A stretch of DNA of 64,000 nt from Monocercomonoides exilis PA203 (GCA_001643675.2 LSRY02000052.1:62001-126000); one strand, 5' to 3'; positions 1 to 64,000 are shown, counted from the first letter of the stretch. Made by a program: numbers and translations. The notes: a model not told the origin generated them from the letters alone.

Positions 1-210
1 TGAATTCCGCCAGGTCCTGCTTTGGCAGAAGACTCAGCTCTTTCTAAGGCATCCATTTAGAATATGGGAACAAGACTTTTATTATTTTTGTCTAATTATA
101 ACATAAATGGATCATATCTTCAAAAAGCGATAGTTATTGGAAAATATATGATGAACATTGTTTTTATGACACAATCTTTTTTTTTTTTTTTTTTTTTTTG
201 TAAATCATAT

Positions 211-463
211 GAACAATTATTTTCGAAATCATAACTTTGTTCTGGATGTTTATTATTATGAAAGTACATTGTCATATGCCATTTAATTTTCTTTCAAAAA
301 TAAATTGTTTTTTTGATCATTTTAAAAAGCAATGGTTATGTAAAAAATAGAGATGTGTTGCGTTTGTGTTGTCACACTTCAATGTTTGTTCAAAATTTTT
401 ACAGAACAAGTTTTCAAAATGAGACTTTTGTTCGTAAAAATAGAATTTCACAAATTATCACCC
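211..463. mobile_element. Degenerate ~255-bp MITE (family A, GGGTGATT-type termini)
   Basis: The right end ATTTCACAAATTATCACCC and the internal sequence (GAAATCATAACTTT...TGTTTATT..ATGAAA..AC.TTGTCAT) match the copy at 30720-30977. The left terminus is decayed. Confidence 0.55.
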
Positions 464-611
464 AAATGAATGAAACTTAAATATCATCAATTCCTCAAAA
501 AAATAGTGCATTCAAAAACATTCACTGAAGTTAAAATCAGAAAAATAAATTGTTGTGTCATTCAAAAAAGAATTTTAATTTCTTCATTTTTCATAAACAG
601 TGGATTGTAAT

Positions 612-789
612 GGGACGAAATTCTTGCTTTTATGAAAATGACAACGATTTGTTCCAAACTTTTTCTGCTTTCACATTGTAACAAGTCAAACATTATCATG
701 CAAAAACACTTAGAAAAATTAAAAAAAATGAGAAATTCATTCGTAAACTCTGAAAGGAAAAAAATTCATAAAGGAAAAAATATCGTCCC
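612..789. mobile_element. 178-bp MITE (family B) with 25-bp imperfect TIRs and AT flanks
   Basis: Left end GGGACGAAATTCTTGCTTTTATGAA versus reverse complement of right end GGGACGATATTTTTTCCTTTATGAA (21/25 identical). AT lies immediately outside both ends (610-611, 790-791). Confidence 0.65.
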
Positions 790-1018
790 ATATTTATAAA
801 GATTCAGATAAACAAACATTATTTTTCGCAATTGGGAAAAGATTAGACACTTTAATAATTGAATAACTGTGCAAAAAAAATATTCGACATTCGTCTTTCT
901 TGAAACTTGCGGTTATAATGCTTATAACAACAACATCAAAAAATAAATAATTCGTATATTCAACGGTAAAATATTGCAAATTATGAGTTAGAGATCAAAA
1001 TTTGTTGATATCGTTTTA

Positions 1019-1444
1019 ATGTTCTTTACTGTTATTGCTTTACTGGCTTCAAACTTGTTCGCAGAAGATTTCGAAGAGTTGGAGGAATATGACTATGATG
1101 AATATGCTTATCTCGAAGACGATGATGGCGAAGAAACACCACAAGGATTTGGAATTGCAATGTTTGACAGAGACGAAGTTGAAATGTTGATAGATGCCGA
1201 ATTTGCAGGAATTAACACATGCTCTGTTTGCAAAACAGTTGTTAACTACGCTTCAAACCTTGCATCCAAATATGGATCCTCAAAAGTTAAATCTCTTGTT
1301 AAGGATAAAGTTTGCGCCGCCAAGCCAGGTGCATTCGAGTCCGTTTGTGACTTTGTTGCAGACAAGGTTATTGACTGGGCCTTCTCTGAGTTGAAGAAGA
1401 AAGTCAATGCAAACACCTTGTGCAAGAAAATTACTTTGTGCTAA
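1019..1444 (+). CDS. Secreted saposin-like protein (amoebapore/NK-lysin-type SapB domain) with acidic propeptide
   Basis: Signal peptide MFFTVIALLASNLFA, then a D/E-rich segment, then a C-terminal domain with six Cys in saposin spacing (CSVC...C...C...C...C at the terminus). Intronless ATG-TAA. Confidence 0.85.
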   Translation: MFFTVIALLASNLFAEDFEELEEYDYDEYAYLEDDDGEETPQGFGIAMFDRDEVEMLIDAEFAGINTCSVCKTVVNYASNLASKYGSSKVKSLVKDKVCAAKPGAFESVCDFVADKVIDWAFSELKKKVNANTLCKKITLC

Positions 1445-1882
1445 ATTTATAGAGATAATGATTTAGCTAGAGTTCAATTGTGTTTTGATTTAATTTTTTA
1501 TTTCACTTTCTTAATATCCAGAGTTTAATGTCTTGAGAATTGACATTTGTTTTGACGATCGAATTTTTTTCGATGGTTTTAACGCAAATAAAATAAAATA
1601 AACAAAAAAGTATTAAATATTTTTGAGAAGCATTTGAATTTCATTGAAAGAATTTGTTTAAATAAATTTGATTTAACAAAAAATAAATTCAAATGAGTTT
1701 AGGCCTTCAATGATTAATTGCAAGAGTTGATGAAGTGATTGTGTCTTTATTTACCTTTTCTTTTGGCTGAAACCCCAGAAAGTGTTATTATTTAAGTTCA
1801 TTAATAGAAAATGTTTTATTTGATCAAAATAACCATTTAGTCTTTCATCTTTAATTTTTTACTGTTTCTTGCTGTACGTGAT

Positions 1883-4800
1883 ATGGCAACGCCGGATACA
1901 CGATCAGTGAGTAGCGTTGGAAACGATGATAGAGCTACAGTTCCATATGCAAGATTTGGATCATTCGATCAATTGTATCGATAGATTTTTTATTTTTTTA
2001 ATAATTTAAAATTATCTTGTTAAAGCATTTTTTCATTTTTTTATGGATACAAAGTTGTATGCACTTTTGTTTTTTTAAGTCTCTTTATTTTAACGCTTCA
2101 TCTTTTTAAGCATTCAAAGCCAATTTCTCCTTTATATATAACTATCTGTGGCGTTATTATGAGTTTTCAATGGCTATTCCTTTCAATGCGTCGCAGCGAC
2201 GTTCCTAATTTGTATTTTACAGAAGTTTATAGGAGAATTGGGTATTTTATTGCTTTCAAGCTTATCTTAACAAATGTATTTTTTCAGACTTTATTTTGAT
2301 CCTTCCTTCTATTCTCCATCCTTCATTTCATTTCTTGTATTTTTTATAATTGCATGTGCTATTTGCACAATAACAATTTCACTTGGAGGAATTATATGTT
2401 TCCTTATTCGGCATGAATCAGGAATACATCATGGGCTTCATTCAATTTCCGATTATTGCGGTCTTTCTCTTTCCCATTTTTTAGCAAGTCCTTCAATAAT
2501 TCTTTTTACAAAGCCAATAAGCTGTCTTATTACTTCGACGCGAACAGATAATATGACTTACTGCAATGACAGTGCTGAATTAGCACTTTCAATTGTTGGA
2601 GTTATAATGCTGTTTATTTTTGTCGTTTTTACAACCATGTACAGATTTTTCGTGATAGACTTACAGCTTAAAAAGCCGAATATGAATTCATACAGGAAGG
2701 GGATATTCCCGGCTTTTCTACACATCATCAATGTTCTTTCATCATTTCTCTGTTCTTTGTTCCAAGAGTGGCTACCGATTGTTTCAAGCATAGTGCATAT
2801 CCTATTGTTTTCCATTCTCACATTCTCTCAAATTTATTTCCTTCCAAACACCAAAATCAGCGGAAACAAGATTTACGCAGGTGTCTTTGCAGCATCTGCT
2901 ATGAGCGGAGTGACGTCTTTGCTGATGCCGTACTTTAATTCCCTCGCTGCCGTATCTCCAGCCGCAGGAATAATTCTCTTCTATCTATCATGGATCATCC
3001 TTTCTGTTGCCGGCGCGCTACTTGCTGGCTTTGCAGTATCCAAAAGGCACACAAAAATGATGCTTTTGCGACCGAAGTATGAGACTTCGTCTGATGTGGC
3101 ATTCACCCAGTTCCTTCTGTCCAGCAAAGAGCTCAACAAGAGCGCCGCTAAGCAGAGCAGCAGCGCCAAGAAAAAGCAGACCAAAAAGGTCATCACAGGG
3201 TTCACAGTGTCTGTGGACGAGATCACCATCGAGCACCGCTTTACGAGCCAGCAGCCGATGACTGGGGCACACACGCCTTATCCCGAAGTCCAGCCGCTCT
3301 CCGTCAGCTCTACACCTGCACTAGCTCCCATCATCAACAGCTCGATATTCCCCACCTCGTCCTTCACATCGTCTTCTTCGCAGGAGGCGAACCTTGTCTG
3401 CGACAAATCTGCTGTCTCAAAGAACCGCCAGGCAGACGGCCCAGAATTCCTGGCGTATCAGAACGAGATCATCAACGCGCTGCTGCGGCGGTTTGCCTCA
3501 CCCGCCAGCATCTGGCACTCGCTCACGTTCCTGTCAATTCCAGAGATGAATTCTGACAACAGCGTCGTCCGCTTTGTGAACAACTTCTTCCTCGCCGCGC
3601 TGAAAAAGGAGAAGTTCTCGTCGTCGGCGGAGCTGTTCGTTTCGTATGCGCTTTTCCTGCGCTGCTTCTACAAGTCCCCTCAAAAAGTGGCAGCGCAGCT
3701 GCAGAAGGCGTGTGACTTGTACCCTGGGTGGACGAGCAGGTGGCTGATATGGACGCACACGAAGGAGCTTGAGGCACAGGCGAACGGAAGAGGTTACTCA
3801 GGCTCAGCAGGTGGAGGAACAACGAGTGGGTACGGGATGAGTGGGGATGGAGTGGCAGAAGGTGGAAACAGCACGATGCAGCTGTCGTCGCTGTCGAGCA
3901 TGCGGTTCCAGATGTCGCAGGCGCAGAAGCACTACGAGCTGGCAAAGGCGCACATATACAGGATGTGGTCTCTGCTCTCTCGGCGTGTGGTGGATGTGGA
4001 CAGCGTCATGCGCCATGCTGTCAGCGCCATCAAGTTCGAGAAGCTGGCACACGAGGTGTATGCACAGGCGCTGGAGCAGAACCCGGACAATCCGAATGTC
4101 ATGCGGCGATTGGCGCTGCTTGTGCGGGACGTGTACTCAGACGACCAGACAGCGAATGAGCTGCTGCACGAGGCAGATCAGATTGAGGAAGAGGCCATCA
4201 CGACAGACTTTATGGACACTGAGCGCACAGAAGACAGATCGACACCCGGGTTTGACGAGATCAACATGGGTGTGGAGTTTCAAGGGATCACCAGCCAGCG
4301 CCGCCGGACGCTCAGCAGCAGAAACAGCGTCGCGGCTGGCGACGACAGTTGGAATGTGATGTCTGAGAAGGAAGGAGATGGCTTTTCAGGGCTGGCGAGA
4401 GTGCGGACGAGGGACAACAGGCACGGGAGACACAAGAGCGGGCGGAAAGGAGAGAAAGACCGCCATTCTTCGGGGAAGAAGCACGGAGTGTCTCTGATTG
4501 AAGGGATGGTGAAGAAAGAGAACACGTTTGACTGGCTGAACCTGATGCTGCCTGTGCTGGTGCTTGGGATATTCATAGTGACAGGGCTGTTTGTCGGGGC
4601 GTATGTGATGTCGACGATGCAGTTCAGCAAGATCCAGACGACTGTTGAGTGTGAGAGGCACCTGCTGACGATGAGTGCGAACATCAACCACATTGTGGAT
4701 CTGGACATGGACATACTCGAGCTGAGCGAGAACTTCGTGGTCAATCCGCAGAATGTGTCGACAGATGAGCTACTGGAGTACATGAGGCGGTCGCTGGAGT

Positions 4801-7520
4801 ATCTCGAAGACACAGCCAGGCGCCAGTCGAGTGTATACGACATGATGGACACAAACTGGATATGGAAGAACAAGTTCATCGATTGGATCGTCGCTGACCG
4901 CGACAGCGCCTCATCGCTTATCAAGTACTTCTTCCAGATTGAGCTGGACACCCTGAGCCAGTTCACGTACGTTGAAGATGCAGCCATCGAATTCATTGAC
5001 ATCATCAACACACACTCGGGAGAGTTGTTTGTGCTAGAGCGTCTGGCGATGCTGCTGATGATGAATGTGCCGATGATCAGCAACGAGGAGATGAAGGAGC
5101 TTGCTGGGGTGACCAACGACGAGATCGCGAAGATCACGACGACCACAACCATTGTGATGGCGATATTTCTTGCACTGGACATCCTAATTCTCTCAGGAAC
5201 TGCAACAATTCCTCTGGCGATTGCCATTCTGAACATCAAAAAGAGCCGCGTTGAGATTATGCGGCAGCTGTGCAACATCCCCGCAGACACGGCTTCGAAG
5301 ATGCTGGAGAAGATCGACGGGCGGGCGAGCGGGAACAAGAACTGCAGCACTCGCACAGCCAATTCGTCGATCGGGTCGGTCTCTGACATCGACGTCGAGA
5401 TCTCTGACGCCCGCACAAACCAGATCACCCAGCGGGTGAAGAAAGTGACTGATGTGCAGCAGCTTTTCTCGCCAGCGCCTGACTCCATTCCAGAATCAAC
5501 TCCTCATTCGCAGCGGAGCCTCAGCTCAAGAAGCATTCCAGAGGTGGAGAAGATCAACATGCCGATGGAGAAGAGCATCACCCCGCTGATGTTCCAGATG
5601 ATGCACACGCCGCAGCCGAACAAGCCGCAGCTGGAGTTCACACAGAACGAGGACAGCTTCTTCCAGTCTACAAAGGAGATTGAAATAGAACTGAAGCCGA
5701 GGTCGAGCAGAAGCAGGAGCAACAAGAAGAAGAGGAAAGATAAAGGCAAAGAGAAAGAGAAAGATAAAGACAAGAGCTATGCCAGCCGCAAAAGCAAGTC
5801 TGGAACAGAGATGGATACTTCTGCCTCAGAAAGCAATGAAGATAACTCCAGTGAGTCCAGAAGCAGCCGCGATGGTGATGACAACACGTTGGATTCAGAG
5901 GACTCGGAATACAAAGCACGCAAAGAGAAGAAGAGAAAAGAGAAAGAAAGAGAAAGAAGAGAGAAGCAGCGGAAGAAGAAAGAGGAAGAGATCACAGCTG
6001 CTCTGGAAGAGGACCATAAGCAGATGATGAAGCAGCGGGAAGCGGACGTTGACAAGAAGCTGAACAGTCTTTCGAACATTATCCCACCGTCTGTCATCAT
6101 CCGCATCCTTCTGGGCGACCTGCTCATCATTATTGCAACCAGCTCCTATTACATCGTGGCCTTTGTGGCGTTTGCCAACTCTCCCATCTCGTCCTCCCAG
6201 CTGCTGTTGGGGCAGTACAGGGACGTGGTCATATCACAGCTGAGCACATTCTCAACAATGCTGGCATCGAAGCAACTATATCCGCCTGTCAACAGCTCCA
6301 TCGTCTACTCGTCTCCCAAGCTGACATCTCACATATTCACATCATCTGAGTACTTCTCCTCTATCGACAACCTCCGCTCAACGGTCTCCAAGCTCTCTCA
6401 GTTCCTCACCACACTCACCCGGCGCTACCTCCTTGGCACTGAAGATGGTGGGCTGACAGGCGACTGTGTGATGGATGCAATCACAGCACCAAGGACACAA
6501 GGATCAGACAAAGTGCTGGACGATATAGCGAATGCTCCGACATCGTGCTTGCTGGCCAATCAGACGATCTGCGAAACCCGCACATCTGCAGACCTTGGCG
6601 GGATTCCGTTCCCGTTCTATGGGATTTCTGAGCTGATTGTGCGTGTGGTGTCTGCGGTGAATGAGCTGGTGCGAACACCGGAAGACAAGCTGGTGTTCGA
6701 TCTGCCCAATGTGCAGCTGATCAAGCTGGTCATTTCGAACGATCTTTCAGCGGGCATCTCGCAAATTGGGGTGCATTTGGAAGAAAAAACATCTGAATTC
6801 AACTCGACTTACTCAACCGCGCTGCTTGTGCTGTTCATTGTCGTGTTTGTGCTGGTCATTGTGTTTGCAGCAGTCTTCTTCCTTCCTTTGCCAAGTGAGG
6901 TGCACGAGATCAAAAAGACGACAAGTGCAATTGAGCGTCTGGCACATACGAAGGTGTACACAACGATCCACTGGATGGATGAGCTAGACACATCGGTGGG
7001 GCGGATGGACCTGGCACACAGAGCACTCGTAGATACTCTCTCAGGACTGGTGCAGATTGTGGACAAGAACGAGCCGACGGAGAAACTGAAAAACCAATTG
7101 GATCAGCTTATTTTGTATACAGGGACACACTTTGCAGATGAGGAGGCGCTGATGAAGCAGTACAAGTACCCGTGGAAACTGCAGGCTGCACATAAAGCAG
7201 CGCATGTGCATCTCGTGAGGAAAGTGCTGGAGTTTTCGGACAAACTAAGGAGGACACGGCTTCCACTGGCGGATGTGGTGATGTTTGCGACGACGTGGAT
7301 ATTTAAGCACATCAAGACACTCGATCAAGAACTGGGCATGTATCTTCTGCATCATGGGAAATCAGAAATCCTGTCGCAGACGCCGAATCTCGAGGAGTTT
7401 GTGATTCCTCCGTCTGTTTTGGAGTTCTTCGACAGTGAGAATGTGACAATGAAGGAGCAGTCAATCTTTGAGGAGACTGTTGCCAGGCTTCGTTCACTGC
7501 CAGCTGGTTCTATGAATTGA
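1883..7520 (+). CDS. Large multi-pass membrane protein: N-terminal TM bundle, TmcB/TmcC-like TPR region, further TM segments, C-terminal hemerythrin domain
   Basis: ATG at 1883 joins in frame to ORF 2274-7520 via three short GT-AG introns (~1975-2025, ~2059-2110, ~2242-2288). Many hydrophobic segments are present. The TPR-like region reads ELFVSYALFL...YAQALEQNPDNPNVMRRLALLVRDVYSDDQTANELLHEADQIEEE. A hemerythrin motif follows the last TM. Confidence 0.85.
6966..7347 (+). other. Hemerythrin (non-heme di-iron) domain
   Basis: IHW..ELDTSVGRMDLAH...HFADEEALMKQYKYP...HKAAH...WIFKHIKTLD. All seven canonical ligands (H, HxxxE, HxxxH, HxxxxD) are present, plus the conserved W and YP. Confidence 0.92.
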
Positions 7521-8563
7521 ATTTAAATAAGCAATAATAAATAAAATAAAATAAAAAATAAAAATAAAAATTAATATTTATTTCAAAAAAAAAAAAAACG
7601 TTCTAACACCAAATTCTCTTTTTAGCAACATAATGTTTGTGAACAGTTTATATCACGTTTCTTTTTCTTTTCCTTTCTTTTCTTATTTATCTTTTCAGAG
7701 TTGTGTGTGAACATTAGTGGGACTTTTTACTATAGCCTTTTTTATAACATCCTCTGAACGTTGAAATTATGTATTATTTTTGATGTTCATCGAGCTTTCC
7801 CGAATTCTTTATTTATTCTTTACATTGCGCATATCGATCTTTTCTTTATGTGTTTCTTTTCGTTTCAACCATCGCATGTAACGGACACATTTTTTTCGAT
7901 TCTGTATATTTTTATTTTATTTTATTAAATTTAATTTATTATTTTTTTTTTTTAGATATCTTTTCATTATTGTATATGCAACTTTACTTTTCTAAGAATA
8001 TAACATTTTTATTAATTGTTAGATTACTAGAAAAGGAAGAACCTTTTATACGATTTTTATTTTTCAAACACTGAAAAAGGTGATTTATGATTCACAATTG
8101 ATTTTTAATAGTAGTTTTTAATTTTTTTTTTAAATTTATTTTGTATTTTGAGTCAAATCGCACTACTTTTGAAAAATCAGATGAGCTTATTGAAGCAAAC
8201 CATGGTCTTTTGCACAATATAAATTTGAATTTTTATGCAATTTGAATTCAAGAATAGTAATCTGCTTTCCAAAAAATTTATATTTAAAATTAAATCTAAA
8301 TCTTTCTTTTTTTGTATGACTTAAAAAATTTTTATTCTCAATTTCTTTCAAAAAATATGATGAAACGATGTTTTTTCATTAATTATTGAGAAAAGAAGAA
8401 GAAAATTAAAAATGTCAGCTGCAACAAACAAAGAAGAATACAAAATGAAGCAAACATAAACAGACGAAGAATGAAATGAAAGTACCATTCACAAAATGAA
8501 ATGTTACGCACACGCACGAATCACAGAAAACTGCTCTCTTAATAAACAACAATAGCATTTCCT

Positions 8564-11500
8564 CTATTGAAAGTCCTCCTGATAACTTTGTGCCTGCTCT
8601 GCTGCTTCTTCAGCTTGTGAAGCTGAATCAGCACGTTTCTCTTCAGAGCCATCAACTGGAGAAGGCGATTCTCTGTTGGGTAATTCGCCTTCAGCTGACT
8701 CTTTTTGAGGAGGTGGTGAAGAAGTTGGAGAAACCGAATTGATTTGCGAAGGAGAAGAAACCTCACTTCTTTGTCTTCCTGTCAATTCGCTGCTATCTTC
8801 GTTCTTCTCATTCTGAATTGCTTCCTCCTCTTCTCTCGCTTGAAGCTCGTCTTCTGTCAAATTCGTGTTTTCCTCATCTTTCTCCATTCCCTCTTCTCCT
8901 TCTCCTTCTCCTTCTCCTTCCCCTGCCTCCTCCTCTGCATCTGTCTCAATACTCTTCAGATTCAATCCTTTTCTCCCTGGCCTCGGCCTTCCTCCTCTCG
9001 CTTCTCTCAACTTCCGCTCTTCTTTTTCCTGCTCCTGCGCCTCCCACAGCAGCTGCTGTGCCATCTGCGGTGTCATCACTTCCCTGTTCGTCAGCGCCTC
9101 TTCCATCTTCTTTCTTGTCGATGGCGGAATCCGGAACGACCGTGCCACGCCTGTCAGCTCAGTCGTCTTCGACACTGCAGACAGCGTCTCCCTCACAATG
9201 TCACTCTCATCCTCGTGTCTGTGGTGTGATGGTCCAACCAGCCCACCACCAATACCTGCATCAGAGTTCAGGCTGTCGTCCTTCAGAGAGACATACGAGC
9301 ACGTCTGCCGCGTCATGCTTCCTGTCATCCCTTTTTGTGGCTGGAGCATTCTTTCCTCAGCTGCCAGCTCCTGTTTGTGTGTGATGTGCCACCGGCGGAT
9401 GTTCGAAATCGCATCTGCTGCCGCGTCCTGTGTAGGCGCATCAAGTGACAGCAGAAGCACGCTCAGCGCAGACACACAGTCAGCCGCACGCAGCTGGTGC
9501 GAGTTGGTGCGGTCGAAGGAGACAGCTCGGATGGCACGGGCAATCGAGCGGAGGGTGAGGACAAGCGACGCCTTCGCTCGCTCGCGATGGACAGCTGTTG
9601 AGAACTGATCGGCTGAGGCTGTGGAAGAAGACGAGTATGAAAGGTCGTTCCGCTTCGTCGTCTTCAATGCTCCATTTTTGGATGTTGAAGACATCGTGCT
9701 TTTGAGAGAAGACGACGATGTCAGCGGAGCGGAGCTGCTTCTGGTTGTTGTGGCAGCTGCTTTTGGTGTCTGGCGGATTCCTTTCTCCTTCTCGCTCTGC
9801 TCAGCCTGGTTGATTGCATCCATCTTTCTGTTCCCGTCCTTCAAGAACGATACTAACGGCACTACTCCGCCCAGTTTCCCCATCAGCAGCGCATTCTCCT
9901 CTGTTCGGCAGACAGACGTGATTGCATCGCACAGCCGCCTTTTCAGTGAGTCGTTCTTCGTCAGTGTAAGCATCGCCAGCAGAGGCATCAGGCCAACTTC
10001 CACCAGCACAGCTAAGTTCTCATCGTCATCTTTAGCCAAATTCGCAATCACGCTGCACGTTGCAGCCCTCACGTCATCGTCTTTGATCGTCAGCAGCTCC
10101 ACAATCTGAGACAGAGCACCGACGTAATTCCTGCCCACAACTGCTGCGTTGTTCGGGTCAGCCAGAAGTGGAGTGAGCACAAAAGCAGCAGCAGTGATGA
10201 CGCCGAGGTTGGACGAGCGGAACAGCGACCACAGCAGCCGCAGCCCGTCGTTCTGTGCGATGATGGCGATCGATTCTTTCTCCTCGGCACACTCCGCAAG
10301 CGCATTGCACACGTTGATCAGCAGCTTGTCGTTCATCACGTGCAGCAGCCGGATCATAAACAGCAGCCCTCCTTTCTCGCGGATCATCTTCTTCCCACTC
10401 GCAAAGTGCGCCAGCTTCTCAATGGCCCCCGCAGCGTGTATTTGGATGCGCGTGTCTGACGACTTCAGCAGGTCCAGGAGAACTGGCAGCACAGACTTAA
10501 TCAGCAGCTCAGCGCAGTCTTCGTCTGCACTCGCATGGCCCACGGCTGTAGATAGTGCCACAAGCAGATGGGGCTCCTTCTGAGAGAACAGCGAGGCTAG
10601 CAGATTTAAGCAGCCGAGCTCGCGGATGATCTTCTGCCCTTTCGGCTCCTCGCAGCAGCACCAACCGAGGCACCGCACAGCCAGCGTGAGCGTCTCTGTG
10701 TCGCTGCACCATTTCAGCAGCCGCATCATCTCCAGCAGCGTGTGGTGCTCAACGAGGATGCCCCTGTTCTCTTTGTCCAGGGCGAAGTTGGCGAGCGCAC
10801 CAGTCAGCGCCTTGATGCCTTCGAGGTTGGACGGGTTGAAGCGCTGGGTCGCATACTGCTGCTGGTGCGTGAAGAACTGCTGTAGCTCCGCATTTGAGGT
10901 GCCTGTGGCCTGCTTTGGCGGTGGTGGGATGAATGTGACAGTAGCCGACGAAGAAGCAGATGCAGAAGAAGACAATGCAGATAGATTAGCAGTTGAGGCT
11001 GATGTCGATGAAGACGAAGAAAGCGGAGGAAGACGTGCTGGCACTCCCTTTGTTGTAGTCGCTGGTGAAGAACGCTTTGCAGAAGACGTGATTTGCGAAG
11101 ATCTCCTCGTTGACGAGCCAGCAGAGGCAGACAAAGAAGACGAAGCCGACAGCGAAGGAGAACGGACCCCCTTTATCGGCTGCATTCCTGACAAAGCATC
11201 TCTTGTGGTTGTCTGAGATGAGGTTTGAGCTCCGCCGAGAAGAGAAGAGGGTCGAACAGAACTTGCTGGCATGGGTGGCACGCCTTCGGTTGAGTTAGCA
11301 AAATGCCTGAATGTTTTGATGATGATTGGCAGGATCTTCAAATCAGATGCATCTCTTCGGCAGTTCTTGCTCTTCGAAGCCATCCAAATAAAGTTTGAGG
11401 CAGCAGTTAGTCTTTCTTTATCTTTAGCTGAATTCAAAACACGCACTGCAACTTGAATGCCTCCGTTTTCTCGCACAATGCGTCTGTTGCGGTGATATGC

Positions 11501-12548
11501 CATCAGTCTGGCTGCTGCGTCTAATCCAACTGCCTGCACATGTGCACATTCATCTTTGACAATCGTGTCAACAACCATTTTAACCTCGTGGCTGTCGTGC
11601 ATCGCTGCTTGGATGAATGGGTTTGCTGCAATTCTTCGAAAGATTTCTCCAACAGATCCCCGAAGCTTCTCATCTTTTGCTGTCAAATACTTGCACAAAT
11701 GAGGAAGTCCACCGCAATCTCGAATGGCCAACTGATTGCATGGCTTTGATAAATCAGCTTCCAATATTGATGCGCACGCGACATTTACAACAGGGATGTT
11801 GCCTTCAGATATAACTGATACTGCTTTGTAAATTCTTCCAAAATCTGGATTGTTGCCTTCGGAAATAGCTTTTGTATTTCGTCGAAGATTAAGCTCATCG
11901 TACCCTTCATCATCACTTTCGACCTTGTCGTCTGCAGGGTCGTATTTCTTTAATAATCAAACGATTTACTAAATTATCGAAAATAAAAAAAGAATATCCA
12001 AACAGTTGTATCTTTGTCTTCAGTCAAAGTGCCACTCTTTCCTCCGATTGAGCGTTCTAGCATCTGAGATCCTTTTGTAGATTTTGAAGTGCTTTCAAGA
12101 ACAAACTTCTCATATGCTGTCAAAAATTCTTCGCGCTGTGATTTTAATGGAGAATTCACTAAATTAGAAAATAATTTAACATTCATTTTTAATAAAAACA
12201 TAAAACATTCAATAAAAATAAATAAATTTGCAAGCCAATCGCTTTTGTTTGCTCGTAGTCATCATTCATTGCTGATAAAGTATCCCACATGAGTAGATTT
12301 TCTGGAGGCCGATGATTAGGCATTGCACGCCTATCTAATCCGGCTTTTGTAGAAGTTTCATCATGAATTTTAAAATATTCAATTGTATTTCTTTTTCTAC
12401 GAGGAGAATGAGAAGTACTACGTCTTTCACTGCTTAACGTGGCTCCCATGGAATCTTTCCTTTCTCGACTGAAGGATGTTCTGCCTCGTGACGTTTGCAT
12501 CGAATGTAATCGGTGGTCTTCTTGCGTTGAAGGCCTTGAACTTGACAT
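8564..12548 (-). CDS. ODAD2: Armadillo-repeat outer dynein arm docking protein (ARMC4/ODAD2-like)
   Basis: CNQLAIRDCGGL, GLRLLWSLFRS, GRNYVGALSQIVELL, IANLAKDDDENLAVL and VVPLVSFLK match recalled ARMC4 motifs. Upstream ORFs 12189-12548 and 11974-12201 supply the 5' exons through two introns. Confidence 0.85.
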
Positions 12549-12787
12549 TAATGCAGAAAAAAATATCTCAACTGCTATCAGTTATAGTATGGCCCATGAT
12601 CACAATAGTCGAAAAATATCAGAATTATCTGAATAATGAACCATGAGTAAGGAAACATAATTCAATTTCAATTCTATATCCATCGAATCAAAAATGTTCA
12701 AGAAATGAATAATTACGGGAGAGAGCAAATTGAAATCTATTTGTTTTTTGAGTTTAATAACTTTGCAAATAGCAACACTTCATCCTG

Positions 12788-15105
12788 ATGATGTTTGATT
12801 TTGTAGAGTTTATTTGAAATTACGAATAAATTGATTTTAAACTAACTTTTACAGGAAATGCAGTAAATATCTGTGGAAATCTCGGGTTGAATTGGCGCTT
12901 TTGTTTTCAATAATGGCCGTTACTATCCCTTTTGGGTTGCTGACACCCATGCTTCCTGTTGTTGTGCGAGGTTTTCTTTTGTTTAAATTTCTTGAAATAA
13001 TAAATCTATTTCCAGAACTTGGTGGTGGAAACATTGGTTACGCAAGTTTACTTGCATCATATAATATTGCCAATTTTATTGGATCGCTTTGCGTCGGAAC
13101 TTTCAGTGATTTTATTGGGAGAAAGGTTTATTTTTATAATGTTTTTCTGTTTTCTCAAAATTTGCTCTTTTAGACAACTATTCTAATATGTCTTGTTTGT
13201 GTTGGAATTGCAAACACAATGCTAGCATTTGCAAAAACAATTCCTACAATGATTATTTGTCGTTCGTTGACTGGGTTTTTTGCTTGTACCACTTCTGTTG
13301 CCATGACAATTACGTCTGATAGAATACCAATTGCATCAGAACGTACAACATGGTTTGGATGGTACGCTTCTTGCCTCGGACTTGGAATTGCACTTGGACC
13401 AGTTATTGGAGGAGCCTTGTCTAACTATCCACTCTATGTGCCGTGCTATGTTTGTGCAGGATTTATTGTTCTTGCTTTGATTGCTGTGCTATGGGTGGTG
13501 AAAGAAACGCTTCCAAAGGATAAGAGATTGAAGTGCATTCGTCGGAAAAAGCAGTTCACTCCAAGCCGCGAAGAACAGAGCGAATCAGAGAACAACAAAA
13601 GTTTTAACAAAGGAGACTCAGATAATTCTTCAAATAACGCAAATGATGAAAAGCAAGGAGAAGCACTTAAAGACGGAGTAAGCGACAGTACAAGCAAGCA
13701 ACTATCAAATAAAAGAGGCAGCATCATTTCAAATACAGTTGATTTGTCGGGTGACATGTCATTTGATTCAGAAATTGCAGCTTCGGCCGCTGCATCGCCA
13801 TTTCCTGAAGTCGAGCAGCCTCAACTCTCTCTTTCGGGCACGGCCATTTTGCCTTCAACCTCTCTTCCTCAAAATGAAATACAAATGTCTTCCAGTGGCC
13901 CTGCACAAGCTCCACCTCATAATCCTAGCACTTCATCATCTTCTCCTTCTCAATCAACTTGCCGTGTCATTTTCTCCATCCCGTACATGCTGACATTGAT
14001 TAACAATTTTACATCCACATTTCAATACAGCGCCATTCAAACTTTCCTCCCTCCTCTGTGCATTGACCGATTTGGCTTTTCGTCTGCCTATATTGGCTAT
14101 GCGTCAATGAGCTATGGAATTGGGCTGTTTATTATTCAGCTGGTGTTTATCCCACTTCTTGTTCCGCGGCTTGGACAAAAGGTGCTTTTGATATCTGGTG
14201 TGATTGTAGCTGCGCTGGCGCTTTGCTTGTTGGCTTTTGCAAACAAGACGTCAGCGACTGTCTTCGTCTTCTGCGCTTTGTTTGGCTTGGGGCAAGGCTT
14301 TGTGATTCCCACAGCAAATGCAATTTTCTCGCATTTTGGTACACCTCAGTCAAAGGGAAGAGTGATGGGGGTGGCGCAGTGTGCAGCTGCTCTTTCAAGA
14401 ACTGTGGCGCCGATTGTGGTCACTTTCTTTTACGAGACGAAGGACTACCTGGCGCCTGTGATATCTGGCGGTGTTGGGGTGCTTGGGGCGCTTCTGCTGA
14501 TCCCTGTGAAGATTAAAATGCCATCAAAGGCGAAAGGAAAGGATAGTGGGAAAAAGACAAGTAAAGACGAAGAGTCTGGAATTGCCACAGGTTCAGAAAG
14601 CAAAAGTGAAGGAAGTTACGATAAATCGTCTGGCTCAATGGAGGGAAATGATGGCAGAATGTTGAAGGAATCAGAAGAACAGCTCCAACAAAAGCAAAAA
14701 CAATATGTTACATCCATTGATGCTAAACAGGAAGAGAAGAAAAGAGACCTCAAAGAGAGAAGAGAAGAGATTATTGAAATTGTTCCTCTGAAAGAAATGG
14801 AAGAAAAAGGGATTTCATTTGACGAATTGGGGCGTGTAGTGATAGTCAATGATAAAGAAGAGAGCGATCGATATTCTGATCTAAATGCCTTTGCAGCTCC
14901 ATTGACACCAACATCGCATTCATCTTCTCATTCTGCATATCACCCGTCTCAGGCAGATCTGCCAATTATTGATCCGTATGCGCGATCAGTCGCCACTCCA
15001 AAGGCGCACTCTGTTTCTGGAGCGCTGAAAAAACCGAAAACAACAAAAAAGAAAAAGAAAAAGACAAGACAATATGTTCAGGTTGGCTTTGATATTAGCG
15101 CTTAG
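12788..15105 (+). CDS. Major facilitator superfamily transporter (DHA1/TetA-like) with expanded central loop and C-terminal tail
   Basis: Motif A GTFSDFIGRK, motif C-like GLGIALGPVIGG and two hydrophobic six-helix halves. Three small introns join ATG 12788 to ORFs 12892-13173 and 13219-15105. Confidence 0.85.
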
Positions 15106-16179
15106 CAAGAGAATAAGGTTGTTATGATTGAAACATTTTTTTTTTGAGATTTTTTCTTTCTTCATTTCTTATTTGTTTTGTAATTTGCATGTGTTACATA
15201 AGAATTGAAAGCTTATTATTATTATTTCTATTCTTCTTCAAAAACGTTTTTATTTTTCATCATTTTATTGAAGTGATTGTTATTATTAACATGAGTGAAG
15301 ATCATTTTTTTGATTTTTATTCTTGAAACGTTATTATTTGTTTCTTTTGTTAATTGTCATTTCTTTTGCAATTTTTTTGGAATGAGCTGATAGTGTGGGA
15401 GTTATCGAATATTTTATTTTTATTACACAGAAATTAGGAAATATACATAAATTGAAGTTATTGCTTTATTTGCAAATAATGCTTGAAACTGTGATGAATC
15501 TGAAAATTAAGATTTGTTATGAAAATATTAATTACGTTCTTTGTTTGAAGAAAAATATCAACAAAATATCGATCTGTTTGTTTGTTTCTTTTTTAAAAAT
15601 GAAATTCCTTTAACTTTTGAAACAAAGCATTATTTAAAAAACGAAAATTCAACTTACAAAAGCAAAAATAATTAAAATTAAAATAAAAATAAATCCAAAC
15701 ACTGAAAAAAAAATATAGTTTTTTTTCAAACAATAAGTTATCTTTCAAAAAAGTGCACTCAAAATAACGAAGAGAATGATTCGTTCATTCAATTCGAGTT
15801 TTCTTCAATCAACAAAAGAAAATGCACTTTTCTTTATCACTTGGAAAACACAAAATTTAAAAAATATATTCATTCAATTGAAAAGGGTGACAGTTACAAT
15901 AAACGAAAAGCTACTTCAGAATGCAAATTATTGCCAAAAAAATCAAAAATAACAAAGAAATCAAAGTAAAACAGAGTAAAAATTATCGTTTTTTTGTAAC
16001 AAAAACTAAAAAAGCAACAAACACAAAAAGAAGAAAATTAACTAAAACTTGTAAAAAAATTCTATTTTTAAGACAATGAAAAATGAAAAATTTTCTGTAA
16101 TAACATCGATAACTTTCAAAACAGTCATCGATCTGCAACAGCAGCAACAACAAAAATAAAAATAAAAATATTATTATTT

Positions 16180-19006
16180 TCAATTTTGAGATTCTTTTCC
16201 TTGCTCGTTCATGATTGACCACAAAGTTTGCAATGGTGATGCTTCTATGGACTGCTCAGCTGTCATATTCTGGTTTGATGCATCATCGCTCAACTCTTCT
16301 TCCTCTTCCTCTTCCTCCTCCTCTTCTTCTTCTTCATCGTCATCTTCTTCGTTATCTTCTTCTTCTTCTAATTTTTCAAAGGAATTATTCAGTTGATCAT
16401 TTCCTGTTACAATTTCTTCTTTGTTCAATCCACCCTCTTGTTCAGCATCTTCCTTTTGAGGATTGCTGCCAATTTTGCTCTGATGGGACATGCTCAGCTC
16501 TTCCTTGCCATTCTCCTGTGCAGACAAATCGTTATTCTTTATTGATCCTTCAGATTCGCCTTCTTTCTTTTCATAATGCAAAGATGGATTAAAACCAGCT
16601 TCTTTTGAGATTTCATCATCAGGATCATTGCTCTTTTGCTTTGACGATAATGAAGCACCACTAGCATTCTCTGTTGCAGAAGACGAACTCTGAATATTCG
16701 AAAGGATTGTCGGAGGAGGTGAAATTGACTGTGAATTCTTGCGAGAAGCTTCACATTGCTTGTCGCTTTCGCAAATCTGATCTTTTGATGAGTTTTCTGT
16801 TTGACCGATTTTTTCATTCATTTCGTCAGGTATGGATTTTTCTCCTTTGTTTTTGTGAGCAGATTCTTGAATGTTCAAGTTTGTGTTGTGATTCCCAAGA
16901 TCTTCTCCTTTTGATATTGTTGCTGCTGTTTCATTGCCTTTTCCGTTTTCATTCAACTTTCTTTCTTCCTCTGTATTCTTACTACCAACACTTTCAGCAC
17001 TTCGCACTTTTTCTGAACTTTCCCCATTTCTAGCACTGTTCACATTTGAGAACACACCAGTCACCATTGCTTGCTCCTTCTCCTTCTCCTTCTCCTTTTC
17101 CTCCTTCCTCCTCTTCTCCTCCTCTTCCTTCCTCCTCTTCTCCTCCTCCTCCCTCTGCATCCGCATCAGCACTTTCTTCGAGTTCGGATCAACTCTTCTG
17201 AACTCCTCCCAATCAATCAGAATTCGCGACCTCCTTCTGTTGAACCGCTGCTCCGTGTGCTGCCTCACTTTCTGTTTGTATTTCTCTGAGCCAAAGTACT
17301 TCTTTGCCCTGTGCGAACAAGGATACAGAAAGTCCTCCTTCATCCAGTGCACACGCGACCGCACCCACACATACTCCTCTTTCTCTGGCTTATTATTATT
17401 GTTATTATTATTAGTTTTATCAATTGTCTGAGGATAACTGCTGATGTTTTGTGTGTTTGAAGAAAAACTGCCTGAACGTGAAGAAGAAGATGATGACCTG
17501 GTGGGTGTGGAAGAAGAAGAAGAAGAAGAAGAGGAGGAAGCTGATGAATCAGCAGCATTGATGATTGTTGGTTGTGTTTGTGAATACGAATGAGGGTGGG
17601 AATAAGCTGTTGACGTGAGGGCGGTGTGTGGTGATGTGGGATATGAAGACAGAGAAGAGGAGGAAGAGGAAGAGGAGGAAGAAGAATTAGATGATGATGA
17701 AGAAGAAGACGATGATGATGTGGAAGAAAAAGGCGATCCTTTGAAAAACGACGAAATGGCTGAAAGAAACGAGACCTGTGGAGAAGGCAGCACAGTCACT
17801 GGGTCTGAAAAGAGAGGGTTCATGAAGGATTCTGAGTGAGCGTCTTCAGAAAGAGGAGGAGGGTATTTCTTGTGCGTTTGCGGATGGGGCTGAGAATGAG
17901 CGTGATGTTGTTGATGCTGATGAAGATTTGGCTGTTGATATTGCTGTATATATCTCGAGTGTTTTGAAGGTGTATGGCTCGTCCTTTGAGAATGCAAAGG
18001 GAGTGACTGCTGGCTGCCTGGTGAGGATGGGACGGGTGTTGGTGGAAGAGGAGGGGAAGGCGTGAATGAATGCTGAGTGGAGAGTGGGTGATTGGAGGGA
18101 GAAGAAGAAGGAGCTGAAGCTGACAATGAGGAGGAGAAGGAGGAAGAGGAGGAGGAAGAAGCGGAAGAAGAGGAAGAAGAGGAAGGAGAAGGAGAGGCAG
18201 AAGAAGCAGAGAAAGAATGTGAATGAGGCTGAGAGGGAAAAGAAGCATGTTGGATATTTGGCTGGGAAGAGGATAATCTTTCAGAAGAATTGAGAGGAGG
18301 TGATGTTTCAGAGTGTGTTGGGGCAGAATCAGAAGAGAGTGAAGTGAAGGAGAAGGTGGCTGGGTGAGGGTGTGATGTGGATGAAGTGGAAGAAGAGGAG
18401 GAGGAGGAGAAAGAGGGAGAAGAAGAAAGAGAAGAAGAAGAAACAGATGATGTTGAAGAGGAAGAGGAAGAAAAATTTAGATCAGTCTGTGAAATGGAGA
18501 GAGAACGGAACAAAGGTATCCCAAATCCGTCAGAAGACATTGAATTGGCAGTTTTATCAGAAGAATTGGAAGAATTTGAAGAAGAAGAAGAAGAAGGAGA
18601 AGAAGAAGAAGAAGAAGAACCAGAAGAAGAAGAAGAAGTAGTAGTAGAAGAAGAAGCCAGAGGAGTCACTTTAAACGACGCAGAGTGTCTTGCATGGCTC
18701 CTCTTTCTTCTCGGCGTGGCATTCACAAATTTCCCATCATCGTCCACAGAAGACAAAATATTCAGGTTTCCCTGCTGTTCCTCCACCAGCGCTATTTCGA
18801 GTGGAATGTAGCTCTTTTCGTAGCAGCAGCCCAAATGCACGGCAAACGACACGGCAGACAGACCTCGCTTGCGAATCCAGGGGGCAAGCTGCCAGAACAG
18901 GAAACGGAACCAGGACTGAAATATTGCCGGTGATAGAGGAGGAAAAGATTCATAAGAACAAGATAAATTAGAAAAAATAAAGGAAAAAAAAATTGTTTGA
19001 TGAAAA

Positions 19007-19039
<33 letters not shown>

Positions 19040-21158
19040 CATTAAAATATTTTGATTTAAAGTTAAAAAAAAATAAGTATAGTTTTATGATGTTTGGAAA
19101 TTAGTTAATTCTTTCATTTTGCATTCAGCCACTCTCATTCACACCTCAGCCTGTGGCGTCAGGAAATGAAACCCGTCATAAAATATCGCGTTATGAAAAA
19201 ACTCTGGTTTGTTCGCCAAAAAATCTCTTTTGCTTTTCTCAGTCAGTTCTTTCCACATCTGCAGCACTTCCCTTCCACAGCCTGAACCCGGCCGTCTCTG
19301 CCCTGGAAGAGGAGGGCGGGTGACAAGGAACGCTGGGTCGATGCGTTGTGTGGGGTTGGCTCCTGGCTGGAACTGGGTTTGGAACTGAAGCTGGTACTGA
19401 AGCTGAGATAGAGATTGTGATTGTGATTGAGATTGAGACAGCATCTGTTCCTTTGCCCCCGCCGCCACAAACATCTTCCGCGGGTCCTGCAGCAGGAGAT
19501 ACTCAATCGTCACCACATTCAGCGTCTGCGTGCCCAGCGCCTCGTTCATCATCGCCCGGGTTTCCTTGTCGTTCGGAGAAATCTTCTGAAATGAAGAAAA
19601 GTCAGACAGGAAGTGTGTTGAGTCCACACGCACACAGCACACCCCAAGCAGCCGGTCGTAAATGTCGGGTGCTACTGGCAGGGCGCTGGATGTGGGCTGT
19701 TGCTGCTGTTGAGAAGAAGAAGAAGAAGAAGAAGAAAAAGAATATGATGATGATGATGAAGTTGAATTGGAAATAGATGATGATGAAAATACTGAAGAAG
19801 AAGAAGACGAAGACGATGATGACGATAAAGTCGAAAAAGAACAGGAGCCTCCTTCAGCGCCTGCGGCCTGTGGAAACGACGCGCCGGCAGAAGGGTTGGC
19901 CAGCAGCGGCGGAGAAGCCGAAGGTGATGAGGGGATCAGTGGAGGGCAGAAGACAGACTGGTACGAAGAAAGCGAGGAAACCAACGAGGCGTCCCGCTGG
20001 CTCTGCCGCAGCTGTTCCTCGATGGACGTGCAGGAGAGCGTTAGAGAGGCAGACACTGCTGCAAACGGAGACAACTGCGGCAGAACAGACGGCTCAGTGC
20101 TGCTTCTTGTGGCCTCGTGCGAATTCAGTGAAGAAATGCCAAGAGCTGATAAATCGCTGTCTTCTTCTTTTTCAGAGCTTAGCTCTGAAGACACTTGATT
20201 CGTGGTCTTTGGAAAGACTTTTGGCGTCTGATTTGTTTTTGGAGACGCAGTTCGGGTTGAAAAAGACGGTTGAGCAGACGAATATGAATGGAGGTTATTT
20301 CCATTTGGAATGCGTGTCAAATCCTCCACATTCACTTGAGATTCCATTGATTCTGTTTTGCTATTGCTTTTGGGTGACAAGGTTAATGATGAAGAATTGG
20401 TTGATGGTTGTTTGCTCCAAAGTCGTGGGATTGTCGTTGTGAAAAAAGATGATATTGAGGTCCACATTGAAGTCCTTGGCTCGTTTTTTGGTGAAATCTT
20501 GCCATCAGAAGAGGATAATGTTGTAGTTGATGAAGATGATGACGTTGGCGAATGAGGTAATTGCTTTGTCTGATGAATCGAAGCTAAACGCGATTTTGCT
20601 CCGGAAAAAGAAAGTTCTCCTGGCTGTTTCTTTTGCCGAGTCACATAATTCAATAGATAATAAGGAGAAGCAATTGATTCTTCAACTTCTTCGTTAAGGG
20701 CTTCTGAAGAAGGACCCAAATCCGAAGAAGGAAATCTGTTTGCTACTAATGCTTCAAGTGATTGGGCGTTTTGATTCTCTCCATGTGAAGCAGTTGCAAT
20801 TTGCTTCAGTTTTTTTGGTGTAAAAGACAACGGAGGATTTGCAGGTGCAAGATGAAAATAAATTTTATGAACAAAAGGGTCTCTTGTATCCATACGGAGC
20901 TCAATATCATTCGCATCAATTCCATGTTGCTGGAGAACCTTTGTAATTCCTGATAATAACAATTAATTTCAATTTCAAATTGTAATGAATGTAAATCACA
21001 CCATAATGATCTAAAAATAAAAATATCTCTTCTTCTGAATATAATCCCATGAATTGAGAAGAAACAGTTCTACTTCCAGGGTCCGGAGAAATGAGATCGT
21101 CTAGATCTGAACAATCAAAAAGATTTACCTGTGAAAAATCATCTCTGAATGAAAGCAT
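16180..21158 (-). CDS. Conserved uncharacterised domain protein (LPGQxxPGxG type) with very large Ser-rich insertions; three exons
   Basis: ORFs 20916-21158, 19139-20962 and 16180-18852 splice in frame (DHYG|ITK; QAE|SWFR). Conserved-looking blocks: FMGLYSEEE, IEYLLLQDPR, RPPLPGQRRPGSGCG, LANKPEFFHNAIFY, FLYPCSHRAKKYFGSEKY. Confidence 0.7.
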
Positions 21159-21425
21159 GTAATTTTCAAATAAAGAATTATTAGGTTTTGGTGAAGTGAT
21201 ACTCCAGAAAATGTAAATGAGAGCGTGGTGATAATCTCTCGATCAAAATTACCATCACATAATTATTTATAAGAATATTTATATTTGTTAATTATTTTTG
21301 AATGTTCAATGGATTATTTTCAAAAAATATAAAGATAGAAATTTTTGAAATGTCAAATAACAATGAAATAAAAACGCGAAATACTAAATTTTCGTTTAAC
21401 GCAATATTTCTGAGCTTAGGGAATT

Positions 21426-22442
21426 CTAATTCCCTTTCCTTTTCATGTGTTTACGTCTTTGTCCTTGCTCTTTCTTTAATTTGTCAAAGCGATGAGTTTT
21501 GTTCTTTCTATGAAAAATGGAACGCTTTGGTTTGTAAATATCATTCTTGCTCCATTTGCTATAAAGATACATTCCCATGAACGTTGTGATGCATCCAAAA
21601 AGTTGTATTCCTGTAATTTTTTGAGAAAAAAGAAAATATGATGCAACGATGGATGGAATTTTATTAACAATATTTAGTATTGTGTATCCGGTAACACTTA
21701 AAGAATCAAGCGAGAAAAATCGCAAAACTGTCAAGAAAAGTGAAAGGGTTCCAGCAATATATATCCAAAATGAATTCTTCGTCTGCATAAAATCCAAAAA
21801 CACAGAAGGTTTTGTAGACGATAAAAATGATGATAACATCATAAGGGAAGAGAACAATGAGTTGTAGAATGTCAATTCAACTGGTGAAATATCGGTCCTC
21901 TTCAACAAATGCTTTCCATATAAACTTTGTGATTCATGAGCCAATATATGAACAAACATCCATATGTATCCTATGTATGATGTTTGAATCTCTTTGAATG
22001 AGTACATCACAGCGCCAACAAGAATAATTACAAGAGACAAAATTGTTTTCCAATGAAATATTCTCCCAAAAAGCAGTACTTCCATAGCAGCTACTATAAT
22101 AAGATCAATGTTATGAATTGTTGTGATTGTAGAAATGCTAAGATTGCTCAAAGCTTTAAAATTTGTAATATAGCTGATTGTTGTGAAAAAGGCAATGGGA
22201 AAGCACTGCTTAACAGCAGATAAGGAAAATATAGTTTTACGCTGAGATATAACTAGATATAGAGATACTCCAGTTAAAGTAAAAATGGCTTGCACGAAAG
22301 ATAAAGCTGAAGAATTTGGAAAAGCACGAATCGCCATCTTATTTACGATTGAAACCTGTGTAGATAAAATACTTTCGAAAATAATGATACTCAAATTCAT
22401 GAATGAAAATGATTTTTCATTTGATACAGATTTTTTCCCCAT
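21426..22442 (-). CDS. Nucleotide-sugar transporter (DMT/TPT superfamily, GDP-mannose/SLC35D-like)
   Basis: About ten TM segments. Motifs SIVNK, KALSNLSISTITT, GYIW, LTFYNSL and ILNIVNKIP. Basic C-terminal tail. Confidence 0.8.
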   Translation of the reverse strand: MGKKSVSNEKSFSFMNLSIIIFESILSTQVSIVNKMAIRAFPNSSALSFVQAIFTLTGVSLYLVISQRKTIFSLSAVKQCFPIAFFTTISYITNFKALSNLSISTITTIHNIDLIIVAAMEVLLFGRIFHWKTILSLVIILVGAVMYSFKEIQTSYIGYIWMFVHILAHESQSLYGKHLLKRTDISPVELTFYNSLFSSLMMLSSFLSSTKPSVFLDFMQTKNSFWIYIAGTLSLFLTVLRFFSLDSLSVTGYTILNIVNKIPSIVASYFLFSQKITGIQLFGCITTFMGMYLYSKWSKNDIYKPKRSIFHRKNKTHRFDKLKKEQGQRRKHMKRKGN

Positions 22443-22864
22443 GACCTCAAAAAATTGAATTCTTCAAAAAAAGAAAACACTAAATATGTGACTATGGGAA
22501 TATGTCTTTTCTTTGTTTTTATCCAATATGGTTAATAATTATTTTTTTGGTATAGAATGTTTTATTATTATTATTTTTATTATAATTATAACCATTTCTT
22601 TGTCTTTTTTCATATTTTCAGTAATTTTTTTATCAATAATATTTTATCGTAAAATAAATTGGTTTAAATTCTTCAATTTCTGATAAAAGCAAATGCTTGC
22701 TCCGAATTTTTCTGCTTTTAAATTAATATCAGTTATGCTTTTTTATAAAAAAAAGCAATTCATAAAAAAAATGAGTTTGATTAAATTCCTAAAGAGAAAA
22801 ATTTTGTTCTCTATTAAAAAAGTGGTTTTTTTTTCAAATTTCGCCTTATTTCGAATGAATCATC

Positions 22865-23375
22865 GGTAAATGCAGAAAATTGGGGTACCTGAATTTTGCC
22901 ATTATTTTGTAATTTCCTGCAATAAAAATCTTATTCACATTTATTCATGTGTTTCATATAAGTTACATATCAAATAAGAAAATTATGAAGGAAAAATGAA
23001 ACAAACAATTTCATATTCCAATTCATTTTAAAGGTTTTTAATATTTTGTTCCATTTAATAAATTTGATATGAAAAGGAAAAATTAAATTATTACCGTCAA
23101 ATACCAAGAAACAGGACGTAATATCATGCTTGTCAATGGTGCAACATCTAAAGAAGATTTTGGAGTTGTGGATAGCCGTAATGTTAAAAAGAATTTTTTT
23201 TGAAGTGAAAACTTTGGGGTTCTTTTTAACATGATTTATTCATTGATGCATTAAATTTTCTTCAAACCTAAAAAATCGTTGTTATTCATCTAATAAATAG
23301 CATGTGGCTTGATTATTATGCAGGATGAATGATTAGCTTTTAGATTTTTAGGTACCCCTATCTTCTGCTCTTACC
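22865..23375. mobile_element. 511-bp non-autonomous Merlin/IS1595-type element with 26-bp TIRs and perfect 8-bp TSD
   Basis: TIRs GGTAAATGCAGAAAATTGGGGTACCT / GGTAAGAGCAGAAGATAGGGGTACCT (22/26). Direct repeat GAATCATC at 22857-22864 and 23376-23383. GG termini with an 8-bp TSD are Merlin hallmarks. Confidence 0.85.
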
Positions 23376-23504
23376 GAATCATCTTCCCAATTTGCCAGTT
23401 TACATGCAACATTATTTCAATTAGATTTTAACATAAAGTTGTGTTATCTTATCAAGGATAATGTTTTGATTCAAATGAAAACTAATTATTTAACTAAATT
23501 TTAA

Positions 23505-26500
23505 TTGCTTTTCGTCCAAGAAAGAGCAAACCCCATGTATTTCACGATTTTTTGTATACGGATAATTATTTACGCTCTACTGTGCAAACCAGGTATCATT
23601 TGGAAAGGAGATGAATCCAAAAAGAACGATTCACAGGAATTTGGCATTGGAAGCCTTGGAGACGCAAGTGATTCAAACAAAAATGTGCCCTCCTCACATG
23701 ATATGAATGCAATCAATATGATGAAGTTTAATGTGGTGCAGGATTTGGATTCATCTGGCTGGCCACGAAATTCAGAAAAACGCTCAAAACGATTGCCGGT
23801 GGATGCAGAGAGGGCATTTTGTTATAAATTTCCTGCTGGCCTTGCCAATGATGATAAGTACAAGTGGAGCAGGATTTGCAGCCAGATGATAGTTCTGAAC
23901 TCGTCGTTGGCTGTTGAGCGAATAAATATCATCCAAAATGGCACATCTGCAATGTCTGTGAGAAATGAATTTTCTTTGTTATCCGTAAGTGACTGCATGA
24001 TAAGCGTGGTGACAGAAACAGAAGACTCTGCTTTTGAGTGCGCAGGAGGAACAACACGAATGACAAATAATTCTTTCCAAAGGTATTTTCCAAAGCAGGC
24101 ATGTCCATCTCTTATCTCAGCAAGCTCCTGCACACAACCTTTGATGGGAGGTGTTCATGTTTTGTGTTGCACATTTTCTTCATTTTGTGCCTCGTTTGTG
24201 AATCCGTTCATTGGAGATATCAATTTGTCGTTAACCTCAGCTTCTTTTTGCAGCTTCCACAATAAATCTGTTCAGAGCAGCAACAAACACTTCCCACAAA
24301 ATCATTCTTTGCAAGAGAGAAAATTGAAGGCTGCACGCTCACCGATTGCGTTTGCCCATTTTATTGAGTTCTTATCTCTGGCTCTTGTGGATGTGGCTTT
24401 GGCTCCTGGAACACTTCTTTCATTCGTTCGAGAAACAGCATTTCTCATCAGAACTTTACAAATATAGCAATCATTTTTAGAAGGAGAAATTAAATTCGTT
24501 GATTGCACTTTTACTGAATGCAGCGCTCTTCATGGAGGTGCTATCGCGGTTAGCGACAGTGCCAAACTTTTTATTGAAAAATGCTCATTTTCAGAATGCA
24601 TTGATACGTTTCCATACATATATGGATACGGAGGTGCAGTATTTAGCAATGGAAGTGAATGAAGCATTGAAAATTCATTATTTAATTGTGGCAGAGGAAC
24701 AGAAAGATCTTCAATTGGAGGAGCATTTGCTCATATAACAAATAATTTTTCTTTGATTCATGACTGCACTTTTGAAAACTGTTCAGCAGCTTATGGAGGA
24801 AGTGTTGGATGGTATATTGGTGGAAGTGGATCAATTTTCAACACTGTATTCCATCACAGCGGAGCATTTAGATATTATGCTGGAACAGTATTTTTGCATC
24901 ATCAAAAAGTCGATTTTGCGATGTCAAATTGCTATTTATTCGAAGGAGATGCTCCACAGGGTGCAGGAGGTTTTGACACTTCCGAAAATATCAATAATAA
25001 GATCATCAAAGTTCAGTTTTGCTTGTTTGAAAACAACACAGTGCAGAAATCGACACATGCAGTGATATTTTTGATGGAAAGGGATTTAGCTAGGATAATA
25101 ACACATTTCAGATATTGTAAAGTTTTTCACTTTCAACAGCTCCAAGAAAAGTTGTGCAATGCGTAGAATATGCTTGGGAATGTCGTGATAGAGGTGTTGC
25201 ATATGACCCATATCTGCCAGCTCCTCAGCCAGAAATACATGTAAGTAATTCTGGGAGAAACGTGGACACTTGTGGTAGAACAGGATCAGAATGTCAAACA
25301 GTGGAATATGGAGTGACAAGATGGAATTCATATTTGGGGCAGAATGTTTTGATGTCCAGCGAAGAATTCAAAGAAGATATGATTGACATCGAATGGAGAA
25401 ATATCATTCTCATTGGAACAGAGAGCAACTCAACTGCAATAAAATGCAACGAAGCCTCATTAACAGAATGTTTGATCTCCATCGGCAATGGTTCGCTGAA
25501 TGCAAAGAGATTCAATTTGTTTGTGTGTTCAACAGATCTGCAATTGCAATTGGCTCCTCTGGCTCAGTTCAGTTGGAGCTTTGCAGTTTCACCAAAAGCG
25601 CCCAATCGACTCCACCACCAACAAAATCCCTGATTCAGGTTGACGAAGGTTCACTAACGATGGAATTTGTAAATGTCTCTGGATTTGGATTTTCGCAAGG
25701 ATGTGCAATTGCTTTGTCGGATTGCAAGACTGTCTCTCTTGTCAATGCTTCTTTCAGGGATGTTGAGAGCGAGCAGAATGGCTGATGCCCGAAAGCAATG
25801 TGGAGCAAAGGGTTTAAGGATGGCTGTAATGCTTCAATAAGTGGATGCACATTTGAGCTTTGTGTTGTTTCTGGGGATGGAAATGGAGGTGACTCTCTGT
25901 TCCTCTCGCTACCAAGCACATTCTCAACAACAATTTCTGGATGTTCCTTCGAAGAGTGCGAGGCGCCTTTCGGTTCGCAGGAGGGATTCGAGGGAGGGAT
26001 CTTTCTGGATCTTGAGCACTCAGATGCAGTATTTGCCGTCACAAATCCTTCTTTTTCATCAGAAAAGCCAAACAAAGCTAAGCATGGAAACAACTTGTTT
26101 GTTCAATCTCCAGATCTGCAGAAATCGATCACGAACGAAACGCTTCATTTTGTTTATGTACTGGGGCACGGCTCCTTTGATGATTTGTGTGGGTTCCATG
26201 GAAATGATCATGAGCAATCGATTCCGTTGGTTCTGTTTCTGGAGGAAGTTCGAAGCACAGTCCATGTGGGAAGCGAGGATGGTGCTGATACTGTGGTGTG
26301 TGTATTCTTGGATTATCCGTGCCACTCGCTCAATTATTGTATGGAGAGGTTGGATGAAGAAAACGCAAAGACAGTAGCTATTCTTGCCTCAGCAACAATT
26401 GAAAACGAAACGACATTGCACAATTTGGATTTGAAATCATCAAACACTTCAAAAGCAGAAATCACTTGCGTCAAGTCGCTGCAGGCCTTAGCAAGAAAAA

Positions 26501-29500
26501 CGATGGCTGCCACAGGGGATGTGTCCGTCGAATTGATCCACTTTTTGCTTCCTTCTTCATTTGATACCGAGATCGAAGCCTTGATATTCTTGTCTTCCGA
26601 GAGCAACCTGTCGCTGGCAAAGTGCGCATTTGAGATGCAGCAGGGCGAGGTCAGCCAGATAAGTTATTGGCTGTTTCAGATGTGTGGAGGGATACTCAAT
26701 ATCGACAGCTGCACCTTAAGTTCAGACTGCCTTCAGCACGCGCCCATAGCCGTGCGCGAGAGCGACACGAGCACTCAAGCAACAATCATTTCATTGAATG
26801 TGAAGAACACAGGCATTTGCGATCAGCCTCTCATCCATGTGATTCCATCGTCAACATCCAAACTATTGAACGGCGGCACAACGAGTGACGAGGTTATCTC
26901 TCTTTCGCAATGCTCTTTTGAAGAGATAACTAATGGAACTGCAAACAGCGCTGCTTTGATTTCATCTTCAATTTCAAGCCATGTTGAGTATCTGCATTGG
27001 AATATCACGAATGCCAAAGGCACCGAGAGCATGGAGGGAGGTGCAATGAAAATTATCGTTGAGGCACAAAGCCAGTTTGTGATGGAAAACGCAACGTTCA
27101 AGAAATCCTGTGCGAAATGTGAAACAAATGGAAAAGGAGGAGGTGTTTATTTCGACTGCTCTCTCTTAAATGTATTCTCATTCCCGCAGATTGCCTTCGA
27201 TCAGCGTTCCGCAAAACACGGGAGAAACATGTTCTTTCTTTCATCAGACCTGAATCCTTCCATTTCAAAGCAGACATTGGCATTTGAGGTCAGCGAGACA
27301 GCAAGAGATAAAAATCTATTCGTCGGGAGCGACTCCACGAAGACAAATTTCGATCTTTGTCGATTTCTGATTGAATATACATCTCAAGAAATCCATCTCA
27401 ACAAGAACAGTGTGTGGGATGTTCTCAGATGTGGCAGTGCAGAAGAGCCATGTGCATCAATAGAGTATGGGCAGAATCATCATTGTGCCTTGGAAGAGTC
27501 TGAGCAGCCAAATATGAACACTTTCGCGATTATCGATGAAGCTCAGATGAACTGCGAGATCGACGTTTCAAACGTCATTTTAACCTCTGCTGATACAGAG
27601 TCATGCTCAACTCTGACTTTCGGAGCAGCCATTTCACCTCAGGCAGGAAAGGAAGAAGAAAGCGATTCTGTGCTGACGAACAATGGAAAATTCTCCTTCT
27701 TGAACATTGACGTCTGCTGCGGGGATGGCTCTGAGTGGAAACAGACAAAACTCATAAGCACAGTTGGTAGCTCTTTTGCAGCTCATGGCTGCTCCTTCAC
27801 CAGCTCCTCCGAAACTTCCATTCCTTATTCCATCGTTGCCTGCCTATCTGGAACATGCGAAATATCATTCTGCTCGTTCCAATCTATCAAATGCAAAAGT
27901 CATATACCGATGGTATCACATGGCAGCAGCAGTGATTTGACAAACGCATCAATGGGTTTGATGGAGCTGATGGGAAAAAGTATTGTGACAGTGTTGGCAC
28001 AGGCTGAGTGGAGAGGCGAGTATCAGAGATTGAATGAAGGCGGCAGTACAACAGTGCAACTGAAATGCCGCACGCTCCATTCGCTTCTCCAAAATGCTCC
28101 ATCTGAGCCCTCCATCATCAGCTGCACTGGAAGCGAGCCTTGCCGCGTGTCTGTGCAAAACACGTCAACCAAGAATTGCGGAAGCAGCCAAAGCGAGAAA
28201 GGTGGATGAATGATCATGAAATTGAACGAAGGAGGATTTTTCGAGTGCCGTTTTTCGGCTGTGTCTGAGTGCTTCTGCTCGGTGACTGGAAGGGGAGGAG
28301 CATTATTTCTGGATTGCTTATCAATCAAAAGTGAAGGCTTGCTTCCTTTCCTGTTGAAAAACACTACGTTCATGGAGAACAATGCATTTGTTGGAAGAGA
28401 CGTGTATGTGAGATGCACAAATATCAAATCTCAAATCAGCATTAAGCTATTCCAGCTCGATTTCAGACCTCCCTTTGTCCGAGAATTTGCTATGTGGGGA
28501 TGTTCAGAACGGAATTATTATGATGAGCAAGATTTCTTGCTCCTTGTGATTGTGAATCAAAATGAGAAAATTTTTACATCTTCTTCATCAAACAATGCTT
28601 CCGATTCACGTCTGTGCGGTTCAATGAGCGAACCTTGCATTTCCATAAATGTTGCACCACCTCACAACATTCCATCTGTTTGCAGCTATTTTCTCATTGA
28701 TAAATGCACAATGGTATCTGGCGAAGAAAGAGCTCGTGATGTGACGATCAAGTTTCTGGAGTTGGAACGCGACAAAGGGGTGATCCACTTGAACTGTTGC
28801 ATCGAGAGCAAGACAGACAGTCTCGTCACGTGCTCGTCAAGAGTGAAACTGGAATTTCTTACAAATCTGTTTGAGACCGCTTTTTCTTCTCCGCATTTGA
28901 GGTTTGTGTCGCTTGCATACGGAGACCTGCTAATTACAAGCACAATATTTTCTCAAGAAGCTTCTGATGGAAACTCTGAAATTGAACTGAATTGCTCGAT
29001 TATTGAAATGAGTGGCGAAAGATTGGTGATGTCTGACTGCACTTTTACTCGCCTCTGTCTCAGTTCTTCATGCCTGGTTGCAAGTCGCGGGCAATATTTC
29101 TCGTGTGCATTTCTGAATTTCACAGATGTTATTTCTGGAGTGCTGATGGATTTCCACGATCTGGCAAAGTTGTCCATGCAGCAGGTGCAAGCGTCCAATT
29201 GCATCGCTCAGCGATCAGGCCTCATTCTTCGCAACTGCAAAGACTGCCAACTCCAGAACATTCAGATGAGAGGCACTCGGAGCGGATCAAACATGATTGT
29301 GTTTTCCTCAGATGGTTCGGGAGGGCATTCAAACACCCAATGCTATCATTTGGAATTCGATGATACTTGCGTTTCAAGTGAATCGTTGGTTTCTGTTGAA
29401 TGCCAAGATTCAGATGTTGAGATGAATTTCTTGGCTGTTTCAAACACAGTGCTTGGGGATGGGTGTGCAGTGAGCGTGACATCGAATGCTTCGACATTCC

Positions 29501-30328
29501 ATTTGAAGCAATCTTCATTTCAAAACATAACCAGAAATTCACTTGGCCCGTGCTGCTTGGCTGCTTCGTCTTCGTCTATGTTGCGGGAATTTGATAACTG
29601 CTCAAGCCACAAACGTATATCTTCCTCAGACAAAAGGAGCATCTCCTCTTTGTCTGGCTAATCCAATGCAAGTTTGACATCGTGTGCATTCGATGGAAAA
29701 ACTTTCCCACAACAGCCCAGATCCAACACATATTTATTCAAAGATTTGATCAAGTGGAATGGATCCATGATCGATCTTTCCAATTGTTCAGGAGCAATGA
29801 AAGCCATCTCAATCTCCAATTCATAAAAAGGAGGGTTATCTGTGTCAGGAAGAAGCATCTCCATTCAATTTGGATTGTTTGCCAATAACAGCCTGAATGT
29901 CGCATGCTATCCATACATAAGGATCAATATTGCCTGCTCTGGCCATGCGCTTCTGAATATTCAAAGCCCGAAAGACGGGGATGACTTTCTTCCGAACTTC
30001 GATGTGGATTGCAGACGACGGTTACACCTTCGAAGGCTTGGCTTCAGATAGAGCATCAATGCTCTTCATTCCGCAGCTGGCTTCAGTGAAGTCTCACCAG
30101 CAAGGCAACGCCCTTGCGATTGATCTTGCTGGCTCCTTGCTCCTGCCCTGTGGCTTGTCCCTCCAGGTTGACTTATTCGATGGCTCGGTTCACAATCTCC
30201 AGGTGTATCATCTGCAAGCAGAAAAGTTTGCAGGAGAAACAGAGATTCACACAGCCATTCCAGCATCATTTTCAACAAGTGCATCTGATGCAGCAGAAGC
30301 AGGGTTTGTTATTTATCTGTTCACATGA
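23505..30328 (+). pseudogene. Decayed paralogue of the Cys-rich beta-helix surface receptor family, truncated before the TM/kinase part
   Basis: A chain of same-strand ORFs broken by frameshifts and in-frame stops. Blocks align with the 33642-41370 protein (CGSAEEPC vs CGSEQHPC; NAFVGRDVYVRC...FQLDFRP vs SAWKGRDVFVEC...FRLDLRP; GSLLLPCGL vs GALLLPCSL). Confidence 0.85.
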
Positions 30329-30330
30329 GT

Positions 30331-30331
<1 letters not shown>

Positions 30332-30390
<59 letters not shown>

Positions 30391-30413
30391 TTGTTGTTGT
30401 TGTTGTTGTTGTT
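30332..30413. repeat. Poly-T (58 nt) followed by (GTT)n microsatellite
   Basis: Read directly from the sequence. Confidence 0.95.
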
Positions 30414-30719
30414 TATTAATTTAATAAAAAGAGAACAAAATTTTCAGTCCCGGAGCGCATTTGCATAATAAGGAAAATAGATGGAAATTATTGAAATATT
30501 ATTAAACATTGCTTCTGACATTTTTTTTTTGTTTCCTTTGTATTAATAAAAGATTTGAATTTTCTTGATTTGATTATTTGATGGAAGACTCACTCGTATA
30601 TCAATTAGCTTTTTTATTTGGAAATTTTGAATGTTACCACAGTTAAAGCAATTAACTTATTAATATGTTTTTTCGAAAAAATTTTAAACATCGTAAACTC
30701 TTTCTTTTTTCTTTTTCAT

Positions 30720-30977
30720 GGGTGATTGTTTTAGAAATCATAACTTTTTTCGGTGTGTTTATTTTAATGAAAATACGTTGTCATTTACAAAACAATTTTC
30801 ATTCAAATTTTATATGTTTATTTATCGTTTCAAAAGCATAAGGTTAACTTGAAAAAAAAAAGATGAGACATCACAAAAAAGCTCTGTCACTTTTCAGGGC
30901 TCATTAATAAATATTCATAATTAAAATTCAAACCGAAAATTTTGACAAAAAAAATGAGATTTCAAAAATAATCACCC
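30720..30977. mobile_element. 258-bp MITE (family A) with ~20-bp TIRs
   Basis: Left end GGGTGATTGTTTTAGAAATC versus reverse complement of right end GGGTGATTATTTTTGAAATC (18/20). Related copies lie at 211-463 and from 63780. Confidence 0.75.
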
Positions 30978-31834
30978 ACATTTCTTTTCATTTTGCTTGT
31001 TTAATGAAATTTTCAATTATTTTCTTTACAATAAATGTTGAGAATTTTTGTTGTTACTAATTTAATTTTCATTTCAGATCTGGGTTAAATTTTTTTGTTC
31101 ATTGAATTTTGTTCCTCTCAATTGAATCTTATATGGTGTTTATTTTTGATACAAAAACTTTTTTCGGGGTATTTATTTTTCATAAGTTTTATTTATCAAA
31201 AATTTTTAGCAAAGTTCCTTTTGTTTATTTTTCTAATGAAATGAAAATTACATTTTTCGATCAAATTTCTGTACCATCTCATCAAAAATTTCAATCATGA
31301 AAGAAAATCTTTGACAATGTAATTGTTTCTATTTGAGCGAAGAATCATGAGTGGGAAGAGAAATTTGATGAAAATTAGAAATATTTGTTGAATTTGAAAA
31401 TTTAACAAAAGTGATTTTTAAAAAATATTCAGACATTTCTTTGGAGAAGAATTATTCATTCGAATGAATAAAATCTTGAAAATTGTCAAAAATGACAATG
31501 CTTGAGATTTCAATCATGTTGAAATTATTGTTGAAAGGAGGTCTAACTTTTCATTATTCATTTGTCAAATTTCAAAGTGATTTCTCTAACCGAAATCTTC
31601 GATTGAAAAATTTATAATTCAGAAATAATGTTCGTTGAACATTATTTTTGTGTAAATGAATGGAAGACTTTTGATGATGCGATATAGAAATGTTTGGAAC
31701 AAATTGTTGCATTTTTCATTCGTTCAAAAAATTTGCACCACATAAAAAGGAAGACTCATTTGAGTATCATTATTTTTGAGTTCTGAATTCATCTCAAGGT
31801 TTTCAATCTGTTTTTTCCTTTTCGCAAAATATTG

Positions 31835-33137
31835 GGCATGACTTCCGATCACGGCATCCTTTTTGATCAAACACTTTATTAAATATCAAAATATGATGTT
31901 ATCTTATTTTTTCAATGAACTTTGAAATGAAAATTTTCGTTCCAACAAATAACAGCTCAAAAAATAAAACTGAATCAGATCCTTCCCAACTGGAAGCTTT
32001 TTCTCCATTATCTTCCGTTTTTTTCTCAATCGAATGAATTGTTGCATCTGTTTCATCTGTTCCAACGGATGAAATGCTGCTCGTTGCTGTTTCAGTTTCA
32101 TCTTCACTTTTTTCGTAAACTTCATCGTATGTTTTCTCGTATCTCTCTGGATAATATTCAAAAACAATTTTAAATAACTTCTGGATTGAAACTTTTTCTT
32201 TTCTTTTTTTCAATATTAATGCAGCAATGGAATCTTCAATATGACGCAAACTAGTTCCATTTGGTGGCAAATACCTTCTTAACCTACTCCAGACAGCTTC
32301 GATGTTATTTGCTTGACAATTTGTTGTTTTATTTTTAAATTCCTTGCTATGATCAACTGTTTCGTGCACAAAACCTAGCACTAGCAATTTTGAGTAGGCT
32401 TTCCAACAATCGGAATATATCATTGTCCCAGGCTCAACGGTTTTTGTGATTATTTTAAGAAGAGTTTTTGAATCCCTTTTTTTCACTGGAATAATAAATG
32501 TTTTGTTTCCCAAAGGATTTCTTTCATAGATTCTAAATATCCAAACATGTTTTTTGAATCTGCCCCAATGACACTTCCTTTTCCGTAACAAGCACTCATC
32601 CAATTCGACAACCTTTCCAACACCTCCTAATTTTTCTTTTTTCGAGTAGAATTCTGAATAACAAGTTTTCCGGCAAATTGCAAAAATTTCCCCCTTTATT
32701 TTTTCACAAAGACCTGCAAGAGATCTGGACTGAAGCTGCTGCAAGCCTAAATGAAATAATAAAATAGTTTGTAATATGAGTTCAATTTTTGCTTTTGTGT
32801 GGTAAAAAGGAGTATTTATTAAAATAGAATTATTGTATTTGTATTTTCAACAATGATAGACAATTCTTCCCGTTGGATATGCGTAGAAATACATATCTTC
32901 GTTGCATAGTGAGCATTTCTTTGAATTGGAAATATGTTTTATGATCGAATAACCAGTGCAAACTGCTTTCACTGTTGCTGAATGTTTCGAATAAGATATG
33001 AGGAGAATTTATTTCAATTGAAATTTCCTCAATTTCCATTATTCTGAACAAATTAGTGAAACAAAAAATTCAATTTGAATTTTTTAATTATGTTTTTGGA
33101 ACAGATCAAAAAGGATTCCATGATCGAAGGTCATACC
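31835..33137 (-). mobile_element. Merlin (IS1595/ISXO2-like DDE) DNA transposon, full length but with a disrupted transposase
   Basis: 34-bp TIRs at 31835-31868 and 33104-33137 (29/34, GG termini). The transposase has LGGVGKVVELDEC, IYSDCWKAY, HETVDHS and NNIEAVW (D,D,E). The N-terminal Zn-ribbon part (KCSLC..YHC) carries a frameshift and a stop. Confidence 0.9.
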
Positions 33138-36100
33138 TATTATTAGAATTCAATGAAATTAAGAATCTCACATTTCAAAAAGAAAGGAATAAAAAGAAGC
33201 ACTTCAATTTTTTTTAACCATGAACTCATTTGATTCAGAATATTTCTAAATTCAATTTCTTTTTGAGAAACTTTTTTTGGAAAACTTTTGGAGATTGAAT
33301 GACAATTTCACTTTCACTCTTTGAATAGAAGCTGCATTCGTAATTCAATGTGTTTCATGAAACAATTTTAGATTTTTCAAAAGGAATGACAACTCAAAAT
33401 AATATTTATCGAAAACATTTAAGGCAAATTCAAAATTGAATTTTCAGTGAAAAAACAAAAAACCTCAAACAAAAAGTGTTTTTTTTAGATAGAAAAATTG
33501 TTTATCAATTGTGAAAAAAAGGAACCAAAAAATCAAAGAACAGGAAAAATATGAATAATGCTTTGTTTTCATTAATTCCATAAAAAGCAAATGCACAAAC
33601 ATAAAAAATACGAATATTACGATCAATCCATTCAGCCAAACATGTTTCTGTTTTTTCTGCTGGCACTCTCGGAAGGCGGGGTGTGCAGCTGTGCCATCGA
33701 TTTCGCTGCCCATGCACACAGAACAGCCGTCAGAAACAGTGCCAAAGGCAGAACATCGCTTGGTGTGCAAACCCACTTTTCGTTTCTCTTCATTCGTTTT
33801 GTCCCATGAAACAACGCTCCCTTGCTCAGCAGACCCCCATGCACAACGCGAAGAAGGAATCAGCAGAGTCGAGGGTGAAAGCATGCATCGCGAATCGTGG
33901 GTGTGTTTGCGCAACGCCTCGCTGTGTGTGAACAGCCTGCACTTGAGCAGCAGGTGTGCTGGCCACATGGTTCTGGCTGACATCTGCTCAGACATCACCA
34001 TCCAGAGCTGTCTTCTCGCTGCCACAGGGATGGGCACGGACTCTTCGTTTGTTGTCTCTGGAGGCGGGTCGCACATTGTGAACATCACCCTTCCAGCCAC
34101 ATCCACCACCTGCCGCCTCCCTTCCCTTCTGGCGCCAATGGGCCAGCAGCCAGCTGCCCCGATGCCTGGCAAAGCGGCTGCTGTTTCCTCGTGCTCGTTT
34201 GCTGCTTTTGAGCTTTCCTCGTCTTCCCCGTTCATCAGCGCCAACAATGGGCAGTCGTGCTTTGTGGATGGGTGCTCGTTCAGCAACATAACAGGGTGTG
34301 CATCTGCCACCACATGCGCTGTCTGCTCTGGTGCACACGAGCACATGGCCAGCACCCGAGTCGAGGGTGTGGCATCTCCCATGCAGGGCACGCTCGTGTG
34401 GGGCACCCAGAATCACGGAGGGTTTTGTGTGGCAAACACCTCCTTTGTCAGATGCACAACCAAGCACATCCAGCCTGAGCGTGTGGAAACATCAGGCAGC
34501 GAGCCAATCTCCTTCACCAACACCCTCTTTGATTCGTTTTCGGGATATGATGGAGGTGCAATTCTTCACTCGGTCAACTGCACCCTTTCCATCACCGAGT
34601 GTGATTTTGTTCGTTGTTCATGCGAAAATTATGGAGGAGCAATACAAATTTCAAGCAACGTGACAACACAAACAATCATCAACTCATCACGAGGAATTGA
34701 ATGTTCGTCACAAGGTTATGCAGGTTTTCTGTTCAGCGACTACAACCTTGGCTTGGTTGTTTCACAGTGCAATTTCTCGTTGTGTGAGTGTGTGAAAACT
34801 GGCGGATGCCTGTATCTCAACAGAGTTCCCAAAAATGTGATGATATCACAATGCGAGATTTTGTCATGCACAGAGACACAAGGGATGCCATCTCTTTCGG
34901 GAGGAGGGATTCTGATTGGGGATGGAACAAACATCACCATCACCGACTGCAAACTTTTCAACTGTACCGCAGCATATGGAGGAGGAATCGACTTCTGTGG
35001 GGATGGGAACTATGGTGGAGCATGGACTGCGAGTGTGCGCTTCTGCTATTTCGAGCTGAACACAGCACGGCTGGGTGCAAAGGATATCTCGTTTCGGAAG
35101 AACTGGGTGGGGAAGGTGAGTGCAGGGATGGTGGTGGAGTGCCGGTCGATGAGCAGCGGAGGCAGGCTGGTGATGATCGGAGAGGATGATGTGAGCAGCG
35201 AGTGGATCTGGACCGGGTTCTTTGAGGGGATCAGGGTGAGTGGAGCAGAGGGGATCGACCACCAGGCATGTGGCCTGAACCAGCGAAAGTGCAGGACACT
35301 CGCATATGCTGTCAGCGTGGTCGACAGCACAAGAACCGCACCCTCCCTCGTCTCGGTCGACTCCTCCACATACGTGGAGACGAACTGTGTGTGCGGCACA
35401 GCCCACATCGAGCTTGCAAAATCGGGGAGCGGGGAGGAGGTGGTGGTGGTCTCGTCGATATCGGATGGCTCGCTGTTTTCGGTCTCCACCGGCTCTCTGA
35501 AGCTCACCTCCTTCGGCATCCTCCACAACACTGCAAAGTCCTCTCCAGCCACCTCGCTGTTTGCCCTCACCTCCACTGGCACGCTCCAGCTCCACAACTG
35601 CAGCATATCGCCCGACCCCGACCACTCGGCAGACACCCCGCTTCGCAGCCCGCTTTTCACCCTGTGCGGAGGAAGCACACTCATCAACACAACCACCCTC
35701 GCCCACTTCTGGACACACTCAAGTGCAGCACTCGCCTTCACAAGCGAGTGCACCCTGAGTGTGATCCACTCGGCACTCTCGGGGGTGGCAAGGCTCAGCG
35801 GGGGCGGAGGAGGGATGGAAGGGTGTGTGGGAGGAGGCCACAGCCTGACGATTGAAGAAGCAGAGCTGAGCGGGTGCTGTGTCGACGAGAGCTCGTGTGC
35901 AGGCGGGGGTGTCTGGATGAAGCTGGACGAGGTCGATGTGGAGTATTTGGTGAAGAACACAGCATTCAGCGGGAACAGGGCGCAGATGGGGAGAGACGTG
36001 TTTGTTGTCACAGACAGCCCCCGCGATGCGCTGGTGAACGAGCGGTGGGCAGGATCGGTGAGGGAGGGGGAAGACGAGGTAGACAAGTGGGTGGTGGATG

Positions 36101-39100
36101 CAGAGGCAGACCCGCACATCAGCCGCTCGGTGCTGTATTTCTTGTTCCCGCCGCAGCTCCCCACAGTGCTTGTGAAGAGCGGCGGAAGCGCAGACCCGCG
36201 ATGTGGAGACGATCTGGACCCGTGCGGCGATGTAGTGTATGGGCTGGGCAGGATGCGGCCAGACCAGACAACCCTGTGCATCCTCGACTCGTGCGCCCTG
36301 CACGAGACCATGGGCCGGGGCGGGCTGTCGCTCACAATCTGCGGGCAGTCTGCAGCCAGCCCGTCCCTGTTCGTTCTGGGGGCGGACGGGCAGCTGACGG
36401 TGCAGACAGCTGGGACAGGCCCTGCCACGCTGGTGCTCTCCAGCCTCTGCTTCGATCTCCCGCCATCCTCTGCTGCTGGGCACATGGTCTCGGTCGAGGG
36501 AGGAGTGCTGAGCCTCAACGGGTGCTCGTTCGGGGGAGAGGCAGAGAGGAGGAGAGAAGCCGGCTTGTGGATTGCAAGAGGGCGCGGGGGTGCGGTGCGG
36601 CTGGCCAAGGTGCACATTGCGCATCTCTCGTTTCCGGCAGACAGCGGGGTTGTGTCGATGGATGGGGGGTCGGTGGAGGTGGCAGCATCAGACTGGACAT
36701 CCACCGAGGCAGAAGGGCCGCTGGTGTGTGCGGAGGGGTGCGAGAAGGCAGAGGTGGCAGATGGCTGCTGCTTCGACTGCTGCAGGTCAAGGGCGCCAGA
36801 GGGCGGGATCGTGAAGTGCACCCTCCTTGCTGCAGGCGCTCTGGTCCTGGCCAACTCCACCATCACAAACAGCGGCATCACAGGCGGCGGCGGGAGAGGC
36901 GGCGGCATCCATGCCTCGCTGCCTGAAGGGTCGACCAGCAACTACTTGGTGGAGGCCACCTCGTTCGGCAGCAACTGTGCCCAGTGCGGGAGGGACCTGT
37001 TCCTGGTGTGCGACGACCTCAACGACACCCTCTGCCCCTCCAAGTTCCTGATGCCACTTGCAACACCCAGCGGCGAGAAGTCAATCGACATGATGGGCTG
37101 CGACCGCCACCGCTTCCAGCAGCCGTCCCTCGATCTGTATCTGTTTTTGGTGCAGCGCCACGCCCCAGAAGTCTCCGTCGCCTCGACCGGATACGACATG
37201 GCAGGGTGCGGGAGCGAGCAGCACCCCTGCGCCACATTCTGGAAGGCGGTGGGCCAGCTCGACAGGAGCGTGGAGGCTGCAAGCCTGCTGGTCGGCGACT
37301 CAGCCACCCTGTGCAACTCGTTCGACCTGTCCAACTGCTCAGTGGCTGGCATGGCAGCACCGGCAGAACCAGAGTCAGATCCAGAGTCAGAGTCAGAGTC
37401 AGATCCAGAGTCTGGCGAGACCACACCAGCTGCAAAGCTTGTGCTGAAGAAGCCCGAGGCAGACTCGATGAGCAACGGGCTGGCCCGGAATTCGGGGCAC
37501 CTATCGTTTGCGAGTGTCTGCATGGTTCTCGACCACACGCTGGCCGATGCTGCGGGAATAGCGGTGTGCAGCGCAGCAGGAGAGCTGTGCATTGCCGGGT
37601 GTGTGCTGAGTGCAGGCACAGCAGGAGTGCGCTTCGCCGACCTCAAGTTTGTGGCAGTCCTCGGCGGGGCTCTGCATGTCACTGGGCTGGAGGCATCTGG
37701 GCTGAGCTTCGGGGAGGCGGTGTTTGAGTGGCAGAGGGGGTGCTCGTGCGTGCTGCAGAGCGTGGTGCTGGCAGACATCACAGCCAGCAGAGGGGTCATC
37801 CGGCAGCTCGGGGACGGGCCGCAGGGCAGGAACGAGGCACCGGCGCTCGAGGTGAACGGATCGTCGTTCGAGAGGGTGACAGCAGGGGGTGGGGAGGCGA
37901 GTGTGTTTGTGGACACGCCGGCCGGGTCGGCTGCGCTGCTGGTGAACGAGAGTGTGTTTGAGGCGTGCCGGTCAGACAGGTCGGAGAGGGGCGGGATGAT
38001 GCTGTTTGTGCTTGGGGAGGCGGGGGCGCTGGATGTGAGCAGCAGCAGGATCAGGGGGTGCCAGTGCTCGCAGGGAGCAGGGAAAGGGGGCGGGGTGTAT
38101 GTGAAGGCGGAGGGGCAGGGTGCGCTGGACTTTGTGTTCCGGGGGGTTGTGTTCAGCGGGAACAGCGCGTGGAAGGGCAGAGACGTCTTTGTGGAGTGCG
38201 TGTCCATCGCTGCCCAGATCAGCGAGTCCCAGTTCCGCCTTGACCTGCGGCCAGACGTGTACAACCGCTTCGACGCCATCTTCGGCAGCGACGCCACACA
38301 CGCTGCGCCTGTCGATCTGATGGACTATGTGACGATCTACCAGCAGAGCACCATTGTGGTGTCCACGCAGCCCGGCAGCGGCGGAGCAGACGGGCGGCAG
38401 TGCGGGAAGGTGGATGCGCCCTGCCGCACAGTCCCCCACGCCCTCCAGCACCTCATCGCCGACTGTGCCTCGCGCCTCCTCATCCGCACCTCCAGCACCA
38501 TCGACACCCAGTGCAGCTTCGCCAACCTCGAGGTCAACTCCGTGGCCAGAGCCATGGCCAGCGTGAGCATCGCCCCTCGCCTGCCCCCCACGCAGCACAC
38601 GCAGCAGAGCGTGGTGTGTGTGAGCGGCCGGGTGGTTGTGGAGAACGTGTGCTTTGCCCTCCCGGCCGACCTCCCCTCGCACTCCTCGCTTGTGTGTGCC
38701 GATCGCTCGGCCAACGCCTCGTTTGTGGGGTGCGAGTTCCGAGGAGAGGGAGGAGAGGGAGGAGAGGGAGGAGCAGGCGGGACAGGCAGTAGCGCCTCCC
38801 TCCCGACCCTTCTGTTGTGTGCCGAGAGCGAGGTGCGGCTGGAGGAGGTGCGTGTGGACAGCGTGAGGTGCACATCGATTGTGCAGTGCACAGAAGGGAG
38901 GGTGGCGGTGCGCCGACTGGTGGTGCAGGCAGTCAGCACCACCCGATGCGCACTCATGATGGCCGATGCCTGCAGCTCGGCAGAGGGGCTCGAGGCATCA
39001 GACTGCGCCATCGAGCACGGGTCGTTTGTGGAGGTGGCCAACAGCGGCGGGGCAGAGGCGGACGGAGCAGACAGACGCTCCTTTGCATGCTCCCTGGCCA

Positions 39101-42100
39101 GCCTCGCAAACATCTCGTCGGCCGATGCAGCATCCTGCTTCCGCTGCAGCATGGGCGGGGGTGCCCTCCGCCTCTCCAACTGCACGCTCTCGGGCTGCCT
39201 GTCAGCCGGCGCCTCCCTCGGCAGTCTGGCGTTGCTCGCACACAGCCCGGCTGCAGCCCTGAGCTCGTGTGTGTTCGAGGGCACAGCTGCCGGCCAGAGC
39301 GAGCACAGCCAGCCCGGCAACACTGGCCGAGACGAGCTGTGCGCCTGGAACACCTCGCTTGTTGCGTTCGCCAACTGCACCGCCACGCTCAGCGACACCA
39401 CAGTCTCGCACTCGCCGCTCGGGGGCATCGCTGCCGCTGCCAGCAGCATCGCAATGGCCGACGCCCGGATGTTTGCCAACAGCCCAGCTGCCCCGCACTA
39501 CCCCTCTGCCCGCAGAAACATCCTCTGCACCGGCCCCGGCACCCTCGCCATCGCAAGCCTGAAGGGCGGAGACGGCACCCCCGATGCCCCTTCCCTGTGG
39601 ATCCGGAACGAGGGGTGCCGCCTGGCCGGCATCATCCCCGACCGCCCCTCGCCCTTCTTCGTCCCGGTGCTGTCGTCTGCTGCCGCCCAGGAGGATGGCA
39701 GCCACATGGCGCTCACCCTCCGCGGGGCGCTCCTCCTGCCCTGCAGCCTCGCCTTCCGCCTCGTCACAAGCGCAGACGGCGTGGATGTGGTCGACAGCCA
39801 CGAGTTCGCAGACGACGGGTATGTGTCGGAGAGCGAGGCGCGGGGGCGTGTCCCGCTGGCCACCTTTGCCTCTGCACCCCCCTCTGCCGAAATCAGCGTT
39901 GCTGTCCTGTTTGGCGGGGCTGACGGCGCGCTGTGTGCAACACCACCCCTCGTCCTCAAAAACAGGTCAGAGCCTGCCAGCGCTGCCCACCCGGCCGAGG
40001 CTGCCGCACCGGCACTCCCGTCCTGGCTCGTGCTCCTCCTCGTTGCCTTCGGCCTGCTGTTCCTCGCTGCGCTGGCGGTGTCGGTTGCTGCCACAGTCCG
40101 TTGGAGAAAGCAAAAAAGGAGAACAGAAGAGTTGGAGGTGATTGTGAATGATAATATCAGAAAAGATCCGAAGGCGTTCGAGATGGTGACAATGGAGATG
40201 TCGCCCGAGGAGCAGTGGAGGAGAGCTGAGAGAGAGGCGGAGAAGAAGAATGATGAAAGGATAAAGAAGAGGGTGTATGCGAAAAGCTTGGGACACTCGG
40301 AGTCATCAGAGCATCTTCTGTCTGAGAGTGGCTCCACTGAATACATTTTGGGAAAGGATTCAGACAAGATTCCTGATTGGGCATTGGAAAAGGTTGAAGA
40401 GGAAGAGACAAGAAAGAGAACACCATCACCATCCATCTCATCCACTTCAACCACTTCAACGACAGATTCAGATACAACATTTGTTCGTATGGAAGATGCA
40501 TGCCCGACCACTTCATCGATGTCGAATCTGGTGGATGCGATGGCCTGCTCGTCTCCACACGAGAAGCTGATTGTGGATCTGAGGGATTCACTGTTCATGT
40601 TGCTGCATGGAAGGAACGAGAAGAAGGAGATGGCGATTGGCTCATTGAAGGAGAGGGAAATGACAGCTGCCCAAATCCTGTTCTGGGTGGCGAATCTCGC
40701 ACTCCACTCCTTTGACGAGATGGAAAACGGATTGTCTTCGCTGGCCAATCTCAGCCCCCACATTGTGCTGTTCTCGGAGCACATGGTCATCTGCATTGCC
40801 CTCCACTCCGACTGTTCATCTTCAGACGATTCCGACTCATCCTCCATCTCTTCGTCAACTGTTGTGACATCTGCCAGTGATGATGACGACGACGATGATG
40901 ATAGAGACTCGCTGCCCTCATCAGCGTTTGAGGATGCAGATGACAATTGGAAGGAGTGCCTGAGGTGGAAGGCGCCGGAGCTGCAGATGAGCAAGAAGAT
41001 GGGGGCAACAAAGGAGTCGGTGGCGTTCTCGATCGGGATGATGCTGTGGGAGTGCCTGGCGCTCCAGATCCCGTTTGGGGAGTATCCGGCCGAGGTGGCA
41101 GGGCAGAAGATCGCGAACGGGGAGAGGCCAAGGCTGGGGGCAGCAGGCGGAAGCACCCTGCTCGATGCAGTCAGGATGTGTCTCGAGCACGACCCTGGCT
41201 CCCGGCCGTCGCTCGTGCAGGCAAAGCGCGAGCTCATCCAGCGGTTTCCGAAGGGCGCAGCTGTGCCCACAGCATCCGATACAATCACCCTCGGCTGCCA
41301 GTCCCAGCCCCCCAGCACAGCCGCCTCCAGCGACCTGTTGGAGCCCAGCGGGCAGACAACGCTGAGATGAGCACCAAGCGCTCCTCCGCTGCTGCCCTGC
41401 CGAAAGGCTCAAACCTCATGAGACAAATGCAAATACAAAGAAACAACAACAAATGCAGGAGAAGCGAAGTGGCTTCTGCACAGACAAGGCCTGCACAAAG
41501 TGGCCACAAACACCCACTCGGTGGGCTCTGCTGATTGGGAACGACTGGCGTTGTTCCCCCCTTTTTCTCTTTCTTTGCCACTCTCAGTGGCATTTCCACC
41601 ACACACACGATGCACCTTTTTTATCTCCCAGTTTTTTCTCCCAGTTTTTTCTCCCAGTTTTTTCTTCATTTTTGTTTGCTTTTGTTTGTGTGGCACATCA
41701 ACCCTGCTTTTCATCTTGCAGATGACAGAGAAGAGAAGAAAAAAGGAAAGAAAACCATCCAATCTCCCTGTCACAATCTGTTTGTTCGATTTTTTTTTTA
41801 AAAATTTTTATTGGGAAAAAAAAAAAGAAAAAAAGGAAACACAAAACACAACAAAAAGGAAACAGCAGACACTTTCTAAGGCTTGCTCTCAATCTCCATC
41901 TCAACACCCTTCGCCCCCGAATCCTCCCCCAGAGCCCCAGCCTTCTCCTCCCCAGGCACCAGATCCTCAATGTCCATCATCTGCGACGCCAAAGACAAAG
42001 ACGACGACGAAGACAAAGACAAAGATGAAGGCAAAGATGAAGGCAAAGATGAAGACGATCCAGAAGCAGAATCCAGCACAGACGACTGCAATGCCCCTTT

Positions 42101-42344
42101 CTCCCCTTCCATCTTCATCTCCTTCATCTCCTTCATCTCCTTCGCCTCCTTCATCTCCTCTCTCTCTTTCTGCTCTTTCTCCCGCTGCTTCAGCGTTTCT
42201 GGGTCTGAGTAGTAGTTCCGGCTCTTCACAAAATACTCCAGCGGGTTCATCGGCGCCTGGAGGTTGAACGAGATGTCTCCTCCGTGCCTGAAGTAATACA
42301 TCACAGCACACGCTGGCTGCACACAAAGCACAACACAAATTCAT
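31906..42344. repeat. Left arm of ~10.4-kb inverted segmental duplication
   Basis: Reverse-complement match to 53292-63764, with mirrored ORFs throughout the ORF track. Confidence 0.95.
33642..41370 (+). CDS. ~2,550-aa type I membrane receptor: Cys-rich beta-helix ectodomain, single TM, degenerate kinase (pseudokinase) tail; copy 1, intact
   Basis: Exon 1 (33642-33762) encodes signal peptide MFLFFLLALSEGGVCSCA and splices via intron 33763-33829 into the 2559-aa ORF. Repeated GGAI/GGG, FxxN and CGxxxxPC modules. TM WLVLLLVAFGLLFLAALAVSVAATV. Tail has RWKAPEL, SVAFSIGMMLWE, IPF and DPGSRPS. Confidence 0.88.
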
Positions 42345-43343
42345 AAACACAAACAATTTTTAAGGTATATCTTTTAAATATTATTTTTCAAACTTCACAT
42401 TTCTTTCCTCCACCTTCAACTAACGTGTCATAAACTTCATCTGCTTCCTTTGGTGTTAGAGAAGCTGTTTCAATAAGAGCATGTCTCAACTCGTCTTTCT
42501 GCATCCACGCAAAAGGGCATCCGTGACATTGGTCAGAAGTGCTTGGAGCTGGTCCGGATATCATTGAGCGACAGCTAAATTTTTATAAAATGTAAATTTG
42601 TCAAAGGGGAGAAAAAAATGAAACTTTCCGAATCAAAAATATAACAGAATAGCGAATGCTTCAGTTGAGCTTATCTCAAAAACAAAACACAAAAAAAGAA
42701 AGTGCATTTCCACTCTTCTCGAGTCTTTGATAGCGCAACATACGATTTTGGCTTGAAATTTGCCCTTTTCCCTTCAAGTCCATAATTATATCGGATTCCA
42801 TAAGCATATTCTCTCTCAAACTTCGTATCACCCACTGTTTGAGTTAACTCTCCCCTGAACAACGCCATTGTTTCTTCAAGTCCCATTCCGCATCCCTAGA
42901 AAACCACATTCAGAGAAAGAAATTTAATCCGGTTTCATGAAGTTCTTCTTCGAATAAAATAGCAATCAGCAAAAGAAACCTTCAAAAATAGCTGATATTG
43001 CACCCTTCCTTCGTATTTCAGATGATGTGCTCTTCGAAGATGCCGGTGAATCATCATCATGCAAAGAGGAAATGAAGCTGCTGCAAACTGCACATCAATG
43101 AAATAAAAATAAAATAAAATAAAAAACAAATTTTTAATAGTAAAAGTGTATACAAAAATTTAATTTTTTTTAAATAAATAGAATTTGACTATAATTTAAA
43201 GCCAAAATAAAACACAAACTGCATCAACATTGCTATTGTTTATTCGTGCTCCAGCAATGCTTACATCCTTTGAAGCAACTTCAGGCTGACGAATTATGGC
43301 TTCGAGATACGTACACTATTAAAATTTATATTGTTGATTGCCG

Positions 43344-43384
<41 letters not shown>

Positions 43385-44582
43385 ATAGACATAGTTTAAT
43401 AATAATATCAGATAAAACAAATTGCATACAATTCTTGGATCCGTTTTTGATAACTTTTCATAAAGATTGGCAGCAGTATCCATATCCTTTTGCAAACGCT
43501 ATGGGCAGAAATGATAAAATATTTGTGGAAAAGAATCAATGTGAAAGGTGAATAGAAAAAAGTGAATTTTCAAAGATTGAAAAGCTTTTAAAGTTATTAC
43601 ATTAAAAAAAAAAAATATGTCACTATTCTTTAACTAGATGCTCTTTATTTCCAACAAACCTCGGCCATAATTGTTTCAAACACACGACACAAATGTTTAC
43701 GATGAACAACAGCTACACTTCCACAAAGATATGCTCTACGCTGTTGAATAAGAGTGGGGCATCGCTGCCATGGAACCTTTTATTTTTAAAATTCAATTTA
43801 TACGAAATTAAAGGAGAATAAAGGAAAAAGTTGAAAAAAACAATCAAAAAGATCATACCAAAAAATAATCTTTTAAATTAACATCATTTCCGTATTCACT
43901 CAGAGTGCTATCCGAGACTTGTTGCCATTGGAGCCAATTCTTTATCTTTTTCTTGAACGAATCGTCAGGCTAAAATATTTGTAATTCACGTTCATTAAAT
44001 TTCAAAAAGTCAATAAAATTTAATTAGTTTTTAAAAACGTTATGAAATGAGACATACATCATCGTAGGCAAAATTATTTTTATTGATAAATGCAGTTTGT
44101 TGCTGTAATGTAGCATCAGTATATCTAAAAGAGAATATTATAACTTCACTATTCACGAATGTCCTAGCAAGCTCATGACTATAAAAATAAAAAATTTAAT
44201 AATTATGTAGCAATGTATTTCATAATAAACGTACTTTTTTGCACAGGCAAGCTTATAGATCCAATGAGAAGCTTGATCACCTCTTTTTGTCATTATTGGA
44301 CGGAATTGAGAATCACTTTCAATTGCCGCAAAAATATTTATTTGCTCTTCTCTGGTCTTTCCAGTTAGTTCCAACAATCTCTTGTGAACTTCAAATTCAA
44401 AAGAAATTTATTTAAAAAATCAAAAAAGAAGCACTACATTGACTTCGAAGAAATCCAAGTTGATAAAAATCATCAAGAGACACAGTATCTGTCGGCTCTA
44501 CATTGTAAAATGATAACTCATATTTATCAACCCTTGAAGCCGGACGGTAGGATGATTGTTGTTTTGAACGAAGAACTTGCAT
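41876..44582 (-). CDS. PRIM2: DNA primase large subunit (4Fe-4S), multi-exon
   Basis: LSFYNVEP, DQASHWIYKLA, FPLCM..IH..L...HHLKYEGRVQYQLFLK, YAYGIRYNYGLEGKR, SC, CHGCPF and PAC..Y. The four Fe-S Cys positions are present. The last intron is 42317-42393. Confidence 0.93.
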
Positions 44583-44823
44583 AAAGTTGTTAAGGGTTTG
44601 TAGCTTTTATTTAAATTATCAATTGATTGATTTTTTCTTTGAAAATAGAAATTAAAAATTCTGTACAAATCAAACAAAAACAACAAACATTATTCAAAGT
44701 TCAATATAAATTCTGAAACAAGTCTATCTCATGATGTACTTTTTATTTCAGAAAAAAGAATAATTTCCCGAAAAAACAAAAGAACAAAAAAGTGTTTAAA
44801 AAATGACGTGTGTTGACATGCTT

Positions 44824-45429
44824 TCAAATGATTTTCCTAAGTTTCAAAAACTTAATAAAGAAGCGAAGTTGCAAATAACCGAAACCAATGACAATTAAAA
44901 TTTGAATGATATGAAAGATAACTATTCTCAGTGCATTATTTGATTCAGTTGTAATTAGTTCATTGTGACGTTGAAGATAGTATTTTTGCTCAGCTTCAAT
45001 CATATGCATTTTCGATTCCAAGCGCTTTAAAAACATTTCAGGTGCCTCGTTAGCTTCTTGATCAGCAATAGAGTCTCCAAAGCCGGTTTTAACATCCATT
45101 GATAAATAAAGCGTTCTTTTTGATGACAAAAATGATGAGTTAGTTGCTAAGCAAAGTTGATGTTCCCCCGGAACCATTGACGTAAATGAAAATAAACCAC
45201 TTGGCTTTTGCTCGGATCGTAAAATATCAGCTCCGTTAGGGTCAACAACCGAAACTGTAACACCCACAGGACGACGATTCGTTTCATTTTTGTGTACTTC
45301 AAATTTATATTTTACTTGAACAAGTGTTTCAGTTGCATAATCATCTGAAACGCAAAATTCTTTTCCCTCTTGTACAGGAATAAGAAAAGAATCTGTTATT
45401 TGAATGAAAGAGAAGAGAATGAAAAACAT
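44824..45429 (-). CDS. p24/emp24/TMED family cargo receptor (GOLD domain)
   Basis: Signal peptide from ATG 45429, EFC...FSFTSMVPGEHQLCL, coiled coil, TESNN, TM, and tail LRFFIKFLKLRKII. Confidence 0.9.
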   Translation of the reverse strand: MFFILFSFIQITDSFLIPVQEGKEFCVSDDYATETLVQVKYKFEVHKNETNRRPVGVTVSVVDPNGADILRSEQKPSGLFSFTSMVPGEHQLCLATNSSFLSSKRTLYLSMDVKTGFGDSIADQEANEAPEMFLKRLESKMHMIEAEQKYYLQRHNELITTESNNALRIVIFHIIQILIVIGFGYLQLRFFIKFLKLRKII

Positions 45430-45600
45430 GTTCGAAAAAATGAGCACTAATGGGTCATTTTAACCATTATAGAATACTGATTGAGTCTGTGTTCTGAGGC
45501 TCCAGTCCGGGAAACCGTTTTATCTTTCATCACGCCTTGAAAGTCGAGTTAATTCTTAAAATTTTATTTCCTTATTGGAATTTAACCTCGTTATTTTGCC

Positions 45601-46497
45601 ATGCAGGTTTTGTGCTTTACGTTTTAACGTTGTATTTTTTTATAAATATTATTTTTGATTTAATAGAACATTACATCAGCATTTTCGCATCCTCCTTCGC
45701 TTATTGAAACAAAATATTGGATTTTTTTCATATGTGGCACACCTAAAACAACTTTGCTTGATGTCTTTGGGCGTCAACTTGCAGAGCACAGCATAAAGCA
45801 TGTAGTTCGATTGTCGCACGACATGTATCCAACTGAAAACCTTGAAAAAGATGGAGTTCAGTTTCATGTGTGCATTTGAGTGATCATTTGAAAAACTATT
45901 TTTTTTTCAATTCTTTCAGGATTGGGCATTTCCTGATGGTGATTCTCCTCCTCCAGAGTTTCTTAATCAGGTTTCAGTAAATCTTATGTAATATCACAAT
46001 TTACGTTTTGTTGTATCGTTTCTTTTTTTAATAGTGGTTTGAGTTACTTGAATCAATTGCCGCAAAGAAAGACAGTGCTTCAAAACCAACAATTGCTGTT
46101 CATTGTTCGGCAGGTCTTGGACGGTTTGAACGAAAAAGTTTTTATTTTTATAAGAAATTCACATTGCTTCAATTTTTTGTATTATCAAAACACTGCTATT
46201 GTTTATTTCCACATAAATGTGAAAAAACATTTCACAAATCATTTATTACCGATTTGCATCTGCTTTCAATTTTTGCACATTTACAACGTACTACTTAAAA
46301 CTTGCTGATACAGTGCTCCAGAATTTGTGTGCTGTGCTTTGATTGAATTTGGAATGGACCCTGCAGATGCTCTTGCTTTGGTTAGAAAACATAGGAAAGA
46401 TGCACTTAACAAAAAGCAAGTTAGCTACGTTTTGGGATATAAGAAATCGAAAAAGAGAAAGTTGTCGTTGAGTGATGGCGTTTGCTGTATTGTTTAA
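45601..46497 (+). CDS. PTP4A: PRL/PTP4A-type prenylated protein tyrosine phosphatase; five exons, not shown as one ORF in the track
   Basis: Spliced product MQ|NITSAFSHPPSLIETKYWIFFICGTP...VVRLSHDMY...FH|DWAFPDGDSPP...Q|WFELL...IAVHCSAGLGR|APEFVCCALIE...ALNKKQ...YKKSKKRKLSLSDGVCCIV*. Contains a CX5R P-loop, a polybasic stretch and a CaaX box. Confidence 0.92.
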
Positions 46498-46968
46498 ATT
46501 GCAGGATGGTCACTTCGTATTTTGGTGCAAGAGAAGAAGCGCAAAGTTAATCTTTTCTTATTTTTATTCAGCTCATTGGTTAACTTTCACTTTTAAAAAG
46601 TCGTTTATTCATTTTTTTTTTCTCTGGTCAAAGAGCGACTTGAAGGATGGAGTTTCAAGGTATTATTTCCTTGATTTTCAAGCATTTCAACAAATTGGAA
46701 ACTGAAGTTTTTGATTCATTATAATGCTATTCCTTTTATGTTCGTGTCTTTGGAGAGAAAAGTATTTTTATGTATTCTTTGTATTTTTTTTTCCCCCAAA
46801 AATAAATCGAAAAATATTTTAACTTTTGCATCACTTGAATTAACTTAAAATTATTTATGAAACAGAAGGAAATTTTGTGGAATAACACAAAAATAAAGCA
46901 TCTATAGAGATAAATAAATCATGAAATGGTTGAGAATTAGCGAAGTGAGATGCTCTAAAAGAATCTTT

Positions 46969-48531
46969 TCAACTATCTTCTTCTTCATTGTCTTCGTATT
47001 CGTTTTCTTCTTCTTCATCTTCTTCATCCTCCCCATCTTCTCTTGTTTCTTCTTCTTCGCTGTTTTCTGTTTCTTCATTCTGATTTAGCATTTCTTCTTC
47101 TGTTTCTCTTTCTTGTTTCTCTTTCTCTTCCTGATATTTAAAAGAAAAATAACAAAATGAATAAATGAATGCATTAAATTGAGAATACTTTCAATAAACA
47201 ACTTCAATTCATTTTGAAAGACCACAAAAAACAATATACAAAAACAATAGTTTCCACAAAACTGTTTAAAAATCCTTTATCGTAACAAACCTCTTCTTCT
47301 TGCAACCTTCTTTCTTCTTCCTCTTTTTTTCTCAGCTCTTCCAGTTCAGCTTCTTCCTTCCTCTTCAGCTCTTCCTCTTCTCTTTTCCTTTCTTCTTCCT
47401 CTTTACGAATTCGTTCTTCTTCTTCTTTTCTTAATCTTTCCTCCTCTTCTTTCTGTCTTTCTTCCTCTTCTCTTTGCTCTTTCCGCTCGGCAGCCATCTG
47501 CAACTCCTCTTCCGTTACTCTCTTCCCATCAAGCTTTTCGAGCCACGGAATAAATGATAGCACCTCAACTCTATAGCCATCTTCCAGTCCTATTCCAAAG
47601 GGATTCCCCTTCAACCAAACATTTTTTAACCCTTTTACTCGTTTTAAAAGAGGTAGTTGCTTCATATCGAGAATCTTATTTCTGGATAAATCAATTTCCT
47701 CAAGCATTGGAAGCCCGTCAGATGGCAATGACGAAAGATCACTAATAGGATTATGTGCTAAAATTAAGCGCTTTAGCTTGCTGCACGCAATAATTCCTGA
47801 CAAGTCAGTAATCATATTTCCTGACTAAAAGAGAAAATACAATAATAATTGAATGCAGAAATGCTTAAAAAGTCTTAAAATAATTAAGAAAAAGCAAACC
47901 ATATCCAATTCTTCGATGTTTGGATTTAGTCCATCACAGTTTGTAAGTATGTTTGCCCTTATTTCAAGAAACCTTAGAGGAATTGAAGGATCAGATAATC
48001 CAACTAGCCGAGAGATTTTATTTCCATTGAGGTTCAGGGTCGTAAGAAAGGGATGTAAAAACGAATCAACTTGAAGCTCGCTGATGTTATTTTCACTGAG
48101 GTCTAAAATCTGTAAAGAAGGCTTTTGTGCAATTTTTGGATTTTGAATTTTATTTCGAGAAAGATCCAAAGCAACGATATTACGCAAAAGAGGAGATCCC
48201 AACGGAGTAACGTCTTTGATGCAGTTATGCGAAAAATTTATAAATCGCAAAAACCGATATTGACTGATTATATCAATATTTTCTATTCCCATATCAACCA
48301 TTGTCAATCGAGTGTATGCCTGCGACAATCCTTCATCTACATAACGGAAAAAATTTTTTAATAATATATTTTTAAATGTTTTGAATCAATATCAAAACAG
48401 TAGACATTCATCATTTAATAATCAAAATATATCAAACTTGATGCTTGGAGGTGACTAAGACAAGGTCCTATCATCTCAGTCGTTAAACAAATTCCATTTT
48501 CATCCTCGCCATTAACGAGTTCTTCTGACAT
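46969..48531 (-). CDS. LRRC23: Leucine-rich repeat flagellar protein (LRRC23-like) with Glu-rich tail
   Basis: LTTEMIGPCLSHL..SNEGLSQAYTRL...YRFLRFINFSHN resembles the recalled LRRC23 N-terminus. SDS22-type LRRs and LRR cap (GNP...YRVEVL...LEKLDG). Four exons. Confidence 0.7.
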
Positions 48532-48725
48532 ATGCTTCCTTCAAACAGAAACGAAAATTTTTTGCTGAATAACAATATCCCATACAATTTCATTTCAAAT
48601 TTGAAGTTTTGAAATATTTTGAACGATAAATAATTATTATTGAAAATTCATAGGCAAAATAATTTTTCAATGATAAACCTTTATTATTATTATTATCCAT
48701 TCAAAACATAATTGTGCTTTTTTGG

Positions 48726-51700
48726 ATGGAAAATAATGAACAAGGCTTATGCGAATGGGTAGAATCCTTTACTCAGCTTAATCTGTCGTGTACTTCTCTT
48801 AAAAATTTGGAGGATGGAGAAACACTTTCGAAAATTTTGAATTATCTGTTTGAAATGCTTTTACTTCATATTGCTTAAATGAACATTTAATTTTTTGTGT
48901 TCAATTCAGACTTCAATCTTCAGAAGATTCGGAACAAATTACAAATGAAAATGTAGACAAATGCTCCTCTGAAACATTTGTTAAAACTTTAATCGATTTC
49001 TTTAAGTTTCGGCTTAATTTTCAAATTCAAACAACTTTCTTCGAAGAACGTGCGATAAGCTCTTTCTTAAAGGTTTGATTCCAAAGAAAGAATTCTGTCT
49101 TAATTTCATTATTTTAAAATTAGCCTCCATTTGACATTAATCAAGTTTATTCGTTTTGCCAGCTGCTATTATTTGCTTCGTGCTATCACCCTTTGCTAAA
49201 AGAAGAATGTGTCACACATATACTATCACTTTCAGAAGAGTCTCAGACAGTTCTAATGACCATGCTCCAAGAGGTATTTTGTTACAATTTGTTTATTTGT
49301 GCGTAATTTGATTTTTCACTTTAAATAGATTGGTCCCATGCTCATGTCACAACAAGAACAGGCTCATGAAAATTCGGTTTCTGTTGATTTAATTCCAAAG
49401 AGCACATCACCTCCTATCACACCTACGAAGAAAGAGTTAAATATACATAATCAGAAAGTTCATCAATCTCCTGTTGCAGATGTGGTTGAATCTCTTCGCG
49501 AATCAATAATGCAGCTCAAACTGTTGCACAGTTGTAGCGATAAGCAAGCAGCTGGTGATCCAAAAAAATGCAATTCATCGTATAATTTTGATTTAGACGA
49601 TATTTGTGCAGAAGAAAATGAAAGAAACTCAGAAAGCGATATCAGAAAGTATGAACATAACAAAAATGATGAAGGGCCACTCGAATCTGAAAATGAATCT
49701 TCACAACTTCTCTCTGCCTCTCAATTTGTGACTGCACTCAACCAGTCAATTGATGTATCCCTTGGCAAATCATCCTTTCAACCTGTTGATGAGTGCTTAT
49801 CACCGAAAATCACTTCTTCTGGTGGTTTTATGCTTCCCAAAAAATCTGATGATGCAAAACGTGATAATGAAGAGGGTATTGTAAACTCTGGTAAAGATAA
49901 GCCAAATACAGAAAAAGAAAGTGCACAAGAACATTCTGAATCCTGCGACTCAGAATACAGATCCAGTAAGCACGTCACTGATTCTGGAGAACGGCTTCAT
50001 CAGGTTCAACAAGAACGAAACGATCTTCAAAAGCAGGTGGTGCAGCTGCAGCAGGAGGCCGAGGAGATGAAGAGGAAGATTTATGACTTGACGATGATTC
50101 AGTGTGGTGGAGAGCCTCTTCCCGCGTCTCCTTCACAAGCTTCTCGTTCCACCCGCAATGAGCTGCCTGACACTTCTGGCACGTCTTCGTTATTTTCTCC
50201 TTCGTCTCCATCTGAGTATGTGTTTGCTTCGACTGCTGTAGCTTCTTTCATTTCAAAAGACGGAAGACACATGCATTCTCTTTCGAATATTTCTGATTCA
50301 TCTGAATGCGGAAAAGACGCGGAGTCAGACGAAGCTGTCTTGACGCATCGCACAAATGCTTCATCTGAAATGTCGTCTTCTTCTCGTTCGTCTTCTTTCC
50401 TCCCTTCTCTTTCTTGCACTCCGACACCTCCTCTTCCTACATCCACTTCAGAAAACGATTTGCATCCTGGTGATGTTTCGGGCAATGTTCAATCTTCCTC
50501 TTCGGCAGGATTTGATGCATCTTCCATGCAATTCGGAGAAATATCTCAAAACAATACAGGTCATCTCCAATTGCCAAATATTTCTATGTTTCAGTCGAAT
50601 ATTTCTGCTGGCAGTGAACAGATATCGCAAAATATGCAGCAAGACAAAGAAGTTGCCAGACTCCGGCAGAGGATTGATTCGCTGACAAAGCTTCTTGCAG
50701 AAGCCGAAGAGAAAGCAATTGCAGCTGAAGCACAGAACTCAGCAAGTCGAACAGAACTTAATGAAATGCGTGAGCGATTGAGGAATAACACAGCAATGGA
50801 AGAGGAGTTTGGGGTGCTGAAAAGAGAAAATGAAAGATTGGAAAAGGATTTAGATAGAAAGAGCAAAGAAATGAAGCATTTGGAAGAAGAATTGCAGAAA
50901 GCGAAAAAGAAACTTGAAACAAAAAAAGAAAACAGTAAGATGAATGACAAAACGGAAACCGATGGCAATTTTGATGTTGATGACGCTCCAAATGATTTGT
51001 GCTCTTTGAAATCGAATGGAAGCAGAGACAAAAGAGCAGACGAGTCGCGCACTGCTCTTGAAGCTGCGCTGCATGCAGCGCAGCAAGTGAAAGCGCTGAG
51101 AGAGAAACTTGCAGACAAAGAAGCTTCGCTTGAACGTGAAGTGGAAGCCAACGAAGCACTCAGAATGAACATGGAGATTCTCAACAGTAGGCTCACCGTT
51201 GCTTCGGGGAATTTGAAGAATTCAGAAGAGGAAAAGATGAAAATGCAGAGGATGTTGATGGAAGTGGAGGAGAAGATGAAAATCAAAGAGAAAGAGCGAG
51301 AGGCGGATTTGCAGCATGCTCAGAAGATGGAGGAAGAGATAAGGCAACTTAAAGAGCAAACACAACAATTTGAAGAAAGAGAAGAAGAAAGAACAAAAGA
51401 AATGGATGCAGAAAGACAGAAATATGCTGATGAATTGAAGGAATTAAATGACAAATCTCAATCAAATAAGAGAAATTCATTAAATTCAGGAAGTGAAAGC
51501 GAAGAAGAAAACTTTAACAAGAACTCTGAAGAGTGCAGTGAAGATGACGAAAGTGAAGAAGCGAATCAGAAAAGAAAGCACAAAGAAACTCTCCTTCTGA
51601 CAATTCAGAACTTGCAGAATTTGATGAATGAGCAAGAAAAGAAGGCAGCAGGAGATGTCCAACGAATCTCTGACGAAATGGTTGCGCAAAAGAGGCAGCT

Positions 51701-53201
51701 TGAACAAGAATTGGACAACGAGCGAAAGATGAGAATGAAAGAAGAAGAAGAAAGAGCGATAATGTCTGAAGAGAAAGAAGAATTAAACAAAGAAATTGAA
51801 AACATAAGGAAGGAAAGAAAAGAATTGGAAGAAGAATTAGAAAGAATAAGCAATGAATTGATGACAGGAAAAGAAAATGAGGAAAATGATAAGCGAAAGT
51901 CAGAAAATTGCAAAAAGGAAAGAGAAACAGCATTTGTTGAACAACTTAGCACTCTCACAGACAAAATCAAAGAATTAGAAAATCAAAGAAATGCGGCGGA
52001 GAGAGAAATTAGGGATTTGATTGACAAATTGAATGAAAGGGACAACCTTCTTCAAAAAGCCAAAGATGAGATTATGCTGAGTGCGCGCGAGAACAAGCTT
52101 ATTTCCACATGTTTTGTGAATGTTGGGTGGGAAATGATGTTGAAATACAGGGAAGATGTGCTTGATAGAAAAGAAGAAATTGAAAAAATAGATGAGCAAG
52201 AATACAATCGATCGTTGTTGACTTTGCCTTCAAGAAGATTGCATCAAACAGACAATGGCAAAATCTTTGATTTCGTTTCTGAACAGAAATCAGATAATTC
52301 TCGGATGCAACCCATGAAATTGGGCAGTCAAAAGCTTCAAAATGATTTTAAAACGCCATCAACTCAATTCAAACGATCTTCAATACAGCCACCTTCAAAT
52401 TCTACAACTTATTCCCAACCAACATCTTTCACACCTTCATCATCCTCATTTAATGCACTTTTATCTCAACCAGCTTCTAAATCCAATTCTTCATTGATAG
52501 ATAATATCACAAAACAACATATTTCTCCTTATCCAAACGCAACTTCTCAGATTTTTCAGTCATCGCTTGTCCCTTCTCAATCACAACTGACCGCACTATC
52601 CACTTCATCGTTGCATCTGATCTACAAAAATACACCAAAAATAAATCCCACATCATCACTTCCTGTCAACTCCAACAATTCACTTACTTCATTTCCTTTT
52701 TCTTCTGAAGCATCATCAAAGCTATCTTTCATTTCGTCCGCTGTTTCTTCTTCTGCAACATCCGTTCAACTCCCAAATCAGGAGCGAACTTCACAAAAAT
52801 CACCATATGTTTCTGCAATTCACTCACAGTCTGCTCTGATGAATCCAACATCAACACCTGAGGCAAATTACTCATCTCGCAATTCTCGATCAATTGTTCC
52901 ACCTCTGGCACTTCGATCTCTTTCCACATCTCGCACTTCTTCTTTGCCGTCTCCATCTTCTTCTGCTTCTTCTGCTTCTTCATCAAGATTATCCAAAAGA
53001 ATGGCATTTAGTTCATATCACAACCAGACTTCCATCCCAAGTTCTGTTGATCTTCTTGGATCTCAACACATTTCTCCTTCTGTTTCTTCAACTGTGACTT
53101 CATCCGCTTCTTTTACTCTTTCTAATCGAACAAAACGACCTGCTTCTCCAACTATTCCTCGAAAATCTTTCAATCCTGTTCGTTCTTTTTCAAAGTGGTA
53201 A
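48726..53201 (+). CDS. HOOK: HOOK-family coiled-coil dynein adaptor
   Basis: 5' exons encode LCEWVESF...SLKNLEDGETLSKILNYL and QLLLFAS...ECVTHILSLSEESQTVLMTMLQE (Hook domain). A long coiled coil follows. RENKLISTCFVNVG resembles the Hook C-terminal motif. Confidence 0.75.
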
Positions 53202-53319
53202 AACACTCTAACCAAAAATATTCTATTTATAAATAAATATCTTGTTAATTTTTGTGTCTATATGAACAATTCTTTTTCAGTACATGCATTGATGAATTTA
53301 TGTTGTGCTTTGTGTGCAG

Positions 53320-53760
53320 CCAGCGTGTGCTGTGATGTATTACTTCAGGCACGGAGGAGACATCTCGTTCAACCTCCAGGCGCCGATGAACCCGCTGGAG
53401 TATTTTGTGAAGAGCCGGAACTACTACTCAGACCCAGAAACGCTGAAGCAGCGGGAGAAAGAGCAGAAAGAGAGAGAGGAGATGAAGGAGGCGAAGGAGA
53501 TGAAGGAGATGAAGGAGATGAAGATGGAAGGGGAGAAAGGGGCATTGCAGTCGTCTGTGCTGGATTCTGCTTCTGGATCGTCTTCATCTTTGCCTTCATC
53601 TTTGCCTTCATCTTTGTCTTTGTCTTCGTCGTCGTCTTTGTCTTTGGCGTCGCAGATGATGGACATTGAGGATCTGGTGCCTGGGGAGGAGAAGGCTGGG
53701 GCTCTGGGGGAGGATTCGGGGGCGAAGGGTGTTGAGATGGAGATTGAGAGCAAGCCTTAG
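53320..53760 (+). pseudogene. Orphan duplicate of the PRIM2 terminal exon
   Basis: Same translation as 41876-42316. It retains the TGCAG acceptor and ~28 nt of intron but has no upstream PRIM2 exons. Confidence 0.88.
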
Positions 53761-54301
53761 AAGGTGTCTGCTGTTTCCTTTTTGTTGTGTTTTGTGTTTC
53801 CTTTTTTTCTTTTTCTTTTTTTTTCCCAATAAAAATTTTTAAAAAAAAAATCGAACAAACAGATTGTGACAGGGAGATTGGATGGTTTTCTTTTCTTTTC
53901 TTTCCTTTCCTTTTCTTTTTTCTTCTCTTCTCTGTCATCTGCAAGATGAAAAGCAGGGTTGATGTGCCACACAAACAAAAGCAAACAAAAATGTTGAAAA
54001 AACTGGGAGAAAAATCTGGGAGAAAAAACTGGGAGATAAAAAAGGTGCATCGTGTGTGTGGTGGAAATGCCACTGAGAGTGGCAAAGAAAGAGAAAAAGG
54101 GGGGAACAACGCCAGTCGTTCCCAATCAGCAGAGCCCACCGAGTGGGTGTTTGCGGCCACTTTGTGCAGGCCTTGTCTGTGCAGAAGCCACTTCGCTTCT
54201 CCTGCATTTGTTGTTGTTGTTGTTGTTGTTTCTTTGTATTTGCATTTGTCTCACGAGGTTTGAGCCTTTCGGCAGGGCAGCAGCGGAGGAGCGCTTGGTG
54301 C

Positions 54302-57300
54302 TCATCTCAGCGTTGTCTGCCCGCTGGGCTCCAACAGGTCGCTGGAGGCGGCTGTGCTGGGTGGCTGGGACTGGCAGCCGAGGGTGATTGCATCGGATGC
54401 TGTGGGCACAGCTGCGCCCTTCGGAAACCGCTGGATGAGCTCGCGCTTTGCCTGCACGAGCGACGGCCGGGAGCCAGGGTCGTGCTCGAGACACATCCTG
54501 ACTGCATCGAGCAGGGTGCTTCCGCCTGCTGCCCCCAGCCTTGGCCTCTCCCCGTTCGCGATCTTCTGCCCTGCCACCTCGGCCGGATACTCTCCAAACG
54601 GGATCTGGAGCGCCAGGCACTCCCACAGCATCATCCCGATCGAGAACGCCACCGACTCCTTTGTTGCCCCCATCTTCTTGCTCATCTGCAGCTCCGGCGC
54701 CTTCCACCTCAGGCACTCCTTCCAATTGTCATCTGCATCCTCAAACGCAGATGAGGGCAGCGAGTCTCTATCATCATCATCATCATCATCATCGCTGGCA
54801 GATGTCACAACAGTTGACGAAGAGATGGAGGATGAGTCGGAATCGTCTGAAGATGAACAGTCGGAGTGGAGGGCAATGCAGATCACCATGTGCTCTGAGA
54901 ACAGCACAATGTGGGGGCTGAGATTGGCCAGCGAAGACAATCCGTTTTCCATCTCGTCAAAGGAGTGGAGTGCGAGATTCGCCACCCAGAACAGGATCTG
55001 AGCAGCTGTCATTTCCCTCTCCTCCAAAGTGCCAATTGCCATCTCCTTCTTCTCGTTCCTTCCATGCAGCAGCATGAACAGCGAATCCCTCAGGTCCACA
55101 ATCAGCTTCTCATGAGGCGATGAACAGGCCATCGCATCCACAAGGTTTGACATGGATGAGGTGGTTGGGCACAGACTCTCTGATCGAACAAAAGTCGAAT
55201 CTGAGTCAGTTGTTGAAGTGGATGAGATGGATGAGATGGATGGTGATGGTGTTCTCTTTCTTGTCTCTTCCTCTTCAACCTTTTCCAATGCCCAATCAGG
55301 AATCTTGTCTGAATCCTTTCCCAAAATATATTCAGTGGAGCCACTCTCACTCAAAAGATGCTCCGATGACTCTGAGTGTCCCAAGCTATTCTCATACACT
55401 CTCTTCTTGAACCTCTCCTCATTCTTCTTCTCAGCCTCTCTTTCTGCCCTCCTCCACTGCTCCTCTGGTGACATCTCCATTGTCACCATCTCGAACGCCT
55501 TCGGATCTTTTCTGATATTATCATTCACAATCACCTCCAACTCTTCTGTTCTCCTCTTTTGCTTTCTCCAACGGACTGTGGCAGCAACCGACACCGCCAG
55601 CGCAGCGAGGAACAGCAGGCCGAAGGCAACGAGGAGGAGCACGAGCCAGGACGGGAGTGCCGGTGCGGCAGCCTCGGCCGGGTGGGCAGCGCTGGCAGGC
55701 TCTGACCTGTTTTTGAGGACGAGGGGTGGTGTTGCACACAGCGCGCCGTCAGCCCCGCCAAACAGGACAGCAACGCTGATTTCGGCAGAGGGGGGTGCAG
55801 AGGCAAAGGTGGCCAGCGGGACACGCCCCCGCGCCTCGCTCTCCGACACATACCCGTCGTCTGCGAACTCGTGGCTGTCGACCACATCCACGCCGTCTGC
55901 GCTTGTGACGAGGCGGAAGGCGAGGCTGCAGGGCAGGAGGAGCGCCCCGCGGAGGGTGAGCGCCATGTGGCTGCCATCCTCCTGGGCAGCAGCAGACGAC
56001 AGCACCGGGACGAAGAAGGGCGAGGGGCGGTCGGGGATGATGCCGGCCAGGCGGCACCCCTCGTTCCGGATCCACAGGGAAGGGGCATCGGGGGTGCCGT
56101 CTCCGCCCTTCAGGCTTGCGATGGCGAGGGTGCCGGGGCCGGTGCAGAGGATGTTTCTGCGGGCAGAGGGGTAGTGCGGGGCAGCTGGGCTGTTGGCAAA
56201 CATCCGGGCGTCGGCCATTGCGATGCTGCTGGCAGCGGCAGCGATGCCCCCGAGCGGCGAGTGCGAGACTGTGGTGTCGCTGAGCGTGGCGGTGCAGTTG
56301 GCGAACGCAACAAGCGAGGTGTTCCAGGCGCACAGCTCGTCTCGGCCAGTGTTGCCGGGCTGGCTGTGCTCGCTCTGGCCGGCAGCTGTGCCCTCGAACA
56401 CACACGAGCTCAGGGCTGCAGCCGGGCTGTGTGCGAGCAACGCCAGACTGCCGAGGGAGGCGCCGGCTGACAGGCAGCCCGAGAGCGTGCAGTTGGAGAG
56501 GCGGAGGGCACCCCCGCCCATGCTGCAGCGGAAGCAGGATGCTGCATCGGCCGACGAGATGTTTGCGAGGCTGGCCAGGGAGCATGCAAAGGAGCGTCTG
56601 TCTGCTCCGTCCGCCTCTGCCCCGCCGCTGTTGGCCACCTCCACAAACGACCCGTGCTCGATGGCGCAGTCTGATGCCTCGAGCCCCTCTGCCGAGCTGC
56701 AGGCATCGGCCATCATGAGTGCGCATCGGGTGGTGCTGACTGCCTGCACCACCAGTCGGCGCACCGCCACCCTCCCTTCTGTGCACTGCACAATCGATGT
56801 GCACCTCACGCTGTCCACACGCACCTCCTCCAGCCGCACCTCGCTCTCGGCACACAACAGAAGGGTCGGGAGGGAGGCGCTACTGCCTGTCCCGCCTGCT
56901 CCTCCCTCTCCTCCCTCTCCTCCCTCTCCTCGGAACTCGCACCCCACAAACGAGGCGTTGGCCGAGCGATCGGCACACACAAGCGAGGAGTGCGAGGGGA
57001 GGTCGGCCGGGAGGGCAAAGCACACGTTCTCCACAACCACCCGGCCGCTCACACACACCACGCTCTGCTGCGTGTGCTGCGTGGGGGGCAGGCGAGGGGC
57101 GATGCTCACGCTGGCCATGGCTCTGGCCACGGAGTTGACCTCGAGGTTGGCGAAGCTGCACTGGGTGTCGATGGTGCTGGAGGTGCGGATGAGGAGGCGC
57201 GAGGCACAGTCGGCGATGAGGTGCTGGAGGGCGTGGGGGACTGTGCGGCAGGGCGCATCCACCTTCCCGCACTGCCGCCCGTCTGCTCCGCCGCTGCCGG

Positions 57301-60300
57301 GCTGCGTGGACACCACAATGGTGCTCTGCTGGTAGATCGTCACATAGTCCATCAGATCGACAGGCGCAGCGTGTGTGGCGTCGCTGCCGAAGATGGCGTC
57401 GAAGCGGTTGTACACGTCTGGCCGCAGGTCAAGGCGGAACTGGGACTCGCTGATCTGGGCAGCGATGGACACGCACTCCACAAAGACGTCTCTGCCCTTC
57501 CACGCGCTGTTCCCGCTGAACACAACCCCCCCGGAACACAAAGTCCAGCGCACCCTGCCCCTCCGCCTTCACATACACCCCGCCCCCTTTCCCTGCTCCC
57601 TGCGAGCACTGGCACCCCCCTGATCCTGCTGCTGCTCACATCCAGCGCCCCCGCCTCCCCAAGCACAAACAGCATCATCCCGCCCCTCTCCGACCTGTCT
57701 GACCGGCACGCCTCAAACACACTCTCGTTCACCAGCAGCGCAGCCGACCCGGCCGGCGTGTCCACAAACACACTCGCCTCCCCACCCCCTGCTGTCACCC
57801 TCTCGAACGACGATCCGTTCACCTCGAGCGCCGGTGCCTCGTTCCTGCCCTGCGGCCCGTCCCCGAGCTGCCGGATGACCCCTCTGCTGGCTGTGATGTC
57901 TGCCAGCACCACGCTCTGCAGCACGCACGAGCACCCCCTCTGCCACTCAAACACCGCCTCCCCGAAGCTCAGCCCAGATGCCTCCAGCCCAGTGACATGC
58001 AGAGCCCCGCCGAGGACTGCCACAAACTTGAGGTCGGCGAAGCGCACTCCTGCTGTGCCTGCACTCAGCACACACCCGGCAATGCACAGCTCTCCTGCTG
58101 CGCTGCACACCGCTATTCCCGCAGCATCGGCCAGCGTGTGGTCGAGAACCATGCAGACACTCGCAAACGATAGGTGCCCCGAATTCCGGGCCAGCCCGTT
58201 GCTCATCGAGTCTGCCTCGGGCTTCTTCAGCACAAGCTTTGCAGCTGGTGTGGTCTCGCCAGACTCTGGATCTGACTCTGACTCTGACTCTGGATCTGAC
58301 TCTGGTTCTGCCGGTGCTGCCATGCCAGCCACTGAGCAGTTGGACAGGTCGAACGAGTTGCACAGGGTGGCTGAGTCGCCGACCAGCAGGCTTGCAGCCT
58401 CCACGCTCCTGTCGAGCTGGCCCACCGCCTTCCAGAATGTGGCGCAGGGGTGCTGCTCGCTCCCGCACCCTGCCATGTCGTATCCGGTCGAGGCGACGGA
58501 GACTTCTGGGGCGTGGCGCTGCACCAAAAACAGATACAGATCGAGGGACGGCTGCTGGAAGCGGTGGCGGTCGCAGCCCATCATGTCGATTGACTTCTCG
58601 CCGCTGGGTGTTGCAAGTGGCATCAGGAACTTGGAGGGGCAGAGGGTGTCGTTGAGGTCGTCGCACACCAGGAACAGGTCCCTCCCGCACTGGGCACAGT
58701 TGCTGCCGAACGAGGTGGCCTCCACCAAGTAGTTGCTGGTCGACCCTTCAGGCAGCGAGGCATGGATGCCGCCGCCTCTCCCGCCGCCGCCTGTGATGCC
58801 GCTGTTTGTGATGGTGGAGTTGGCCAGGACCAGAGCGCCTGCAGCAAGGAGGGTGCACTTCACGATCCCGCCCTCTGGCGCCCTTGACCTGCAGCAGTCG
58901 AAGCAGCAGCCATCTGCCACCTCTGCCTTCTCGCACCCCTCCGCACACACCAGCGGCCCTTCTGCCTCGGTGGATGTCCAGTCTGATGCTGCCACCTCCA
59001 CCGACCCCCATCCATCGACACAACCCCGCTGTCTGCCGGAAACGAGAGATGCGCAATGTGCACCTTGGCCAGCCGCACCGCACCCCCGCGCCCTCTTGCA
59101 ATCCACAAGCCGGCTTCTCTCCTCCTCTCTGCCTCTCCCCCGAACGAGCACCCGTTGAGGCTCAGCACTCCTCCCTCGACCGAGACCATGTGCCCAGCAG
59201 CAGAGGATGGCGGGAGATCGAAGCAGAGGCTGGAGAGCACCAGCGTGGCAGGGCCTGTCCCAGCTGTCTGCACCGTCAGCTGCCCGTCCGCCCCCAGAAC
59301 GAACAGGGACGGGCTGGCTGCAGACTGCCCGCAGATTGTGAGCGACAGCCCGCCCCGGCCCATGGTCTCGTGCAGGGCGCACGAGTCGAGGATGCACAGG
59401 GTTGTCTGGTCTGGCCGCATCCTGCCCAGCCCATACACTACATCGCCGCACGGGTCCAGATCGTCTCCACATCGCGGGTCTGCGCTTCCGCCGCTCTTCA
59501 CAAGCACTGTGGGGAGCTGCGGTGGGAACAAGAAATACAGCACCGAGCGGCTGATGTGCGGGTCTGCCTCTGCATCCACCACCCACTTGTCTGCCTCGTC
59601 TTCCCCCTCCCTCACCGATCCTGCCCACCGCTCGTTCACCAGCGCATCGCGGGGGCTGTCTGTGACAACAAACACGTCTCTCCCCATCTGCGCCCTGTTC
59701 CCGCTGAATGCTGTGTTCTTCACCAAATACTCCACATCGACCTCGTCCAGCTTCATCCAGACACCCCCGCCTGCACACGAGCTCTCGTCGACACAGCACC
59801 CGCTCAGCTCTGCCTCTTCAATCGTCAGGCTGTGGCCTCCTCCCACACACCCTTCCATCCCTCCTCCGCCCCCGCTGAGCCTTGCCACCCCCGAGAGTGC
59901 CGAGTGGATCACACTCAGGGTGCACTCGCTTGTGAAGGCGAGTGCTGCACTTGAGTGTGTCCAGAAGTGGGCGAGGGTGGTTGTGTTGATGAGTGTGCTT
60001 CCTCCGCACAGGGTGAAAAGCGGGCTGCGAAGCGGGGTGTCGGCCGAGTGGTCGGGGTCGGGCGATATGCTGCAGTTGTGGAGCTGGAGCGTGCCAGTGG
60101 AGGTGAGGGCAAACAGCGAGGTGGCTGGAGAGGACTTTGCAGTGTTGTGGAGGATGCCGAAGGAGGTGAGCTTCAGAGAGCCGGTGGAGACCGAAAACAG
60201 CGAGCCATCCGATATCGACGAGACCACCACCACCTCCTCCCCGCTCCCCGATTTTGCAAGCTCGATGTGGGCTGTGCCGCACACACAGTTCGTCTCCACG

Positions 60301-62031
60301 TATGTGGAGGAGTCGACCGAGACGAGGGAGGGTGCGGCTCTTGTGCTGTCGACCACGCTGACAGCATATGCGAGTGTCCTGCACTTTCGCTGGTTCAGGC
60401 CACATGCCTGGTGGTCGATCCCCTCTGCTCCACTCACCCTGATCCCCTCAAAGAACCCGGTCCAGATCCACTCGCTGCTCACATCATCCTCTCCGATCAT
60501 CACCAGCCTGCCTCCGCTGCTCATCGACCGGCACTCCACCACCATCCCTGCACTCACCTTCCCCACCCAGTTCTTCCGAAACGAGATATCCTTTGCACCC
60601 AGCCGTGCTGTGTTCAGCTCGAAATAGCAGAAGCGCACACTCGCAGTCCATGCTCCGCCATAGTTCCCATCCCCACAGAAGTCGATTCCTCCTCCATATG
60701 CTGCGGTACAGTTGAAAAGTTTGCAGTCGGTGATGGTGATGTTTGTTCCATCCCCAATCAGAATCCCTCCTCCCGAAAGAGATGGCATCCCTTGTGTCTC
60801 TGTGCATGACAATATCTCGCACTGTGATATCATCACATTTTTGGGAACTCTGTTGAGATACAGGCATCCGCCAGTATTCACACACTCACACAACGAGAAA
60901 TTGGACTTCGAAACAACCAAGCCAAGGTTGTAGTCGCTGAACAGAAAACCTGCATAACCCTGTGATGAACATTCAATTCCTCGTGATGAGTTGATGATTG
61001 TTTGTGTTGTCACGTTGCTTGAAATTTGTATTGCTCCTCCAACATTTTTGCATGAACAACGAACAAAATCACACTCTGTGATGGAAAGGGTGCAGTTGAC
61101 CGAGTGAAGAATTGCACCTCCATTATCTCCCGAAAACGAATCAAAGAGGGTGTTGGTGAAGGAGATTGGCTCGCTGCCTGATGTTTCCACACGCTCAGGC
61201 TGGATGTGCTTGGTTGTGCATCTGACAAAGGAGGTGTTTGCCACACAAAACCCTCCGTGATTCTGGGTGCCCCACACGAGCGTGCCCTGCATGGGAGATG
61301 CCACACCCTCGATTCGGGTGTTGGCCATGTGCTCGTGTGCACCAGTGCAGACAGCGCATGTGGTGGCAGATGCACACCCTGTTATGTTGCTGAACGAGCA
61401 CCCATCCACAAAGCACGACTGCCCATTGTTGGCGCTGATGAACGGGGAAGACGAGGAAAGCTCAAAAGCACCAAACGAGCACGAGGAAACAGCAGCCGCT
61501 TTGCCCGGCATCGGGGCAGCTGGCTGCTGGCCCATTGGTGCCAGAAGGGAAGGGAGGCGGCAGGTGGTGGATGTGGCTGGAAGGGTGATGTTCACAATGT
61601 GCGACACGCCTCCAGAGACAACAAACGAAGAGTCCGTGCCCATCCCTGTGGCAGCGAGAAGACAGCTCTGGATGGTGATGTCTGAGCAGATGTCAGCCAG
61701 AACCATGTGGCCAGCACACCTGCTGCTCAGGTGCAGGCAGTTCACACACAGCGAGGCGTTGTGCAAACACACCCACGATTCGCGATGCATGCTTTCACCC
61801 TCGACTCTGCTGATTCCTTCTTCGCGTTGTGCATGGGGGTCTGCTGAGCAAGGGAGTGTTGTTTCATGGGACAAAACAAATGAAGAGAAACGAAAAGTGG
61901 GTTTGCACACCAAGCGATGTTCTGCCTTTGGCACTGTTTCTGACGGCTGTTCTGTGTGCATGGGCAGCGAAATCGATGGCACAGCTGCACACCCCGCCTT
62001 CCGAGAGTGCCAGCAGAAAAAACAGAAACAT
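54302..62031 (-). pseudogene. Receptor pseudokinase copy 2; three 1-bp indels in G/C homopolymers (real pseudogene or consensus errors)
   Basis: Mirror of 33642-41370. Indels at 59005-59009 (C5 vs G6), 57615-57620 (C6 vs G5) and 57526-57532 (C7 vs G6). No nonsense substitutions were seen. Confidence 0.7.
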
Positions 62032-62534
62032 GTTTGGCTGAATGGATTGATCGTAATATTCGTAATTTTTATGTTTGTGCATTTGCTTTTTATGGAATTT
62101 TTGAAAACAAAGCATTATTCATATTTTTCCTGTTCTTTGATTTTTTGGTTCCTTTTTTTCACAATTGATAAACAATTTTTCTATCTAAAAAAAACACTTT
62201 TTGTTTGAGGTTTTTTGTTTTTTCACTGAAAATTCAATTTTTTATTTGCCTTAAATGTTTTCGATGAATATTATTTTGAGTTGTCATTCCTTTTGAAAAA
62301 TCTAAAATTGTTTCATGAAACACATTGAATTACGAATGCAGCTTCTATTCAAAGAGTGAAAGTGAAATTGTCATTCAATCTCCAAAAGTTTTCCAAAAAA
62401 AGTTTCTCAAAAAGAAATTGAATTTAGAAATATTCTGAATCAAATGAGTTCAAGGTTCAAAAAAATTGAAGTGCTCTTTTTATTCCTTTCTTTTTGAAAT
62501 GTGAGATTCTTAATTTCATTGAATTCTAATAATA

Positions 62535-63764
62535 GGTATGACCTTCGATCATGGAATCCTTTTTGATCTGTTCCAAAAACATAATTAAAAAATTCAAATT
62601 GAATTTTTTGTTTCACTAATTTGTTCAGAATAATGGAAATTGAGGAAATTTCAATTGAAATAAATTCTCCTCATATCTTATTCGAAACATTCAGCAACAG
62701 TGAAAGCAGTTTGCACTGGTTATTCGATCATAAAACATATTTCCAATTCAAAGAAATGCTCACTATGCAACGATGATATGTATTTCTAATCATATAAAAC
62801 AGGAAGATTTGTTTATCATTGCGGAAAATGCAAATGTAATAATTCTATTTTAATAAGTACTCCTTTTTTCCATACAAAAGCAAAAATTGAACTCATATTA
62901 CAAGTGATTTTATTATTTCACTTAGGCCTGCAGCAGCTTCAGGCCAGATCTCTTGCAGGTCTTGGTGAAAAAATAACGGGGGAAATTTTTGCAATTTGCC
63001 GGAAAACTTGTTATTCGGAATTCTTCTCAAAAAAGAAAAATTAGGAGGTGTTGGAAAGGTTGTCGAATTGGATGAGTGTTTGTTACGGAAAAGGAAGTAT
63101 CATTGGGGCAGATTCAAAAAACATGTTTGGATATTTAGAATCTATGAAAGAAATCCTTTGTGAAACAAAACATTTATTATTCCAGTGAAAAAAAGGGATT
63201 CAAAAACTCTGCCTAATATAATTACAATAACCGTTGAGCATGGGACAATGATATATTCAGATTGTTGGAAAGCTGACTCAAAGTTGCAAGAGTTAGGTTT
63301 GGGGTCCTTAACAGTTGATCAAAGAAAGGAATTTAAAAATAAAACAACAAATTGTCTTGCAAATAACACCGAAGCTGTCTAAAGTAGGTTAAGAAGGTAT
63401 TTGCCACCAAATGGAACTAGTTTGCGTCACATTGAAGGTTTCATTGCTTCATTAAAATTGTAAAAAAAATAGAAAAAGTTTCAATACAGAAGTTATTTGA
63501 AATTGTTTTTGGATGTAATCCAGAGAGATACGAGAAAACATATTATAAAGTTTACGAAATAAGTGAAGATGAAACTGAAACAGCAACGAGCAGCATTTCA
63601 TCCGTTGGAACAGATGACACAGATGCAACAATTCATTCGATTGAGAAAAAAACGGAAGATGACGAAGAAAAAGCTTCCAGTTGGGAAGGATCTGATACAG
63701 TTAAATTTTTTGAGTTATTATTTGTTGACACAAAAATTTTCATTTCAAAGCTCATTGAAAAAAT
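62535..63764 (+). mobile_element. Merlin transposon copy 2, decayed and lacking the 3' TIR
   Basis: 5' TIR at 62535-62568. The transposase remnant has several stops (e.g. NPL*, EAV*). Similarity to copy 1 ends at ~63764. Confidence 0.88.
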
Positions 63765-63779
63765 TTGAAAACTTAATAT

Positions 63780-64000
63780 GGGTGATTGTTTTTGAAATCA
63801 TATTTTTTGGGACAAACTTTTCGATTTGAAAATTTTGTTTTGAATTTTTGTGCATAAACACATAAAAATGACAACTCCTATAAATTCCATCTTTCAATTT
63901 CTTTTTCATCAATTTTAGTCTTTTGACACAATTGAAATGATTTTCACATTTCAATGATAAAAACATTTTCTCTGACAGTGAATTATAATAATTATCCTCA
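63780..64000. mobile_element. MITE family A copy, inverted relative to 30720-30977 and running off the window
   Basis: Begins AT|GGGTGATTGTTTTTGAAATC and continues with similarity to the reverse complement of the right end of 30720-30977. Confidence 0.65.

Follow-up and report, generated by a model that had tools for sequence, protein, structure and literature searches.

How strictly anaerobic eukaryotes without mitochondria detect O2 is, to our knowledge, not known, and the usual eukaryotic routes are missing from them. Monocercomonoides exilis is an anaerobe with many Fe–S enzymes. A gene in a 64,000-nucleotide stretch of DNA (LSRY02000052.1:62001–126000, hereafter the window), the sequence of which was consistent with M. 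exilis PA203 as host, raised the question of whether a membrane protein that ends in a hemerythrin domain could serve as an O2 or redox sensor in such a cell. Positions are counted from the first letter of the window.

Gene model and membrane architecture

A single gene at 1883–7520 (+) was predicted to encode a protein of ~1828 aa in four exons (Table 1). An ORF of 1748 aa ran without interruption from 2274 to 7520 (+), and the G+C content over this ORF was ~50%, versus 23–30% in the flanks.

Table 1. Predicted features of the gene and its product, in window positions.
Feature	Position	Strand	Description
Exon 1	1883..1974	+	Start codon, 30 codons plus 2 bases; hydrophilic N-terminal peptide
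Intron 1	1975..2025	+	51 nt, GTATCG...AAAG, GT..AG ends
Exon 2	2026..2056	+	31-nt mini-exon; aromatic-rich peptide
Intron 2	2057..2110	+	54 nt, GTATGC...TAAG, GT..AG ends
Exon 3	2111..2241	+	One further membrane helix (~nt 2123-2188), then basic stretch
Intron 3	2242..2287	+	46 nt, GTATTT...TCAG, GT..AG ends
Exon 4	2288..7520	+	Remaining coding sequence to TGA stop; uninterrupted ORF
N-terminal membrane-helix bundle	2322..3026	+	Six strong helices, plus exon 3 helix; Kyte-Doolittle peaks 1.5-2.8
TPR_TmcB domain (PF25474), cytosolic	3891..4196	+	Pfam match
Membrane helix, extracellular loop 1, membrane helix	4542..5204	+	Loop of ~180 aa, helical; hydropathy
Cytosolic linker	5205..6098	+	Ser-rich, then Lys/Glu/Arg-rich low-complexity stretch
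Membrane helix, extracellular loop 2, last membrane helix	6099..6893	+	AF2 model, hydropathy
Juxtamembrane helix and short linker	6894..6965	+	Between last membrane helix and hemerythrin; helix 8-25 of tail model
Bacteriohemerythrin domain	6966..7346	+	Profiles, ligand alignment, AF2 model
Ligand codons	7017-7019 H, 7128-7130 H, 7140-7142 E, 7191-7193 H, 7203-7205 H, 7308-7310 H, 7323-7325 D	+	Alignment
Conserved C-terminal extension	7347..7517	+	Two short helices 3' of hemerythrin; pLDDT 88-96, tail residues 171-210

The three upstream exons were 70–81% identical to paralogues at the DNA level and aligned without gaps, whereas the introns between them were 54–57% identical and gapped. Exon 1 had 76% identity to the paralogue L025, with the differences mostly at third codon positions; the values for exons 2 and 3 were 81% and 70%, respectively, and that for intron 1 against L025 was 54%. 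The exon 1 peptide was conserved in the paralogues L025, L030 and L033. The exon 2 peptide was the same in L025 and similar in the other two, and the exon 3 peptide was conserved in L025 up to an identical junction. Intron 3 had the same phase-2 position and protein junction in L025, and an in-frame stop at 2268–2270 was spliced out with it. Exon 4 was 49% identical over 99% of its length to the paralogue MONOS_2049, a separate gene that showed the same 49% identity at full length. The conservation of the upstream exons and the GT..AG ends of the introns confirmed the start at 1883 that a preliminary description had assigned, and from this comparison the locus is a real four-exon gene with predicted splicing. 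An alternative intron 3 donor at 2212 was less likely because the peptide was conserved through 2241.

Hydropathy analysis placed six strong helices at ORF residues 17–251 and single helices at 757–775, 959–977, 1276–1298 and 1517–1540. The full protein thus has at least 11 hydrophobic helices (11–12 in total), with basic residues on the sides where the TPR region, the linker and the tail lie. The N-terminal bundle was 59% identical to that of L025. The TPR_TmcB match covered ORF residues 540–641 (E 1.5e-12, 48 bits against a cut-off of 27), which in a multi-pass membrane protein assigns the product to the TmcB/TmcC family; the wider TPR region (ORF residues 395–645) was 68% identical to L025 and was, together with the hemerythrin, the most conserved part of the protein. 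The segment of loop 1 had no Pfam match and was the fastest-diverging structured part, with 34% identity to L025. The linker contained 59 K+R and 52 D+E in 281 residues. Loop 2 was modelled by AF2 as a four-helix bundle with a distal cap (pLDDT 83), and two cysteines, C164 and C172, and a G..TGD..LD....RTQG motif were invariant in it. The top structural matches of this model were 4HB sensor domains of chemoreceptors and sensor kinases (Z of 13.3 for PilJ, 11.8 for Vc1313, 11.6 for McpN and 9.7 for NarQ), values that have to be read with the fact that Z below ~13 is common for helical bundles, which can attain 11–13 through helix arrangement alone. Foldseek returned no matches for loop 2 at E<=0.001, and no sequence family matched it.

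Pfam searches of the whole protein and its pieces at E up to 1–10 found no HAMP or MCP domain and no recognizable catalytic or output domain, and those of the whole protein found no GGDEF, HD-GYP, P-type ATPase, F-box, RING or reductase partner domain. Both the anatomy described earlier (a membrane bundle, a TPR region, two loops around a charged linker and a hemerythrin tail) and the remark that no catalytic output was obvious were thereby upheld by Pfam and hydropathy. The many membrane helices and the lack of a soluble catalytic domain would also suit a transporter or channel whose 11–12 helices act as effector under redox-dependent gating by the hemerythrin, a mode of control suggested for the P1B-5 ATPase. 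We know of no transport by TmcB proteins. The membrane part matched no transporter or channel family, and very long cytosolic and extracellular stretches lie between its helices, as would rather be expected of a receptor; we consider regulated transport very unlikely. A known class of hemerythrin sensors is a bacterial membrane pump of this kind, the P1B-5-type ATPase of Acidothermus cellulolyticus, which, like the present protein, is multi-pass and has a cytosolic C-terminal hemerythrin-type domain (PMC9388753). That domain is hemerythrin-like, whereas the present tail scored as a true bacteriohemerythrin and is not accompanied by P-type ATPase domains.

The hemerythrin tail

The tail was recognized by Pfam Hemerythrin (PF01814; ORF residues 1576–1688, 28.1 bits against a cut-off of 25.3) and by the NCBIfam models NF033749, bacteriohemerythrin (94.8 bits against 84), and TIGR02481 (84.7 bits against 51.75). 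The latter two both start at nt 6966, the position given in the preliminary description. The seven ligands noted there were all found: H1582, H1619, E1623, H1640, H1644, H1679 and D1684 in ORF numbering (nt 7017–7325) aligned one-to-one with those of DcrH-Hr and the Methylococcus bacteriohemerythrin (McHr), and the H-HxxxE-HxxxH-HxxxxD signature, as defined in PMC9388753, was complete. Moreover, 19 of 25 signature positions were kept, including residues around the two-His iron, where a signature position is one conserved in >=60% of 235 non-oxymonad, mostly metagenomic, hemerythrin domains. The AF2 model of the tail (pLDDT 87) had four long helices and superposed on DcrH-Hr with a TM score of 0.84 and an rmsd of 1.9 Å over 132 residues. 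Foldseek retrieved DcrH-Hr, McHr and invertebrate hemerythrins at probability 1.00, and in the Atlas the model superposed on bacterial hemerythrin clusters only. The hemerythrin was the most conserved part relative to the nearest paralogue, at 70% against 34% for loop 1.

Hydropathy and the distribution of basic residues placed the domain on the cytosolic side, ~30 residues past the last membrane helix, in agreement with the earlier claim that it directly follows that helix. The confidence of the tail model was lower at residues 25–30, and the juxtamembrane segment was matched by the family profile in paralogues. In the C-terminal extension, P179, S181 and S188 (tail numbering) were nearly invariant over the aligned paralogue tails, and the extension was also conserved in Blattamonas P0014. 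The tail is hence a predicted cytosolic bacteriohemerythrin domain with a complete predicted di-iron site, and it may hold two irons; a 185-residue unit (nt 6966–7520) could be expressed.

In eukaryotes, hemerythrin-like domains are also known from mammalian FBXL5 and plant BTS, where they are stable only when iron-loaded. The tail could in the same way be stable only with iron bound. Iron supply would then determine, through the tail, how long the receptor lasts or how it is trafficked, and the terminal position of the tail would suit a degron. FBXL5 and the BTS/HRZ E3 ligases resemble the role proposed below in that a hemerythrin-type bundle is the sensor of a eukaryotic protein. However, their hemerythrin is of another subtype and they are non-membrane proteins with F-box or RING domains, neither of which was found here. 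The present domain is of the bacterial O2-binding type, its fold match to FBXL5 was weak (E ~0.9, TM 0.23–0.29), and the conserved extension behind it is packed with high confidence in the model, unlike a disordered degron. An iron- or O2-dependent stability switch is therefore quite unlikely.

TmcB proteins with hemerythrin tails in oxymonads

A search of the M. exilis genome with a profile of the tail gave 64 matches, of which 62 lay downstream of a TmcB TPR match and belonged to 58 genes; the other two were truncated copies. No free-standing hemerythrin was found by this search, and therefore TmcB-type receptors hold all hemerythrins of M. exilis. The paralogue count proposed in the preliminary description thus gave 58 genes of this architecture, with relatives in Blattamonas and Streblomastix. 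The preliminary description had also assumed that PAS or cyclase domains are usual on TmcB-type scaffolds and that the hemerythrin had taken their slot. Neither assumption survived in this genome: the hemerythrin-type tail was the standard ending of the TmcB family, present at 58 of 69 loci, no PF13426 or PF00989 (PAS) match occurred in the genome, and its four cyclase-domain genes were not near any TmcB locus. Guanylate_cyc (PF00211) and PAS were absent from the present protein, and TPR_TmcB was the sole domain listed for Atlas TmcB clusters from Preaxostyla and Parabasalia. TmcB/TmcC of Dictyostelium discoideum share the multi-pass form and the TmcB TPR region (PF25474) with the present protein, and Dictyostelium TmcB is reported, in work cited by two papers, to act on the cAMP pathway in sexual development (PMC12750705, PMC8516963). 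No cAMP link is apparent for the present family because cyclase genes are few and unlinked to TmcB loci.

Not noted in the preliminary description was that the gene belongs to a large family of oxymonad paralogues, most of them with a degraded iron site on the O2 side. Six of the 11 paralogues read, the present gene included, kept the seven ligands, so that at least six intact copies exist. Intact-site relatives of the same architecture were MONOS_2049, MONOS_10743, MONOS_3906 and MONOS_6676 in M. exilis, KAK2957477 ('putative hemerythrin') in Blattamonas nauphoetae and KAA6404451 in Streblomastix strix; these paralogues and orthologues are separate genes and differ strongly from the present gene in loop 1 and the linkers. 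The intact copies formed one clade (SH-aLRT 96) of six M. exilis genes, Blattamonas P0014 and an unidentified fragment (P0016), and the seven ligands and surrounding signature were kept in every row of it. Streblomastix P0041 fell outside this clade yet kept the seven ligands. The other subfamilies, which comprise most paralogues, had lost one or both His of the O2-binding iron, and the second His was often lost. The ligands of the three-His iron and both bridging carboxylates were kept in 50 of 55 family rows. Judged from this alignment, ligand loss across the family is non-random.

Most paralogues have lost the O2-side His, and therefore the shared job of the family cannot be O2 binding; the intact copies may simply retain the ancestral site. 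The tail could accordingly be a structural module, a bundle with or without structural metal for folding, dimerization or docking, with the complete ligand set as an ancestral leftover and no sensing. The retention of the bundle and extension in members with a degraded site and the lack of a known output are consistent with this. Conversely, ligands and signature were kept throughout the intact clade and in Streblomastix P0041 while neighbouring regions diverged to 20–60%, and nearly all members have kept the five ligands of the other iron, which speaks for a role of metal binding. We regard a purely structural role as unlikely.

The same pattern bears on oxygen defence, in which the membrane-tethered di-iron tail would scavenge or buffer O2 or H2O2 near the membrane and shield O2-labile Fe–S enzymes. 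Such protection has reportedly been proposed for HerA/HerB of Campylobacter. The ligand site is intact in the present gene, the host is rich in Fe–S enzymes, and M. exilis hemerythrin has been listed under oxygen-stress defence, not signalling (Karnkowska et al., 2019, citing Kendall 2014). However, a stoichiometric binder on an 1800-aa, 11–12-pass scaffold with TPR and ectodomains would be an odd detoxifier, no reductase partner domain is present, and the tail was retained in 58 genes even though the O2-side His is missing from most. Oxygen defence is highly doubtful.

Proposed O2 or redox sensing and its bacterial counterparts

As the best reading we infer O2 or redox sensing with relay to partners, to which we give slightly less than an even chance. 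The tail would be diferrous at rest in the reduced cytosol of the anaerobe, and incoming O2 (or H2O2 or NO) would bind at, or oxidize, the two-His iron. The change at the iron site would be passed to the juxtamembrane helix and the conserved C-terminal extension and alter binding by the TPR platform or the behaviour of the membrane part, so that the protein would couple the internal O2 or redox status with whatever the extracellular loops bind. The output would run through partner proteins or the membrane domain because nothing catalytic was detected; the signalling step is conjecture because no output domain was found.

Bacterial hemerythrin sensors work by redox-dependent change (PMC9388753). 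The comparison with DcrH of Desulfovibrio vulgaris made in the preliminary description proved apt, as DcrH-Hr was the best match in both sequence (E 4e-8) and fold. Each is a membrane receptor from an anaerobe; a region between membrane helices lies outside the cytoplasm, and the protein ends in a cytosolic bacteriohemerythrin with all seven ligands. Unlike DcrH, the present protein has no HAMP/MCP signalling domains and hence is not an MCP-type receptor; it has a eukaryotic TmcB-type scaffold with 11–12 helices, a TPR region and two ectodomain loops, and an extra conserved C-terminal extension past the hemerythrin. We know of no chemotaxis phosphorelay in the eukaryotic host. The cytosolic position of the tail past the last helix has a parallel in DcrH, whose Hr comes after the cytoplasmic signalling domain (PMC9388753). 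The activity of Bhr-DGC (Vibrio cholerae) and Bhr-HD-GYP (Ferrovum) is set by the diferrous versus diferric state (PMC9388753), and their use of a complete di-iron hemerythrin as redox or O2 input is the mechanism proposed here; they are soluble, with an N-terminal hemerythrin and a catalytic c-di-GMP output, whereas the present protein has no GGDEF or HD-GYP domain.

A broader proposal, which is tentative and rather unlikely as a whole, is that the ~58 TmcB–hemerythrin genes make up a separate class of eukaryotic receptors. In oxymonads, which have no mitochondria, O2 and redox state would be sensed primarily by the few members with an intact site, the present gene included; these would be a eukaryotic counterpart of DcrH and would signal without a known catalytic domain. 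Members with a half-site would have become adapted to different ligands, for example a single metal. The class would go back to a single fusion of a bacterial hemerythrin with a TmcB scaffold, older than the divergence of the oxymonad genera.

In M. exilis, all hemerythrin domains are parts of receptor-like membrane proteins, and this corrects the published view in which 'hemerythrin' of this species is just a stress enzyme gained by lateral transfer. A small clade that includes the present gene keeps, by sequence, a complete di-iron site of the O2-reactive type across genera, and the gene is a concrete candidate for O2/redox sensing in this gut protist without a mitochondrion. Intact-site and half-site paralogues in one genome provide natural comparison sets. 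No published description of the TmcB–hemerythrin architecture was found in the literature. TmcB proteins, which metamonads except Carpediemonas are said to lack, make up one of the larger receptor-like families in this genome, and databases name some Blattamonas members 'putative hemerythrin'.

The hemerythrin tail and its iron site

The C-terminal tail of the gene under study was matched by Pfam Hemerythrin above the cut-off at residues 1576-1688 (residue numbers refer to the single 1748-aa ORF at 2274..7520 on the + strand). The two NCBIfam bacteriohemerythrin models also exceeded their cut-offs, NF033749 with 94.8 bits (cut-off 84) and TIGR02481 with 84.7 bits (cut-off 51.75), and both matches began at nt 6966. 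The preliminary description had reported a hemerythrin with all seven iron ligands, which was borne out by the alignment. H1582, H1619, E1623, H1640, H1644, H1679 and D1684 corresponded one-to-one to the ligands of the bacterial hemerythrins DcrH-Hr (E 4.2e-8) and Methylococcus bacteriohemerythrin. In hemerythrins, three His coordinate Fe1 and two His coordinate the O2-binding Fe2, with Glu and Asp bridging the irons (PMC9388753). Among 235 hemerythrin domains from outside the oxymonads, most of them metagenomic, 25 positions were conserved in 60% or more; the window protein kept 19 of these, with F1620, E1624, W1675 and I1680 among the signature residues kept around the site.

AF2 modelled the final 215 residues (pLDDT 87) as four long helices and a confidently packed C-terminal extension. 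DcrH-Hr ranked first in the Foldseek search with this model (TM 0.84 by target, rmsd 1.9 Å, 132 columns), followed by the Methylococcus protein McHr and then by invertebrate hemerythrins. The sole return of the Atlas search was a bacterial hemerythrin cluster. The analogy with DcrH that had been drawn from the sequence is the best match available.

Gene structure, topology and regional conservation

The G+C content of the ORF was about 50% versus 23-30% in the flanks, and its closest database proteins were from M. exilis. The proposed start at 1883 was right, as three short upstream coding pieces were kept in the paralogues and could be aligned with L025, the MONOS_2049 locus and nearest paralogue. 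The exons of the gene model, each read singly by reference, are listed below; the coding total was 5487 nt, that is, 1828 codons and a stop. Introns 1-3 were each 46-54 nt long with GT..AG ends. Identity to L025 in the DNA alignment was 70-83% without gaps in the exons, versus 54-57% in the introns and 26% in the 5' flank, both with gaps. In this model a stop at 2268-2270 is removed with intron 3, and the protein junction was equal in the window gene and L025. A donor at 2212 for intron 3 was less likely than that at 2242, since peptide conservation in L025 extends as far as 2241. Exon 3 contributed one extra hydrophobic helix.

Modelled coding exons of the window gene
Feature	Position	Strand	Remark
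Exon 1	1883-1974	+	conserved coding piece in paralogues
Exon 2	2026-2056	+	conserved coding piece in paralogues
Exon 3	2111-2241	+	conserved coding piece in paralogues
Exon 4	2288-7520	+	bulk of ORF 2274..7520

In the public model of MONOS_2049 (P0001; L025:940-1340, G000:C35), translation begins at an out-of-frame ATG inside exon 3 and continues through the short third intron. As this model is without the three conserved upstream exons common to the window gene and L025, about 28 residues at its N-terminus are probably erroneous. A 402-aa antisense ORF at 4280-5488 (-) falls entirely within the conserved sense ORF and was taken as spurious; codon composition, rather than a gene, most likely accounts for it. 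Upstream, a 141-aa ORF at 1019-1444 (+) had no Pfam match; it looks secreted, given its hydrophobic N-terminus, acidic stretch and six spaced Cys. Downstream, the convergent gene at 8564-11764 (-) has a product of 1066 aa with Armadillo repeats (PF00514, E 1e-29) and with tails rich in Ser and in Glu.

TPR_TmcB was matched above the Pfam cut-off at residues 540-641, and beyond this domain and the hemerythrin no family match was found in the protein when scanned whole and in pieces. The hydropathy profile contained six strong helices within residues 17-251, to which the exon-3 helix and perhaps one weak helix were added, and further single helices at 757-775, 959-977, 1276-1298 and 1517-1540. 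The TPR region, the charged linker and the tail lay on the sides where basic residues were concentrated; two invariant Cys and the invariant motif G..TGD..LD....RTQG were present in loop 2. On these grounds, and by the positive-inside rule rather than a dedicated predictor, the TPR region, linker and hemerythrin are predicted to be cytosolic, and loops 1 and 2 to be outside or lumenal. Identity to the nearest paralogue was 70% for the hemerythrin, 68% for the TPR region, 59% for the N-terminal bundle, 57% for loop 2, 47% for the linker and 34% for loop 1. A rapidly evolving putative ectodomain beside a constrained, predicted cytosolic apparatus is the pattern expected of a receptor. A rival reading of such a multi-pass protein is a redox-gated transporter, which might resemble the P1B-5 ATPase whose tail is hemerythrin-like.

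The model of loop 2 (pLDDT 83) was a four-helix bundle running on into its two membrane helices. In a VIA-wide structure search, independent of Foldseek, the ligand-binding domains of chemoreceptors and sensor kinases ranked at the top, led by PilJ with a Z of 13.3, although such Z values are borderline and common among helical bundles. PilJ was followed by Vc1313, McpN, Adeh_2942, McpS, PcaY, HK9, NarQ, Tsr and NarX. For loop 2, Foldseek returned nothing significant: its matches were long-helix proteins, FlgL among them, with an uninformative TM of about 0.3. The apparent likeness to 4HB sensor domains is taken as no more than a resemblance. No homology was detectable between loops 1 and 2, and an internal duplication was without support (hhalign probability 0.8%).

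The TmcB-hemerythrin family and its relatives

At the Pfam level, 13 hemerythrin matches were present in the genome, 11 of which were in the same ORF as, or shortly downstream of, a TPR_TmcB match. The other two (L027 and L028) were near-identical truncated copies of the tail of a gene on C47. A1, a profile built from 13 tails, gave 64 matches, and 62 of them were located 2.7-8.3 kb downstream of a TPR_TmcB match on the same strand, which amounted to 58 distinct genes with TmcB and tail among 69 TmcB loci. The two unpaired matches were again L027 and L028. Therefore, no free-standing hemerythrin was found in the genome with either the A1 profile or Pfam, and the hemerythrin-type tail is the normal ending of the M. 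exilis TmcB family.

L027 (G000:C47:214500-224400) and L028 (G000:C47:466500-476400) copy the tail of the gene at C47:111500-121400 on the same contig. One of them carries in-frame stops, each adjoins a duplicated Asp/Glu/His-rich ORF of 741-783 aa, and the two resemble segmental duplications that took part of a gene along. No tail-profile match accompanied 11 of the 69 TPR_TmcB loci, among them the two top-scoring in the genome, G000:C46:308006-308353 and G000:C14:903833-904153 (ORFs of 1722 and 1756 aa). These two may be 'plain' TmcB genes ancestral to the fused family.

Ligand states were read from the genome in 11 paralogues including the window gene, and in others only via representative-library matches. 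In 50 of 55 family rows, EHHHD stood at the positions of the Fe1 ligands and the two bridges; the second His was often replaced. Ligand loss among the sister subfamilies was non-random. A rival explanation holds that the tail is a purely structural bundle.

Ligand states of the M. exilis tails read from the genome
State	Genes
Complete set of seven	window, L025, L026, L030, L033, L035
Second His missing	L029, L034, L036
R and Q in place of the two Fe2 His	L031
Divergent	L032

An exhaustive search with the tail profile gave 27,721 matches at E<=1e-3. Among the best 150, about 40 proteins of 1100-3350 aa carried at their ends a match to the tail in full, juxtamembrane helix and C-terminal extension included. 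Those looked up belonged to M. exilis, Blattamonas nauphoetae and Streblomastix strix. The remainder of the 150 were bacterial or metagenomic hemerythrins, mostly tandem doubles of ~280 aa, with some large SBP-PAS-SpoIIE signalling proteins. Word-index protein searches, the first of which was swamped by low-complexity words, yielded no more than three paralogues and a single metagenomic hemerythrin.

In an IQ-TREE analysis of 38 oxymonad and 44 other domains, 37 oxymonad domains were on one side of a branch with SH-aLRT 91; the tree has few columns, is unrooted and names no donor. The long-branched L032 was the sole oxymonad domain placed elsewhere, and one clade for all of them was not rejected by the AU test (p 0.46). 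The window gene belonged to a starred clade of eight rows, namely six M. exilis genes, the Blattamonas protein P0014 and the 374-aa fragment P0016, and the full site was present in every member. P0014 had both TPR_TmcB and Hemerythrin, and its tail extension was equal to that of the window protein nearly word for word; the architecture and the intact site are conserved across genera. The tree is compatible with a single fusion that later expanded and with an ancestral intact site. This analysis with the AU test replaced a first FastTree of 277 domains, which was set aside as its oxymonad sequences were scattered with low support; a seemingly bacterial row in it was a Logan fragment of MONOS_6676.

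The Blattamonas protein P0017 (KAK2960695, 3353 aa) has tail domains at 1470-1666 and 3164-3320 with states HQEHHHD and RVEHHHD, and is probably two adjacent family genes merged by annotation. Three Logan contigs of transcript length, 5.5-5.8 kb (L037-L039; runs ERR12411572, ERR12411574 and ERR12411804), encode a 1713-aa TmcB protein with the tail HHEHHDD, a further ligand variant in which the last His is Asp.

A candidate diiron switch and its alternatives

The tail would bind two irons and would rest in the diferrous state in the reduced cytosol. O2, H2O2 or NO would oxidise or ligate Fe2, and the change would be relayed to the neighbouring helix, the C-terminal extension and the TPR platform. 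We hold such an O2/H2O2/NO-responsive diiron switch and relay to be a tentative reading, somewhat short of an even chance; signalling through TPR partners is possible. A rival use of the same site is an iron/O2 stability switch like that of FBXL5. Another rival is oxygen defence, which is how the M. exilis 'hemerythrin' is listed in its one mention in the literature, as a stress gene (PMC6759080).

TmcB scaffolds had been expected to carry PAS or cyclase domains as a rule, a premise that failed in this genome: none of its four cyclase-domain genes was at a TmcB locus, no PAS_9 or PAS match was found, and the TmcB clusters of Preaxostyla and Parabasalia list the TPR domain only. A cyclase or PAS output for the window protein was rejected, since the protein had no such match, the cyclases were unlinked and the genome gave no PAS match.

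Hemerythrin-coupled membrane receptors are known in bacteria, where an MCP ending in Hr is the most frequent of the long architectures, and hemerythrin of the O2-binding type was found in only 4 of 135 eukaryotic genomes surveyed (PMC4919030). No description of a TmcB-hemerythrin fusion or family was found in the literature searched. The occurrence of TPR_TmcB and hemerythrin on the same proteins is already visible in databases; the label 'putative hemerythrin' is attached to several Blattamonas entries, and in UniProt other entries are labelled 'TmcB/TmcC TPR repeats domain-containing'. Salas-Leiva et al. (2021) placed the tmcB family in Carpediemonas and stated its absence from all other sampled metamonads (PMC8516963). 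This absence is contradicted by the 69 TPR_TmcB loci of M. exilis, and members are present in Blattamonas and Streblomastix too.
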